From Verrucomicrobiota bacterium (lineage in GTDB: Bacteria; Verrucomicrobiota; Verrucomicrobiia; Opitutales; Cerasicoccaceae), in contig JBCBUK010000001.1 in assembly GCA_039818205.1 (NCBI GenBank), positions 32,001-96,000 on the forward strand: 64,000 nucleotides of DNA, in the 5' to 3' direction. Positions 1-64,000 of the stretch are shown one piece after another. Below the pieces are notes generated by a model, which ran no database searches, was not told where the DNA came from, and saw only the letters and a program-made list of their open reading frames with translations. A program made the position numbers and the translations under genes. Positions within the stretch are counted from its first letter, which is position 1, and each line of letters begins with the position of its first letter.

Positions 1-165
1 CTCCATCTGCAGGAACAACAACTGAGCCACCACAGCATTGGCGACTTCGTCATAAATTGGGGTTCCCAGGAAGATAATACGGTCACGCAACAGACGGCTG
101 TAGATGTCGTCACGACGCTCTCCGCGGCCATCGCGCTCCGTTACAAATGGAATGATATAGCTCAT
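1..165 (-). CDS. clpP: ATP-dependent Clp protease proteolytic subunit (5' part; runs off window)
   Basis: Manual translation from ATG 165: [55 protein letters not shown], a typical ClpP N-terminus; directly downstream of tig. Confidence 0.93.
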
Positions 166-186
166 ATTAAAAGGTTTATACAAAGC

Positions 187-1518
187 CTAAGCTGGTTCTG
201 CCTCGGCTTCGACCTCTGTAACGTTCGCCTGTTCCACCAGAAAATCAAGTGTCTTCTGGAAAAGTATCGCACGTTGCAGCTCCTGCAATTGGTCCCGATT
301 CTTCTGCAGCTCTTTGACAATCTTGTCCGGCGGAGTCTGAGTTTGCATCGCTTGATTCATGATCGCGCGCTGCATGTCTTCGTTCTCAACGTTGATCTTC
401 TCTTTTTCGGCGATGTGGCCAAGAATGAGCTGAGTCTTCACTCGGTTAACCGCACCTTCGGAAGCCTGCTGAATAAGCTCTTCCTTGTTTTCTTCAAGTT
501 GCTCCTCGGTCGCACCCTGCTGCATCGCTTGCTGCATGTGCTGGCGCAAAATAACGTCACGCTCGCTGTCGATCGCGCTCTGCGGGACCGGGAAACTTAC
601 CTGAGCAATGAGGTTGTCAATCAGCTGCTTGCGCTTCTGGTCGCTGATGTGCTGTTCCTTTTGGCTCTTTATGTCATCGCGGATACGCTCTTCCCACTGT
701 TCCTCGGTTTCAACCTGGAAGGTCTTCAGAAACTCTTCGTCAAGCTCGGGTAGCTTCTTTTCGCGGACTTCGTGAACCTCGACCGAGTAGCTCGCGGACT
801 TGCCCTGAAGTGCCTCGATTTCGTGGTCTTCTGCAAAGGTTTCTTCAACGTCCTTTTTATCGCCCGCAGACATTCCCAGGATACCCTGGACAATTGCCTG
901 GATGCCCGGTGAATGCTCATCACCCGCTTGCTCCCAGGTATTTGTCTGGGTGCCGTAAATTGGTTTATCCTCGACCAGATCCGCGACACGCTCTTCGCCA
1001 ATCGTTCCTTCGTAAGAAACCTTCACATAGTCGCCCTGTTCCGCCGCTTTTTCGCAGACGTTGTATTCAGCACGCTGGTTCAGGATGTAATCCTTGGTTT
1101 GCTTAAATTCGTCCTCGGTCACCTCCATCTTCGGAACCGTGACATCAATTCCCTTGTACTCGGAAAGGTCGAAGGTTGGGCGAATATCGAACGTGAACGA
1201 CAATTCTGCGCCGGGAGAACCGGGCTCAATGTCGCCTCCATCCATTTCAACCACCGCATAGACGTTCAGACCGGATTCCTTAACACCCTCTTCGTAAGCG
1301 GTGCCAGTAACTTTCCGACTGAGTTCAGAGAGAAGCTCGTTCTTGTATTTACTCTTAATGAGGTTTTCTGGAGCCTTGCCGGGACGGAATCCTGGCAGTT
1401 TTGCACTGCTCGAAAACTGCTTGAGCAGTGACTTCTCTTCTTTCGCAATTTCCTCGCCAGAGACGCTGACGTGGACCTTTTTGCGTGTTTCGTTGACGTC
1501 TTCGACGGAAACTTTCAC
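187..1518 (-). CDS. tig: Trigger factor
   Basis: GFRPGKAP ribosome-binding signature, FKBP-like middle domain, tig-clpP order; GTG start. Confidence 0.96.
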   Translation of the reverse strand: MKVSVEDVNETRKKVHVSVSGEEIAKEEKSLLKQFSSSAKLPGFRPGKAPENLIKSKYKNELLSELSRKVTGTAYEEGVKESGLNVYAVVEMDGGDIEPGSPGAELSFTFDIRPTFDLSEYKGIDVTVPKMEVTEDEFKQTKDYILNQRAEYNVCEKAAEQGDYVKVSYEGTIGEERVADLVEDKPIYGTQTNTWEQAGDEHSPGIQAIVQGILGMSAGDKKDVEETFAEDHEIEALQGKSASYSVEVHEVREKKLPELDEEFLKTFQVETEEQWEERIRDDIKSQKEQHISDQKRKQLIDNLIAQVSFPVPQSAIDSERDVILRQHMQQAMQQGATEEQLEENKEELIQQASEGAVNRVKTQLILGHIAEKEKINVENEDMQRAIMNQAMQTQTPPDKIVKELQKNRDQLQELQRAILFQKTLDFLVEQANVTEVEAEAEPA

Positions 1519-1759
1519 GTGATTTCGGAGGTTACGGTGTTTTGAACTACTAATGACCTTGGTCGCGCCACCTGCGCATTACGGGTTTCCCAAGATGAAA
1601 AGCCGACCAAACAAACCAATCTAGCACCCGGAATCAAGCCCCGAATCGCGCTATTATTGCACACCTTTCCCGTACGTGATATGGTATGTTAGGAAAACCT
1701 GCTGAAGGCCTAGCATTGTCCGTCAAATCTGTTTCGCCAACGCTATCGAATGTTAAGTA

Positions 1760-2398
1760 ATGCTTATCAATTCACTAAATATAGTCTTTATATTAACCAC
1801 GCTCGTATCGAGTGCTTTGGCCAATTTTCATTTTACCGGGCCGATCGAGAGTCTCTTTCCTCTCCCGAATCAACTTGGAGAAAATTGGAAGCGCGATGTC
1901 ATTTACGAAGTGAACCAGAACAATGAAATCGCCCGATTTTTCCAGACAGCGTCATCATGGCCGGAAGGGGAAGACATCTCAGTCCCAACAACAACTCATG
2001 AACTCTATCGGAGGGAACACGAGATTGCCATCCTGGCCGACACCTCGTTTTACGAAATCCGCGCTAACGGAACGAAAGATACCTACCGCACATGGATTCT
2101 CATCTTCGACAGCCCCGATCAAACGCTAAGGTATTGGACTAGGCTCCATCGTGATCGTCTGGCGAAGCTGGCCCTACCAATCGAAACCGCGGGGTTTGAG
2201 TTCGACCGGGAAGGGGTCTATTCCACCGCATTTCGCCACGGAAACGTTTCTGTTTGGGTTTCCTCTGACGCCGATCGGAGCAAGGTTAAGGAAATTGCAG
2301 GTTTGATCTTTGAAAGACTAATTCAAAATAAACGGAACTTGAATGAGCCCGAAAGCGAATCTAAAGTAACAGACGATGAGCACCCCGCCGCTAACTGA
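1760..2398 (+). CDS. Hypothetical secreted protein
   Basis: 212 aa ORF with N-terminal signal peptide (…SSALA); no family recognised. Confidence 0.6.
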   Translation: MLINSLNIVFILTTLVSSALANFHFTGPIESLFPLPNQLGENWKRDVIYEVNQNNEIARFFQTASSWPEGEDISVPTTTHELYRREHEIAILADTSFYEIRANGTKDTYRTWILIFDSPDQTLRYWTRLHRDRLAKLALPIETAGFEFDREGVYSTAFRHGNVSVWVSSDADRSKVKEIAGLIFERLIQNKRNLNEPESESKVTDDEHPAAN

Positions 2399-2639
2399 TG
2401 ATCAGCTGAAAGAAATTTCAGATGCAATCATCGCAGGTCGTAAGATCGACGCGATTAAACAATACCGCGAGATCACCGGCACTGGCCTTGCGGAAGCCAA
2501 GCAGGCGATCGAGGAAATAACATCATCTTTAGCCGATGAGTATCCGGAACTCGCGCAGAAGTCCAGCGGCTGCATGTCTATCATCGTGCTCGGAATGGTC
2601 TCAGTTTATGCGCTGTATGAGCACCTCCCGTTTGTTTGA
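2376..2639 (+). CDS. Small protein with ribosomal L7/L12 C-terminal-like domain and C-terminal TM helix
   Basis: KIDAIKQYREITGTGLAEAKQAIE resembles the L7/L12 CTD motif; hydrophobic tail SGCMSIIVLGMVSVYAL. Confidence 0.75.
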   Translation: MSTPPLTDDQLKEISDAIIAGRKIDAIKQYREITGTGLAEAKQAIEEITSSLADEYPELAQKSSGCMSIIVLGMVSVYALYEHLPFV

Positions 2640-2781
2640 TAAAGATACTTTCCGCATCACCCAAATCCACAGAGTGCCGCTACCTCGCTGGTCAATAAAA
2701 ACGCCGATCCCTAAGCAAATCTAAGGGCTTGTTTGGATTTGACGAATGGCCACCAGCTCTGGATAGTAGCGGGTTTAAGCA

Positions 2782-3750
2782 ATGGAAAAACCCAAGCACA
2801 GCCTAGATTTTGAGAAGCCGATCCACGAGCTCCAGGTGCAGCTCGCGAATCTTCAGCGCATGTCCGAAGAGAGCCAACTCGACGTGACCTTGGAGATTAG
2901 CGCGATTGAGGCCAAGATAGAAGAGACCCGCCAACGTGTCCACGAAGGTTTGACGCCATGGCAGAAGGTCCAACTGGCGCGCCATCCGCAGCGCCCCTAC
3001 TCGCTTGATTACATCAAAGCAATTTTTGACGACTTTCAGGAGCTGCACGGCGACCGTCGCTACAAGGACGACCAAGCTATCGTAGGCGGCCCCGCATTTT
3101 TTGAAGGCCAACCCGTTATGGTGGTTGCTCAGCAAAAAGGCCGCTCCACCAAGGAGAACCTGGCTCGCAACTTCGGATGCGCAAACCCGGAAGGCTATCG
3201 CAAGGCGATGCGCTTGATGGAAATGGCTGAGAAGTTCAAGATGCCGGTCATCACGCTGATCGACACCCCTGGGGCGTATCCTGGAATCGGTGCCGAGGAG
3301 CGGCATGTGGCGGAAGCCATCGCATTCAACATTCGCGAAATGAGCGACCTCAAAACACCGATCATCAGTGTGGTTATCGGCGAAGGTGGTTCGGGCGGAG
3401 CCCTCGGTATTGCTGTCGCCGACCGCGTTTTGATTTTGACCAACGCCTACTATTCGGTGATCTCACCCGAAGGCTGCGCCGCAATCCTCTGGAAGGACCG
3501 CGCTCACGCGCCGCAAGCCGCAGAAGCGCTGAAGATCACCGCGGATCGCTTGGTGAGTCTGGGTGTGGTGGACGAAATTGTCGACGAACCACTTGGTGGC
3601 GCGCATATTGATCCTGAGAAAACAGCCGAAAACTTGAAAGCCGCGCTCTCCAAGAATCTCAAGGAGCTTTCGGCCAAGAGCCTCAACTCATTGCTCGAGG
3701 GACGCTACCAAAAGTTCCGCAGTATGGGGCAGTTTGCGGAAGTTCAGTAA
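2782..3750 (+). CDS. accA: Acetyl-CoA carboxylase carboxyltransferase alpha subunit
   Basis: LDFEKPI, ARHPQRP, ELHGDR, IDTPGAYPG, GEGGSGGAL motifs. Confidence 0.97.
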   Translation: MEKPKHSLDFEKPIHELQVQLANLQRMSEESQLDVTLEISAIEAKIEETRQRVHEGLTPWQKVQLARHPQRPYSLDYIKAIFDDFQELHGDRRYKDDQAIVGGPAFFEGQPVMVVAQQKGRSTKENLARNFGCANPEGYRKAMRLMEMAEKFKMPVITLIDTPGAYPGIGAEERHVAEAIAFNIREMSDLKTPIISVVIGEGGSGGALGIAVADRVLILTNAYYSVISPEGCAAILWKDRAHAPQAAEALKITADRLVSLGVVDEIVDEPLGGAHIDPEKTAENLKAALSKNLKELSAKSLNSLLEGRYQKFRSMGQFAEVQ

Positions 3751-3809
3751 AGACACGCTGGACAGCATCCGGTGAGAAGGCGTATTAACCTTTGCTCCAG
3801 ATTGTTGCT

Positions 3810-4559
3810 ATGTCTGCTACTGATCCACCACTCATTATTGATTATGTTGCCGAGGCGATCCTGGGGCAGTTGGACGATAAGCCAATGCGCCACCTCGACA
3901 TCTCGGCTGGTTGGGGACACCTGATCCGCCGGCTCAATGAATCGCGCCCCAATTGGGAATCGGAAGCCTGCGATTTCGAGCTGATGCCGGAGCTTGGCGA
4001 TATCCCAGGGAAGACTGCGAATCTCAACACCGAAGATCTCCCCTTTCCCGACAACACATTTGACCTGGTCACCTGTACGGAGGCTTTTGAGCATATCGAG
4101 AACTACCATCGGGTCGTCCGCGAGGTGCAACGCATCCTCAAGCCCGGCGGTATCTTCTTTGTCTCCGTCCCAAATATGCTAAGCCTGCGTTCACGGTGGA
4201 TCTTTGCCACCCGCGGGCTTTTCCTGTTCTACGATGCACTGCCAACCGCGCAAGACATGGGCAAAGATGCCTGGATGCGTCACATTTCGCCAATCACCTT
4301 TTTCCACTTAGGTTTATCCATGCTGGATAATGGCCTTGAGGACGTTCAGCACTACCCGGGAAAAGTGCAAAAATTCTCCGCGGCATTCTATTGGCTGGCC
4401 TCCCCAATCGCTAAATGGGCATCCGCAAACGCCAAGAACCGCCGGGACCGCAAAGGTCGGTCTATTTCGGCCGTCAGCGACGCGCTCGCGGCACAACATC
4501 ACTCTTGGAACGTGATGACCAGCCGCACGCTCATTGCCTCCGCAAGAAAGCCAAAGTAA
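3810..4559 (+). CDS. Class I SAM-dependent methyltransferase
   Basis: LDISAGWG motif I, LPFPDNTFDLV, EHI, RILKPGG; ATG 3810 preferred over TTG 3792. Confidence 0.85.
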   Translation: MSATDPPLIIDYVAEAILGQLDDKPMRHLDISAGWGHLIRRLNESRPNWESEACDFELMPELGDIPGKTANLNTEDLPFPDNTFDLVTCTEAFEHIENYHRVVREVQRILKPGGIFFVSVPNMLSLRSRWIFATRGLFLFYDALPTAQDMGKDAWMRHISPITFFHLGLSMLDNGLEDVQHYPGKVQKFSAAFYWLASPIAKWASANAKNRRDRKGRSISAVSDALAAQHHSWNVMTSRTLIASARKPK

Positions 4560-4650
4560 CCAGGCGCTGCGCATTTGGAGTCGTTTTCCCTTAGGAAAAT
4601 GGGGAATATACGGGCTTCCCCTGCTGACAGATAGAGGTTAGTTTGAGTTT

Positions 4651-5208
4651 ATGACTCTGGAAGAACGTCTTGACCGCCACTTAAAGAAAACTCCGGACAT
4701 TGATCCCACCGCCTATGTCGCGCCACAAGCGACCGTGATCGGTGATGTCACCATGAAAGCCCACAGTAGCGCCTGGCCGAGCACTGTTCTGCGAGGCGAC
4801 ATCAATTCAATCATCATCGGAGAAGGCAGCAACGTCCAAGACGGCACGGTGGTGCACCTCGCGGATGACTATGGAGTCGTCGTTGGCGACTATGTGACGA
4901 TCGGACACCTGGCGATGATCCATGCCTGCACCATCGGCGATGAGTGCCTGGTCGGTATGCATAGCACGATCCTCGATGGCGCCGTGATTGGGCCGCGTTG
5001 TGTGATCGGTGCGGGTGCGCTTGTCGTGAAAGGATTTGAGGCTCCCGAAGGCTCAGTGATCATGGGCGTTCCGGGTAAGATCGTGAAAACCCTGACCGCC
5101 GACGAGCAGGCTCAGCTTCGCGGCTGGGCGGAGAAATACGTTAAGGTATCAGCCGCCCATAAGGGCGAAGACACGCCTTCGCAGACACGTCCCCCATTTT
5201 TAATCTAG
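4651..5208 (+). CDS. Gamma carbonic anhydrase family protein
   Basis: LRGD, NVQDGTVVH, TIGH, IHAC metal-ligand motifs in hexapeptide repeats. Confidence 0.92.
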   Translation: MTLEERLDRHLKKTPDIDPTAYVAPQATVIGDVTMKAHSSAWPSTVLRGDINSIIIGEGSNVQDGTVVHLADDYGVVVGDYVTIGHLAMIHACTIGDECLVGMHSTILDGAVIGPRCVIGAGALVVKGFEAPEGSVIMGVPGKIVKTLTADEQAQLRGWAEKYVKVSAAHKGEDTPSQTRPPFLI

Positions 5209-5258
5209 GTTTCGCCGCCACCAACTTGCAAACATCGGGCGCTCAGCATTATTAAACT

Positions 5259-6014
5259 ATGGCTGAAACCCCTGAACACGGAACGATTTACATTGCAGGA
5301 ATTACGGGAAGCATTGGCTCGCAGCTAGCGGAGCGGCTCCTAAACCAAGGCTGGACCGTTGCCGGTTTTGCCCGAAGCGCCGATCGCATTGCCGAACTCA
5401 AAGAACGACTGCCAAACCTAAATGTGGTCGAAGCAGACGCAACCGATTCAGAGGCAGTCAAGCAAGCCTTTGCTCAGCTCGGCGAGTTGGTGGGGCCACC
5501 GACTGCTTACGTTCACGCGGTTGGTTCCATCCTGTTGAAGGGCGCCCACCAGACCAAAGACGATGAGTGGCACCGCACAATTGATCTGAACCTCAACTCC
5601 GCATTCTATGGCTTGCGGGCAGCGATTACCGCTATCAAGAAAAACGGTAGCATCACCTTGATTAGTTCAACGGCTGCCCATGTTGGCTTGCCTAGCCATG
5701 AGGCAATCGCTGCCGCGAAAGGTGGTGTCGATGCGCTTGCCCGAAGTGCCGCTGCGACCTATGCCAACAAAGGCATCCGCGTCAACACGGTCGCGCTTGG
5801 GCTCGTCGAGTCGAACATGAGCCAACCGATCATCGCTTCGGAAACCGGCCGCAAGGTATCAGAGTCAATGCATCCGCTTGGTCGAATAGGCCTGCCCAAC
5901 GATGCCGCCTCTATGATCGCTTTTCTGGTTGCCGATGAGGCAAGCTGGATCAGCGGCCAAAATTTTGTCGTCGATGGCGGCATGTCCTCCCTGAGGCAGC
6001 GACCGAAAGTCTAG
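5259..6014 (+). CDS. SDR family oxidoreductase
   Basis: GITGSIG Rossmann motif, IRVNTVA, GQNFVVDGG; catalytic YxxxK appears as IAAAK. Confidence 0.88.
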   Translation: MAETPEHGTIYIAGITGSIGSQLAERLLNQGWTVAGFARSADRIAELKERLPNLNVVEADATDSEAVKQAFAQLGELVGPPTAYVHAVGSILLKGAHQTKDDEWHRTIDLNLNSAFYGLRAAITAIKKNGSITLISSTAAHVGLPSHEAIAAAKGGVDALARSAAATYANKGIRVNTVALGLVESNMSQPIIASETGRKVSESMHPLGRIGLPNDAASMIAFLVADEASWISGQNFVVDGGMSSLRQRPKV

Positions 6015-6799
6015 AACTCCGGCACTTCAAACTCGATCAACACCGGTCGATGGTCCGAGAAATAGCCAGGCAGCACCTCACAACGCAGTTTTTGGTAGGG
6101 CTCAGGCAGAAATACGAAGTCGATCGCCTTCCGCGGAAAGTGAGCCGGAAAGGTAAAGTCGGACTCAGGATACCGGTGATACTGCCGGTGCGCAAGGATG
6201 TGCGCAAAGAGGTGATTTACGGCATCTTTTTTTGGCTCTGAACGGCTGTTAAAATCACCACAGATAATCGGCGACAACGGATCTCCATTGGAGCCCGGAT
6301 GCTCTCGATCAACAATGTAGTCGACGATACGCTCGACCTGCTCGAGCCGCTTCTTGCGGGACTTAAAATCCAAGTGCAGATTCAACAGCGGCAACAGGTG
6401 ACCTCGATAATCCACCTCCGCATACAAGAAGCCTTTCTCGCCCAAGGTTGCCTGACCAAAGGCTTGGTTCTCCCAATGATGCAGAGGAAAACGGGACAAG
6501 ATTGCGTTGCCATAAGCCAGCGGACGCGGTCCCGTCCGGCGATTGTTCACCCCGATCTCGGCATGCTCCAAACCACAACTCTCGCGGATTTCATGCAAGA
6601 GGTTAATGTTCCAGTTCCAATGCGAATCCTCGTCCACCTCTTGAAGTGCGACGATGTCTGCATTGACGTTCCGCAACAACTCGCCAATCGCCGCCAGGTT
6701 CTTTCGAATCTTCTTTGGCGGACTAAATTTCTGGTAAAGAGAGAGACCCCGGCCATGCGCAATGTTGAAGGTAACGAGTCTCAGTTTTTCTGCCACCAC
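6011..6799 (-). CDS. Endonuclease/exonuclease/phosphatase family protein
   Basis: TFNI, LQEVD, GNAILSR, GDFN, SDHRPV motifs. Confidence 0.9.
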   Translation of the reverse strand: MVAEKLRLVTFNIAHGRGLSLYQKFSPPKKIRKNLAAIGELLRNVNADIVALQEVDEDSHWNWNINLLHEIRESCGLEHAEIGVNNRRTGPRPLAYGNAILSRFPLHHWENQAFGQATLGEKGFLYAEVDYRGHLLPLLNLHLDFKSRKKRLEQVERIVDYIVDREHPGSNGDPLSPIICGDFNSRSEPKKDAVNHLFAHILAHRQYHRYPESDFTFPAHFPRKAIDFVFLPEPYQKLRCEVLPGYFSDHRPVLIEFEVPEF

Positions 6800-7002
6800 A
6801 CCAACCTTGGGATTTTTTTCTGGGGTGACAAGCCCATGTACCTGTCTAACCCATCAAGAACCGGTTTTTCCAATTTCTTGCAGCTACCAATATCCAAATT
6901 CAGATTGAAGCCTCGGGTCCAAGTGGCTATAAAAACCACTAACCGGTCTTTGCCTGCCGAGTCATTCAATCCGCACCGCGAAACCGAAAAATCCATCATA
7001 CT

Positions 7003-7545
7003 ATGCGCCACCTGTTTAAAGCAATTACCTTCGTCTTGATTTGCCTTCCCCTCGCCGCGAGTGCGAACAAGAACGCGATCGTCCAACACGCCCACGAACT
7101 CGCCAAACGCATCGAAAGGGCCCTTCACAAAAACGAACTGACCCAGCCTCAGATCTATACTTACCTGACCGAAATGGTCACCTTCGATGATCGGATCTAT
7201 GGCTCCGCGCTGGCATTCAATCCAAGCTTTCTCCACGGACATGCGTTCTTCCTCGAGCACAATGTCACCGAGGATGGCCGTCTGCTCTACAGTCCCTACA
7301 TTTTTCGAAACAAAGAACGTTTGCTGAAAGCAATCGACATCGGAAACATATCCGAGAAATACGGCTACGATTACGCCTCCTGGGACTGGTATAAGACTCC
7401 CATGGAAACCCAGCAACCAAACTGGACCAAGCCATATTTTGACGACGGTGGCGGCGGAATTGAAATGGTTACCTATTCAATCCCAATCGGCGAGATCGCC
7501 ATCCTTACCTTCGACCTACCCCACGAAGAAGAGCCCGCAAAGTAG
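7003..7545 (+). CDS. Secreted stand-alone Cache-like sensor domain protein
   Basis: Signal peptide, then YSPY…DWY…WTKPYFDDGGGGIEMVTYSIP, a dCache-like motif; no TM or output domain. Confidence 0.7.
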   Translation: MRHLFKAITFVLICLPLAASANKNAIVQHAHELAKRIERALHKNELTQPQIYTYLTEMVTFDDRIYGSALAFNPSFLHGHAFFLEHNVTEDGRLLYSPYIFRNKERLLKAIDIGNISEKYGYDYASWDWYKTPMETQQPNWTKPYFDDGGGGIEMVTYSIPIGEIAILTFDLPHEEEPAK

Positions 7546-7578
7546 CGGACTCTTTCCAGAAGGTATCAACGAGCAGCA

Positions 7579-8994
7579 CTAGTGGCCCGCCGGGGCGTCC
7601 AGGTAGTGGCCTTCGATTAGGGCGTTATAGCCCGCGTATTTGTAGAGCTCGTGCAAGGTCGGCATGTTGTAGACGCGATTGATCACGGTCTCGATTGTCG
7701 CCTTGTTATCGACGAGTGCCATGCCGTAGTGGATGAGCTCTGTGGCGATCTTACCCATAATGTGAACACCAATGACCGCCTCGGTTTCCTTGTTGATAAT
7801 CAACTTCAGGAGGCCCTCTTTTGCGCCCATGATCTTACCCCGTGGCATATCAACGTAGCGAGCGCGCCCGACCACGTAATCGATGCCCTTCTCTGCCGCT
7901 TCTTCTTCGGTCAAGCCATAGACGCTGACTTCTGGGATCGTGTAGATACCGTAGGGGAAACTTGCGGTTAGCTCAAGCTGCTCACCGAATCCAAACATGT
8001 GGGAAACGGCAACACGGCCCTGATCCATCCCGGTACTGGCGAGGGATGGGAAACCGATCACGTCGCCAACGGCGTAAATTGATGGCACCGTCGTCTTATA
8101 CTCATGGTCAACAACAATGGCTCCGCGCTTTCCGAGCTCCACGCCAACGTCTTCCAAACCAAGCCCGGCAGAAACGGCGGAACGGCCAGCTGCATAAAGG
8201 AACATGTCGGCCTGAATGGGCTCACCATCGGTCAGAGTTGCGTGGACATTAAACTCGTGCTCGTCCGGAAGAATCGTCACCTCCTCCACGCGCTGATTCA
8301 TCACGAATTCGATGCCGTCCTCCTTCATTTTATCCACGAGCTGGTCGCGGATCTCCTTATCGAGGAAAGTCAGGATCTCCTCACGGCTATTCACTAGGGA
8401 TACCTTTGTCCCCATCACCGCAAAAATCGTAGCGTATTCACAACCGATCACCCCGGCACCGACAATCACGAGAGATTTCGGAATGCCTTTGATATTCAAA
8501 ATAGTGTCAGAATCATGGACAAATTTGCCATCGAAGGGAATGCCCGGTGGCTGGAATGGGAATGAGCCCGTGGCGATTAGGATGTGGTCCGCTCCGATGA
8601 TTTCATCGTCCACCCCGTGACATTGAACCCGATTCGGCCCAATAACGCTGCCCTTCCCCTTGAACACATCAATATTGTGCAGGACAAAATTCTTCTCGAT
8701 GCCCAATTCCTGCCAATCTTGGACCTCATTCTTGCGGAAAAAGAAGTCTTCGGCGTCAGCGGCTCGTTTGAGCTTCTTGTCCACACCGAAAAGCCCATGT
8801 TCGTTGATGCCCGAATAGTAGAGCGCCGTTTCTTTGAGAGTCTTCGACGGCAAGGTTCCGGTGTTAGTTCCGGCGCCTCCCAGCATCGACTCCTTCTCAA
8901 TCACGGCGACATTCTTACCGTGATAGGCGGCTTTCACCGCTGCTTTCTCCCCCGCCGGGCCGGACCCGATGACAACAAGATCATAGTGCTTCAT
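7579..8994 (-). CDS. sthA: Soluble (Si-specific) NAD(P)+ transhydrogenase
   Basis: IGSGPAG FAD motif, TGTLPSKTL (no redox CxxxxC), GAGVIGCEYA, GDVIGFPSLAST, GIYTIPE. Confidence 0.9.
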   Translation of the reverse strand: MKHYDLVVIGSGPAGEKAAVKAAYHGKNVAVIEKESMLGGAGTNTGTLPSKTLKETALYYSGINEHGLFGVDKKLKRAADAEDFFFRKNEVQDWQELGIEKNFVLHNIDVFKGKGSVIGPNRVQCHGVDDEIIGADHILIATGSFPFQPPGIPFDGKFVHDSDTILNIKGIPKSLVIVGAGVIGCEYATIFAVMGTKVSLVNSREEILTFLDKEIRDQLVDKMKEDGIEFVMNQRVEEVTILPDEHEFNVHATLTDGEPIQADMFLYAAGRSAVSAGLGLEDVGVELGKRGAIVVDHEYKTTVPSIYAVGDVIGFPSLASTGMDQGRVAVSHMFGFGEQLELTASFPYGIYTIPEVSVYGLTEEEAAEKGIDYVVGRARYVDMPRGKIMGAKEGLLKLIINKETEAVIGVHIMGKIATELIHYGMALVDNKATIETVINRVYNMPTLHELYKYAGYNALIEGHYLDAPAGH

Positions 8995-9095
8995 GGCAGA
9001 AACAAGCTAAAGCGATGCCCAGCCCCAAGGAAAGCCCGAAACAGCTGTCGGACAAATTTAAGGTCGGAGAATTGGAATGATAACAGCGGGAGTGG

Positions 9096-9290
9096 CTACT
9101 CCTGGGAGACGAGGAGATGGATATCAGCCGGTTGCGGGCGGTTGCGACCGACAAAACACTCGTCTAAGGCGTCATTGATATTGGAATGAAGTTCCTTTAG
9201 ATCAACACCTTGTGTGAATATGCTTTCACTGTGGCAGGAAGCGGTGAGATTACCATCCTGCTGTTGCTTAACTTCAAATATTAACCCCAT
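9096..9290 (-). CDS. Small HicB-like fold protein
   Basis: 64 aa; IFEV…DG…ASC…IFTQG…ELHSNINDALDECF pattern resembles the HicB N-terminal fold. Confidence 0.6.
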   Translation of the reverse strand: MGLIFEVKQQQDGNLTASCHSESIFTQGVDLKELHSNINDALDECFVGRNRPQPADIHLLVSQE

Positions 9291-9421
9291 GATGAAACGA
9301 GTAAGTTACAGAATTGCGAAGTCTAATGCAATTAAGACTTTGTTATTATGAAAATGTTTCTTCTTTTTTTACAGAGGATCATTATATCACCGAATACTGA
9401 GGTAATCGAACCAATATACTC

Positions 9422-10141
9422 ATGAAGCTAAAAAAACCCACCGCAGTCACCGTCAAGCGGGTGTTGATCGGAATTGCCGTCATCATCGCTCTACTCGTGG
9501 TGGGAGATCAGATTGCGCCGCACATCCCTGCGGCTGAGAAATGGATCCAGGATCAGGGAGTACTCGCTCCGGTGATCTACATCCTCTTGGTCTGCTTACT
9601 CACCTTGCTTTGTTTCCCGATGGACGTGCTTTTTGTCGCTGCCGGGATGATATTTGGCCTTTGGTGGGGGACCCTCTATCTGACAATCGCCACGACCGTT
9701 AGCCAAATGATTGTCTTCCTAGTATCGCGGTATCTGCTGCGGCATCGCGTCGAAAACTGGCTCGTTGACAATCAGAAAATGCGAATCCTGAACCGCGCTA
9801 TCGAACACAAAGGTGCCCAGCTTCTTTTTCTGATCCGGATGGCGCCCATCCCAGCATCGCCGGTCAGTTACTTGATGGGGGTTAGCTCCATGCGATTTGG
9901 GAAATTTGTATTGGCGAGCACAGGGCTCCTCCCAGTAGCATTTGCCTCCATGTATTTTGGCCATGCCGCGATCCATGCGATCGACGATGCAAATAACCCT
10001 AAGGCAAGCTTCGGATGGGACGATGCGTTGCTCTACATGGGCGCGTTCGCATCGATTATTGGGGTCGCCTACATTGGACACACCGCGCGCAACGCGATCA
10101 TCCGAGCCGAAAAGGAAGAAGCCGCCCTCGCCGAGACCTAA
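9422..10141 (+). CDS. TVP38/TMEM64 (DedA/VTT) family membrane protein
   Basis: AGMIFGLWWG, LIRMAPIP motifs, several TM helices. Confidence 0.87.
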   Translation: MKLKKPTAVTVKRVLIGIAVIIALLVVGDQIAPHIPAAEKWIQDQGVLAPVIYILLVCLLTLLCFPMDVLFVAAGMIFGLWWGTLYLTIATTVSQMIVFLVSRYLLRHRVENWLVDNQKMRILNRAIEHKGAQLLFLIRMAPIPASPVSYLMGVSSMRFGKFVLASTGLLPVAFASMYFGHAAIHAIDDANNPKASFGWDDALLYMGAFASIIGVAYIGHTARNAIIRAEKEEAALAET

Positions 10142-12717
10142 TTCTTCCGCTTCTCAAAGGGCTCAACCAGTTCCCAAAGCAGCGGATTATCACGGGCATC
10201 GTCAATATCTTCGAACATCGCCGTCGCCGCAGTTTTCAGTTCGAGATCCCGTTCCACGACTTGGGCCGTGTATTCCTTCCAATGCTGCCATGCCTCGCGA
10301 TAACGCTTTTCCAGGCGGTCAATCTCGCCCATCCAATAATATGCATAGACGGGCGGTTTATCGATTGCCAATAGGCGCTCCAGCGTCCATTTCGCCCCCT
10401 CTAGGTCTTGATTTTTCAATTGCTGATTGAGGAGCATGCCACCACGCACCACGTCGTCTGGCTGCGCGGCAAAGCGGACCCGTTGCTCATCAATGGGACG
10501 CCCTCCGAGGCTCTGCATCGCTGGGATCTGCGGCACCGGTACGTATTCCGCCGCCAACTCAATTGCCCCCGGAAAATTTCCCAGTTTGGCCATAGCGTTG
10601 GCTTGATAATACCAGGCATTGGGAATGCTATCGGGCGCAGACTCGAGAAAACGGATCAACGCGCCGGCGTCGCCACGGTCGAGCCACATCAACATGATAG
10701 CCTCACGCTCATCGCCCGAGAATTGGCTTAAGGTGGAGCTGCGACGCAGATCATCGCTCAATGCCTTAAGGAAATTCTTTCCCTGCAGGGATTCGAGATA
10801 CCGGGTTCGAAAAGCGCTCGAAGTTTGGCTGAGTCGATCCAGATCGCGAGAGAATCGCGGATTGCCGCTCGCGGTCAAAATGATCTTTTTGTAGACCTCT
10901 TGAGGATTGGTGGTTTGCCGGGTCAATGCGTCAGCCCAAGCTTCATAGGCGTAGTGGGTGCTTCTCCGCAGCCAGATTTCACCCTCATAAAGCGCCGGAT
11001 CAATCATTACAGGCTCAAGCAGCCGAGCTTTCCGGAAATCCTCTCGAGCCTCGGTCGTATCCCGTTCCAGGTAGAGCCGAGCCTTTCCACGGTAAAGATG
11101 TAATTGCCAGTCCAGCGGTAGAAAGTTCAACGCCACATCGAGGTCGTCCAGCACGGCATCAGCACTGCCCGCTTCAATCGCTGCATCAATCTGAACGGGG
11201 TAGACTTCCTTTACCACCGCGGTGTGCAGCATACTCTTCGTAGTATCCGCATAGACCCATACACCGCCTATGGCGAACAGAGCAATACCACCGAACCTCC
11301 AGATCCATGACGGAAACAAACAGTTAGCCTCAGATTTAAGGCGCGGCAAGGCGATCCGGTAAAGCCAAAGCGCGATGACTATAATGCCAAGCCGATGTGC
11401 CGAGACGTCAAAAAAGGAATGCAATAGGACGAGGGATAATGCGATCAAAGCACCGCTGCGAATTGGCGTCGAGGGGTCTCGTCCGAAGGGTAACATTAGC
11501 CAGTATAACAGGATGATCAGAGCGGCCACGACGGACATGCCGGGGACACCCAGCTCAGAGGCGACCCACAGCCAATCGCTTTCAGGATGGATAACGGGTT
11601 CAGGAGTCGCGGAGTGCTCCCGGTATTGGGGAAAAAGCACCGAAAAATTCCCAAGCCCAACGCCGGTAGCCGGTTGGTTCGCAATCATGTTGATTGAATC
11701 CGAATAGATCCGCCAACGCATGCTATCAAACACACTTTCATCGGCTTGAATCCAGTCCTGAACCCGGGACAAGGTCTGCTGGCCAGTGATCAGCATCAAA
11801 CCGAAACAAATCGCAGCCAATGGCGCAACAACCCGCAACGCACCGGCTTCTTTGCCGACACCAAAGTGAAAAATCGTCCATATGCCAGCGCCGATCACAA
11901 ACAGAATCAAACCGGCCTTCGAAAGACTCATCGAAACCGCCGTCGCCGCTGCGAAAAACGAGAATGCCGAAATCGCCACCCAGTACCACTTTGTTTGTCG
12001 ATTGTAGGCGATCAAAGCGAGGGAAACCACGCCGATCATCCCCATTAGGATCGATGTCTGGTTGCGGTTATCGAAATAGCTAAAGCTGGCAGCACGATCG
12101 GTTATTGGGTAATTGATGTCCTTCCAACTCCCATAAACCACTGCAAGGGCCAATAAGCCACCCAGGATCGAAAACAGTTGCAGCAAACGCCAACGATCCT
12201 TGCCCCGAAAACGGATGTTGATCAACAGGTAGAAAAAACCAATTCCGCCGCACATTAGCGCCAGCGCCTCGAGGGAACGAATCGGCTGCGCCGAGATCGT
12301 TGGCGGTAAGGCGATTCCAGCTCGATCGGCTGCAGTCCACCAATCTGGACGTCCGAACAAAATTCCAGGCAAAAAGCCGAACCAATCCGACGGTAAAAAG
12401 GCAATCAATCCAAGCCCCACCAAAGTCAACACCGTCCAATCCATCCGGCGATCCAAGGTTCGCTGAGGTGGGCGAAACGTCAAAACAGCACCCACCAGAA
12501 TCAGAAATGCTCCTTGAGACCAAATAAATTTGCCGCCGCCGCACAGCACCAGCACGACTAAGAATACGACAACCAAGAAGTTTCCAATCGCCGTGGGGCC
12601 GTCATTCATCGGAGGCTGGGGCTCCGAGGAAGCTTTGGCCCGTTTACGCGAAGAGGTCTTAGGCGACTTCGAGGAAGACGACGATCGGGAGCGCTTCGCT
12701 TTGGATTTTTCGGCCAT
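10138..12717 (-). CDS. O-antigen ligase/polymerase family protein with C-terminal TPR-like region
   Basis: Multi-TM N-half with NRNQ, R-W-R-I-Y, GVGLGNF, HPESDWL, LHSFFD; helical C-half; ATG 12717 chosen. Confidence 0.85.
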   Translation of the reverse strand: MAEKSKAKRSRSSSSSKSPKTSSRKRAKASSEPQPPMNDGPTAIGNFLVVVFLVVLVLCGGGKFIWSQGAFLILVGAVLTFRPPQRTLDRRMDWTVLTLVGLGLIAFLPSDWFGFLPGILFGRPDWWTAADRAGIALPPTISAQPIRSLEALALMCGGIGFFYLLINIRFRGKDRWRLLQLFSILGGLLALAVVYGSWKDINYPITDRAASFSYFDNRNQTSILMGMIGVVSLALIAYNRQTKWYWVAISAFSFFAAATAVSMSLSKAGLILFVIGAGIWTIFHFGVGKEAGALRVVAPLAAICFGLMLITGQQTLSRVQDWIQADESVFDSMRWRIYSDSINMIANQPATGVGLGNFSVLFPQYREHSATPEPVIHPESDWLWVASELGVPGMSVVAALIILLYWLMLPFGRDPSTPIRSGALIALSLVLLHSFFDVSAHRLGIIVIALWLYRIALPRLKSEANCLFPSWIWRFGGIALFAIGGVWVYADTTKSMLHTAVVKEVYPVQIDAAIEAGSADAVLDDLDVALNFLPLDWQLHLYRGKARLYLERDTTEAREDFRKARLLEPVMIDPALYEGEIWLRRSTHYAYEAWADALTRQTTNPQEVYKKIILTASGNPRFSRDLDRLSQTSSAFRTRYLESLQGKNFLKALSDDLRRSSTLSQFSGDEREAIMLMWLDRGDAGALIRFLESAPDSIPNAWYYQANAMAKLGNFPGAIELAAEYVPVPQIPAMQSLGGRPIDEQRVRFAAQPDDVVRGGMLLNQQLKNQDLEGAKWTLERLLAIDKPPVYAYYWMGEIDRLEKRYREAWQHWKEYTAQVVERDLELKTAATAMFEDIDDARDNPLLWELVEPFEKRKN

Positions 12718-12819
12718 GGAACGCGCCAGCTTTACACACCCGAGATTGTTGGCAATAGCCAACTTTCACTGGCAATCGCCAAACCAACCGCCTGAATCCG
12801 ATTTACGAATTTCGCAGGA

Positions 12820-14922
12820 TTAACCCGACATCGCCGTTAGCTCGGGATCCTTTTTGGTTTTCGGACGATAGTTGTAGTAGTCGTGATACTTGTTGTAGTA
12901 ATAGTAGTGGCTGGTCCGCTTGGTATCGACGAAGTTTAGGACGAATCCGTCGACCGCCATACCGCGAAGCTCAAGTACATCCAGCGAACTCTTTATCTGG
13001 GCTGAACGCGTATAATTAGACCGGACCATAAACAAGATGGCGTCGGCATTTGAAGCAAAGCTCGGGGTGTCGTCAGTCGCGAGGACTGGCGGGCAGTCAA
13101 AAATGATATAATCATAGCGATCACGCATCTCCTCGAGCAACGAATTGAAGCGCTTACTCAGGAGCATTTCCCCAGGACGCTCCGGGTAATCTCCACAAGG
13201 GAGAACATCCAGGTCCTTCGTCTCGGATTTTTGAACGACATCATCCAGCGTTAAATCTTCGTTCTCGATGAGCTCGGCGAAGCCAGGAGACGGCTCGATA
13301 CCAAACTCCGTATGGACGCGACCGCGACGCAAATCAGCATCTACGAGCAAGGTCTTTGAATGGGCAAAGGCCAAGGTGATACCGAGGTTACTCGAGAGCG
13401 TCGACTTGCCCTCAGCGGGAACCGCACTCGTCAACAGAATGACTTGAGGACGATTTCCATCATGATCCATAAAGAGCAACGATGATCGAATATTTCGACA
13501 CGACTCGGCAAACATCACCCGATCATCTCCGGCCTGCAACAGCCCGATCCGGGACGATCCTTTAATCGTTGGCTGAAGCGGGATCACGCCCAGAACCGGC
13601 GGATCAAAGCGTGTGGTGAGATCCTCAGCGGAAACCACTCGGGTATCCAAAACGGAAACCAATACCAAGATACCGACACCGAATACTAGACCAATGACAC
13701 CGCCGAGAATGATGTTCTTATTGCGCTCACTTGGCACTTGGAACGCCTTTGAGGCGGGTTGTAAGATCGATATCGTTTCCTGGTGTGTATTCTTGGTGAT
13801 ATCGAGTGACTCGATCGATGCCAGCAGGCGATCGTGGACTTTCTTAGCACTGTCCAGGCGAGAATTTATGCGATCGAATTCGGCCAAAAGTGTGCTGAAT
13901 TTCAGCGCTTTAGTTTCCCATTCCGAAATGAGTTCATCCAAGTTGGCCAGCTCTGCTTCGAGCTTCTTCTCGCGCTCTTCCAACTGACCCAAAGTTTGCC
14001 GACGATAGATCTTCAAAAGGTTTTCTTGCCGCTCGATTTCCTGGTTCAATCGCTTGATCCGCGGATGCGCTGGCTTCATATATATCGAGAACTCGGCACG
14101 CTCGGCCTTAAGCGCCTCAACTTCACGTTTTGTCTCATCGTAATTGGAGTCGGCTCCACTCAACTGAGACTCAGTCAGCGCGTTTTGGCTTGAGCCGGAT
14201 CCATGAGAATATTCGCTAATGTTTTCGAGAAGTCGAATCTCTCGTTTCATCCGCGCACGATCGTTATTGAGTGCCGCAAGATAGGTACCAGCGTTGTTCC
14301 CCTGCTCTGTGATAAAAACTATGTTGTTCTCCTTTTGGAAATTCAAACGATCCTCTTCTAACTCCTCGATTTCCTCTTGTTTCTCGAGCGCTTTGACCAT
14401 GATCGTGTTGAACGTTCTCTCCGTGGTCATCGTCCGGCGGTCCGACTTAAACAGCAGGAACTCGTGCATCATGGCATCAAGATACGCCTGGACGTATTGC
14501 GGTTCGGTTCCGACTGCCTCGAGCTCGAACGCACTGGCATCGTCGACCTGTCGGATTCCAACAGCAACCGGTATGCGCTTCAACTCAGGATGAAGCGCAG
14601 CAACCCGCTGGATCGCCTTTTGCCGAACTGGCTGGCTCTGCATGAATTTGATCTGCGTGCCAAAGAAATTGAGAAAGACCTCTTGATATCGTGCACCTTC
14701 AGGAATGGTCACTTGACCATCAATCACCATCTCCGCTCGCGACTGATACATCGGCTCCTTCAGCGATTCATTGTACCATTGAATCGATACACCGACTGCC
14801 ACACAAATAATCAGGACCCACCAAAGGCGGGATACGAGCATGCGTGCGCGAAAGTAGACGGATCTGATCAAGTCAGACCATTCAAAATTGCCTTCGTTTT
14901 CGTCTATGCCGGGGTGCGCCAT
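12820..14922 (-). CDS. wzc: Polysaccharide co-polymerase / BY-kinase (Wzc-like)
   Basis: Two TMs around a coiled coil, Walker A (PAEGKS), DADLRR, IFDCPP, Tyr-rich tail HYYYYNKYHDYYNY. Confidence 0.9.
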   Translation of the reverse strand: MAHPGIDENEGNFEWSDLIRSVYFRARMLVSRLWWVLIICVAVGVSIQWYNESLKEPMYQSRAEMVIDGQVTIPEGARYQEVFLNFFGTQIKFMQSQPVRQKAIQRVAALHPELKRIPVAVGIRQVDDASAFELEAVGTEPQYVQAYLDAMMHEFLLFKSDRRTMTTERTFNTIMVKALEKQEEIEELEEDRLNFQKENNIVFITEQGNNAGTYLAALNNDRARMKREIRLLENISEYSHGSGSSQNALTESQLSGADSNYDETKREVEALKAERAEFSIYMKPAHPRIKRLNQEIERQENLLKIYRRQTLGQLEEREKKLEAELANLDELISEWETKALKFSTLLAEFDRINSRLDSAKKVHDRLLASIESLDITKNTHQETISILQPASKAFQVPSERNKNIILGGVIGLVFGVGILVLVSVLDTRVVSAEDLTTRFDPPVLGVIPLQPTIKGSSRIGLLQAGDDRVMFAESCRNIRSSLLFMDHDGNRPQVILLTSAVPAEGKSTLSSNLGITLAFAHSKTLLVDADLRRGRVHTEFGIEPSPGFAELIENEDLTLDDVVQKSETKDLDVLPCGDYPERPGEMLLSKRFNSLLEEMRDRYDYIIFDCPPVLATDDTPSFASNADAILFMVRSNYTRSAQIKSSLDVLELRGMAVDGFVLNFVDTKRTSHYYYYNKYHDYYNYRPKTKKDPELTAMSG

Positions 14923-14925
14923 CGA

Positions 14926-15915
14926 TTAAAAGCTAATGAATTTTTCCGGTACAATTATCCGGTCGCCGGACTGAATCTGAACATCCATTTCCTGCTGACC
15001 TTCTTCCAAAATCTCGTCCACGTCTATCTCCAGCTCTGTGCGGACACCCGCTTCGTCGTGCCGGATCAACTTAACGGAACCACCGTTCGCAAATTGTGCA
15101 AACCCGCCTGCTCCGAGAATCGCCTGGCTGATCGCAATCTTCTGCCCTACCGATATAGGATACACTCCAGGGGCGCGGACCGCACCGGAAACAATATACT
15201 GTCCGCTGGTGTCACCACGCTGGCTCACAAATACGCGATCATTGGCTTTCACGATCAAATCCTGATCCAAGCGTCCAGTCTCCATAATCTTCGACACGTT
15301 GAGGTCGAAACGTTCGGATGACTCTGGATTCTTTACGTCAGGACGAACCAGAAGCACGCGTGACGCATCCGACAATCGTGTGAAACCGCCTGCTCGAATA
15401 ATCGCTCCGCTAACTCTCAGGATTTCTCCTGAAGGAATCTGAATAGCACCCGCATTATTGACCTCGCCCATTACGTAGACGATACCGCGGCTCCCGGTAT
15501 CTTGATGAGGCTCGATGATAACGGTTGCCTGATAATAGTATTCCTCTCTCAAACGCTCACTGATTTCCAGCGCTAGCTTCTGTAAAGTCTGACCCGCTGC
15601 CTGAACATTACCGACCAGAGGAATCGACATTTCGCCATCCTCATCGACCAATAGAACTTCTGGCGGGATGCGGTCTTCGATAACACGATACTCTAATTGT
15701 TCACCCACCTCGATGATGGCTGTGCTATCAAGCTCAAGCATCGCGTTGAGCGAATCGTCCGCATTAACCGGTGGTGCGGGAGCGCGAAATTTTGGCTCGG
15801 GTTCGACAACTAGGGCACTGCCAGGCACGTCTGCAACCGGAGCCTGAGACTCCGCTAACTCCTGTCCGTGCGCGACCGATATGCCAAATAGGCAAAGCGC
15901 TAACCTAAAAATCAT
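14926..15915 (-). CDS. wza: Polysaccharide export protein (Wza-like, SLBB repeats)
   Basis: DGEMSIPLVG poly-export motif and two SLBB repeats (AGGF); ATG 15915 overlaps upstream stop. Confidence 0.85.
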   Translation of the reverse strand: MIFRLALCLFGISVAHGQELAESQAPVADVPGSALVVEPEPKFRAPAPPVNADDSLNAMLELDSTAIIEVGEQLEYRVIEDRIPPEVLLVDEDGEMSIPLVGNVQAAGQTLQKLALEISERLREEYYYQATVIIEPHQDTGSRGIVYVMGEVNNAGAIQIPSGEILRVSGAIIRAGGFTRLSDASRVLLVRPDVKNPESSERFDLNVSKIMETGRLDQDLIVKANDRVFVSQRGDTSGQYIVSGAVRAPGVYPISVGQKIAISQAILGAGGFAQFANGGSVKLIRHDEAGVRTELEIDVDEILEEGQQEMDVQIQSGDRIIVPEKFISF

Positions 15916-17143
15916 AGCGTAGCCCCAAGAGCACTCGGTTCCTGTAGTAAGACCGATTGAATAGGTTGGAGCTTTTGTGACTGAAATCATAGTCTAGACT
16001 GGCGGTAAACTTACTAGAGAGTTGGTAATCTACACCGATTCCGAAGCCATATCGACCATAATCTTCTGGTAGAAGTCCCCCTGAATCGGCACCGAGCTCA
16101 TAATAAGCCCGTCCCCGAGGTGTTAATCGGCTATTCATCCGCCAATTAAAGCCATAGGCTACGGAAAAAAGTGAGGTTACGTTAGAAAGATACCCATAAT
16201 TAAAGCTGTGACCAGCGGTTAGGGAATGTTCAAAATTGCCTGAAGCCCGGTGGTTAACGGTGAACGAGCCAACGATACCTGCCGGATTTGTGTCGTCTTG
16301 GTTTAGTGCTCCTTCTTGAAAAATGTAATCCTGATAGGCGATATTTCCCGCGAAGCTCAGGTTCTCCGTCGCCTGCCAAATCGCCATTGGGCCTATAGAC
16401 CAGCTCCAGCTGTCATTGTTCACGTCGTCATTGTAAAAATTCCAGGCCATCGTTCCGGTAACCCCTAGCGTCAAATTCGGCGCAACCAGAAAACGAGGAC
16501 CACCCTCCAATAGATAAGCATGCCGTTGGGTGTAATCGAAAGCCGAAGATGTGGGGATAATATCTAGCCGACTAAGGCCTGCATAAAAAATGATATCGTT
16601 TAGGTCCCAATCCAAATCGACCCCCACCTGATTGACGAAACGGCCATAATCGAGCGGATTGTTGCTGACGACCCCACCTTGAATCGCAAACGCGTCCGTT
16701 GCATCAACCGAATAGGAGAGTCGCTCGTAAAACTCCATCGTCACGTCGTCAATAAAGACCGTGAATGAGAGCTCAGTATCTGGACTGATGTTGAGGAAAT
16801 TATTGATCGAATCGAGCTCTGGCGTACGCAGGTACTTGTTGTAGCCGATACCAACACTAACGCTTAGCGTATTGAGCTCGGAGAATTGATACCGACCCGC
16901 AAGCACGACTCCCGGCCGCAAAATGATGTCCCATCGCGGGTTAAACTCGGCGTAGTTAATATTGTCATCGTAAATGATGTCAAAAGTCGCAGCTAAATCA
17001 AAACGGAAGCCGCCGACCTTGAAATTTTCGCCTTGGCCCTGCGCTGAACTCCCAAGCGACATTACCAGCATTAACAGACCGACCCCAACGCATCGGAGGC
17101 GAAAGTCCTTAGAAGATCGAAAAATGTAGCCTAAAAAACCCAC
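15905..17143 (-). CDS. Outer-membrane beta-barrel protein of EPS export locus
   Basis: Signal peptide, YDDNI start motif, alternating aromatic beta-strands, C-terminal …GLRYDF BAM signature; first gene of wza-wzc operon. Confidence 0.8.
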   Translation of the reverse strand: MGFLGYIFRSSKDFRLRCVGVGLLMLVMSLGSSAQGQGENFKVGGFRFDLAATFDIIYDDNINYAEFNPRWDIILRPGVVLAGRYQFSELNTLSVSVGIGYNKYLRTPELDSINNFLNISPDTELSFTVFIDDVTMEFYERLSYSVDATDAFAIQGGVVSNNPLDYGRFVNQVGVDLDWDLNDIIFYAGLSRLDIIPTSSAFDYTQRHAYLLEGGPRFLVAPNLTLGVTGTMAWNFYNDDVNNDSWSWSIGPMAIWQATENLSFAGNIAYQDYIFQEGALNQDDTNPAGIVGSFTVNHRASGNFEHSLTAGHSFNYGYLSNVTSLFSVAYGFNWRMNSRLTPRGRAYYELGADSGGLLPEDYGRYGFGIGVDYQLSSKFTASLDYDFSHKSSNLFNRSYYRNRVLLGLRYDF

Positions 17144-17321
17144 GGAAATTTATTGATTATAAAGAATCGTTAAGCATTAGTTCCAAAGATGCAAATTTTT
17201 CTTAATGCATCCCCTTCCAACACCGTTCTAGTAATGGTATACTTTTGAGATTCCTTTACGGCGTTTTTCACTATAGGTTTAGCGAGAATTAGCATAGCTT
17301 TCTTAAACGACTGCGACAAAT

Positions 17322-18788
17322 ATGTATTTCCACCAAACGATCAAGTTAACTCTTTGCGGCTTCCTGTTGAGTTTCACAACAGTAACCCTGTCCGCGAATA
17401 CGGATGCGACTTCACCCAATCCTGATAGTGAGGAGGCCATCAGTTTATTGGAAGTGCCGGAGCTTACTCAGGAGGAACTTTTAGACAAGCAAAAGAACCT
17501 CGCACGTTGGCATATGAATGCCGTCATGTATGACGCTTCCGCAGACTTCCTGAATCCAATTACCTGGGAGGAGACTGACAGCACCGAAAGTCTCGGGGCG
17601 CTGATGACCGACGACCCGACCGCTGCTTTCTCCGCTCCAGTAGGAATTTCTCGATTCGTCATCGATCTGAGTGATTTCTACATTATCGATCGGTTCAACT
17701 TCAAAAATTTTACGGCAGTTGGCTCAGTTCAACTCTTCTATTCGGATTCATTGAATACGCCAGATGCCAAGAGCTGGGTGGCAGTCGACGACCCGCAAAG
17801 CTTTGATAGTGAAGCCGTCCTTAGCCCAACGTTTACGCCGTTTGAGAGTCGTTACCTGATGGTCTTGTTAGACATCACACAGCCCGGGGACATCGGAAAC
17901 ATGGGCGCATTTGGCAATCTTTCACTCGCGGAGGTCAAGCTAGGAGCCAACAAGCGCGACGAAGATATCGCAGTGGACACCTCGGCCAAAACCAACGCGA
18001 AGCCAGTAAAGTTTAATTACGCATCCGCCGGAGCCGACTCCCGCGTGACCTACGTTAGCTCGGGCGTTGCGGGAGAGGCCAATTCCATGATCGATGACGA
18101 TGTCGAGTCGTTCTACGATTTCGAGGGCGGTGACGAGGAAAGCATCGTGATTGTCGACTTGGGCGAACAGCGCGAGGTCAATCGCGTTTCGATGCTATTC
18201 GATTCTCCTCCTGGCGAGTTCGATTTCTTTATCGTCAACAAACTCCCTGACGACGTTCAAAAGGCAATTGATGATGCCGAGACAGGCTCCAATGCCACTA
18301 ACAGCAATGGGAGCCTATCGAAGCCGGCAGACGACGATATGGCCATGATTTACAACAATGGTCGCCTCGAGCCTCTTCTTCTGGCCCAGAACGGCGGTGG
18401 GGACGCAATTGGTTCCATCGTTAGCTTTACCGCCGACGCCATTTTCAACACCGTGCAATTGCCGGCTGGTTTCTTTTCCAGCCTGACGCCTACGGTTCAA
18501 GAAGCGGTCACCGGATCCGACGAACGTTTTCGCCTGGACTTCTCTAATTTGAGCGGACGCTTTCTCATCGTTCGCTTCACACCGTCGCCTGGAAGCCCGG
18601 GTGGCTTGCGGGTCTATGAAATCAGCCTAATGGGAGACGTGTCTGCCGACGACGAACACTGGACTCGGTTGCCTATCTTTCAGTTGATTGGAGGCGGTTC
18701 GCCTCTTGGTGATGCGCCAACTAAGGCACTGTCAACGAGCGCACCTCCGCCAAATGTTCGCCCGCTGCCCCCACCTCTCAGCCCATAG
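17322..18788 (+). CDS. Secreted protein with two discoidin/CBM32-like domains and Pro-rich C-terminus
   Basis: Signal peptide; FVIDLS…SRYLMV and IVIVDLGEQREVNRV…GRFLIVRF…LRVYEI patterns. Confidence 0.6.
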   Translation: MYFHQTIKLTLCGFLLSFTTVTLSANTDATSPNPDSEEAISLLEVPELTQEELLDKQKNLARWHMNAVMYDASADFLNPITWEETDSTESLGALMTDDPTAAFSAPVGISRFVIDLSDFYIIDRFNFKNFTAVGSVQLFYSDSLNTPDAKSWVAVDDPQSFDSEAVLSPTFTPFESRYLMVLLDITQPGDIGNMGAFGNLSLAEVKLGANKRDEDIAVDTSAKTNAKPVKFNYASAGADSRVTYVSSGVAGEANSMIDDDVESFYDFEGGDEESIVIVDLGEQREVNRVSMLFDSPPGEFDFFIVNKLPDDVQKAIDDAETGSNATNSNGSLSKPADDDMAMIYNNGRLEPLLLAQNGGGDAIGSIVSFTADAIFNTVQLPAGFFSSLTPTVQEAVTGSDERFRLDFSNLSGRFLIVRFTPSPGSPGGLRVYEISLMGDVSADDEHWTRLPIFQLIGGGSPLGDAPTKALSTSAPPPNVRPLPPPLSP

Positions 18789-18817
18789 AGAGGCGCAGAT
18801 TTAGTGCGATTTTCAGG

Positions 18818-20320
18818 TCACTTACTGAACTCCGCGTACTTCTTTACGGTTCGACGATCGATCTCCAAACGCCGACCAAGCTCTTCGTAGTTCGGCGTCT
18901 TCTCGTACTGCAAGCTGACATAGCGGGCCATGAGTTCATTCGCCGTCAACTTACCCATCTGGATTTCTAATGCCAGTGCGCTGGCTGGGCTACTCTGATC
19001 AGGATTACCAAGCGGTTGCGGCAGATACTCGCCGTGAACCAGAATATTTCGCACGCATTGCTCGAGCTCTCGAAAGTTACCCGGCCAGGGATAGTCCACC
19101 GACAAGTCTCGGGCGATGACCTCCATTACCTCCCCGGTGAAGGTAGGCGCTTCGTCGGCACCGACAAACTTACGTGCGATGTGGGAAACCAAATTTTCGA
19201 GCTCTTCGGGTGATTCCCGCAGAATCTCGCGCAAGGATGGTGTCCGAACATGGTCTGCATTCAGTCGAAAATAAAAGTCCTCTCGGAACCGCCCGGCTTC
19301 AATTTCAGCCAGCAGGTCACGATTCGTCGCGGCCATGATTTTCCCGCGAAACGAATGCATCTCGGTGTCTCCGATCGGGGCAAACGTGCGGGTTTGCAAT
19401 AGGCGCAACAGCTTTACTTGGATGCTTGGTTCGGTCTCGCCGATCTCGTCGAGAAAGACGGTTCCATGGTCACCACAAACTGAAAGATAGCCCGCGCGAT
19501 CGTGGAGAGCGCCCGTAAATGCGCCCTTCTTGTGACCAAAAAGTTCGGATTCGATCAAACTGGATGACAAAGCCGAGAGATTGATCGGATAGAAGGCTTT
19601 AACAAAGTCCTCCTCAAACTCACGAGTATTGGGGTTGAACGGAATAAACCGGCTCAAGCCAATTGCTCGGGCAACGAGTTCCTTACCCGTTCCGGAGGGC
19701 CCGGTAATTAAGGTGATGATGTCCCCCATCCGATCTGCCAGCACGCGCTGATACCGGTCCATATTGTGGGTAAAAATCGACTGCCAGATTCGGGCCCTCA
19801 GTTTGGTAGCCGCCGGCGAACCTCCAATTATGTATTGATAGATATGCTGGAAGGCGCGCCGAACCTGGAAAAACACACCGAAGAGGCGCGTTTCCTCCAT
19901 GGCTTCATATTCGCCCACAAACCCCATTGGCAGCCAATAGCGCACTTCTTGGCAAAAACGGTCATAGAATGGGATTCGCTGCGCGGCGCTTCCCCGAGCA
20001 TGCCCCGCCTCAATAACTTTGTCGAAGTCGCGACGGAACTGGTGAAAGACATGGAAGAAGACGAGCTCTTGATAAAGAAAGGCGTCCCGCTGATTGGCTT
20101 CCTTGCCAGGATCCCAACGTTCACGGGCAGCATCGATCGTTTTTTCCAGGAGGGCCAATATCGCGGCTAAATCTGACTTTTCCTCACCGCGACCACCCTG
20201 TGATTCAAGAATTTCTCGCTCAAGTTCGTAGCGAGCCGTGTCGAAGGGGTTCATCCAGACTAACCGGGCTAAACGTTGGGCCAATGGCCGTTCTGCAGGA
20301 TTAAAAAGGCGAATACCCAT
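18818..20320 (-). CDS. Sigma-54 dependent enhancer-binding transcriptional activator
   Basis: GPSGTGKE Walker A, ESELFGHKKGAFTGA, FLDEIG, FREDFYFRL, WPGNFREL, C-terminal HTH; ATG 20320 preferred. Confidence 0.93.
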   Translation of the reverse strand: MGIRLFNPAERPLAQRLARLVWMNPFDTARYELEREILESQGGRGEEKSDLAAILALLEKTIDAARERWDPGKEANQRDAFLYQELVFFHVFHQFRRDFDKVIEAGHARGSAAQRIPFYDRFCQEVRYWLPMGFVGEYEAMEETRLFGVFFQVRRAFQHIYQYIIGGSPAATKLRARIWQSIFTHNMDRYQRVLADRMGDIITLITGPSGTGKELVARAIGLSRFIPFNPNTREFEEDFVKAFYPINLSALSSSLIESELFGHKKGAFTGALHDRAGYLSVCGDHGTVFLDEIGETEPSIQVKLLRLLQTRTFAPIGDTEMHSFRGKIMAATNRDLLAEIEAGRFREDFYFRLNADHVRTPSLREILRESPEELENLVSHIARKFVGADEAPTFTGEVMEVIARDLSVDYPWPGNFRELEQCVRNILVHGEYLPQPLGNPDQSSPASALALEIQMGKLTANELMARYVSLQYEKTPNYEELGRRLEIDRRTVKKYAEFSK

Positions 20321-20336
20321 GTGCAATTTATGCACA
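20320..20336. promoter_or_regulatory. Candidate upstream activator (enhancer) site
   Basis: Perfect palindrome TGTGCA-ATTTA-TGCACA about 135-150 bp upstream of the predicted sigma-54 start site, abutting the activator's ATG. Confidence 0.6.
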
Positions 20337-20443
20337 GGCCTGACATCAAACGTCAACCGCAAAGCTCGATATCAACACTTCGAAGAATTCTAAATTTTCT
20401 TTAATCTCTACATAGCATATACTTACATATTTTCTATCAAAAT

Positions 20444-20459
20444 TGGCACGCAGCGAGCA
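20444..20459 (+). promoter_or_regulatory. Sigma-54 (-24/-12) promoter
   Basis: TGGCACG-CAGC-GAGCA with exact GG-N10-GC spacing, divergent from a GAFTGA activator. Confidence 0.8.
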
Positions 20460-20471
20460 TTAATGTCCGAC

Positions 20472-20597
20472 ATGAAACACACTCAACCAAGAAAAGAACC
20501 TCCAACTCGCTTCTGCGATGCGCCCGGCGCCCTCACTTTCCTCGCGTTCGCCTTCTTCGCGACCGTCACCGCAATGCTCAAATACAGCATCGTTTAA
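20472..20597 (+). CDS. Micro-protein 1 (41 aa, single TM)
   Basis: MKHTQPRKEPPTRFCDAPGALTFLAFAFFATVTAMLKYSIV; not in ORF track. Confidence 0.6.
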   Translation: MKHTQPRKEPPTRFCDAPGALTFLAFAFFATVTAMLKYSIV

Positions 20598-20616
20598 TCC
20601 AAAAGTTCGCCAACCC

Positions 20617-20808
20617 ATGACTCATACCAACCAAGCACCCTTTTTGCCTCGGATGAATACAAAGCCCAGCCTGTCGTTAAATTCCGAGAAACGCGGCTTC
20701 AAGCGCGCACTCGTTGGCCTGGCTCTACTAACCCTGGCAATCGCACCGATCGCCTACCTCGGCGCAAGATTCTTTAAACACTACGCAACCCTTAGCAACT
20801 GGAACTAA
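20617..20808 (+). CDS. Micro-protein 2 (63 aa, single TM)
   Basis: MTHTNQAPF…KRGFKRALVGLALLTLAIAPIAYLGARFFKHYATLSNWN; internal ATG of track ORF 20518. Confidence 0.65.
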   Translation: MTHTNQAPFLPRMNTKPSLSLNSEKRGFKRALVGLALLTLAIAPIAYLGARFFKHYATLSNWN

Positions 20809-20812
20809 ACCC

Positions 20813-20992
20813 ATGCGAAAGACAGAAAACTCACCCGCAAAACGACCTGCAACCATGAAAGCCAAGCAAGCATCGGCCGTCATCGCTGAACCATCGCCGC
20901 TGGAGCAGTTGCTCTACTGCTCGATCATCTTGGTCGCCGCGACTCCGTTTGCGATCATCGGTCTGGGACGACTCATCAACGCCTGGTTCTAA
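20813..20992 (+). CDS. Micro-protein 3 (59 aa, single TM)
   Basis: MRKTENSPAKRPATMKAKQASAVIAEPSPLEQLLYCSIILVAATPFAIIGLGRLINAWF; 4 nt after previous stop; not in ORF track. Confidence 0.65.
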   Translation: MRKTENSPAKRPATMKAKQASAVIAEPSPLEQLLYCSIILVAATPFAIIGLGRLINAWF

Positions 20993-21014
20993 CCGCATCC
21001 AACATAGTCCCGAT

Positions 21015-21191
21015 ATGAACAACTCAATACCCTCCGACGACTCAGGTTCCAAAAAAGGATTTTCGATCTATCGGCACATCATACGCCCGGCACTCCTTAC
21101 AACGGCTGCGCTAGCCGTAGGATGCGCCGCTTTTATCGGATTATTTGTTCTTGGAATCGTAACCGGCCCAATCGAGCTTTGGCCCATGTAA
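21015..21191 (+). CDS. Micro-protein 4 (58 aa, single TM)
   Basis: MNNSIPSDDSGSKKGFSIYRHIIRPALLTTAALAVGCAAFIGLFVLGIVTGPIELWPM. Confidence 0.65.
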   Translation: MNNSIPSDDSGSKKGFSIYRHIIRPALLTTAALAVGCAAFIGLFVLGIVTGPIELWPM

Positions 21192-21232
21192 CAATTCCTC
21201 TCCGCACACCAACCAATCAATTTCCAAATCTC

Positions 21233-21328
21233 ATGAAAATCATTCTCACCCTTCTAGCCGCCATTCCAACGGCCCTTTCGACTTACGTCTTCTTGGCGAT
21301 CAGTGGCATTGTCAACTGGCCTGGATAA
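21233..21328 (+). CDS. Micro-protein 5 (31 aa, hydrophobic)
   Basis: MKIILTLLAAIPTALSTYVFLAISGIVNWPG. Confidence 0.55.
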   Translation: MKIILTLLAAIPTALSTYVFLAISGIVNWPG

Positions 21329-21364
21329 ACAACAAAGCCCACCCCAAAAGAGGAGTGAGCTTTG
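21329..21364 (-). terminator. Intrinsic terminator after HAD gene
   Basis: Minus-strand stem CAAAGCUCACUCC/GGGGUGGGCUUUG (G-U pairs work only on minus) followed by UUGUUU. Confidence 0.55.
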
Positions 21365-21383
21365 CAGCAAAAAGTAAAGGCGG

Positions 21384-22286
21384 CTAGGCGATGCAGCCAG
21401 CAACTTGCTCCAACTCAGTGATGATCAAATCAGGCTTCACGTCCTTGCAATCAGCATCGTCTTCGCGCAAACGCAATGAGCGCTTGTCGCCCGCGAATAG
21501 TGCGGTTTTGAAGCCGAGTTCCTGCGCTGGCCAGACATCGTTGCGGATATCGTTGCCAATGAAAAGCGTCTCTTCCGGAGTGATGCCGTCGAGGGCCTGC
21601 ATGCGCTCCATTGCTACCTTATAGATATCGTGTCCCGGCTTGGCGGTGGCATGCTCGTAGGAGTAAACGCAGAGCACTTCCTCAATACCCAGGTCGTGCG
21701 GACCGTCTTCGAAGAACGCTTCGAAAAGCAACGGTGTAAAGGCCTGAGCATTCGAGATCAGCCCAATACTCTTCCCCTTATCGAGGCAGCTTTCAAAGGC
21801 ATCGAGCACGCCGGGCATCGGATAAACGGGGTTCACACGAGCCTCGAATAATGAAGCAAGCTGCATCAAGTTGTTGCGTGTCGTGCGGCCACGAACGAGC
21901 TCATAAGCTTCTAGCTGGCCGATGAGGTCTTCCCACACGCCGATGATGTCGACCTCGGGAAAATTCGTTCCGTTGTCGCGGCGAATATCTTGCTCAGCCT
22001 TGATGGTGTCCAGGAAGAGCTCATTGATTGGCGTTTTTTCATCCAGGAGCATAAAGCCGACCTCTTCCATCGACTGGCGGATCAGCTTTTCGCGCTCCTT
22101 ACTCTTGTCATTAGTGACCAGGGAAATATCGCCCACTCCGCTTTGAAACAACGTTCCATAGATGTCGAATAAAACGCAGCGAATGCCTTTGAGAGGACTG
22201 ATCTTCGGCTCCACACCAGTGGGCACCGGAGCCATCTCAGGTGAATTGTGTCTAATAATATCAACGGGTTTCAGCTTATAAGCCAT
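21384..22286 (-). CDS. HAD-superfamily hydrolase
   Basis: FDIYGTL, ISNA, KP, IGNDIRND motifs; ATG 22286 preferred. Confidence 0.85.
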   Translation of the reverse strand: MAYKLKPVDIIRHNSPEMAPVPTGVEPKISPLKGIRCVLFDIYGTLFQSGVGDISLVTNDKSKEREKLIRQSMEEVGFMLLDEKTPINELFLDTIKAEQDIRRDNGTNFPEVDIIGVWEDLIGQLEAYELVRGRTTRNNLMQLASLFEARVNPVYPMPGVLDAFESCLDKGKSIGLISNAQAFTPLLFEAFFEDGPHDLGIEEVLCVYSYEHATAKPGHDIYKVAMERMQALDGITPEETLFIGNDIRNDVWPAQELGFKTALFAGDKRSLRLREDDADCKDVKPDLIITELEQVAGCIA

Positions 22287-22371
22287 GGGAGGATATAAAT
22301 ACTGCCCATCCGCTTTCGGCAACGTGAATCTGAGATTAAATCTCGGCAAATAACATGGGGCGGGCCCAGGG

Positions 22372-23559
22372 CTAAACGCCCAACTTAGCCATCGCCGCCT
22401 TCATCTCTTTTGCCGCCAGCGCATAACCACCATCGGCTCCATCAACAAAGTGCATATGCTCATGCTCGTAGGAATCGATCACACAAGTCATAATCGCCGA
22501 ATCCGCCACATGATGGCCCCAGACAAGCTCTTCGGCGGTGAACTGCTCTTTCACTGCAGCCAATAGTTTCCCACGCTGCTCCGCACTACCCGATAGGACA
22601 AAGCGCAAACAATCGTCAATTTTGCGATAGTCAGCGTTGCGGATAAGATCCTCTTTATAATGGCTCCAGTCTGCTCCTGCAAAGGTCATTCCGCGCTTCA
22701 TGATGACCTTACCCACAACAATCTGGAGCCGCAAATAAAGGCCATAAACCCACCGGCTCAAGGCGCCCTCACCAAAGGTTCGAACGCGATGCTCAACGCT
22801 TAGCTTGTCTCCGCCATTGGCCAAATTCATGCCATTGAGATGCAAGGGGTGCGCTGCAAGCTCGTCCCCATAACTCGCCTCAATCAGGGCTACCAGGCGT
22901 TGAAAAATATGGGCTCGTTCCTCCTCGCTACCAAAGGCACGGAAGATGTAGGCGACTGTTTCCCCATGGCGGCTCGGAATATTTTCCCAGCGACACTCCA
23001 ATCCTTGAAAATCTGCCTGCGACGGTCCGTCTTCTGAAACCTGATAGCGGTCACCCAAGGAATCATCTTTAACCAGATCCTCCGCCTCTTCGAGACCACC
23101 ACCGAGAAACAGGGTTTGAGTGACCCACTCGGAGAGTCGCAGTCGAGCAACCCGCACTTCGCGTCCTTTCTCGATGATATCCCGATGAGGCACGATTCCG
23201 ATGCGTAATTCCAAGTCGAAATCATCCGTTGCCATCTGTCGGGTTGCCCGGAGGATATTTTCAACTTCCTCTTTCCGTTCTGGAGGGATGCAAAAAGTCG
23301 CGCCATCGCCACCAAAGACGAACGGTATTTCCTCAGGTTTGTTGAGGTTTCGGATCGCGGCGATCGCCGCCACACCCACGCCGTTGACTTCCTTATAGCG
23401 GCCCCGTCGAAGATTTTCGGTTGAGCCCCGAACATCGGTCAGCGCTACGAGCCAGTCATCAGGCAAACGATGATAAGCCGATGGGTCCAGAGCATCGCGG
23501 ATACTGTCCACCGTCGGCAGACCTTCAACGAAACTCACCGTAGGGTTGGTTGGACTCAC
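22372..23559 (-). CDS. DUF3095 family protein (nucleotide-cyclase-like fold)
   Basis: LPDDW…TDVRGST…GRYKEVN, FVFGGDGA, GLECRW, HFVDGADGGYALAA. Confidence 0.85.
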   Translation of the reverse strand: MSPTNPTVSFVEGLPTVDSIRDALDPSAYHRLPDDWLVALTDVRGSTENLRRGRYKEVNGVGVAAIAAIRNLNKPEEIPFVFGGDGATFCIPPERKEEVENILRATRQMATDDFDLELRIGIVPHRDIIEKGREVRVARLRLSEWVTQTLFLGGGLEEAEDLVKDDSLGDRYQVSEDGPSQADFQGLECRWENIPSRHGETVAYIFRAFGSEEERAHIFQRLVALIEASYGDELAAHPLHLNGMNLANGGDKLSVEHRVRTFGEGALSRWVYGLYLRLQIVVGKVIMKRGMTFAGADWSHYKEDLIRNADYRKIDDCLRFVLSGSAEQRGKLLAAVKEQFTAEELVWGHHVADSAIMTCVIDSYEHEHMHFVDGADGGYALAAKEMKAAMAKLGV

Positions 23560-23608
23560 GCCGAAGACGGTGCACAGTTAACAGCCAATAGCGAGCAAGA
23601 ACGCATGC

Positions 23609-24133
23609 TCAACCGACACGCACCATTCCGTTTAGTTCAAGGTATTCCGCCAAGCGAGACGCATTCAAATCATCAAGGACAATCTGTCTACAGATCCGCT
23701 TTTCAAGTCTCAATTCAACCACTCGGTAGTTGTCGATTGCCTCGACCGCGGTGTTCGAGAAAACCCACTTTCTAAAGTCTTTCGACGATATCCAGAATCC
23801 GTCATTGAAAGAAATCTTTTTCGATCCGAGTGTCCATTTATTCGCAATGTATCTCTGCACACAAACATGGACCCACAATATGCCAACCACCAAGACTATC
23901 GGAGCAAAAATACCAGCCAGGATCGTTTTGTTGTCCAAGCCAACCCACCAATGGAGCAAAGCTATCGTAAAGCAGCAGGCTGAGAATCCAATAAGCGACA
24001 CTTTGACCGTAATTCCTTTCAGGTAGTTTTTTGCCTCGCGAAACCGGAGCTTCCTGATTCGCAAATCCTCGACAACAATTGGAGCATCTCCCTTCACAGA
24101 TGTTTTCATATCACGGCACAATTTTATTGCCAA
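23609..24133 (-). CDS. Hypothetical membrane protein
   Basis: Two TM helices; AT-richer than neighbours; start uncertain. Confidence 0.55.
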   Translation of the reverse strand: MAIKLCRDMKTSVKGDAPIVVEDLRIRKLRFREAKNYLKGITVKVSLIGFSACCFTIALLHWWVGLDNKTILAGIFAPIVLVVGILWVHVCVQRYIANKWTLGSKKISFNDGFWISSKDFRKWVFSNTAVEAIDNYRVVELRLEKRICRQIVLDDLNASRLAEYLELNGMVRVG

Positions 24134-24134
24134 T

Positions 24135-24165
24135 AAAAAACGGCCGCCGAATTGGCGACCGTTTT
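24135..24165 (-). terminator. Intrinsic terminator of metK-ahcY
   Basis: AAAACGGUCGCC/GGCGGCCGUUUU stem running into a U6 tract on minus strand. Confidence 0.8.
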
Positions 24166-24188
24166 GAAAAATAATCTAACCGCAACTC

Positions 24189-25628
24189 TTAGTAGCGATA
24201 GTGGTCAGGCTTGTAGGGGCCTTCAACGCCAACGCCAATGTAAGAGGCTTGCTCTGAGCTGAGCTTAGTCAGCTTACAGCCAATCTTTTCAAGGTGTAGG
24301 CGTGCAACCTCTTCGTCGAGCTGCTTTGGCAAGATGTAAACACCAGGTGTGTATTGCTCCACCTTCTTCCAGAGCTCGATTTGCGCGAGCACCTGGTTGG
24401 TGAAACTGTTGGACATCACGAATGATGGGTGACCAGTTGCACAACCAAGGTTCACGAGGCGACCCTTCGCGAGCAGATAGATACTGTTGCCATCAGGGAA
24501 GGTGTATTTATCAACCGCGCCCATGTCCTCGGGCTTGATTTCCTCGTGATCCACACCCGGCATGTCGTCGAGCTTATCAACTTCGATTTCATTGTCGAAG
24601 TGGCCGATGTTACAGACGATTGCTTGGTCCTTCATCTTCGCCATTTGATCGGCGGTAATGATGCCGTAGTTACCGGTGGTGGTAACGTAGATGTCGCCCC
24701 AGCCGAGGGTGTCTTCAACGGTCAAAACGCGGAAACCTTCCATCGCAGCTTGGAGTGCGCAGATCGGGTCAACCTCAGTCACAACGACTTGGGCTCCTTG
24801 ACCACGCATGGCCTGGGCACAGCCCTTACCAACATCACCATAACCACAAATAACAGCAACCTTACCGGAGATCATCACATCGGTAGCGCGCTTGATACCG
24901 TCAACGAGGGACTCGCGGCAACCGTAGAGGTTGTCAAACTTGCTCTTGGTAACAGAGTCGTTGACGTTGATCGCTGGAACCAAGAGACCACCGTTCTTGT
25001 GGCGCTCGTACAGGCGGTGAACACCAGTAGTGGTTTCTTCAGAAACGCCCTTCCACTCCTTAACCACGTCGTGCCAGTGGTTTGGCTTGTCGGCGTTAAT
25101 CTTCTTGAGCAGGTTCTTGATAACTTGCTCTTCAGTGCTGCTGGAATCGGTGTTTACCCAGTCTTCGCCATTCTCAAGTTCGTAGCCCTTGTGGATAAGA
25201 AGCGTCGCATCACCACCGTCATCAACGATGAGTTGAGGGCCGGAGCCGTCGGGCCAGGTCAACGCCTGCTCGGTGCACCACCAGTATTCATCCAAAGTCT
25301 CACCCTTCCAGGCAAAAACCGGCACACCCAAATTCTTCGCAACGTAGGCCGCGGCGTGGTCCTGGGTCGAGAAGATGTTACAGGAGCACCAGCGAACGTC
25401 TGCGCCGAGTTCCTTCAAGGTCTCGATCAGAACGGCCGTCTGAATGGTCATGTGCAAAGAACCCATGATGCGAACACCCTTAAGTGGCTGCTCACCCGCA
25501 TACTTTTCGCGAGTGGCCATCAGGCCGGGCATTTCATGCTGGGCAATCTCAACCTCTTTGCGTCCAAAGTCCGCAAGGGTGATGTCCTTAACTTTATAGT
25601 CAGTGCTTGTTTCGGTAATTGTGCTCAT
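24189..25628 (-). CDS. ahcY: Adenosylhomocysteinase
   Basis: [51 protein letters not shown]. Confidence 0.98.
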
Positions 25629-25670
25629 TATTTGATCCCGTTTCGGGTCTAAATGTGAATTCAGTTTGGA

Positions 25671-26843
25671 TTAACCAATGGCCTTCTTGAGTTCCTCAGC
25701 CTTGCTGGTGTCTTCCCAAGGGAGACCTGCTTTAGCAAAGTGGCCATAGTGTGTGGTGTCGCGGTAAATTGGGCGCAAGAGGTCCAACTGGGAAACGATG
25801 TCTGCCGGCTTGAAGCTAAAGACTTCCTTGATTGCCTTCTCGATCGCAAGGTGATCGACCTTGCCGGTTCCAAAGGTGTCAATGTGGATGCTGGTTGGAT
25901 GCGGGTAACCAATCGCGTAAGCGACCTGTAGCTCGACCTTCTCAGCAAGACCGGCTGCGACAACATTCTTCGCAACCCAGCGGCACATGTAAGCAGCCGA
26001 GCGATCAACCTTCGATGGATCCTTACCAGAGAAGGCACCACCACCGTGGCGACCATAACCGCCATAAGTGTCGACGATGATCTTACGACCGGTAAGGCCT
26101 GCGTCCCCTTGAGGACCACCGATGACGAATCGACCGGTTGGGTTGATCAAAAATTGCGTGTCACCGTCGATGAGATCCGTTGGCAGCTCCTGCTTAACCA
26201 CGTTCTCGATCAGGAACTCTTTGATTTCCGGCAATTGAGCGGCTTCCGCATGCTGAGTGGAAATAACCACGTTGTTGATGCGAACGGGCTTCCCGTCTTC
26301 GTAGGAAACTGCGACCTGGCTCTTACAGTCTGGACGCAACCAGGCAGCTGGGCTGTTTGGAGCCTTGCGAATCTCGGCCATTTTGCGGAGCACACGGTGC
26401 GCATACATCACGGGCGCCGGCATGAGCTCAGGCGTTTCCGTGCAAGCAATACCGAACATGATGCCTTGGTCACCTGCGCCTTGCTCGTCGGTGTCCTTAC
26501 CATCGGCAGCAGCGGCGTCCACACCTTGGGCGATGTCGTCCGACTGCTTGGTCAGGTAATTGTTGATGAATACGTGATCGGCGTGGAACACGTCGTCGTC
26601 ATTGATGTAGCCGATGTCACGGATCGCTTCACGAATGACGGTGTTGTAGTCAAAGTTGGCGTTGGTGGTGATTTCACCCGCAACGTTAACAACGTTGCTC
26701 TTCACTAGGGTCTCACAGGCAACGCGGCTGGCGGCATCTTGGGACAAGCATGCGTCAAGGATGCTGTCAGAGATATAGTCGGCAACCTTGTCAGGATGGC
26801 CTTCGCCCACCGATTCGGAGGAAAAGTGGTATTTATCACTCAT
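25671..26843 (-). CDS. metK: S-adenosylmethionine synthetase
   Basis: [33 protein letters not shown]. Confidence 0.98.
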
Positions 26844-26888
26844 AAGGATTCAAAAGATGCTCAGGCTTCCAAAGAAATCAAGCTCATT

Positions 26889-26916
26889 AAATCAATATAT
26901 CTAGATTTGTTGATGG
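26889..26916. promoter_or_regulatory. Candidate operator upstream of metK-ahcY
   Basis: Imperfect palindrome ATCAATATATCTAGATTTGTTGAT containing two overlapping ATC(A/T)A-N6-T(A/T)GAT boxes. Confidence 0.45.
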
Positions 26917-26998
26917 ATGGCATATTTTTGATAACCGAGAATTGCCTTACCGGCCTGCCAAGGATAGTTTGCTACGGTCTTTTAAACCCAATTCATTT

Positions 26999-28879
26999 AT
27001 GTTCCCATTTAGATCGGTATTTCCCGCCACTCTATTTCTTTGGGCCTCGCTCGCCCATTCCGCATCCGTCGAAGACAATCACATCAACACCCTCGTTTCC
27101 CAATCGGACGCCATCGCGGTCGTCGAGGTTTGGACACCGTCCTCTTACTATTCGGACGATGGAAAAATTCGGACTCAAACGCTCTTGCACGTCATTGAGC
27201 CCCTAAAAGGCACCCTCCCCGATTATTTCTATGCGACTCAGCCAGGCGGTGTGGTCGGTGAAGACGGTTTCTATAACAGCCTCTACCCAATCCCCAAACC
27301 TCATGGTCGAACGCTCGTCATGCTCAAGCGGACAAGTGACGGGCCCGAATTTCTGCCGATTCCCCATGGCCTCACCTATCTTTATTCCTCCAGCCTTGGT
27401 GAACCGAGGACCACTGCTGAGGCCCTCGGCGAGATGAAGCTAGAGTCCATTCGGTATATCACCCAACGTTCTCATCCAGGAGCCGACTTCACCGACTACG
27501 CAGTACTGCGCCTGCCAAGAGTCGCATTCAATAGCACAGGGCTCCTCGGAGACACCGACCCAAACCGCTTTCTCACCCCCGATCGGGGCCAAAAGATTCC
27601 GGTGATCTATGATGCTTCGACGCGCCCACTAGGCATCACCGAGGCCCAATGCCTAGAAGCCCTGGAAGAATCGCTGGCCGCGTGGGAAGCCGCCAGCAGC
27701 ATCCAGTTTGAAATTGTCGGAACCGAAATCTTTACCATGTCAGCCGATGACCTAGCCAGCGGCTCGAATCCTGATTTCCGCCGCGACGGGAAGGTCTTCG
27801 TCCAATTTCACGACAATTTCAATGTCATCAGCAACCTGTCGACGACACTGGGTATCGGTGGGCGAAATTTTAGCACCAATGCCACGGCACCGCTCGGAGG
27901 AAATGTTTCGGGTTTAGACTTTGGACGGGTGAACCGGGGATACGTCGTCCTCGATCACGACAAGGCAACCCTGCAAACCTTGGTTGACCTGAAAGAGGTG
28001 CTGACGCACGAGATTGGCCATGTTCTAGGCCTGGCCCACAGCAGCGAGACGGAACCAGAAACCGATGCGACCCTCGAAGACGCCACCATGTATTTCAAAA
28101 TCCACAGCGATGGACGAGGCGCCGCGATTCGCAGCTGGGACGAGCAAACCGTTGTAAAACCCTATCCAACGGACAACTTACCGCCCTTCGCCTTCGATCG
28201 CTATGTCCATTACGTGACTGGGTTCTCGGCCATCAACAACACCGACATCAACCGCTACGAGCTGGCCGGTGGCGACCTAGACGGCGACACCGTGACCCTG
28301 GAAATCATCACCGAACCAAGCGCGTCGACTGTTACCTATACCGTCGTCAACGATTTTGAGATCGCCTACACACCAGTCACGGCAATTGGCGATAGCGCAA
28401 CGAATCCGCCCTCATTCTTTTCCTCATTGCGACTAATCGCACGTTACAGCGATGGCGAAGATAAATCGGGCGCATTCGTGCTTAGCCCGAAAAATATCTA
28501 CTTCGATAGCCAACCAAGCGGGAACCTGGACGGCCTACCGAATTCATGGATGACGACCTTTTTTGGTACGACGGTCCCGGGCACAAACATGGGCCCCGAC
28601 GACGACTTCGACGGCGACGGAGAAACCAATGAAGACGAGTTCCTCGGCGGGACCGACCCGACCGATATCAATGATCACTTCAAGCTGAGTGGCGTGACTG
28701 GGAACCTACTCACCTGGACCGGTAGTGAATATGAGGTCGCCAAAGTTTCGACTTCGACTGATCTGGTCAACTTTACTTTCGATAGCTATATCAACATCGA
28801 CGATGGCAGCACCGAGACTGATTTCGACCTCCCCTCAACGCCCACGACGACCTTCTACCAGCTAGAACGGGTGGACTAG
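26999..28879 (+). CDS. Secreted metzincin (matrixin-like) metalloprotease
   Basis: HEIGHVLGLAH zinc motif, Met-turn (ATM), signal peptide, acidic DFDGDG repeat and C-terminal domain. Confidence 0.85.
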   Translation: MFPFRSVFPATLFLWASLAHSASVEDNHINTLVSQSDAIAVVEVWTPSSYYSDDGKIRTQTLLHVIEPLKGTLPDYFYATQPGGVVGEDGFYNSLYPIPKPHGRTLVMLKRTSDGPEFLPIPHGLTYLYSSSLGEPRTTAEALGEMKLESIRYITQRSHPGADFTDYAVLRLPRVAFNSTGLLGDTDPNRFLTPDRGQKIPVIYDASTRPLGITEAQCLEALEESLAAWEAASSIQFEIVGTEIFTMSADDLASGSNPDFRRDGKVFVQFHDNFNVISNLSTTLGIGGRNFSTNATAPLGGNVSGLDFGRVNRGYVVLDHDKATLQTLVDLKEVLTHEIGHVLGLAHSSETEPETDATLEDATMYFKIHSDGRGAAIRSWDEQTVVKPYPTDNLPPFAFDRYVHYVTGFSAINNTDINRYELAGGDLDGDTVTLEIITEPSASTVTYTVVNDFEIAYTPVTAIGDSATNPPSFFSSLRLIARYSDGEDKSGAFVLSPKNIYFDSQPSGNLDGLPNSWMTTFFGTTVPGTNMGPDDDFDGDGETNEDEFLGGTDPTDINDHFKLSGVTGNLLTWTGSEYEVAKVSTSTDLVNFTFDSYINIDDGSTETDFDLPSTPTTTFYQLERVD

Positions 28880-28890
28880 TCCCAACCACC

Positions 28891-29382
28891 ATGAAGAAAG
28901 TCAATGCAAGCGATCTGCCCTGGGACGAACTGAATTCACCGCAGGGTCGTTTTGTACTGTCTCGCAAGGACATATCGCTTGCGATGGGAGCACCAAAAGA
29001 TTTGGGACGTCCGAATGGGCACGCGTTCGATGTCGCGCTTCACCGGATTCCACCTGGGAAGCACAACTGCCCGCTGCACGCCCACAGCCAGCAAACTGAG
29101 TTCTACATTGTTGTGAGCGGACAGGGCCAACTGCGCCAACACATCGACGAGAACACGGAAGTGACGGAGACGCTGGAACCGGGAGATTGCATCCATTGCC
29201 CGCCAAACGGAACCGCGCATCAGATCTTCAACAGCGGCGACGAAGACCTGGTTTTCTGGGTCATTGCGGACAATCCGCCCGCAGAATCAATTTACTATCC
29301 CGACAGCGACAAATGGGCCATCAAGCCAGAGCGCAAATGGTTCAAAGCCACGCCCGTAGACTACTTCGAGGGCGAAGAATAA
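28891..29382 (+). CDS. Cupin domain protein
   Basis: PLHAHSQQTEFYIVVSG and PGD…AHQI cupin motifs; YYPDSDKW. Confidence 0.88.
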   Translation: MKKVNASDLPWDELNSPQGRFVLSRKDISLAMGAPKDLGRPNGHAFDVALHRIPPGKHNCPLHAHSQQTEFYIVVSGQGQLRQHIDENTEVTETLEPGDCIHCPPNGTAHQIFNSGDEDLVFWVIADNPPAESIYYPDSDKWAIKPERKWFKATPVDYFEGEE

Positions 29383-29451
29383 CCCACCAATCAGAATCTA
29401 AATTCCGAAATTGATCTCGAGGGCGGGGCTTGTTCTACTTGAGGGCTGATT

Positions 29452-31503
29452 ATGTCTGATATTCAGCAGCCCTATTGTCATTCCCGGTTCAAAGCAGCAC
29501 GTCGCCAGACGCGCGAGGTCAAGGTCGGCAACGTCGGCGTCGGCGGCGACAACCCGATTCGGGTTCAGTCCATGACCACGAGTTTGACGCCGGATGTCGA
29601 CGCAACCGTCAAACAATGCATTCGCCTGGCGGAAGTGGGCTGCGAGATTGTTCGAATCACGGCTCCCAACAAGGCCGCAGCCGAGGCTCTAGGCCCGATC
29701 AGATCGCAATTTTCTGCCGCGGGTTTCGGCGAGATCCCTCTGGTTGCCGACATCCATTTCCTGCCCAGCGCGGCCATGGTGGCCGTTGAGCACGTCGAAA
29801 AAATTCGCGTGAATCCAGGCAATTATGCGGACAAGAAGAAGTTCGCAGTCAAAGAATATTCGGACGATGACTATGAGCAGGAACTCGAGCGCCTGCACGA
29901 AGCCTTTACACCGCTTGTCCTGCGGTCAAAAGAACTCGGTCGGGCACTGCGCATTGGCACCAACCACGGCAGCCTTTCCGACCGCATCATGAACCGCTAC
30001 GGGGACACCCCGCACGGGATGGTTGAGTCAGCTCTAGAGTTTATCCGCATCGCCGAAAGCCACGGATTTCAGGACATCATTTTATCGATGAAGGCCAGCA
30101 ACCCGAAGGTCATGATTCAAGCCTACCGTCTGGCAGTGGAGAAAATGAATGCTGAAGGCATGGCCTACCCGCTCCACCTCGGAGTGACTGAGGCTGGCGA
30201 GGGTGAAGATGCCCGAATCAAAAGCGCTGTTGGCATCGGCGCCCTCCTCTACGATGGCCTGGGCGATACCGTTCGCGTCTCGCTGACTGAGGACCCATGG
30301 TATGAGATCCCAGTTTGCCAGGAACTGGTCAAACGGGCCCATGCTCACTGGGAGAAATCGGCCGCGCTACCCGAATCTGATCGAACCGAGGCCCACGTCG
30401 ATTTCTACAGCTACCAGCGCCGCGAGATCATCGAGCTTTCCCTCGGTCCCAATACGCCTCTCGGGCCACTTGAGCCACCCCGGGTTATCACGCCCGCAAA
30501 ACGTCCGTTGGCCGAGCACGTGGAGATCGTAAAGGAAGTGCTCGAAGTCAACAAGCAGTTCAAAGACGCCAAAGTCGAGGGCTTGCTGGTGACGGTCGAG
30601 TCAGCCTCGGACCTGGAAAACCTGAGCCAATTGGCCAAAGTGCTGGCCCCCACAATTGAGGCCATGGTCGTCGAGATGGGTGACGGCATCGAGCCAGAAG
30701 CGATCCAAGCATTCGATTGGAGCTCCGAGCTCCGCTGGATGTTGGTTAACCAATTTTCCAACGACTGCCTGCCAACCGCGATCAAATGGGCGCGAGAGCA
30801 AGGCATCCTGTTAGCAATCGACACCTCCGCTCACCAAATCCTGGAGTGCAAGGACCTGCTCCGCGAATTGGGAGACGACAATATCGTATTTACCCGCACC
30901 GGTATTCCGACCGATACGCATCCAACGGGCGCTTACCGCGCACTCGGCGACGCACTCCGAGAAATCGGCAGCAAAGCGCCCCTATGGGTCCGCGTAACGC
31001 CATCTATGCAGGTGCTCGATGAGCCCGGATTCGGGAATGAATTGCTGGAATCTTCCATGGTGGCGGGCAGCTTGTTCGTCGATGGCCTCGGCGACCTAAT
31101 CTCGATCGAAAACGTTGAACGCTTCGATCAGTCGACAGCGCTCGCTTACAATATGCTCCAGGCGGCGCGGATGCGGGCCACCAAGACTGAGTATGTCGCT
31201 TGCCCGAGCTGCGGACGCACCCTCTTCGACCTCCAGGAGGTCACACAGCGCATCAAGGGCCGGACAGGCCACCTCAAAGGCGTAACCATCGCAGTGATGG
31301 GTTGTATCGTCAACGGCCCAGGCGAAATGGCCGACGCCGACTTCGGCTATGTGGGTGGCGCCCCCGGCAAAATCAACCTTTATGTCGGTAAGGAGTGCGT
31401 CAAATACAACATTTCCGAGACCGAAGCCCTGGACCGCCTGGTCGACCTAATTTCCGAGCACGGCAAATGGGTCGAACCCGTGCAAGAGCCGGTTGAGGCC
31501 TAG
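29452..31503 (+). CDS. ispG: HMBPP synthase (three-domain long form)
   Basis: RVQSMT, ADIHF, RVNPGN, GTNHGSLS, HLGVTEAG, CPSCGR, MGCIVNGPGE. Confidence 0.96.
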   Translation: MSDIQQPYCHSRFKAARRQTREVKVGNVGVGGDNPIRVQSMTTSLTPDVDATVKQCIRLAEVGCEIVRITAPNKAAAEALGPIRSQFSAAGFGEIPLVADIHFLPSAAMVAVEHVEKIRVNPGNYADKKKFAVKEYSDDDYEQELERLHEAFTPLVLRSKELGRALRIGTNHGSLSDRIMNRYGDTPHGMVESALEFIRIAESHGFQDIILSMKASNPKVMIQAYRLAVEKMNAEGMAYPLHLGVTEAGEGEDARIKSAVGIGALLYDGLGDTVRVSLTEDPWYEIPVCQELVKRAHAHWEKSAALPESDRTEAHVDFYSYQRREIIELSLGPNTPLGPLEPPRVITPAKRPLAEHVEIVKEVLEVNKQFKDAKVEGLLVTVESASDLENLSQLAKVLAPTIEAMVVEMGDGIEPEAIQAFDWSSELRWMLVNQFSNDCLPTAIKWAREQGILLAIDTSAHQILECKDLLRELGDDNIVFTRTGIPTDTHPTGAYRALGDALREIGSKAPLWVRVTPSMQVLDEPGFGNELLESSMVAGSLFVDGLGDLISIENVERFDQSTALAYNMLQAARMRATKTEYVACPSCGRTLFDLQEVTQRIKGRTGHLKGVTIAVMGCIVNGPGEMADADFGYVGGAPGKINLYVGKECVKYNISETEALDRLVDLISEHGKWVEPVQEPVEA

Positions 31504-31519
31504 TGGGCAATTCAAGAGA

Positions 31520-31546
31520 ACCATAAGATCTTGTATCTTTTGGTCA
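31520..31546. promoter_or_regulatory. Palindromic motif copy 1 (upstream of GH16)
   Basis: ACCATAAGAT-CTTGT-ATCTTTTGGT inverted repeat; 31525-31546 is 21/22 identical to 34618-34639. Confidence 0.65.
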
Positions 31547-31625
31547 GTTGCGCCATTCATTTGGGATGTGTAAAGTAATATTGGAACCCATCCAATAGAC
31601 ACACTCACACCGACCAAACTCCCAA

Positions 31626-32987
31626 ATGCACCGAACGACGCCTTGTATGGCGCTCTTGTTATTGAGCGCCCTGATTTCTGCCTGTAACTCAAAACCGTCC
31701 GTCGCCCCAGAGGATCCAATTTCAAGCCAACCGGAAACACCAGCCCCGGATGCAGTCGAGATCGGATCAGACGAGTCCTCCACTGCGCCTGCCGAAACCG
31801 CCCAAGCATCAGTTATTGAGCCAAAAAAGGCCCCTAGGCCGAATATCGAAGTCGCCGAAACACCCATTGGTCGAGACGAGCTTGTCGACCTAACCAATAG
31901 TGATGGCCGCAGTCTCCAGGCCCGTATTCTGTATGTCGAAAACGGAAAAGCGTTCATCCGGCGAAGCGACCAACAAGTATTCGAACTCCCGCTAGCCAAA
32001 CTCAACGCATCCAGCCGAGAGATCGTCCAAGAATGGGCGGAAAAACACGGGAACACGGTTTCTGATGAGCAAATCCTATACTTGCACAAATTGGGTTTTG
32101 AAACCGACCGATCCAAATCACTAACTGCCCTTGCTATGACGACCCAGTCCGCCAATCCTCAACCACTGTTGCTCGAACCAATTCCAAATGCCCGTTGGCA
32201 ACTCGTCGATGAGTTTTCGGACGAGTTTAACGCTACCGATATCAATACGGGGAAATGGAATAATAAACTGCGACCCTGGGGTGAGCGCGCATGGTCGACC
32301 GACAATCTTTGGCAACAAGACGGCAAGCTCTTCATTCAAGCCCGCTACGAACCGCATGTGGGTCCCGATGGCAACGACTACTTCTACAAAGTAGGCATCC
32401 TGCAAACCCTGAAGAAAACGACGTATGGCTACTTTGAAGCCCGCATCAAGGGCAGCAGCCTATTCCCTGGCATGTGCCCAGCGTTTTGGCTCTACAGCAA
32501 TGGCCGGGAGCGCAATCCAGACTACCCTCACGTCACCTACAGTGAGATCGATATCGTCGAACTGCAGATGGGCGAATATGACATGAAGACCAAGAAGCGA
32601 CACGGCATTAACTACATCGATTTGAATCTGCATTGCCGTATCATCAAAGATGGCAAAGAGATTTGGCAGCGACCAAACAGCCTTCCCGAAGTCTGCAAAC
32701 ATGGCTGGGAAGCACCCTGGGATCCTCGCGACGATTTTCACGTTTATGCGGTAGAGAACACACCAGAGAAAATCACCTGGTACATTGACGGCAAGAAGGT
32801 CGCCGAAGAAGACAATCTCTATTGGCACCTGCCCATGAACCTAACGCTCACCATGGAGCTGCGCCCGCCTTACATCGATTGGGCCGGCGTCGATGGCCGT
32901 GTGCCCGTCCCCGAGGCGTCAAGGCCGGACGGATTCCCGACCCATATGGAGGTCGACTACGTGCGCAGCTGGGTTCGGGAAGACTAG
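31626..32987 (+). CDS. GH16 glycoside hydrolase, kappa-carrageenase-like lipoprotein
   Basis: Lipobox LISAC, SHD1-like module, FSDEFN, YGYFEARIK, PAFWLYS, catalytic YSEIDIVE, DLNLH…WQRP, MEVDYVR. Confidence 0.85.
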   Translation: MHRTTPCMALLLLSALISACNSKPSVAPEDPISSQPETPAPDAVEIGSDESSTAPAETAQASVIEPKKAPRPNIEVAETPIGRDELVDLTNSDGRSLQARILYVENGKAFIRRSDQQVFELPLAKLNASSREIVQEWAEKHGNTVSDEQILYLHKLGFETDRSKSLTALAMTTQSANPQPLLLEPIPNARWQLVDEFSDEFNATDINTGKWNNKLRPWGERAWSTDNLWQQDGKLFIQARYEPHVGPDGNDYFYKVGILQTLKKTTYGYFEARIKGSSLFPGMCPAFWLYSNGRERNPDYPHVTYSEIDIVELQMGEYDMKTKKRHGINYIDLNLHCRIIKDGKEIWQRPNSLPEVCKHGWEAPWDPRDDFHVYAVENTPEKITWYIDGKKVAEEDNLYWHLPMNLTLTMELRPPYIDWAGVDGRVPVPEASRPDGFPTHMEVDYVRSWVRED

Positions 32988-32998
32988 CGAAACTCCAG

Positions 32999-34561
32999 CT
33001 AGATTTTCAGTTTTGCCTGAATTTGTTCGATCGTGAGGTTCTTGGTTTCCGGCAGCAGCGGTACGATAACCACGAAGCCAACCGCAACGAATCCCGCGTA
33101 AGTCAGGAAGATGTCCCCCGCACCCATATTCGAGAGCTGCCACGGGAAGAACATCTGCACGATATAGCTCGTCACACTGGATATCAGCACGAACGCTGGA
33201 ATCGCCGCTCCGCGAATTGAGGTCGGGAATATCTCGGAAAACACCACCCACATAATCGGGCCAATCGAAAACTGAAACGCTGCGATGAAGCTCAATACAC
33301 CAAAGAGAATTAAGTTATTGTTGATGTCGACCGCTTGCTCAATGAGTTCGCTTGATTTAGCACGCGCGACTTCCTCGCCCAAGGTTTCTTCCAGCGCTCG
33401 CTTGAACTCGATATCACTCCCGTAGACGGAGCCAACCATGGGTTCTAGGAGCGAGGGATCCTCCAAGTGCTCCTGCAACTCCACTAGCGAGTCACTGGTC
33501 AGCGTGTATTCCGCACTTTTGAACCCGTAGGTGCATACCAGCAAACTGGTAATGACCCATAGCAGGCCAACAATCACCATCGGGCGCCGCCCTGCGCGGT
33601 CAACAAACGCCAGCGATAGAAAGGTGAAAATGACACTAACTACCCCAACCCACACAGCCTGAACAAACGCGGTATCGGTGCCGCCTCCGAGCTGCTCAAA
33701 TACCGTCGGGGCGTAGAACAATATCGCATTGATGCCGGTCGCCTGCTGAACAACAGCGAAGGTAAACGCCACGATCACCACCATGCGCAGGCGGGGCGAA
33801 AAGAGTTCACCCAGTTGCTTGACCAATGGCTCATCCTCGTGTCCGACCATGCTTGATTTGATACTTTTGATTTCTTGTTCGATCTGGTCGGAATACCCAA
33901 TTCTCTCAAGCGCCTTGCGCGCGTCACCTTCTCGTCCCTTGAAGACGAGCCAGCGGGGGCTTTCGGGCACCAAAAACAACAGGCCCAGCCAGATAATTGC
34001 GGGCACGATCTCCGAGCCCAACATCCAACGCCAGGTGTATTGCTCAATCCCGATTGCCTGGACCCACCCTGCTCCGGAGTCAGAAGCATTCAAGATCAAG
34101 AGGTTCACGAAATATGCTCCCGACAACCCAACCACGATATTTATCTGATTGGTTGCGACCAGCTTGCCCCGCCAATTTGCAGGGGCCACCTCTCCGATAT
34201 ACATCGCAGCGAGGGTCAATGAGCAAAACGCCAAACCTCCGACAAACCGCGCCGCCACAAGGGTCAAAAAACTGGGCGCAATCGCCGAGGTCACGGCAGA
34301 GACCAAATAGAGCGCAGCTACTAGAATCAGCGAAGCTTTTCGACCGTATCGGTTGCAAACGAAACTCGCCAGCGGCAATGCGAAGAGCACACCGAGCCCC
34401 GGCGCACTAACAACGGTTCCGACCTGCAGCTCGTCCAAACCGAACTCTTCGGTAATGAATCGAACCGTTCCTGAGATCACGGCGGCATCAAGACCGAAGA
34501 TAAAGCCACCGAAGGCAACAATGATAGCAAAGAGAAAGGATTTCTTTTCCGGGGTATTCAT
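32999..34561 (-). CDS. Sugar porter family MFS transporter
   Basis: GGFIFGLD, PESPRWL, QQATGINAILFYAP, DRAGRR, SEIFP, PETKN. Confidence 0.93.
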   Translation of the reverse strand: MNTPEKKSFLFAIIVAFGGFIFGLDAAVISGTVRFITEEFGLDELQVGTVVSAPGLGVLFALPLASFVCNRYGRKASLILVAALYLVSAVTSAIAPSFLTLVAARFVGGLAFCSLTLAAMYIGEVAPANWRGKLVATNQINIVVGLSGAYFVNLLILNASDSGAGWVQAIGIEQYTWRWMLGSEIVPAIIWLGLLFLVPESPRWLVFKGREGDARKALERIGYSDQIEQEIKSIKSSMVGHEDEPLVKQLGELFSPRLRMVVIVAFTFAVVQQATGINAILFYAPTVFEQLGGGTDTAFVQAVWVGVVSVIFTFLSLAFVDRAGRRPMVIVGLLWVITSLLVCTYGFKSAEYTLTSDSLVELQEHLEDPSLLEPMVGSVYGSDIEFKRALEETLGEEVARAKSSELIEQAVDINNNLILFGVLSFIAAFQFSIGPIMWVVFSEIFPTSIRGAAIPAFVLISSVTSYIVQMFFPWQLSNMGAGDIFLTYAGFVAVGFVVIVPLLPETKNLTIEQIQAKLKI

Positions 34562-34617
34562 GGAGTTTAGAGAATGACAATCTCCATCAAAGATAGAATA
34601 CGAACCTTCAGCAAGCC

Positions 34618-34639
34618 AAGATCATGTATCTTTTGGTCA
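34618..34639. promoter_or_regulatory. Palindromic motif copy 2 (upstream of sugar porter)
   Basis: AAGATCATGTATCTTTTGGTCA, 57 bp upstream of the transporter ATG. Confidence 0.65.
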
Positions 34640-34697
34640 ATGGCCCTCACCAAACACCAAGCGCGTCGTCCGATCCGCAGACGAGGCCACGATCTCC

Positions 34698-35588
34698 CTA
34701 CTGACCTCGAGGGTCGAAGGCGTCCCGCAGACCGTCACCCACCGCATTGAGGGAGAACAGCGTGGCGGAGAAAAACAGCGCTGGGAAAACCAACTGCCAC
34801 GGATATTCTTCCATATTTTCAGCGCCTACCTTCAGCAGGTCACCCCAACTGGTCATTGGGGCTTGCACGCCCAGGCCAAGGAAGCTGATGAAAGCTTCGA
34901 GCAACATCACACTCGGCACCGTAAGAGTCCCGTAAACAATGATGACACTCGCCAAATTTGGCAACAAATGGCGGGCGGCTATCTGCGACTCGGACTGGCC
35001 CAGGGCCCGCGCCGCCTGAACAAATTCTCGGACTTTCAACTCCAGGGCTTGTCCCCGAACGATCCGCGCCATCGTGAGCCACTCAACCGCCCCAATTGCC
35101 ACAAAGATCAGCCAGAAGTGGCGGCCAAAAAACGTGACTAGCAGGATCACAAAAATGACAAAAGGCAGCGCTTGAATAATTTCGACCCCGCGCATCATTG
35201 CTCGGTCGGTATTTCCTCCCGAAAGACCGGAGCCCAAACCATAGACGACGCCAATGAGCAAAGAGACGATGGTGGCGAGCAGGCCAACCGCGAATGATAT
35301 TCGCCCGCCGTAGAGCACACGTGCGAAAAGATCCCGGCCGAGGGTATCCGTCCCCATCCAGTGAGCCGCTGACGGTGCCTGGGCTCCGAGCTCGAGATTA
35401 GTGTCCTGATAATCAACTGAAAGGAATACGGGTCCAATCAGGCACAGTGCAACGATAGCGGTCAGTACAATTGCCCCAGTAACCGCTAATTTATTATGCA
35501 ACCAACGATTCCAGGCATCCGCCCATGGTGATCGCGATTGGCTCGAGCTTAGCGGGTTGTCAGAAGTCTGTTTCTGGGCATTTGGCAT
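34698..35588 (-). CDS. oppC: Oligopeptide ABC transporter permease (OppC/DppC-like)
   Basis: HWMGTDTLGRD, ARIVRGQ, EFVQAARALG EAA loop, GDGLRDAFDP. Confidence 0.88.
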   Translation of the reverse strand: MPNAQKQTSDNPLSSSQSRSPWADAWNRWLHNKLAVTGAIVLTAIVALCLIGPVFLSVDYQDTNLELGAQAPSAAHWMGTDTLGRDLFARVLYGGRISFAVGLLATIVSLLIGVVYGLGSGLSGGNTDRAMMRGVEIIQALPFVIFVILLVTFFGRHFWLIFVAIGAVEWLTMARIVRGQALELKVREFVQAARALGQSESQIAARHLLPNLASVIIVYGTLTVPSVMLLEAFISFLGLGVQAPMTSWGDLLKVGAENMEEYPWQLVFPALFFSATLFSLNAVGDGLRDAFDPRGQ

Positions 35589-35603
35589 AATGGTTATCGC
35601 ACC

Positions 35604-36467
35604 TTAGCCCGCTTTGTGATCGTAAGCCTCTGATAATCGCTCCCACATCTCGTCACATATCTTTCGCACCGGTGCACTTAGCTCAATATCTTTGCCTTTG
35701 CTCACCGACCCACTGTGAATCTCCTCTCCAGCATTCGCTGGTGGGGAAAATCCTAGCATGCCGTAAATCTTTGACAGGTTTTCAAACGGCGCTTCAGCAA
35801 ACGATTCATACTTCATGAGGTGAACCCGTGGCTCTGATTCCAATTTTTGCTCGAAATAGAAGCGATTACGGACAACCCAAAAAAGCGCTGCCGCATCATA
35901 CGGATTCATATCCTCTGAATAGTGGGAATTGATCAACTCACGAGTTTCCTCCGGGACGCGGTCCGCCCGCCAATTTTGAGAGTCGCCGTTTACGATGGGC
36001 TCTAGATTCTTCTTCCCGTTATCCATTCCAAACTTGCTCAGATTCGAATTTGCAACGTGGAGGTAGTGACGGAAGATCCAAACACCAATGCCATTGGGAA
36101 ATTCATCCAGAAGATCCCTGGCCCGCTGGCTTTCAACCAGGGGCTTCATCAGAATAATCGGGCAGGTGTTCTGGCTGATTTGCCGACGGAGGCGGCTGGT
36201 TTCATGCAGTCGCAGTTGCTCATCCCCATCGAGGGATAGCTCACTGTATTCTCCGTAGCCCTTGATGCGCCCATCCTTTGCCAATGCGCGGTTGAGCGCG
36301 GTGGTACCGGACCGCTGGTCGCCAAAAATGAACAGTAATCGCTTCGAGTAGAGAGGCCCAAAAACCTGCCGATACCAACTCTTGTGCGATACCTTGCGGT
36401 TGAATTGACTGCAGGCCGAATTGATACGTGTTCGCAGCCGGATTTTCTCTCTCAACTCATCAATCAT
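35604..36467 (-). CDS. Sulfotransferase family protein
   Basis: FIFGDQRSGTT PAPS-binding loop, IFRH…S, MKYE. Confidence 0.75.
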   Translation of the reverse strand: MIDELREKIRLRTRINSACSQFNRKVSHKSWYRQVFGPLYSKRLLFIFGDQRSGTTALNRALAKDGRIKGYGEYSELSLDGDEQLRLHETSRLRRQISQNTCPIILMKPLVESQRARDLLDEFPNGIGVWIFRHYLHVANSNLSKFGMDNGKKNLEPIVNGDSQNWRADRVPEETRELINSHYSEDMNPYDAAALFWVVRNRFYFEQKLESEPRVHLMKYESFAEAPFENLSKIYGMLGFSPPANAGEEIHSGSVSKGKDIELSAPVRKICDEMWERLSEAYDHKAG

Positions 36468-36569
36468 TGGCCAGGATTATCGAGCGAGACGCCGGGTTTT
36501 CAATGGCAAAGCAAGGAGCTCCGACAGATCTCGTTTCTCCCGCAAACGACATGCTACAAGAAACCAGCA

Positions 36570-37265
36570 CTAGCGAATAGCCTCGTGAATCGCGACAATG
36601 CCAAAGGTCAACGGACGGGCATTAACCGAGGAGAAGCCTGCCTCACGGATCTGGGCGCTCAGCTCACTGCGGCTCGGGAAGCCTTCAATGGAACACGCTA
36701 AGTAATCGTAGGCATTTTTCTTGCCGGTCGCAATCCCAGCTAAGGGTGGCAGAATGAACTTGAGATAAAGATAATAAAATGGACGAAACCAGCTGTAGGG
36801 CTGGGAAAACTCTAGAATGTATGCCCGGCCACCCGGCCTCAAAGATCGACGCATTTCTCGCAAGCCCTTGATCCGATCTTCGAAATTGCGAACCCCGAAC
36901 GCGATCGTAATCACGTCGGTCGAATCATCATCCAGGGGTAGATCCATACAATCGCCAAAGGCGAAGCCGATGCGATTATCCTTGAATCGCTCCTGCTGTT
37001 TGGACCGCGCCTCATCGAGCATTGGCTCGCAGAAATCCAAGCCAGTCAGCTGGGTAGATTCTGGAAGGCGATCACGCATCGCAAAGGCCACATCGCCACT
37101 GCCGGTCGCCAAATCAACAACGGTCTGGGGCTCTACCCGGGCAACCATCTTGACCAGAACATGGCGCCAATAGAAATCGACGCCACCACTGAGCAAATGA
37201 TTCGCAGCATCGTAGCGATGCGCGATTTCACCAAACATCTGACTGATTGCGGCTCCCTGAGGCAT
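36570..37265 (-). CDS. ubiE: Ubiquinone/menaquinone biosynthesis C-methyltransferase
   Basis: [47 protein letters not shown]. Confidence 0.9.
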
Positions 37266-37329
37266 AATCCTTCACTTATGCCCCAAGTTTTGGACCATGA
37301 CAACATTTGCCTGAAGATTCGAAGAAAAA

Positions 37330-38982
37330 CTAGGTCACCCCAGGGCGATCTTCGTCTACGGAATCATTAGAATCCGAGCCCTCATCGCCTCCATTTCCCA
37401 GCTGTTCTGCCTCTTTAAAGCTGGCCACAACCCATTCCGAAATGTCCTTGTCAGGATTTCGAGCAGTCTCGTCGGTTATGGTGAACGCACTTCGCCCCGT
37501 GTTGCGGGCGATGATATTCAGGGCGTGAGGAAAGTCCTTGAACTGATCATCACAGATCGTCCGCAATGTCCGATCCTGCTCTGCGGCAATTTCGATCAAG
37601 ACATCCGCTGCCCCGTCCGTGAACGTTAAACGGAAACCATACTCACTTTCGAACGCATCTGCAAATGCCTCAAGGTCACCCCTCCAAACTTCGGTCATCA
37701 GGTGCTTGTGATCCACAATCAACTTCGTCAGCGCGTCTTCGGGCGCCGCAATCATGTCTGTGGTAACCTCAAAGGATTTGATCGCCGTGGATGGCAGCTC
37801 AAATTTGTAATTTCGGAAAATCCGCTCCAAGACAGTCATGAGGCCGCGGGCTCCCGTTTTCTCTTCGTAAGCCTGCCCCGCAATTTCAGTGATCGCTTCC
37901 GGAGTGATTTCAAAATCAATGCCATAGCCCTTAAAGTCTCGCCGATACTGCTTCAGCAGTGAGCCTTCCGAACTTGTGAGGATCGCGGCTAAATCGTCGG
38001 GTTTGAGGCTTTCGCATCCCACTCGAACCGGGATACGTCCGATGAACTCAGGCTCAAAGCCGTAGTCGATAAAGTCCCGCGTTGCGGCCTGCTGAAGGTA
38101 GCTGAAAAGATCTTCCTCACTCGAAACCGAAGCGGCAAAACCGATCGAGGCCTGATCGACCCGTTTTTTGATCTTCTCCGCTAGTTGGTCAAAGGCACCG
38201 CTTACGATGAAGAGGATGTGCCGCGTATTGATCGAGCGGCGGTTGGGCTTCTTGCCGCGGCCGCCCCCCATCATCGCCTGCATTTGCCCCATGATGTCGT
38301 TCGGAGAGAATAAATTAACCTCCGTATCCTCCATGAGTTTGAGCAGGTTGATTTGAACCCCGCGGCCCGAGACATCCTTGCCGCCCGACATGCTTCCGGA
38401 AGAGGCGATTTTATCGATCTCGTCGATATACACGATGCCGTACTGAGCAAGCTCGACATTGCCGTTGGCGGCCTTAACCAAGTCCCGAACTAAATCCTCA
38501 ACGTCGGAGCCGACATAACCGGTCTCAGAAAACTTCGTCGCATCGGCTTTCACAAACGGCACCCCGATGTAACGTGCGATATTACGCATTAAATACGTTT
38601 TGCCGACGCCAGTTGGCCCCAGTAGCAAAATATTCTGTTTCGCGTAATCCTGTTCCGTCAGGCGGGGATTCTCCAAACATTGGCGAATGTGGTTGTAGTG
38701 ATCGCAGATCGCGACCGAAAGCACCTTCTTCGCATCGTATTGTTTGATTACGAATCGATTCAAATGGTCACGGATATCTTTGGGCTTGAGGTTAAAATCC
38801 CGTATCCGACGCAGCGTTTCCTCATCCTCGGGACGCTCTTCTACGACATCTTCCTCTGATTCGTCAGATTCTCCGGTTGGAAAGCTGGGGTGAACTCCCA
38901 TTACTTTTGCGCCAGGTGGCAGAACTCCCTGTAATTTTTTTTGTAATTCTTCGAATAAATTTCCGTCATCTTTATCACTCAT
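37330..38982 (-). CDS. ClpX-like AAA+ unfoldase (no N-terminal Zn finger, C-terminal extension)
   Basis: [12 protein letters not shown] pore loop, [18 protein letters not shown] loop, PEFIGR, TGARGL. Confidence 0.88.
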
Positions 38983-39166
38983 GATTGCCTTAAATTGCGT
39001 TGGTTTGATCGATTTTGGCTAAATTAGAGGGTTTCAGCCAATGGTAAAAAATTTCCTAACTAATAGATGATGAATGACTAAATAATGTTTGACACTTGTC
39101 TCGGGATCAATGACGATCTCAACTCCCTTCGGAAACGTTGTCCTCTACGAATCCAACACAACTGCC

Positions 39167-39523
39167 ATGTCCGGGAATCTCACCAAACGCGATATCGTTC
39201 TTAAAATCTACGATAAAACTAACTTTCCACAAAAGGAAGTTCGCGAGACGGTGCAATTGACTCTGGACGCGATTGCCGAAGCACTTGCAGAGGGGCGCAA
39301 TGTTGAATTGCGCAATTTTGGTGTTTTCGAAGTGCAATTGCGCAAGAGCCGCATTGGTCGCAACCCCAACCGCCCGGAGAAGGATGTCGTCATCCCGAAA
39401 CGCGCGGTTATTAAATTCAAGGCCGGCAAAGAGCTCAAGGCCCACCTCAAAGACTTGAATCTCGACGATCTCGAGCATCACGTTGCCAACGGCACGGGTG
39501 CGACCGATCCCGACGATGATTAG
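39167..39523 (+). CDS. HU/IHF family DNA-binding protein
   Basis: LTKRDI, ELRNFGVFEV, RIGRNPN, KFKAGKELK; ATG 39167. Confidence 0.93.
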   Translation: MSGNLTKRDIVLKIYDKTNFPQKEVRETVQLTLDAIAEALAEGRNVELRNFGVFEVQLRKSRIGRNPNRPEKDVVIPKRAVIKFKAGKELKAHLKDLNLDDLEHHVANGTGATDPDDD

Positions 39524-39548
39524 GCAGATCTCCTGCCTTTCATGACTG

Positions 39549-39577
39549 GCCCGAACTGCCTGAGTTTGGGTGGTTTT
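39549..39577 (+). terminator. Possible intrinsic terminator
   Basis: GCCCGAACU/AGUUUGGGU stem followed by GGUUUU. Confidence 0.45.
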
Positions 39578-39816
39578 CGTGTGGTTCATTGGTCAATAGC
39601 TGAAACAGGCTCGTGACGGAATTGTTCCTTGTCGCCGGCCGCGAAACGCGTCAGCTGGTATCCATTTGCCGATGCCCCACCGAAATATTTGGGCCCTCAT
39701 CGCGACATTTCGAGCCCGATTGCTCCGAAAAGGAATCACACTTCAGCATTGCGCTAGGCTCTATTGGGCATAGCGTTCTCCGCTTTTCTGAAAACAAACC
39801 ATAACCGACCAACGAT

Positions 39817-41148
39817 ATGCCCAGCTATAAAACCCTTCCCGGATTTCGAGAATTCTATCCCGAAGACTGTTCGCTGCGCAATCATCTGTTCAATGTTTGG
39901 CGGCAGGCCGCGAAGCGAGCGGGATTTCTGGAGTATGATGGCCCTGTTTTGGAGTCTCTCGAGCTATTGACCGCTAAATCTGGCGACGAGATCGTTGGTC
40001 AGCTCTTCAATTTTGTCGATAAAGGTGGACGCGAGATCACCCTGCGCCCGGAACTAACGCCTACCCTAGCCCGCATGGTTGGCGCCAAAGCCAATAGCCT
40101 GAAGCGCCCGGTAAAATGGTTCAGTATTGGGGAAAACTTTCGATACGAGCGCCAGCAGAAAGGTCGCTTGCGCTCTTTCTACCAATTCAACGCGGATATC
40201 CTTGGCGAGCCAGGCCCAATCGCTGATGCGGAGGTTATCGGACTTTTGGTTGAGAGTCTTTGTGCCCAAGGCATCGGTGTTGGTGAGTTTATTGTTCGCC
40301 TAAGCGACCGCGATTTATGGTATTTTTTCGTCGAAAGCCTTGGATTTAACGAGGAGCAGGCGAACGGTGCACTTGGGATTATCGACAAGATGGAGCGCAC
40401 GCCAGCAGACAAAACGCTCAAGGCACTCACCGATCTTGGCATTTATTCTCCGGACGAAAAACTCACCGCAATCACGGAATTCATGGAGCTCGCCAACGTG
40501 GATGCAATCGAGCAATACCTGGCAGCCCGTACGATCGAAGATTCAGTGAAAGAGCGGCTCGACAGCCGCCTGGCTGCTTGGCGTGAGCTAATCGTGCTCT
40601 TGGAAGCCGCCGGTTTGAGCGAATTTGTGAAACTGGACCTACGCATCGTCCGCGGACTGGCCTACTACACCGGATTTGTGTTCGAGGCATTCCAAACTGT
40701 CGGCTCGGGTCGAGCACTCGCTGGCGGGGGACGCTATGATCACCTGGTCCAGAAACTTGGCGGCCCAGCCATGCCAGCTGTGGGATTCGGCATGGGCGAT
40801 GTTACGCTACGCGATCTACTCGAGGAGCTCAATCGGCTTCCCCGCTTGGTCGATAAGGCAGACATCTATCTGATCTACCAAGGCGAAGCTGGTCGAAATG
40901 CAGCATTGGGAGACGCCTATGCTCTTCGCCGCCAAGGACTTAGAACTGAGTTCCCATTCAAAGAAGTTGGCTTTGGCAAACAATTTAAGCTAGCCGACCA
41001 ATCAGGCGCTGATTTCGCTGTCATTTATGGCCCAGACGAACTGGCCAAGGGCGAAGTCCGCGTAAAGCACCTCCGATCGGGCGAAGAGAAAACGATAGAA
41101 GCCGCCACCTTAGTCGGCAGCATGCTTGCGCTTTGGAGAGAAGGCTAA
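39817..41148 (+). CDS. hisS: Histidine--tRNA ligase
   Basis: LRPELT, FRYERQQKGRLR, RGLAYYTG, GGGRYD, anticodon-binding C-terminal domain. Confidence 0.96.
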   Translation: MPSYKTLPGFREFYPEDCSLRNHLFNVWRQAAKRAGFLEYDGPVLESLELLTAKSGDEIVGQLFNFVDKGGREITLRPELTPTLARMVGAKANSLKRPVKWFSIGENFRYERQQKGRLRSFYQFNADILGEPGPIADAEVIGLLVESLCAQGIGVGEFIVRLSDRDLWYFFVESLGFNEEQANGALGIIDKMERTPADKTLKALTDLGIYSPDEKLTAITEFMELANVDAIEQYLAARTIEDSVKERLDSRLAAWRELIVLLEAAGLSEFVKLDLRIVRGLAYYTGFVFEAFQTVGSGRALAGGGRYDHLVQKLGGPAMPAVGFGMGDVTLRDLLEELNRLPRLVDKADIYLIYQGEAGRNAALGDAYALRRQGLRTEFPFKEVGFGKQFKLADQSGADFAVIYGPDELAKGEVRVKHLRSGEEKTIEAATLVGSMLALWREG

Positions 41149-41319
41149 GGACTTCTCTGAAAAATCGGTATCATCTAAAAAACTTCTGAAGCGTTTGCAA
41201 AGAATTCGCTAATCTTTCCTCCGCCATGCATTTAGGGGATTTCGGAAGACAATACCTATTGTCAAAGTGATATCCCAGTGCTACTGATCAGTGACACAAT
41301 CAATTGAGCACCTAACGAC

Positions 41320-41787
41320 ATGAAGTTAAAAAATCTCATCGCGATTCTGATCGTCGGCTTTCTGGGCTATTTTGGTTATAAGTATTTAGTTACCAATTTC
41401 AGTTCCGAAGCGATGGTCTACAAACGCTTCGCAAATGCTCTTCTGGATGGAGATTCCGCCCGAATTAAGGGAATCCTAACCGAGGATCGCAGTGCGCTGG
41501 AAGCATTCGAGGCCGGAACGTTCAGGGATAAGCTGGTCAACGGTGACGTCCGTTTCTCTTGGTATGAATTCAAAGACAAACGCGTTTCCGCAGACGGCAA
41601 CACCGTGACCTTAATTGTCGTCCAAAACCTACGGGTCGATCCGCCGGGGAGTGACACGTTTTATGGCGAGGAAACTCGCCGAGATAAGCACGAGGTCACC
41701 TTGGTGAAGAACCAATCATCATGGGAAGTCGAATCGTTCCGAGATACTGCGACATCTCGATATCGAGCGGATCAACTTGCCAAGTAA
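41320..41787 (+). CDS. Hypothetical membrane-anchored protein (NTF2-like)
   Basis: N-terminal TM; helix then beta-meander ending LVK…WEV. Confidence 0.6.
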   Translation: MKLKNLIAILIVGFLGYFGYKYLVTNFSSEAMVYKRFANALLDGDSARIKGILTEDRSALEAFEAGTFRDKLVNGDVRFSWYEFKDKRVSADGNTVTLIVVQNLRVDPPGSDTFYGEETRRDKHEVTLVKNQSSWEVESFRDTATSRYRADQLAK

Positions 41788-41802
41788 GCGGTCCCTATTG
41801 GG

Positions 41803-42300
41803 ATGGAGTGGTTGTCTCAAAATCTAAAAATCGCCGGTGGAGCCTTGCTGCTCGCAGCCATTGCGATCTATTTCATTATTTCGGGAGAATCAGGTCCTGA
41901 AGCTGAAGTCAACCAGCGGCTCGACAAGCTCTGTGACCTCGTATCGTTTGAGTCTCCTGAGCCGCAGATTGAACAGATCACACGAGCCAAGAAGTTTTCA
42001 AATCTGTTCGTGGATTCGCCGTACTTGGTCGCCTGGAAGCTGAATAAAAGCATTACCGATAAAGACGCCCTAACCGGCCTTTTCGTGACGACTCGTCGCA
42101 TGGCGAATTCAGCCAATGTCAGCATGGGCAGTCGTCAGATTACGGTGGCACCAAGTGGGAAAAGCGCCACGGTAACTGCGACCATTAAAGGCAACGTCCA
42201 ATTCAAAGGAGACTCCGAAAGCTACAGTGGTCGCTATCGAATCCAACTGGAAAAAATCGGTGGCGACTGGTTGATATCAACCGTTGAGCCTCTTGATTAG
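41803..42300 (+). CDS. Hypothetical membrane-anchored NTF2-like protein
   Basis: N-terminal TM; ends LEKIGGDWLIS, a typical NTF2/SnoaL terminus. Confidence 0.65.
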   Translation: MEWLSQNLKIAGGALLLAAIAIYFIISGESGPEAEVNQRLDKLCDLVSFESPEPQIEQITRAKKFSNLFVDSPYLVAWKLNKSITDKDALTGLFVTTRRMANSANVSMGSRQITVAPSGKSATVTATIKGNVQFKGDSESYSGRYRIQLEKIGGDWLISTVEPLD

Positions 42301-42303
42301 TCA

Positions 42304-43398
42304 TTACTTACTCAGGCAAGCGATCGCCAGATCCCGCATCACGGACTCCTGGTCTTGATGTTTGCGCATCAGATCTTCGAAGGCCGCAGTAAAGGCGACT
42401 TGGAAATCGACCAGTTTGGGCAGCGCTAACTTCGCGGCACCTGGCGCAATCTTGTTACCCAAATACCAAAGGTTTTGGGTAAACACGTTGTAGGCGCTCT
42501 TGTCGTCGAAATCTCCAAAATGCCGCTGATACTTGCGAGCTGCAGCCTCAAAAGCCGGTTTGCCAAAACCTCGCGGCCCCAGCTTTAACTCACCCGAATC
42601 CATCAACACGCGCAGTTGGATCATGAGCCGATTGCGATTTTGGAGTGTGCTAATTAGCGGGCGAGCCTCTTTATGAATGAAGAAATATCGACGCAAGGCA
42701 TCGAGTGTCCAATTCAGATCCAGGGAAAAAAATGCTTCGGCTGCTTCAAAGAAGTCGCCCTCACCAAAATGTGGCGTCATTTGAGTGACGACCTCCTCGG
42801 AAACTTCGCCACCGCCCTCACCCACATAAGTCGCCAGCTTGCGCGTTTCCTCCAGAACGAGCCGTGTATTTCCGCCGACCAATCCGATCAACGCCTGCGC
42901 GGCACCCTGGGAAAAAGTAACCTCAAGCCGTCGACTCTCAGTCGCAATGAGGTCCAATAAAAAATCATCGTTCGTGCCCGACTTGAGATCCGTATACTCG
43001 GCGTTCTTGGCGAACCATTTAAATTCCTTGCGCCGACGATCGACTGGATGCGCGGTGATTAAGACGTCCACAGCGGCAGGATCGAGCCCTTCAAGTTCGC
43101 TTTGCCACTCAGCCACGAGAGTCTTGGTGCGTTCCGCCCGCCCGGTCACGCTGTCGGCCAGGAAACTGACATCCTTGAGCCAAATAACCTTCTTGTCGCC
43201 AAACATGGAGAGCGTCTGCGTCGCACTGCGAAACTGGTTGAGTGCGGCCTCAACCTCCGAAACATTCTGCGCGGCCCCATCGATTGTTTCCTTAGCGAAA
43301 TCATCCGCGATATCCTTAGTCATCTCCGCAAACACGGTCTGGGCCTCGCGTGTCACGAGGAAGTCGTCGTCACCACAGATGAAGGTAAAGGGTTTCAT
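42304..43398 (-). CDS. holA: DNA polymerase III subunit delta
   Basis: FICGDDDFL, TLSMFGDKKVI, EETRKLATY pattern; 364 aa. Confidence 0.85.
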   Translation of the reverse strand: MKPFTFICGDDDFLVTREAQTVFAEMTKDIADDFAKETIDGAAQNVSEVEAALNQFRSATQTLSMFGDKKVIWLKDVSFLADSVTGRAERTKTLVAEWQSELEGLDPAAVDVLITAHPVDRRRKEFKWFAKNAEYTDLKSGTNDDFLLDLIATESRRLEVTFSQGAAQALIGLVGGNTRLVLEETRKLATYVGEGGGEVSEEVVTQMTPHFGEGDFFEAAEAFFSLDLNWTLDALRRYFFIHKEARPLISTLQNRNRLMIQLRVLMDSGELKLGPRGFGKPAFEAAARKYQRHFGDFDDKSAYNVFTQNLWYLGNKIAPGAAKLALPKLVDFQVAFTAAFEDLMRKHQDQESVMRDLAIACLSK

Positions 43399-43528
43399 GA
43401 AAACAATTGAGCACTAGTTCAGGACAAGATGCGGGCCGAGGCAAAACGAAAATTCATTCCCCATAGCCAATCGCAGCAGAACACAATTTTTGCTGACGTG
43501 AGCCCGACATCCTTTATGCATCAAAACC

Positions 43529-43996
43529 ATGTATTGGAAAAACTGCCTGAGCCTGTTGTTCATTGCGATCGGTGGGACCCTAACCTCGCTGGCGGCGCCT
43601 ACCGCAGAGATTGAAGCCAAAGAAGCCGCCGCGCGCTGGCTAAAGGTGATTGACCAGCACGAGTATGGCGAAGCTTGGGCTCGCTGCGCGCCCTACTTTC
43701 GCACTCAGATCGAACGGGAAGCGTTCGTATCCGGCCTGGAAGAGGCTCGGACTCCTGTGGGCAAGCCCGAATCTCGCAAGCTGACTCGCCTCTTCTATAC
43801 AACCACGCTACCACAGGCACCGATGGCCCATTACGTTGTCATACAATTTGAAACGAAGTTCGAGGGACGTGAAGAACCAATTATTGAAACAATTACCCCC
43901 ATGCTCATCGATGCAAACGGCGATCCCGTATCCATTTTAGAAAACCCTACCAGCCAAAATGGTACCTGGTTGATTTCTGGCTACTACTTCCAATAA
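43529..43996 (+). CDS. DUF4019 family secreted protein
   Basis: WLKVID…YGEAW, RTPVG, LPQAP…YVVIQFETKF, ETITPM, WLISGYY. Confidence 0.8.
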   Translation: MYWKNCLSLLFIAIGGTLTSLAAPTAEIEAKEAAARWLKVIDQHEYGEAWARCAPYFRTQIEREAFVSGLEEARTPVGKPESRKLTRLFYTTTLPQAPMAHYVVIQFETKFEGREEPIIETITPMLIDANGDPVSILENPTSQNGTWLISGYYFQ

Positions 43997-44080
43997 TGCC
44001 GGTTCGGCTAACATTTTTCTAGAATATCGGAACCGACTTTCGGTTGCACTGTCGATGTTTGTTCTTAATCTCCAATCTGA

Positions 44081-45961
44081 ATGATTCGCGCCGGTATCTT
44101 CTTTTTCATCAGCCTGTTCGGTGTTTTTACGCATGTAATTGCCAAGGATAGCGCAACCACCTCAACCGATACACTTCCCCTGTCCGAGATTAAGCCGGGC
44201 ATGCAGGGCACTTGGCGAACTGTAGTCGAGGGATCCAAGATTGAAGAATACCGTTTTGAGGTCATTGGCGTATCGCCGAATTTCGTCGGACCACGTGCGC
44301 CTGTCATTATTGCAAAGGCACTTGATGACTCACAGATCCTCAGTGGTCCAGTCGCCGGAATGAGCGGAAGCCCCTGCTATATCGGCGACAAAATGATCGG
44401 TGCCTACGCCTATGGTTTTACTTGGCCCAAAGAACAGGCGATTATTGGAATTACACCGATTGACGAGATGCTAGCCGTCTTCGAGAAAGGCCGACCAGGC
44501 AACAATTCCACAGCGGGTGAAGCCTCTCGGAAGTCGGGTCCCGTCATGATTCGACGCTTACCTGGCCCAGCGAAGCGACTGGGTTTTCCAACAATTAGTC
44601 GGTCTCTCGAAAAGCCTGATACTCCCATTGAACTTGAAACCACTTCCACTCAAGTTGGGGAATTAGCTAATTTCAGCAGCCCAGAGAATATGGCGGCGGT
44701 TTTGTCGCCCCTACCTACTCCATTAATGGTTGGAGGCCTCTCTGGAAAAGCGGCGGATTTCTTTTCACCTTACGCGCGAGAAATGGGATTCGAACTGATG
44801 TCGAGCCCGGTCGGAAGCGCGGACCATTTAACCGGAGATGACCTCATTCCTGGGGCGCCAGTCGCCGGAATTTTACTCGGGGGCGACTTCCCCATTTCTG
44901 CCGTGGGAACCTGTACCTGGAGGGAAGATGACGACCTCTTGGCGTTCGGACATCCTTTCCTCCAAGGTGGACCGGTCGATATTCCCATTGCACCTGCAGA
45001 AATAATGGCCGTGGTGCAGACCTACCCCAGTTCATTTAAGTTAGCCAATACCGGTAAGCCCGTTGGTTCAATTTACCAGGATCGATTGACCGCCGTTGCC
45101 GGTGAAATCGGCCGCATGGCCTCCGTAACTAACTATCAGGTCAACGTGACCGATCCCAGCGACACTACCCGAAGCTATCAGGGTGACCTATTTCAAAACG
45201 AGCTCATATCGCCCATGATTGCTGCAATCGGCCTGATGATGAGCACGACCGCGACACTGGAAGTCGAAGACGAACAGAGTTATGGTGTCGAAGTCATTGC
45301 CGAGTATGATGGACATGAACCAGTGACCTGGCAGCAATTCGGATCCGGTTCCCTTGGATTGTCCAGTATCACCTTTGGTGTCTGGGACATGCTTGGAACA
45401 ATCGCTGAAAATCCTTTTGAAAAAGCCAATCTAGCCAAGCTCACCATCAACATCACGATCTCGACTGGCCGCGACAATATTGCGATGGATCGCATCCAAT
45501 TGCTCTCCGGCCAACCGAAACCGGGGGACTCAGTCGAAGTCTCGATCGGGCTGCGCAACTTCCGCGATGAGTCCAAGCGAACTCGGGTCAGTGCAATCAT
45601 CCCTGAGGGAACGAGCGGCGAAAATCTTTATTTATTCGTGGGCGATTCGCGAGCGGCGGACCGCATCGACGATGGTTACTCACGCTCGGTTGCCAGCCTC
45701 GATGAACTTCTGGATTATTATCGCACACGTCGCGACAATGAACGCATCTATGTGAAGTTATTGCGCCGCACCACAGGTCTGCGGACGAATGACCAATCCC
45801 TTTATGAGCTGCCCCCATCGGCAATGAAACTCATCCAGTCCTCACGAACCATCGAACCACACACTTCGTTGCGGGAAATCACCCTTTGGGAAACGTCAAT
45901 TGAAACGGACGGATCTTTCACCGGATCCCACCGATTCACAATCCCCATTGCCAAACGCTAA
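44081..45961 (+). CDS. SpoIVB/peptidase S55 domain secreted protein
   Basis: IKPGMQG…TVVEG, AGMSGSP catalytic Ser motif, ITPIDEM, GTCT…AFGHPF. Confidence 0.85.
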   Translation: MIRAGIFFFISLFGVFTHVIAKDSATTSTDTLPLSEIKPGMQGTWRTVVEGSKIEEYRFEVIGVSPNFVGPRAPVIIAKALDDSQILSGPVAGMSGSPCYIGDKMIGAYAYGFTWPKEQAIIGITPIDEMLAVFEKGRPGNNSTAGEASRKSGPVMIRRLPGPAKRLGFPTISRSLEKPDTPIELETTSTQVGELANFSSPENMAAVLSPLPTPLMVGGLSGKAADFFSPYAREMGFELMSSPVGSADHLTGDDLIPGAPVAGILLGGDFPISAVGTCTWREDDDLLAFGHPFLQGGPVDIPIAPAEIMAVVQTYPSSFKLANTGKPVGSIYQDRLTAVAGEIGRMASVTNYQVNVTDPSDTTRSYQGDLFQNELISPMIAAIGLMMSTTATLEVEDEQSYGVEVIAEYDGHEPVTWQQFGSGSLGLSSITFGVWDMLGTIAENPFEKANLAKLTINITISTGRDNIAMDRIQLLSGQPKPGDSVEVSIGLRNFRDESKRTRVSAIIPEGTSGENLYLFVGDSRAADRIDDGYSRSVASLDELLDYYRTRRDNERIYVKLLRRTTGLRTNDQSLYELPPSAMKLIQSSRTIEPHTSLREITLWETSIETDGSFTGSHRFTIPIAKR

Positions 45962-45978
45962 TACTTTCTGAAATCAAC

Positions 45979-48153
45979 ATGAAGAAGATCGGACTCGTCC
46001 TACTGTCACTCTCGGCAATCACCACCTACGCGGTTCGCACTCAATCGATGACGCAGGACTCTTACGCTGAGTTCTTTGCCGGAGATTTGGAGAACGTGTC
46101 CCTCGATAATCTCGGTGGTTTACAACCTGGTCCGGCACTTGATGAGGTGGTCGTTCTGGAGGATTCCGTAATCTTTAGCGCGGTCGCCGACAGCAAAGGC
46201 ACGCTCTACCTAGGAACCGGTAATCATGGCAGCGTCTACCGACTGGATCCTGGCGCAGAAGAGCCCACCCTCCTCTTCAATCCAGACTCGATCATGACCC
46301 GCGCGCTCGCCATTGACGAAGCGGGCAATCTTTACGCCGGGACATCGCCCGATGGTGCCGTTTACCGCATTTCCCCCAATGGACGTCCCGAAGTCTACTT
46401 TGATCCGCCAGGTCTCTACATCTGGGATCTCAAGTTTGATGACGACGGCAACCTCTACGTAGCCACTGGCGGGGATGCAAAAATTTATAAGTTACCACCA
46501 AATTTCGGCCTCAATGATGAGCCCATTGAGTATTTCTCGAGCGACCGTACCCATTTCACCCGAATGGCATGGGATCGAAATGGAGATCTCATCGTTGGCA
46601 GTGGTCCGGACGCCTACCTGTATCGCATTAAGGGAGAGGGCGAAGGCGAGGTGCTCTATAGCTCGGGTACCGAAGAAATTGCCAACGTAGCGGTTGTCGA
46701 CGACGACATTTACTTCACCACCTGGCACAAAAAAAGTAGCGAGGACAAGCCAACAACAAACCTAGCTGAGCTTCTCGCAAAATTCCTCGGAAAGGCCAAC
46801 GGCGACGATGATGATGACGACAAGAAAGACGAGAATGGTGCCTCCAAGGCACCGAGCTTTCTTCTGAAACTTGATTCGGAAGGTTTCGTCAGCCCCGTTT
46901 GGTCACCTGGTGGTTCGAACATCCAGTATCTTGTTCCAGATAACAAGAGTGGCTTCTGGATCGGATCGGACAAAAATGGACGGATTTATTCAGTTGCGGA
47001 TTCTGACTCTTGGAGCCTGGTCAACCAAGCACCTCGCGAAGGGGGCGTATCGGCCATCCTCACGAATGTGGGTCCTGACCTATACACCTACGTTTGCACC
47101 AGCAATCCGGCAGTCGTATATCGCCTGAATGGCAAAGCCACCGAAGACCTTCCGAAATACACCAGCGAGCCCATTGATGCAGGGACCGTCGCGCGGTGGG
47201 GCCGCCTGCGTCCACTTGGCGCTCCGGCTAGCAGCGAAGGGATCACCTTTGAAACCCGTTCCGGCAATGCTTCCGAACCTGACGACACCTGGAGCGATTG
47301 GACCGATTTGGATGAGGGAACGGTTGCCTCCCCGCCCGCACGTTTCCTGCAATACCGCGTAAATTTTGCTGACAGCAAGGCCCGGCTCAATGGGCTGACA
47401 GCCTATTTCGGTGCCCGCAATCTCGCTCCGCTGGTGGCAGAAGTGAATGTCATCCCGGCGGGGTTGAATATCGTAACAAACGTCAGTCCGGTTCGCCCAC
47501 CGATCAACGCAAAGGAGCTCACAAATTCCAGCAAAGTTACTGCCGCACTCGCGAAGGGCCCGCCCAAGAGCACCAAAGTAGTCGTTGCAGAAGACACCGG
47601 GGCTATCTCAGTGGCGTGGAGCGCGATCGATCCGAATGGCGACCAATTAAGCTATTCCGTCGAGATCAAGGAAGAAGACGAAGATGATTGGGTTCTTTTT
47701 TCCGACGAGCAAATGAGCCCCGCCTACTCGACTCCGACCCGTGGTTTTACCGATGGCTATTATCGGTTTCGGATAAACGCCAGCGATGCTCCGAGCAACA
47801 TTCCCAGCGATACCTTGACTGGTTCAATGATCAGTCGTCCATTTCTGATCGATAACACGAGCCCTGAAATTAAGCTTCACAATCAAACAACCAACAGTGA
47901 TGGTGCGACGGTCTTAGTATTTGTTGCTTCCGATAAATGGGCGATTATAAACTCTGCAGGCTATCGCTTAAATGGGCAGGCTTCCGTCGAAGCCGTCCCG
48001 ACCGACGCGTTGTTTGATTCCAACGAAGAGATCTTCCGTTTAGTTCTGCCGAACCTGAAATCAGGCACCAACAGTATTGTATTCAAAGCAGTGGACGAAC
48101 TCGGCAATCGCGGCGTAAGCAAAGCTACTTTTCAGGTCGAGGATTCGCAGTAG
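45979..48153 (+). CDS. Secreted beta-propeller protein with C-terminal Ig/FN3-like domains
   Basis: Repeated DxxGxLYxGT…GxVYR blades; TRSGN…WSDW…RFLQYR; DPNGD; DNTSP. Confidence 0.75.
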   Translation: MKKIGLVLLSLSAITTYAVRTQSMTQDSYAEFFAGDLENVSLDNLGGLQPGPALDEVVVLEDSVIFSAVADSKGTLYLGTGNHGSVYRLDPGAEEPTLLFNPDSIMTRALAIDEAGNLYAGTSPDGAVYRISPNGRPEVYFDPPGLYIWDLKFDDDGNLYVATGGDAKIYKLPPNFGLNDEPIEYFSSDRTHFTRMAWDRNGDLIVGSGPDAYLYRIKGEGEGEVLYSSGTEEIANVAVVDDDIYFTTWHKKSSEDKPTTNLAELLAKFLGKANGDDDDDDKKDENGASKAPSFLLKLDSEGFVSPVWSPGGSNIQYLVPDNKSGFWIGSDKNGRIYSVADSDSWSLVNQAPREGGVSAILTNVGPDLYTYVCTSNPAVVYRLNGKATEDLPKYTSEPIDAGTVARWGRLRPLGAPASSEGITFETRSGNASEPDDTWSDWTDLDEGTVASPPARFLQYRVNFADSKARLNGLTAYFGARNLAPLVAEVNVIPAGLNIVTNVSPVRPPINAKELTNSSKVTAALAKGPPKSTKVVVAEDTGAISVAWSAIDPNGDQLSYSVEIKEEDEDDWVLFSDEQMSPAYSTPTRGFTDGYYRFRINASDAPSNIPSDTLTGSMISRPFLIDNTSPEIKLHNQTTNSDGATVLVFVASDKWAIINSAGYRLNGQASVEAVPTDALFDSNEEIFRLVLPNLKSGTNSIVFKAVDELGNRGVSKATFQVEDSQ

Positions 48154-48196
48154 TTGAGACTTCCAGTCTCCGATCTGGAATCGGTATCAACGGAGA

Positions 48197-48736
48197 CTAA
48201 CCGGCAAAAAATGCGTCTTCCCCGTAACCACGTTGGATGCCCCAGATCATCCGAAAGCTGGGCGCATATTTCCGGCGATCGTTTCGAATCAGTTCGTCGA
48301 GATCATCGGGATTAAGCCAAGCGCCTTCGTCGATTTCTTCTGGTTCGGGAACAATAGGGCCATTCCAACTCAAGCGATAAACCTGAATAAACTCCTCACC
48401 CGTTTTGCGGCAAGCCGGATGCTTAAAGAGTAGATCCATCTCGTCGCCTGTGCCAAGTGGGATGCCGAGTTCCTCCTCCAATTCGCGCTTCGCAGCTTCG
48501 TCGTAAGACTCTCCGGCATCGACATGACCAGAAGCCGAGGTGGTCCACGCACCCGGCATTTGGTCTTTGTTCATCGAGCGCTTCTGCAAATAGAGTTGCC
48601 CATCCGAATTATAAACGAGGATGTGCACCGCGCGATGCCGCAGCCCTTGGGCGTGGACGAATCCTCGGGTGGCTTGATCAATAACCTGGTCGTTCTCGTC
48701 GACGACATCAAAGAGTTCATTGGGGGAAGAAGGCAT
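48197..48736 (-). CDS. NUDIX hydrolase (IDI/YfcD-like)
   Basis: HRAVHI, LQKRS, GHVDAGESYDEAAKRELEEELG Nudix box. Confidence 0.88.
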   Translation of the reverse strand: MPSSPNELFDVVDENDQVIDQATRGFVHAQGLRHRAVHILVYNSDGQLYLQKRSMNKDQMPGAWTTSASGHVDAGESYDEAAKRELEEELGIPLGTGDEMDLLFKHPACRKTGEEFIQVYRLSWNGPIVPEPEEIDEGAWLNPDDLDELIRNDRRKYAPSFRMIWGIQRGYGEDAFFAG

Positions 48737-48914
48737 CTTTGTGATTCAGAAGATGTTCAAAATTAGACTCTTATAGTTATCGAACGCAAGGTTCATCGCT
48801 TTATCAAAAGATTCATTATTCCGGAAAAAATCTGGCCCATTCGTTGCTTATCTAGAATTATCTTGCCAAGGATCCTATTGCGAACAAATCTCTTTAAGTT
48901 TTATTATTATTGCT

Positions 48915-49790
48915 ATGGAAGTTATTAGAGCTGACAGTGCTGGTTTTTGTTGGGGAGTCGAACGCGCCATTGATATCGCGGCCAAATTTGCTGCTGAAGG
49001 CAAGCGCCCCGTCTACACTGATGGTCCTTTAATCCACAATAGCCAGATGATGGAACGCCTTGAGGCGACTGGCATCAAAGAGGTTGGTGACTACCAGAGT
49101 AAGTCTGACCTGCGGGTTTCAGACGAAGACCGCGAGAACGGCGTGCTCGTCGTGCGCGCTCACGGAATTTCCCCTGAACGCCGCTCCTACCTCAAGAGCC
49201 TCGGAATGAATTTCAAGGACGCGACCTGCCCGGACGTGGGTATCATCGCTGGAAAGATTAAAATGCATGCCCGCAAAGGCTATGCGACCGTCATTTTTGG
49301 TGATCCAAAGCACCCGGAAGTCATCGGCTTGATGGGTTATACGGAAGATCGCGGCTATGTAGTAAAGACCGAAGAAGAAGTCCGCGCGCTGCCAGACGAT
49401 CTCGGCGACCAAGTCTGCATGGTCTCTCAGTCGACTATGTTCACCGACGAATTTGAGCGCCTGTCGGGCATCCTCCGCGAGCGGTTCCCAGAATCCAAGG
49501 TCTTCGATACCATTTGTGGCGCAACTAAAGAACGCCAGAGTGACATCCACGTTCTCATGGAAAAAGGGGCCGAAGCGATCGTCGTAGTTGGTGGACGCCA
49601 TAGTGCCAACACCATGAAATTGGCCGCGTTGGTAGAAAAAACCGGCCTCCCTGCGTATCATGTTGAGACCGTTGGCGAGTTGGACTGCAAGCATTTGAAT
49701 GACAACTACACCCGGGTTGGAGTCACCGCCGGGGCCTCGACCCCCGAGTTCCTGATCAAAGAGGTCGTCGAGGTGCTACAGTCCGCCTAA
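48915..49790 (+). CDS. ispH: HMBPP reductase
   Basis: GFCWGV, IHN, RAHG, DATCP, HPEV, TICGAT, SAN, TAGASTP. Confidence 0.96.
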   Translation: MEVIRADSAGFCWGVERAIDIAAKFAAEGKRPVYTDGPLIHNSQMMERLEATGIKEVGDYQSKSDLRVSDEDRENGVLVVRAHGISPERRSYLKSLGMNFKDATCPDVGIIAGKIKMHARKGYATVIFGDPKHPEVIGLMGYTEDRGYVVKTEEEVRALPDDLGDQVCMVSQSTMFTDEFERLSGILRERFPESKVFDTICGATKERQSDIHVLMEKGAEAIVVVGGRHSANTMKLAALVEKTGLPAYHVETVGELDCKHLNDNYTRVGVTAGASTPEFLIKEVVEVLQSA

Positions 49791-49819
49791 TCGGGCCGGT
49801 TAACATAAGTGTAAACCAC

Positions 49820-49848
49820 AGCCCGGGACTTGTCTTCCCGGGTTTTTT
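49820..49848 (+). terminator. Intrinsic terminator after ispH
   Basis: AGCCCGGGA/UCCCGGGUU stem running into a U6 tract. Confidence 0.75.
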
Positions 49849-49888
49849 CGTGTAGAAATCCAACAATTAGGAGTTAGTATAAAGCGCC

Positions 49889-51298
49889 ATGTCCGAATTT
49901 GACCTTTCACGCCTAGTCAACGAACGCGCCGGCGAAAATTACGATCTGCACGATCGCTACATGAACCGAACCTTGGTGAAAGTATTGAACACCATCGGTT
50001 TCGACCAGGTATATACGCGTGCGAAAGGAAGCTATCTTTACGATGCAGACGGCAATGATTACCTTGATTTCCTGAGCGGTTATGGCGTTTACAATATCGG
50101 ACGCAACCACCCGGTCGTGGCGCAGGCCATTCGCGATGCCACCAACCTCGATCTGCCGAATATGGTCCAAATGGACTGCGCCCTGCTCAGCGGTTTGTTG
50201 GCGGAAAAACTGGTCGAGACTACGCCGAAGCACCTGGATGCCGTATTCTTCTGTAATTCTGGCGCTGAGGCGGTTGAAGGCGCATTCAAGTTTGCCCGTG
50301 CGGCTACTGGAAGGAACAAAATCCTCTCGCTCAGTGGCGCTTATCATGGATTAACCTACGGGGCCCTCTCCGCCACCAACAACGGAAATTTTCAAGAAGG
50401 CTTTGGCCAACTGCTAACTGGCGTCGAAAAAGTTGATCACGGCGATCTAAACCAGCTCGAAGACGTGCTGAAGCGTGGCGATGTCGCCGCCTTCATTGCT
50501 GAGCCCGTTCAGGGTAAAGGCGTCTATTTTCCCTCAGGCGACTATTTCGAGCAAGCCCAGTCCCTTTGCCGCCGCTACGGCGCCTTGTTCATCATGGACG
50601 AGGTCCAAACCGGATTTGGGCGGACTGGCAAGATGTGGGGCTTCGAACACTGGAACCTCGAGCCGGACATCATCACTGTCGCCAAGGCTCTATCCGGTGG
50701 TTATGTTCCGGCGGCTGGGTTTGTGACACGGCGAGAGATTCACCAGAAGGTGTTTTCGCGCCTCGATCGCTGCGTGGTCCACTCGACTACCTTTGGGCGC
50801 AATAACTTGGCGATGGTTTGCGGTTTGGCGACCATCCATATCCTGAAACATGAGCGCCTCATTGAAAACGCCACCTGGGCTGGCCAATTGTTTGAAAAAG
50901 GCCTCTTAGAGCTCCAGAACCGGCACGAACTGATCAAAGAAGTGCGGGTAAAAGGCTGCATGGTTGCCGTCGAGTTTGGTGAACCGCGGTCCATGAAGAT
51001 GAAACTCGCCTGGAAGGGTATCCACGCCGTCGACAAAGGCCTGTTTCCGCAAATGGTTGTTACCCCTTTGATGACCAAGCATCGCGTCCTAACGCACGTT
51101 GCCGGGCATAATTTGGACGTGGTCAAAGCCCTCCCTCCCCTGATCGTTGGCGAAACAGAAATCAACCGATTTATTAACGGCCTCGACGACGTATTGCAGG
51201 AATGCACTCGCCTCCCGGGACCCATGTGGGATTTCGGAAAAAATCTGGTTCAGACCGCAATCAAGCAGCGAAAGTCCAAAAAGCTGACGCCAGCCTAG
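49889..51298 (+). CDS. hpnO: Class III aminotransferase, HpnO (aminobacteriohopanetriol synthase)-like
   Basis: NSGAEAVE, EPVQG, DEVQTGFGRTG, AKALSGG, plus HpnO-like N-terminus (YMN…IGFD, GRNHP, LPNMVQMD) and VVHSTTFG. Confidence 0.7.
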   Translation: MSEFDLSRLVNERAGENYDLHDRYMNRTLVKVLNTIGFDQVYTRAKGSYLYDADGNDYLDFLSGYGVYNIGRNHPVVAQAIRDATNLDLPNMVQMDCALLSGLLAEKLVETTPKHLDAVFFCNSGAEAVEGAFKFARAATGRNKILSLSGAYHGLTYGALSATNNGNFQEGFGQLLTGVEKVDHGDLNQLEDVLKRGDVAAFIAEPVQGKGVYFPSGDYFEQAQSLCRRYGALFIMDEVQTGFGRTGKMWGFEHWNLEPDIITVAKALSGGYVPAAGFVTRREIHQKVFSRLDRCVVHSTTFGRNNLAMVCGLATIHILKHERLIENATWAGQLFEKGLLELQNRHELIKEVRVKGCMVAVEFGEPRSMKMKLAWKGIHAVDKGLFPQMVVTPLMTKHRVLTHVAGHNLDVVKALPPLIVGETEINRFINGLDDVLQECTRLPGPMWDFGKNLVQTAIKQRKSKKLTPA

Positions 51299-52467
51299 AC
51301 GGGCTGAATTTCGACCTGTCGGCCAACAATTGAAAAATTGTCGGCCACTTGTTCTGGTGTTTCCATCTGGGAGACGCAGCAGGACAAGTTTGGATTTTGC
51401 AGGGCCCAGAGATATGCTTTCGCAAATGTGGTGAGGTTTTCGTCAGGAATCGCCGTGTTTAACTTACCGACTCGCCAGTCTGGCTGCTCCTCCATCTTAA
51501 ACAATCGAGCAACCTTCATTGCGATCGTTCCAACGCCGTTTTCTTTGGCTTTGTAAACCAGACTTTCCAACGCCGCGTGATTGGCAATGTTGTAGGCAAA
51601 CATGACAACGTCGTAATAGCCAACATCGATTGCTTTCGAAAGATTGGCGGCGACGTCGTTGTGGAAGGAAACCGCGGAGGCTCGAATTAAGCCTTCCTGC
51701 TTAAAATCCTCGAAAATCTCGCGGACGAGCCCGTCCTCCATGAGGTCTGGCATACTGATTCCATGTGGACAGAATAAGACATCGACGTGGTCAGTTTTTA
51801 GTCGATTCAGCGAGTCTTGAAGCAGTTTCCTCGAATGCTCCTTAATCTTCTTTTTCCAGCCATTGCGGTATCCATAGTCTCGCAACAACAAGTGGCGATA
51901 GTAGGATTTTTCAAACTGGTTCTCTTGGCCATCGAAGAAGTTCATGTGATAGCCCGGCTTGAGAACGCGCCGGGCTTTCATGAGCTCGCTAAGTTCACTT
52001 TTCAGCTCACGCTTTCTCGAATCCGGCAACTCCTTGTCCAACTCCGCGAGGACCTTGTCGATGTAGCCATAAAAGTAGCTGAGTTTCGTAGACAGGAAAA
52101 CATTGTCCCGCACCTTGCTGTCATCCAGGTAGGTGCCAATCGTCTCCTCAACTTTTCCGTTACTGTACGAAGCGGCTGTATCGATGTAGTTCATGCCACA
52201 TTCAAGCTGGGCATCTAACACCGGATAGCAGGATTCGTCATTGAAAGGAAACGAACCGACCATCAGTTCAGATACCATCATGCCGGTCCTACCAAGTTGA
52301 CGATACGCCATTCCCTCCTGCCGATTTCGCCATTCGACGGAAGCTGGAGCCTGACCGGGTGCCGGCGGAGTATCCGCCGCCTCCAATCGAATACCTTGGG
52401 CAAGCGACAAGCCCGCCGAAACGGCCAACGACCGCTGAACGAACTCTCTCCGGGTAGTTTTCTTCAT
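51295..52467 (-). CDS. Tat-exported aldo/keto reductase family protein
   Basis: TRREFV twin-arginine signal; YRQLGRTG, IDTAASY, STK, SLNRLKTDHVD, IAMK. Confidence 0.85.
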   Translation of the reverse strand: MKKTTRREFVQRSLAVSAGLSLAQGIRLEAADTPPAPGQAPASVEWRNRQEGMAYRQLGRTGMMVSELMVGSFPFNDESCYPVLDAQLECGMNYIDTAASYSNGKVEETIGTYLDDSKVRDNVFLSTKLSYFYGYIDKVLAELDKELPDSRKRELKSELSELMKARRVLKPGYHMNFFDGQENQFEKSYYRHLLLRDYGYRNGWKKKIKEHSRKLLQDSLNRLKTDHVDVLFCPHGISMPDLMEDGLVREIFEDFKQEGLIRASAVSFHNDVAANLSKAIDVGYYDVVMFAYNIANHAALESLVYKAKENGVGTIAMKVARLFKMEEQPDWRVGKLNTAIPDENLTTFAKAYLWALQNPNLSCCVSQMETPEQVADNFSIVGRQVEIQPV

Positions 52468-52543
52468 CAGTTTAGGTTTTGAAGCAACAAATCAAAGTAA
52501 AGAGGCATTGGGGAGTTCTCTGAAACAGACCCTAAAGGGCAAA

Positions 52544-52574
52544 TGGAGTTCCAAGGTATTCACCTGGAACTCCA
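52544..52574 (-). terminator. Hairpin / probable terminator after pfp
   Basis: TGGAGTTCC(A)AGGT-ATTC-ACCTGGAACTCCA inverted repeat 15 bp after the pfp stop. Confidence 0.55.
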
Positions 52575-52589
52575 CGTAAAAACTGATTC

Positions 52590-53825
52590 CTAGTGGCCGA
52601 CCTCGAGCTTTTTGCCCTTTGGCTGGCCGATGGCATCCAGAAGATCTTCGAACCAAGGCTCGTCGATATCAAATGGCTTGCCGCCCTTGATGCGCTCGAA
52701 CTCAATCGCGCGAAGAATGCCACGCTTGTCTTCATCGTGTCCGATGACGCCGCTTTGCCCCTCGTGAGCACACTGAACCGCTAGGTCGGTGCAGCTCTTA
52801 ATAAGACGCAAGTCATCGACATTTGCGGGAGCGGCTCGTGAGAAGTAACCGCTCTTTTGGACCATGTTCTTTTCGGCACCAAGAGCTTCAGCAAACTTAC
52901 TGCCGAAGTATTTACCAGGATTAACGGCATCCAGCTTCACGTGGCCAAAGGCATCGCGAGGGACTTCTTCGCCCCGGGCTTCCATTTGCTTAACGATAGA
53001 CTCCACGCCAGCACCTTCACTAACAAAAATGTTCACACAATCGTGCTCGTCCATGATCGCCTTCAAGCGGGCTGCCTCTGCCTCCAAGTCGATTTCCATC
53101 TCCGGAATAAATACCGCATGAACATCCAACCGATTCTCGGTGAGGCCCAATCCAGGAACCAATCCGCGATCGCCTAAAATGTTATCGCGATAGTATTTGG
53201 CGGTAGCGGCAGTCAGCCAGCCACAGGAGCGTCCCATGACCTCGTGTACAATGAGCATGCGCGGGTTCGCACTATGCTCAGCCACGATGTTCCGGAAATA
53301 GTTAGCACCGTTTTCAGCGGCGGTCCATGCTCCGAGGGTTTGCACAATCGGAAACACATCGTTGTCGATTGTCTTGGGCAGGCCGATCACCTGCAGCTCA
53401 TAGCCATTGTCGTGAAGGAATTTCGCAAGGTCGGCCGCAGCGGTGTTGGTGTCATCCCCACCAATGGTATGAAGCACCTGGACGCCATCCTTGACTAATT
53501 GGTCCGCGGCGACTTTCTGCGGGTCCTCACCTTCCTGCACGAGACCACGCTTCACGCAGTCTTTTACGTTAGTCAGCTTCACCCGGCTATTCCCAATTGG
53601 GCTGCCGCCGTGGCGATGCAGAATCGCTGCGTGCTTGCGAATTTCTGGCGTCACCGAAATGCTCTCGCCGAGCAGAAGGCCCTTATAGCCGCCAACGTAG
53701 CAAATGATCTCCGTATCGGGGGCAATTTCGGTATAGCGTTCGATCAGACCGCCAATGGCTGAAGAGAGACAAGGAGCCAAGCCCCCTGCCGTGAGGATTC
53801 CAACTTTTTTTGGTGCTTTAGACAT
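52590..53825 (-). CDS. pfp: Pyrophosphate-dependent phosphofructokinase
   Basis: TAGGLAPC, GGDDT (Asp typical of PPi use), PKTIDND, EVMGR, SEG, QKSGY. Confidence 0.92.
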   Translation of the reverse strand: MSKAPKKVGILTAGGLAPCLSSAIGGLIERYTEIAPDTEIICYVGGYKGLLLGESISVTPEIRKHAAILHRHGGSPIGNSRVKLTNVKDCVKRGLVQEGEDPQKVAADQLVKDGVQVLHTIGGDDTNTAAADLAKFLHDNGYELQVIGLPKTIDNDVFPIVQTLGAWTAAENGANYFRNIVAEHSANPRMLIVHEVMGRSCGWLTAATAKYYRDNILGDRGLVPGLGLTENRLDVHAVFIPEMEIDLEAEAARLKAIMDEHDCVNIFVSEGAGVESIVKQMEARGEEVPRDAFGHVKLDAVNPGKYFGSKFAEALGAEKNMVQKSGYFSRAAPANVDDLRLIKSCTDLAVQCAHEGQSGVIGHDEDKRGILRAIEFERIKGGKPFDIDEPWFEDLLDAIGQPKGKKLEVGH

Positions 53826-53937
53826 CGCCCGTCCACTCAAGCACCCTCACACGAAGTTGGAAGGAAAAAATGCCTGATCTTCCAGGGAGAATCGAGGTGT
53901 GAAGGTGTCCAAAAAGAAACTGAGCCAAGCAAATCAA

Positions 53938-54852
53938 CTAGCTCTTCATCAGCGCTTCGAGTGCCGCCAGATACTTTTCCTGGGTTTTCTTGATAACCGA
54001 GTCCGGCAGCGTTGGTCCAGGCGGCGTCTTATCCCAATCCAGGGTCTCAAGATAATCCCGGACAAATTGCTTGTCGAAAGCCGGCTGCGCTTTGCCTGCT
54101 TGGTAGCCCTGGCGCGGCCAGTAGCGGGAGGAATCTGGCGTTAGGGCTTCATCAATTAGGAAAAGGTTGCCTGCGGCGTCAGTGCCAAACTCAAATTTCG
54201 TGTCGGCTAGAATCAGACCGGCCCGGTCCGCATAGCGCGTACCTAGATCAAACAACTTGAGCGATACTTCGCGAACCTGCTCATAGCGATCCGAGCCAAT
54301 GACGGCTGCGCCCTCCCCGTCAGTCACCGGCAAATCCTTATCACCCACGGCTGCCTTCGTGGTGGGGGTAAAGAGTGGTGCGGGCAACGCCTGACTTTCC
54401 TGGAGCCCTTGAGGCAAGGAACGCCCCCAGAGCTGCCCCGTAGACTGATACTCCTTCCACCCGCTACCGGCAAGATAGCCTCGCACAACGGCCTCTAGCT
54501 TGAGCGGCTCCAGTTTCCGGACGAGCATGGCATACGGAATCCACGCGGGAAAGTCAGCCAACACTTCACGGACAGCTTCGGCGTGATTCTCGACCAAATG
54601 GTTCTGAATAATGTCGCCGGTTCGCTCAAACCACCAGAGGCTTATCTGAGTCAACAAGAGACCCTTTCCCGGAATTCCGTTTGGCAAAACGACATCGAAT
54701 GCCGAAAGACGGTCGGTTGCCACAATTAACAAGCGGTCACCCAAATCGAAGATCTCACGAACCTTTCCTGAAGCGATCTTGGGAAACGGCAGTTCATCAA
54801 TCTCGCGCCGAGCCTGGGTTGGCAGCTGGTTAAGTATCTCGTCAAAAGTCAT
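53938..54852 (-). CDS. purC: SAICAR synthase
   Basis: SGKVREI, TDRLSAFD, VVRGYLAGS, LADTKFEFG, LTPDSSRYW, DKQFVRD. Confidence 0.96.
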   Translation of the reverse strand: MTFDEILNQLPTQARREIDELPFPKIASGKVREIFDLGDRLLIVATDRLSAFDVVLPNGIPGKGLLLTQISLWWFERTGDIIQNHLVENHAEAVREVLADFPAWIPYAMLVRKLEPLKLEAVVRGYLAGSGWKEYQSTGQLWGRSLPQGLQESQALPAPLFTPTTKAAVGDKDLPVTDGEGAAVIGSDRYEQVREVSLKLFDLGTRYADRAGLILADTKFEFGTDAAGNLFLIDEALTPDSSRYWPRQGYQAGKAQPAFDKQFVRDYLETLDWDKTPPGPTLPDSVIKKTQEKYLAALEALMKS

Positions 54853-54959
54853 GCGAAACATGCTGTGGGAAGGCTTCAAAAAGCGCACGAAAAATTTTTT
54901 GAAAAAAACGCTTGCGCAATCCGAAATCCCCGGTAGCTTTCACAACCTTTCTTAGGTCT

Positions 54960-55037
54960 GTCCCCATCGTCTAGTCAGGTCTAGGACACTGGATTTTCAT
55001 TCCAGCGACCGGGGTTCGAATCCCCGTGGGGACGCCA
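54960..55037 (+). tRNA. tRNA-Glu (TTC)
   Basis: Acceptor GTCCCCA/TGGGGAC, anticodon arm CTGGA-TT TTC AT-TCCAG, T-loop GTTCGAATC, encoded CCA. Confidence 0.96.
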
Positions 55038-55189
55038 TTTCTCTGAGACGTTCAGAGAATGGAAAAATGGTGCAAGTTGCTCCACTAGCAACGACTTCCA
55101 AACCGGGAAGCAGTTCGTTGTTTCCATCACGTTTGGTCAGCATTTTTTCCCACCTAACAGAGCGATCAGGCCTACCTACTTCAGACTGC

Positions 55190-56911
55190 CTAGGGACTTA
55201 CTAATTCTCCAACGTCAACTGAGTAAGTCGGCAAGGAGTCTATCGAATATACAATCTGGAAAAAATCGCTTTTCGATGGAGCGACAGGAATCCAGGTTCC
55301 TGGAGTGGTGCCGGGAACGGCTTCCGTCCAGGTAGACAAATCATTCGAGTATAAGACCTGCCAGTCAGACAACGCGTTAAAAACGGACTCGGGCAATGCC
55401 CAATGAATCTCTGGATGCAGTAAGATTTGAGGCATGGATTCGACGAGAGTGGGAGAATAACCCAAGAGATACTCCAACCCTAAATTCAGCCCATCGTTGT
55501 CCGGGTCAGCCGTCTGATCCTGGGGTTGCCCTACACGCTCGGCCCACTTCGCAAACCCCTCAGAGATCACCGTTTCGACTCTTACTGTGGGCGCGTCGTC
55601 TTCAAGGTCCGTTGGCGTCACTTCGCAAACAACGGTATCGCCCCGTTGAATTAACGAACGCGCGAGGGCATCTGATTTTGCCCCCGTGAGTACATTGCGA
55701 ACCTCAGTCCCATTAACATACCACACGTAGCGATAGCTGACAAAATCGTAATCCGGGTCATCTGCCAGGATGAATTGCGCTGCCTCACAAACGGGAACAT
55801 CGTCTTCCGTCGTAAGTGCTTTGCGAAATTGAAATTCTGCCGACACTGGAGGGCGGTTCACAACATCCTCAGCAGAGGCCACGACTTCGAGCGGACCACT
55901 GAACAGCACTTGTTCACCCGATGTCAGCTCTACAGTCCATGTTCCGACGACGTCGAAAACAAGGTTGCGCGAACGCCAGATCCAGCCACGTCTGGCCGAA
56001 GACGGAAAGGTGTTGCCCGTCGAGGTAGCAAGTGTGCCATCGGGCCGGTAAATACGAAGGAGGTAGGAGAAGTTTTCAGGTCGATTGATTAGATACCACC
56101 AAAAGTAAATGGATTGAGGCGAGCTACTCGCAACTAAGGTTCCCGTATTCGGAAAGGGCTCGGGAAGTCCGGGCCAAGATGATAGAGACTCTGGTGAAAC
56201 GATGAACTCGCGGACGTAAGTCTCCGTAACGTACTCAGGTTGCTGCTGCCAGAGGGAGGATCCTGTTCGACCCGGTCCAGCAAACGGCTCTATCGTATTA
56301 CTATCGATAGTCGTTTCGAAATGAAGGTGAGGCGCCGTGCTAATCCCGCTGCTTCCAGTTAACCCGATCTGCTGACCAGCCGAAACGGTTTCTCCTACTG
56401 ACACGGCAACACTATCTTTCTTCAGATGAAAATAGCGGGTAACATGTCCGTTGCCGTGGTCAATAATGACGAAATTCGACGTCTGATTATCCCAAACCGT
56501 ATTGCGGTCTGGTTCCCCATCGTTTGTCGCGGTAACGATGCCCTCCAACACTGCATATATTGGGAACCCTGCGTCTTGCTGGGACCAGAAGAGCAAGTTA
56601 GAATCGATACCTCGATGCCCGTCATAGGTGATCTGCCCAAGTTCATAATCGCCGATGCCCGAATCTGAAACCCTGTCAGTATAATTACTAAAATAAAGGT
56701 CACCGGCAAGAAGTCCTGCGTGTGGGTAAAATGGATAGGTTTGCACGCTTGCGACCGCGCTTTTTGCAACGAGGCCAGTACGAAGCGTTTGACCACCACA
56801 TCCAGCGCAAGCGAAACACGGCTCATCTACCATGACACCCTCAGGAACACCCATGAGGGATCCTGAAACGCAAATAGACGCAAAAACACTCAGAACCCGA
56901 CAAACAGACAT
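55190..56911 (-). CDS. Secreted M23 family peptidase with Ig-like and C-terminal domains
   Basis: HRGID, YFHL, GSSG, PHLHFE; signal peptide; ADPDNDG…EY…SNDLSTW…FF tail. Confidence 0.85.
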   Translation of the reverse strand: MSVCRVLSVFASICVSGSLMGVPEGVMVDEPCFACAGCGGQTLRTGLVAKSAVASVQTYPFYPHAGLLAGDLYFSNYTDRVSDSGIGDYELGQITYDGHRGIDSNLLFWSQQDAGFPIYAVLEGIVTATNDGEPDRNTVWDNQTSNFVIIDHGNGHVTRYFHLKKDSVAVSVGETVSAGQQIGLTGSSGISTAPHLHFETTIDSNTIEPFAGPGRTGSSLWQQQPEYVTETYVREFIVSPESLSSWPGLPEPFPNTGTLVASSSPQSIYFWWYLINRPENFSYLLRIYRPDGTLATSTGNTFPSSARRGWIWRSRNLVFDVVGTWTVELTSGEQVLFSGPLEVVASAEDVVNRPPVSAEFQFRKALTTEDDVPVCEAAQFILADDPDYDFVSYRYVWYVNGTEVRNVLTGAKSDALARSLIQRGDTVVCEVTPTDLEDDAPTVRVETVISEGFAKWAERVGQPQDQTADPDNDGLNLGLEYLLGYSPTLVESMPQILLHPEIHWALPESVFNALSDWQVLYSNDLSTWTEAVPGTTPGTWIPVAPSKSDFFQIVYSIDSLPTYSVDVGELVSP

Positions 56912-57039
56912 CCGATATCTATCAGCGAAACACACCGTTTCAGTAGTACAAAGCCTTCCACTTCAGTCAATGGCGGAAATGAGGCCAGGTCGACTTGCAT
57001 TACGGGCGCTTCGCCACCTTCCATCACCCGGCAATAGCC

Positions 57040-57108
57040 TGCAAACATGTCGGTGGATCATGCGAGCTCGGAGCAGGTCAGCCTTTACCCTTCCTGAGCT
57101 TGTTATCA
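57040..57108 (-). repeat. attC-like site 6 (degenerate)
   Basis: TGATAAC-aagct … gacat-GTTTGCA on minus. Confidence 0.4.
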
Positions 57109-57581
57109 CCCGGTACGGTGCAGTGCGGAACGAAATCAAGGCCACTAATACTTTTACTCTGGGTCGCACAGTGACGAATCCAGTCACCTCTCGACGTGAT
57201 CGCTTCGGCTTCTGAATAGGGAGCATCGATAGAGTAGTAAACGCCGTCCTCCGCACAATAATCCTCTTCTTCCGATTCCCAAGGATCGAACGCAAGCGTG
57301 CACAGGGAGTACGCGGTACCCGCTGCAAGCAGTTGGAAGACGATCGGCTGGCCTTTCGCGCGCAAATCCCCGAATAACCGCTCAGCATCTCGATCTTGGA
57401 TCTCGAGGAACTCATGCGCATAACTGAGCACGAATCCTCCGTCAGGCGCTTTCCGGCGAAGCATGATCGTGAGTTCGCCCCTAAACCTCCAGACTACATC
57501 AGCGCTGTATCCGGCGGCACTCAATCTGTCTTTCCAACGTGCCAACGCTGAACGAAAATCTGTCAGATGTTGAGGAGTCAT
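57078..57581 (-). CDS. Cassette 6 hypothetical protein
   Basis: 167 aa ORF ending inside attC-like site. Confidence 0.6.
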   Translation of the reverse strand: MTPQHLTDFRSALARWKDRLSAAGYSADVVWRFRGELTIMLRRKAPDGGFVLSYAHEFLEIQDRDAERLFGDLRAKGQPIVFQLLAAGTAYSLCTLAFDPWESEEEDYCAEDGVYYSIDAPYSEAEAITSRGDWIRHCATQSKSISGLDFVPHCTVPGDNKLRKGKG

Positions 57582-57589
57582 TACTTTGG

Positions 57590-57657
57590 GGAGAATCTAA
57601 GACTGAGGCAACGAAGGAGGCACAGCCTATGGAGTTGTATCCACAGGCTGATTCGCT
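57590..57657 (-). repeat. attC-like site 5 (degenerate)
   Basis: AGCGAAT inverse core (matches cassette core GTTCGCT with one change), GATACAACTCC family motif, eroded core ATTCTCC. Confidence 0.55.
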
Positions 57658-58106
57658 GTCGGCGGATTTTTAATTGTACTAATTGTAGCGGCGAATCCCA
57701 ACCCACTAGCTAGGACAATGATTCCATAGAGCAAGATGGATGGAGTCTTCTGTGAAATGGAGTAAGCAACAAAACTCTCTTTCGTTCTTCTTAATCCCAA
57801 ATGGATGCTCGAAATGAATAGCCATGCGATAGGAAAAAATGCCATGGCGCCGAAACCCAACCCAAATCCTCGCCAATCATTTTTGGGAAAGTATCCTAGC
57901 CAGTAGACTGCTATTCCCAATAGGATCGATGAGAAGGCGATCGTATTCGCTATCCAAATCCGCCACCTGTTTTCTCTCCATAGCCGATCGGCATCTTTGT
58001 AGCCGTAAGACGCAGGAACAAACCGCGACCATAGCTTCATTAGCCCGAGGGTGACTATGGCACCAACTGCTCCGGATATGAACGGCCTGATTTCTTCGAA
58101 AGTCAT
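57627..58106 (-). CDS. Cassette 5 hypothetical membrane protein
   Basis: 159 aa, about four TM helices. Confidence 0.7.
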   Translation of the reverse strand: MTFEEIRPFISGAVGAIVTLGLMKLWSRFVPASYGYKDADRLWRENRWRIWIANTIAFSSILLGIAVYWLGYFPKNDWRGFGLGFGAMAFFPIAWLFISSIHLGLRRTKESFVAYSISQKTPSILLYGIIVLASGLGFAATISTIKNPPTANQPVDTTP

Positions 58107-58114
58107 TTTAGTTT

Positions 58115-58189
58115 AGCGAACCTCGAGGGGATGCACTTAGAGTAGCATTGCAGTGCTACTCGGAGTTGTCATCGCCCTTCCAGCTAGGA
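58115..58189 (-). repeat. attC-like site 4
   Basis: GAGTAGCA/TGCTACTC hairpin, GGGCGATG/CATCCC arm, core GTTCGCT; shares a 17-mer with site 2; inverse core eroded. Confidence 0.65.
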
Positions 58190-58737
58190 ATTAGATCTTT
58201 TGCCCCCCAAGCCACTAGCTGAGAACTGAACTGCACCCATTCTGGGTCTGTTTCGACTTCGAAGCGAATTGGAAGCCCTGGCGTACCTAGAAGTGCTCGG
58301 TTAACAACATCCGACAGTCTTTCTTTATTTTGGATGTAAAAATGCCATTTTCTTTCTCCATCGAATGTGGTTATGAAAGTGACTATGGCATAATTATCCA
58401 CCTCTAGAGCAGGAATAATAGTTTCTTCGAATTCTTTTAGCTGATCCAAGATACTGGAAGGATCGCCTGATGGCATTCCGTCTTCTCTGGATTCATAGTC
58501 CCAAGTAATCGTCAGTAAGGTTGGGTAATTATCGTTACCGATGATTTTAGCACAGCTTGGTCGATACCGTATTAAGGTAGGTTTTCCGTTGGACGTTTTG
58601 CCTTGAGCTTGTGTCCATGAACTTGTCGATGATGGAAAAAATTCTGAGGTCATCTTCTCGGGTTCAGTTGGTGTGTTCGCTGCCAGTATCGAATGAAAGA
58701 GTATAATGAGCAGAGGCGGGATGCGTTTTATGGCCAT
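58156..58737 (-). CDS. Cassette 4 DUF695-like protein
   Basis: YPTLLTITWDY…DGMP…FEE, DGERKWHFY, DPEW pattern; signal peptide. Confidence 0.7.
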   Translation of the reverse strand: MAIKRIPPLLIILFHSILAANTPTEPEKMTSEFFPSSTSSWTQAQGKTSNGKPTLIRYRPSCAKIIGNDNYPTLLTITWDYESREDGMPSGDPSSILDQLKEFEETIIPALEVDNYAIVTFITTFDGERKWHFYIQNKERLSDVVNRALLGTPGLPIRFEVETDPEWVQFSSQLVAWGAKDLIPSWKGDDNSE

Positions 58738-58743
58738 TTCTCT

Positions 58744-58810
58744 ATCGAACTTCGAGGTATATCATGGAGTGGCGTCGAGCAGCGAAACTGGTCACTCCGC
58801 CTGGATCTGC
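58744..58810 (-). repeat. attC-like site 3
   Basis: GCAGATC-CAGGC-GGAGTGAC … GCCACTCC … CCTCGAA-GTTCGAT on minus. Confidence 0.6.
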
Positions 58811-58827
58811 CAGTTCGTTGATTTTGA

Positions 58828-59232
58828 TTAGTCTCCCCATGATTCATCGACTATCTTTTCATGCTTGATGGTGAAGTCGACCCCCATGTCACCCCATGAG
58901 GCGCCACCGGACCATGATACCTCAAATGAAGCTTCTCGGCTGAAATCCTCAATATTGATCGAAAACGATTCACCATCATCCATTTTCACTTCTTCCCATT
59001 CTTTCCAGCCTTTTTCTAGTCGCTCAAGCATCTCTGGCGCTAAAGTAGCGACACTAGATAAGATTGCATTCAAATCGTCTAGGCTAGGCATATCAAGCTG
59101 CGGTGAAAAAGAAATGAACTCTTGTTCTCGATAGGTAAACTCCCACCAATTTTGATCGGTGTCATACGAAACTTTAATTCCCTCGATTGTGATCGTGGGT
59201 GTCAGTTTTGGCTTTTTGGTGAAGAGTCCCAT
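58828..59232 (-). CDS. Cassette 3 hypothetical acidic protein
   Basis: 134 aa, MGLF…K start, acidic and Trp-rich. Confidence 0.7.
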   Translation of the reverse strand: MGLFTKKPKLTPTITIEGIKVSYDTDQNWWEFTYREQEFISFSPQLDMPSLDDLNAILSSVATLAPEMLERLEKGWKEWEEVKMDDGESFSINIEDFSREASFEVSWSGGASWGDMGVDFTIKHEKIVDESWGD

Positions 59233-59239
59233 TTCTTAT

Positions 59240-59312
59240 GTAGACGATGAAGTGACCCATGGAGAGGAAGGCGCAGCTTTACTCGGAGTTGTCATCTCCC
59301 GCCTGGTTCTAC
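59240..59312 (-). repeat. attC-like site 2
   Basis: Inverse core GTAGAAC exactly complements cassette core GTTCTAC; 3' core reads GTCTAC (one T missing). Confidence 0.65.
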
Positions 59313-59726
59313 CTTTCGTCTTTCGTATTCTGAGTTGGCGGTTGATATTCCAGACTCGAATGAATCGACCAATGCCCCGAAGAAATCCTTCAAGCATTTC
59401 GATGAGCAGAAATGAATATCCACCTGTCCACATCCTGTTGGTGCTACAATATCCATTGAATGCTCTGCATTATCCATAGATGTGATTTCGAATTTTCCAT
59501 CTTCTCTTTTCTTTGATGGGTGTGGCCCATGATACCAGAGGCTAAAAACTGTATCCATCAAACTAGAGAGTCCTCCATTCATTTTCGTTTCATCTTCGTG
59601 GAGTATCGCACCTGCCGTGAGCCGAACAAAACCATGGACTTCTCCAATTCTTTCCTCGCAAACCAAACAATATGCTCGCGAAGGTATCTGTGTGCTATCT
59701 GGCTCTGGTTTCAGAGGAAAGTTCAT
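59292..59726 (-). CDS. Cassette 2 hypothetical protein, possible Zn-binding
   Basis: CLVC … FCSSKC cysteine pairs; stop inside attC-like site. Confidence 0.65.
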   Translation of the reverse strand: MNFPLKPEPDSTQIPSRAYCLVCEERIGEVHGFVRLTAGAILHEDETKMNGGLSSLMDTVFSLWYHGPHPSKKREDGKFEITSMDNAEHSMDIVAPTGCGQVDIHFCSSKCLKDFFGALVDSFESGISTANSEYERRKVEPGGR

Positions 59727-59737
59727 CTATTTATTTT

Positions 59738-59793
59738 GTAGAACGATGAGTGCGGGGACGGCGCCAGCCGTTCCTAGACACGACTTGTTCCAA
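59738..59793 (-). repeat. attC-like site 1 (intact)
   Basis: TTGGAAC-aagtc-GTG…GGAACGGC/GCCGTCCC…CAC-tcatc-GTTCTAC; 56 bp; inverse core complements GTTCCAA at 60168-60174. Confidence 0.75.
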
Positions 59794-59808
59794 TTCAATT
59801 TTCTTATG

Positions 59809-60162
59809 TCAAATGTCATCATCTGTGCCAAACTTACGATCCTTTCCAGCACTCACCGCAACCAATCTCCCTTGTTCATTTCGCTTAAACTTTATTTGGG
59901 TTCCCCATAAATCCAAAATGTTTCCCTCATCATCAAGCTTTTCTAAACCAATCGAATAAAACTTGATCTTCTTTTCATTTTCTCCTGTCACCAATAATAA
60001 TACATTTTTGTTAGATAAGTCTACTATTCTCTCACCATACTCCTCTTCATACATTTGAACTGCCAAACTCAATTGCTGGGTTAAGACTCGGTCTTTTGAC
60101 TTTCCTGGATGTTTTGAACATGCTGCTAGAAAAATCAGTGCTAGAGTAAAAAATATCTTCAC
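59809..60162 (-). CDS. Cassette 1 lipoprotein with GspG C-terminal-like domain
   Basis: Lipobox LAAC; DLWGT…VSAGKDRKFGTDDDI resembles the pseudopilin G C-terminal motif; very AT-rich. Confidence 0.7.
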   Translation of the reverse strand: MKIFFTLALIFLAACSKHPGKSKDRVLTQQLSLAVQMYEEEYGERIVDLSNKNVLLLVTGENEKKIKFYSIGLEKLDDEGNILDLWGTQIKFKRNEQGRLVAVSAGKDRKFGTDDDI

Positions 60163-60167
60163 TTTAT

Positions 60168-60192
60168 TTGGAACAGGTTAGTATACGCGCAC
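60168..60192 (-). other. Candidate attI site
   Basis: GTGCGCGTATACTAACCT-GTTCCAA: GTT core heading cassette 1 with no attC hairpin upstream. Confidence 0.5.
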
Positions 60193-60692
60193 GATGCGAT
60201 TGTTACCGGTTTTACGACTGGTTTGTGTTGGTCGCATGGAACTGACCATAAATATTCCCTAACCGACTCGGCAACACTATTTTGTGATTGTCTGATACAG
60301 TTTAATTGCATTGTCGGTCCTCGGGCCATCAAACCCTACCGCAATGGCCAAAAACCTCGCAATACACAGGGATTGCGGGCGATTGGGCCGGGTCGTATAT
60401 CAAAACCAGCAAACACAACACCAGAGATCCAGTCTCGCAAATCGAATAGCGTGCTCAAATTTGTAATTTTTAGATTGATATTAGGTCAATATCTGCATTC
60501 GAAGCGGCATGAGGTATAACTTACGGTCCCCAACTGGATTGATGAGCTCAAGAGCGCGGCTTTCCTGGATGCCCTCTGGGTGTGTCTAATTGTCAGTTCA
60601 ATCACCCAGCGGCAGGCACTCGACGCGGTGGTTTTCCATTGGGGCACCCAATTCGTTCTTGGCAATCCGCCCGGAGCCAGTTCCATAGCTCA

Positions 60693-62807
60693 GTGGAAAA
60701 GGCACGGGAGGCATTGAAAAGACACTTCGGTCATGAGGAATTTCGAAATCCTCAGCAAGAGATTGTTCATGCGATTCTCTCGGGCCAGAATACGTTAGTT
60801 ATCATGCCAACCGGCGGCGGTAAGAGCCTGTGCTACCAGCTCCCTGCCCTGCTCTTAGAAGGCGTAACATTGGTGGTATCGCCATTAATCGCCTTGATGA
60901 AGGATCAGGTCGATACGCTGCGAGCTCGCGGAATTCCTGCTGGGATGATCAATAGTTCTCAATCTTGGCAGGAGCAGCGAATGACTCTGGATGGAATGCG
61001 ATCTGGAGCCCTCAAACTGGTTTACATCTCGCCTGAACGTTTTCGAGCGGAATCCTTTGTCCGCTCCCTTGAGGGAACGCGCATAGCAATGCTCGCGATC
61101 GACGAAGCCCATTGCATCAGCCAGTGGGGGCACGACTTTCGCCCAGACTACATGCGACTGGGTGAAGCCGTAGAGATCTTGGACCGCCCATTGTGCACAG
61201 CGTTTACTGCCACGGCTACCCCTGAGGTTCGGGAAGACATAGTAAAGAATCTCCGACTCCGGGACCCAAAAGTCTTCGTTTCCGGATTCTCTCGCCCAAA
61301 CCTATCGTTCTCGATCCGCATTGTTGAAAGAAAGCTCCAGAAGGAGGTTCGGATGCGCAAGATTATTGAGGAACACAAAACTGGAATCATCTACTGCGCG
61401 ACCCGAAAAAGCGTTGATTCCGTATCTGCGGGTTTAACCGATGACAACATTCCCCATGTCATCTATCACGCCGGGATGCCACAAGCGATGCGCGAGGCAG
61501 CACAAGATGCCTTTGTGAATGGCTATGCGTCAGTTGCCGTCGCCACCAGTGCTTTCGGCATGGGCATCGACCGTTCGGACATCAGATTTGTCTGTCATTA
61601 TGAAATGCCCGGAAGTATTGAAGCGTTTTATCAGGAAGCCGGCCGCGCCGGGCGAGATGGCAAACCAGCGTTTTGCGAGATGCTGTTCATGCATGCCGAC
61701 AAGCGGATCCAGGAGTTTTTTATTGAGGGCGCGAATCCTGATGTCTCAACCATCCGGCAAGTCTATGGATTCATCCGGTCACGAATAAACAGCGACAACG
61801 AGATGTTTTTGCCTGCCGACGAAATTGCCGACGGCCTACCTGGTAAAACCAATCCAATGGCGGTCAATACGTCGATTGGGCATTTGAGGCGACGGGGCTA
61901 CCTAGAGCGTTTTGATGTCACCGGAGAACGAATCCGTGGCACTCGTGTTCTACAGCCCGAAATTACCTGCTCTGAACTGGAGCTGGCCAGTTCAACTCTT
62001 GCCGAGAAAAAACGGCGAGACCACGACAAATTAAAGAAAGTCATTCAAATGGCTTACGCACGTGAATGTCGGCAATCGTGGATACTCAAATATTTTGGAG
62101 AACCAGTCACCGAAAACTGCCTGCGGTGCGACGAGTGTAACAACGAGTATAATACGCGGACCCTCAATGCAGAAGAAACTGCAATCGTTCAGAAAGCCCT
62201 AAGCGGCGTCGCGCGCATGTCGCAACGGGTCAACCGGTACGATTGGGCTCCCCGTTTCGGGAAGGTAAAAATCATCAGTTGCTTACTCGGAAGCAAAGAG
62301 TCCAAGCTCATCAACCTTGGCCTAGATAAGTTGAGCACCTACGGCCTGCTTAAGGAGTACGGCAAACCGTTTACCAACCAGTTGTTTAAATCGCTTGAAG
62401 ATGCCCGGCTCATTGAAACTGTGGAAGGCGAATTCCCCTTGCTTCGGCTGACTGAAAGCGGGTCAAAAGTAATGTTCGGCAATGCGATAGTCGCCCTGGA
62501 ATGGCCCGAGCCTGATAATGACGGAACTACCGACTCCGGCGGGAGCGGCTCTAGAACTCAAAATGAAATTCCCGATATAAACCAGGATCTTTATCGTCAA
62601 CTCGTTAGTCTTCGCGACCAAATTCGCCGGCAACGCGGCAATGTTCCTGCGTATACGATTTTCCCCAATAATGTCCTCGCTCAGCTTGCGCACCTGAAGC
62701 CAGCATCATCAAAACAAGCGATGGAGATTAAAGGAATCGGCCCGGTTAAAGCTCAATCAATTCTACCAGACTTTTTGGACGCTATTAGGAAGTTTGAGGG
62801 AAATTAG
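60693..62807 (+). CDS. recQ: ATP-dependent DNA helicase RecQ family
   Basis: PTGGGKSLCYQ, DEAHCISQWGHDFRPDY, QEAGRAGRDG, Zn motif, RQC and HRDC domains; GTG 60693 preferred. Confidence 0.93.
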   Translation: MEKAREALKRHFGHEEFRNPQQEIVHAILSGQNTLVIMPTGGGKSLCYQLPALLLEGVTLVVSPLIALMKDQVDTLRARGIPAGMINSSQSWQEQRMTLDGMRSGALKLVYISPERFRAESFVRSLEGTRIAMLAIDEAHCISQWGHDFRPDYMRLGEAVEILDRPLCTAFTATATPEVREDIVKNLRLRDPKVFVSGFSRPNLSFSIRIVERKLQKEVRMRKIIEEHKTGIIYCATRKSVDSVSAGLTDDNIPHVIYHAGMPQAMREAAQDAFVNGYASVAVATSAFGMGIDRSDIRFVCHYEMPGSIEAFYQEAGRAGRDGKPAFCEMLFMHADKRIQEFFIEGANPDVSTIRQVYGFIRSRINSDNEMFLPADEIADGLPGKTNPMAVNTSIGHLRRRGYLERFDVTGERIRGTRVLQPEITCSELELASSTLAEKKRRDHDKLKKVIQMAYARECRQSWILKYFGEPVTENCLRCDECNNEYNTRTLNAEETAIVQKALSGVARMSQRVNRYDWAPRFGKVKIISCLLGSKESKLINLGLDKLSTYGLLKEYGKPFTNQLFKSLEDARLIETVEGEFPLLRLTESGSKVMFGNAIVALEWPEPDNDGTTDSGGSGSRTQNEIPDINQDLYRQLVSLRDQIRRQRGNVPAYTIFPNNVLAQLAHLKPASSKQAMEIKGIGPVKAQSILPDFLDAIRKFEGN

Positions 62808-62949
62808 ACTCTCGAGGTAGCGCAACAACCAGGCACAATAAAACCTTCTACAAGAGATGTCAGGTTCTTTTCTACGCCCATCTACGAGATCGTGATCAAG
62901 AACTAGAATTGGAGCCTCATCGACACCTGACCGGTGCCAATCTAAAGGA

Positions 62950-63618
62950 CTAGTCTTTAGAAGGTCCTTGAGCCCTTTTGAGCAAGCTAGACTTCCACGA
63001 TTCTGAGAGTTCCGCGATATTGGCTAATGCTAACCCTTGCTCGCGGTCTTTTCGCAAATGATGCATCACTTGATTGCATTTCTCGATCGTCCATTGACCA
63101 TTCGGACGATCCGTGAGTCGCATTTCGCCAGACGTCTTAATCTTACCTTCCTGCAGAACCCGAAAATACCAACCGGTTCGACCGTTCTCTTGAACCAAAG
63201 CCGCCAAATTTTTCGTCTGCCATCGACGTGATAGCTTCCAGCACGGTTGGCGCGGTTGCGTAATCTGAAGGACTACATCATCAATCTGAAAGATATCTCC
63301 GATACAGACATCATTTTCTGTTCCTTGACTCGTAGTGAAGTTTTCACCGAATGCTCCATTGGCCATTTCAAGGCCAAGAAGCTCCTTCCAATATCCAAAA
63401 TGCTCGCATGGATAAGCGCAAATAGCCTTATCAGGACCGCCGTGCACCTTGAGATCTGCCTGCCCATCGCCAGCGAGGCCAAGCCGCGTCACCTCAACCG
63501 AGCCAGACACTGGCTGCTTGTAGAACCCGGTATGCCACTCACGCTCGCCGAAAGATTTTTTCGTGGCATCGCCATAGGTTTTTGGCTGACCGGACTGGAC
63601 AGAAACTAATTTCATCAC
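62950..63618 (-). CDS. MOSC domain protein (YiiM-like, 3-alpha tail)
   Basis: GDGQAD…HGGPDKA, FGENF, QPRQPCWKL, GRTGWYFRVL. Confidence 0.92.
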   Translation of the reverse strand: MMKLVSVQSGQPKTYGDATKKSFGEREWHTGFYKQPVSGSVEVTRLGLAGDGQADLKVHGGPDKAICAYPCEHFGYWKELLGLEMANGAFGENFTTSQGTENDVCIGDIFQIDDVVLQITQPRQPCWKLSRRWQTKNLAALVQENGRTGWYFRVLQEGKIKTSGEMRLTDRPNGQWTIEKCNQVMHHLRKDREQGLALANIAELSESWKSSLLKRAQGPSKD

Positions 63619-63880
63619 TTCTAGCTAAACTTTAAGGAGAACATAACCAACCAGCATTGGTCCATAGCCTCATTCTGCTTGGCTCACGGTTGCTTTAGAA
63701 GGGAAATTGCATCGGGATGCAATGAATTCCTCCTGACAGGGACTAGAAATCATTCAATCTAAGATTCTCCACCAAGCGCCATGCCTCAGCGACTTATCGG
63801 AACTACTGCCGCCGAAGACCAGAGGTTCTCATCGAGCAATTAACAAAACATAGACCAACAAAGGACTACAGAAACTAAAG

Positions 63881-64000
63881 CTAGTAGAAACTAGGCTTCT
63901 CGCCCTTCTTAAGCATCCCAAGATACTTATCGAAGCGCCTTTTTCGCGTTTCCGGCTTCTTAGCCGATGTCAATCCATAGGCGATGACGTGTCGATTCGA
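63881..64000 (-). CDS. YdeI/OmpD-associated family protein (3' end only)
   Basis: Manual translation …SNRHVIAYGLTSAKKPETRKRRFDKYLGMLKKGEKPSFY*; AKKPETRxRR motif. Confidence 0.75.
   Translation of the reverse strand, partial: SNRHVIAYGLTSAKKPETRKRRFDKYLGMLKKGEKPSFY

Follow-up and report, generated by a model that had tools for sequence, protein, structure and literature searches.

A divergent sigma-54 activator with a predicted paired enhancer and five single-helix micro-proteins in a marine verrucomicrobial genome: candidate for a second, Psp-like membrane-stress regulon

Organization of the locus and its activator

We analyzed a 64,000-nt stretch of DNA, referred to as the window, from a marine Verrucomicrobiota bacterium (Cerasicoccaceae; GCA_039818205.1, JBCBUK010000001.1:32,001-96,000). 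It contains an activator gene, a divergent promoter and, behind the latter, five short ORFs separated by gaps of 19, 4, 22 and 41 nt (Table 1). An earlier note on this DNA had described a GAFTGA-type activator on the minus strand, a correctly spaced -24/-12 promoter facing away from it and five tightly packed ORFs; all three elements were recovered as described, including the lengths of the ORFs. The distance from the -24/-12 box to the activator gene is identical in relatives, and the genome contains an RpoN-box motif. The A+T-rich spacer in front of the box is a probable DNA-bending region. Terminator-like on the minus strand, the hairpin at the far end may serve both the ORF5 side and the HAD gene.

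Table 1 Features of the locus and of its predicted targets elsewhere in the genome
Feature	Position	Strand	Basis
Sigma-54 activator, 500 aa	18818..20320	-	Pfam/NCBIfam, AF2 model
Predicted enhancer site 1, palindrome, CAT-N3-ATG core type, adjoining the activator start codon	20321..20335		Matrix from 25 orthologous promoters
Predicted enhancer site 2, 20 bp from site 1	20341..20355		Promoter matrix
A+T-rich spacer (74%)	20365..20442		Base composition
-24/-12 sigma-54 promoter, box TTGGCACGCAGCGAGCA	20443..20459	+	GG/GC spacing correct
ORF1, 41 aa, single helix, near-leaderless	20472..20597	+	Conserved in relatives
ORF2, 63 aa (51 aa if from 20653), C-terminal NWN	20617..20808	+	No homologue found
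ORF3, 59 aa (45 aa if from 20855), C-terminal AWF	20813..20992	+	No homologue found
ORF4, 58 aa, C-terminal LWPM, weakest coding signal	21015..21191	+	No homologue found
ORF5, 31 aa, C-terminal NWPG	21233..21328	+	No homologue across five genomes of the genus
Hairpin between ORF5 and the convergent HAD gene	21332..21365		Fold -13.6 kcal/mol, z only -1.5
aas operon: Aas-type acyltransferase/AMP-binding protein and alpha/beta hydrolase (lipase)	G000:C4:103095		Enhancer and box
PspA/IM30 paralogue and DUF2157-like protein	G000:C14:14862		Enhancer and box

Run X1 is letter-identical to the window over 18700-21283, with no variants, and may represent the same strain. Its contig joins 21379(-) to 21263(+) at an inverted repeat of 9-12 bp and leaves 21311-21378 uncovered; this joint (window 21254-21387) fits an inversion that would swap the C-terminus of ORF5, or a fold-back artefact of the library. 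A plasmid search and an initial metagenome scan gave no match. A DNA search of 31 relatives yielded only a 34-bp match at the start of the activator and a weak one of 23 bp. Elsewhere in the window, positions 10138-18788 hold what reads as a polysaccharide-export-like cluster (chain-length/kinase, export and outer-membrane proteins), as well as a gene for a secreted protein of 488 aa whose F5/8 type C match is weak.

The activator starts at the methionine at 20320 and not at the TTG at 20362, as close relatives align from 20320. Its hallmark as a sigma-54 bacterial enhancer-binding protein (bEBP) is a Sigma54_activat AAA+ domain (PF00158, E=9.5e-45) with an intact GAFTGA motif; the corresponding DNA elements and partner, an enhancer lying roughly 100-150 bp ahead of a -24/-12 box and RpoN in the genome, were found at the motif level only. 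The AF2 model (pLDDT 89.6) consists of an all-helical N-terminal domain (residues ~1-160), the AAA+ domain and C-terminal helices that probably form an HTH. The protein reached no cut-off of the curated bEBP models in NCBIfam, and its N-terminal domain matched no named family; the nearest cluster in the Atlas has 241 members and no Pfam family, and fold searches with the model were filled by matches of the AAA+ domain. Compared with PspF of the same genome, the AAA+ domain carries two insertions, one of about 15 and one of about 12 residues; the latter sits at the loop that holds a tryptophan of PspF, presumably W56. The W56 loop of PspF has been described as the site for PspA (PMC6003685). 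The nearest named activators belong to Cerasicoccus species (85-86% identity), and the family was present in 15 of 16 genomes of the family, 104 of 401 of the order and 76 of 401 of the phylum.

The paired enhancer and its predicted targets

Promoters of orthologous activator loci have two palindromes in common, with the consensus ATACATTAAATGTAT and 20-22 bp apart, and this pair begins 98-126 bp upstream of the box. When we scored enhancer plus box with a matrix built from 25 orthologous promoters, from which the window was left out, the array promoter reached 45.0 compared to 22.2 for the next best of 7769 candidates in the genome. Comparison across genomes ties the activator to a pair of palindromic enhancer sites that lie 100-145 bp ahead of a -24/-12 box, and the two-site element at 20321-20355, which activator orthologues share, is put forward here as a new candidate enhancer. 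Among 154 distinct loci of the activator for which 500 nt or more of upstream sequence exist, training loci included, 80 carry both promoter and enhancer, and 74 are without a divergent promoter. Matching promoter geometry was also seen at 38 of 73 activator loci from metagenomes (80 loci, of which 7 were dropped for short upstream sequence). Counted from the first ORF, 65 of the 80 loci with promoter and enhancer have no small helix ORF, 12 have one, 2 have two and a single locus, the window alone, has five.

The earlier note had proposed a dedicated sigma-54 regulon made only of micro-proteins. At the tight spacing of 20-23 bp, the array promoter is indeed the only strong match in the genome. 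However, the promoters of the aas operon and of the PspA paralogue operon emerge once the spacing is relaxed to 30 bp, and their orthologues mostly have the enhancer pair near -136/-115 with the standard spacing of 20-22 bp. A site is furthermore located at -122/-123 of a yebB-like gene, here and in all three relatives that hold the gene. The recurrence of the enhancer before the PspA paralogue, the aas-lipase operon and the yebB-like gene contradicts a regulon restricted to micro-proteins, which we regard as the least probable of the explanations considered.

In a free-spacing scan of 576 stronger sigma-54-like boxes, the aas and PspA paralogue promoters ranked second and third, respectively. 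Both are independent of the matrix training, and so are their orthologues. Two-site scores exceeded the 99th percentile of the 576-box set (14.0) in 9 of 10 orthologues of the PspA paralogue promoter and 12 of 16 of the aas promoter, counts that overstate certainty because kin genomes are not independent. The five misses comprise L135, L148 and L154, each with one good site, the truncated L158, and L159. Motif matches at C17, C28 and C20 were set aside, as they lie inside or away from gene starts or overlap an upstream gene. A further motif-bearing promoter stands before genes read as a membrane protein and a radical-SAM-like protein in L166 (G405:C4).

Since the enhancer of the activator recurs before an unlinked PspA paralogue operon, a PspA-family protein would take part in the predicted system in trans. 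This paralogue was not found in 6 of the 16 family genomes. Its partner resembles DUF2157 at E=1e-6, under the Pfam cut-off. The canonical pspF-pspA-pspC locus is separate (G000:C2:553441-555843), and its pspA promoter is without the enhancer motif (best score 2.6). A third PspA-like gene is located at C9:180935-181600. The DUF2157-like partner (L130:1193-2593, L282-L289) has an invariant SS[YF][LI]ER motif, a basic amphipathic tail and a tryptophan at -2 in nine of nine copies; this tail probably lies on the other side of the membrane than the C-terminal tryptophan of the micro-proteins.

In other lineages, the activator faces a VIT-vWA protein with a rhombosortase or rhombotarget lipoprotein, or DUF2157/DUF2339 proteins. 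Further facing genes, assigned by reading translations rather than by a family scan, are Aas/LplT-like, lipase plus YebB-like, and NfeD/band-7-like. As the facing genes match the predicted targets in trans, the same gene types seem to be placed in cis or in trans depending on the genome. The VIT-vWA/rhombosortase cassette was not found in the genome under study. At L008 and L097, the activator is faced by a pair of small membrane ORFs, of which the second has a sigma-54 box of its own. L009, L092 and L103 have a HAD-like gene apparently directly upstream of the activator and no array, like the window minus an insert, and in the metagenomes the activator often faces another recurring cassette of genes (L217, L236, L238, L253, L259).

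The micro-protein array

ORF1 differs from the other four ORFs in its conservation. A homologue directly follows the same promoter in all 11 genomes from the two nearest genera, and these copies are also the rows of the ORF1 profile. Most of these relatives have an RFxD motif, the helix and then LE[YW]G. In the ORF1 core, pS exceeded pN in both groups (0.69 against 0.33 and 0.51 against 0.19), a substitution pattern indicating that ORF1 is under purifying selection; the check for selection on the reading frame that the earlier note had called for came out in favor of this ORF. The copy in the window is the most diverged. In relatives, the ATG of ORF1 is 28-29 nt from the start of the box, which, given standard sigma-54 geometry, places it at most about 3 nt from the predicted transcript start and favors the start at 20472 over that at 20463. 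Profile searches returned 12 proteins from one library, with Cerasicoccus and Ruficoccus as the sources of the named ones, and 10 from another, one of them a spurious repeat protein. In the second of the two genera (L006, L007, L043-L045), the activator-ORF1 pair lies directly upstream of a gene read as MreB-like.

These properties raise the question of whether ORF1 acts as a feedback regulator of the activator, as a membrane anchor or anti-activator, instead of as an effector. Its single copy remains beside the activator in all 11 genomes while the genes beyond change, and a conserved basic/RFxD patch is on the predicted cytoplasmic side. However, the ORF1 profile had no strong match in the other 390 genomes searched, many of which have the activator, and the ancestral occupant of the ORF1 position is a secreted VIT-vWA protein, so that we consider a feedback role unlikely. 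A predicted complex of activator and ORF1 scored 0.00 and was counted neither for nor against it. Two genomes retain the activator and both trans targets without ORF1, which suggests that the peptides are dispensable for the regulon.

Each of ORFs 1-5 encodes one hydrophobic segment of 19 aa (KD 1.8-2.6), in agreement with the single helix per micro-protein that had been noted before. Because basic residues precede the segment, an N-in topology is suggested for all five products. Tryptophan occurs in the last three residues of 93 of 2850 long ORFs and of 9 of 183 with a C-terminal helix, compared to four of the five array ORFs (post-hoc P ~3e-5), so this feature of the earlier description also stands. 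In dinucleotide shuffles, none of 3000 reached even two ORFs of the chain of four formed by ORFs 2-5, and 56 gave one; in the 4.85 Mb genome, ORFs 2-5 are the only chain of at least three. The array is not a product of chance.

The synteny analysis gave a divided outcome, with conservation of the activator and ORF1, whereas ORFs 2-5 were found in this genome only. For ORFs 2-5, no homologue was found in five genomes of the genus (best E 0.08) or at the HAD orthologue loci of relatives. A large protein search with ORF2 and ORF4 returned the query itself or nothing, the Atlas matches of ORF3 were all under 0.9, and the exact sequences of ORF4 and ORF5 are absent from the protein collection. NCBI annotates ORFs 1-3 as singleton proteins, ORF2 with the start at 20653. 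None of the five matched Pfam or NCBIfam, including PspB, PspC and PspG; ORF3 resembles PufQ at E=0.012, under the cut-off. Mutual sequence similarity did not support a common paralogous origin of ORFs 1-5 (best of 10 pairs p 0.028; profile probabilities 0.3-3.3%). A match of ORF1 to the long DUF2157-like profile (nominal p 0.01, 1.8 bits) was taken as noise. ORF4 has weak similarity to the initial helix of a long membrane protein encoded close to a PstS-like gene (G000:C14:23963; E=0.024; ends WP), which is possibly mimicry or chance.

Without homologues and with a weak ORF4, ORFs 2-5 might be untranslated or remnants of a decayed membrane-protein gene. Their arrangement, four separate ATG-to-stop units in three frames that each have a polar head and one helix, argues against this, as does the outcome of the shuffles. 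The genome seldom uses Shine-Dalgarno sequences (7% of 333 starts). ORFs 2, 3 and 5 have starts that suit its A-rich context and outscore 99% of internal ATGs. Among the six frames, the in-frame codon score ranks first for ORFs 2-5 and second for ORF1; the synonymous codon score of ORF4 is negative. The idea that the ORFs are copies of the C-terminal helix of the DUF2157-like partner was likewise dropped, as they do not match its C-terminal profile. We consider decay or lack of translation very improbable.

Type I toxins are of similar size, have a single helix and are usually translationally locked. ORFs 2-5 might accordingly be a recently gained toxin, defence or competition cassette behind a stress promoter, given their restriction to one genome, their lack of homologues, their common C-terminal tryptophan and their toxin-like size and helix. 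Yet their base composition (G+C 52%, GC3 0.51-0.65) fits the genome, no family was matched, no repeats hint at a mobile unit, and the start regions are unstructured in the two tested, in contrast to the usual locked translation. This origin is quite improbable in our assessment, and no support was obtained for the toxin or phage-receptor roles that the earlier note had considered. Judged by sequence criteria, the five-gene array is genuine and so far unique to one genome, and by analogy the micro-proteins probably serve as an effector cassette specific to this lineage.

Proposed regulon and comparison with known systems

Overall, our sequence comparisons suggest a second, Psp-like membrane-stress regulon under sigma-54, with the activator as its master switch and the array as one output, a reading we hold to be probable. 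The activator, its motif and the regulon are a stronger result than the five-gene array. bEBPs bind enhancers, loop the DNA and open promoters at the expense of ATP. By this logic, membrane or lipid damage would switch on the activator through its helical N-terminal domain; it would then bind both enhancer sites, loop across the A+T-rich spacer and open the promoter, while site 1 would allow it to damp its own gene. Damage of this kind is the presumed trigger because the predicted targets reacylate or hydrolyse lipids, Aas being a lysophospholipid repair enzyme, and a PspA-family protein is among them. Some activators occur without ORF1 and some without the PspA paralogue, which makes the N-terminal domain the likeliest sensor. 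The envelope-stress theme that the earlier note had listed for the sigma-54 unit finds support in the same predicted targets.

One near-leaderless transcript (~20470-21365) would give rise to five N-in, single-pass inner-membrane proteins. By analogy, we favor an effector role, in which they might act non-enzymatically, like PspG in the PspF regulon, by binding or stabilising membrane partners during repair. ORF1 would be the old member and ORFs 2-5 recent additions with a common C-terminal tryptophan. More tentatively, and with some doubt on our side, a widespread family of one-component activators might directly read lipid damage, such as lysophospholipid or free acyl chains, via a new helical domain and run a repair regulon parallel to Psp, the slot behind its own promoter serving as a nursery for single-helix effectors with a C-terminal tryptophan signal.

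This work provides a defined activator family, a predicted binding motif and a target list. It ties the orphan cassettes VIT-vWA/rhombosortase, DUF2157, Aas/LplT and YebB-like to one predicted stress response, which is testable in named cultured relatives, and it places one conserved small-protein family without a Pfam match and four genome-specific small proteins in a known regulatory setting. In the main texts of the open-access literature, we found no description of the activator, the motif or the peptides; such loci may be present in the supplementary tables of PMC11237479 and PMC12316311. Outside Proteobacteria, Psp systems are described as poorly characterised (PMC11237479), and Verrucomicrobia do not appear in the main text of either Psp survey.

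The micro-proteins share their size and single helix with several well-known small proteins. AcrZ and MgtS are single-helix small regulators, and Hok and TisB are type I toxins. Unlike these, the five proteins have no sequence match to them and are unrelated members of a tandem behind a sigma-54 box. The best NCBIfam match of the activator is RtcR, in the AAA+ part only, but it amounts to 201 bits against the NF038308 cut-off of 650 and begins at residue 203. Rhombosortase/GlyGly-CTERM cassettes with VIT-vWA targets, the usual neighbor of the activator in other Verrucomicrobiota, are known from PMC3237569, which in the portion available to us names no activator for them. The pairing of a PspA homologue with a DUF2157-type membrane protein is reminiscent of the Lia system of Bacillus (LiaIH, LiaFSR; PMC11237479), although the predicted control here is by a one-component sigma-54 activator and not by a two-component system.

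The closest likeness of layout is to PspF and pspABCDE-pspG, the precedent drawn by the earlier note. In contrast to PspF, the activator has an extra N-terminal domain of 160 aa, two AAA+ insertions and a different enhancer, and it scores 134 against the TIGR02974 cut-off of 444; the micro-proteins are without similarity to PspB or PspC, and a canonical pspF-pspA-pspC locus is present elsewhere in the genome. As in the PspF system, however, a divergent sigma-54 activator is combined with small membrane proteins, a PspA-family member and unlinked targets (PMC9239133, PMC11237479), and the control of a PspA-family gene, here predicted from the motif and in trans, supports the analogy.
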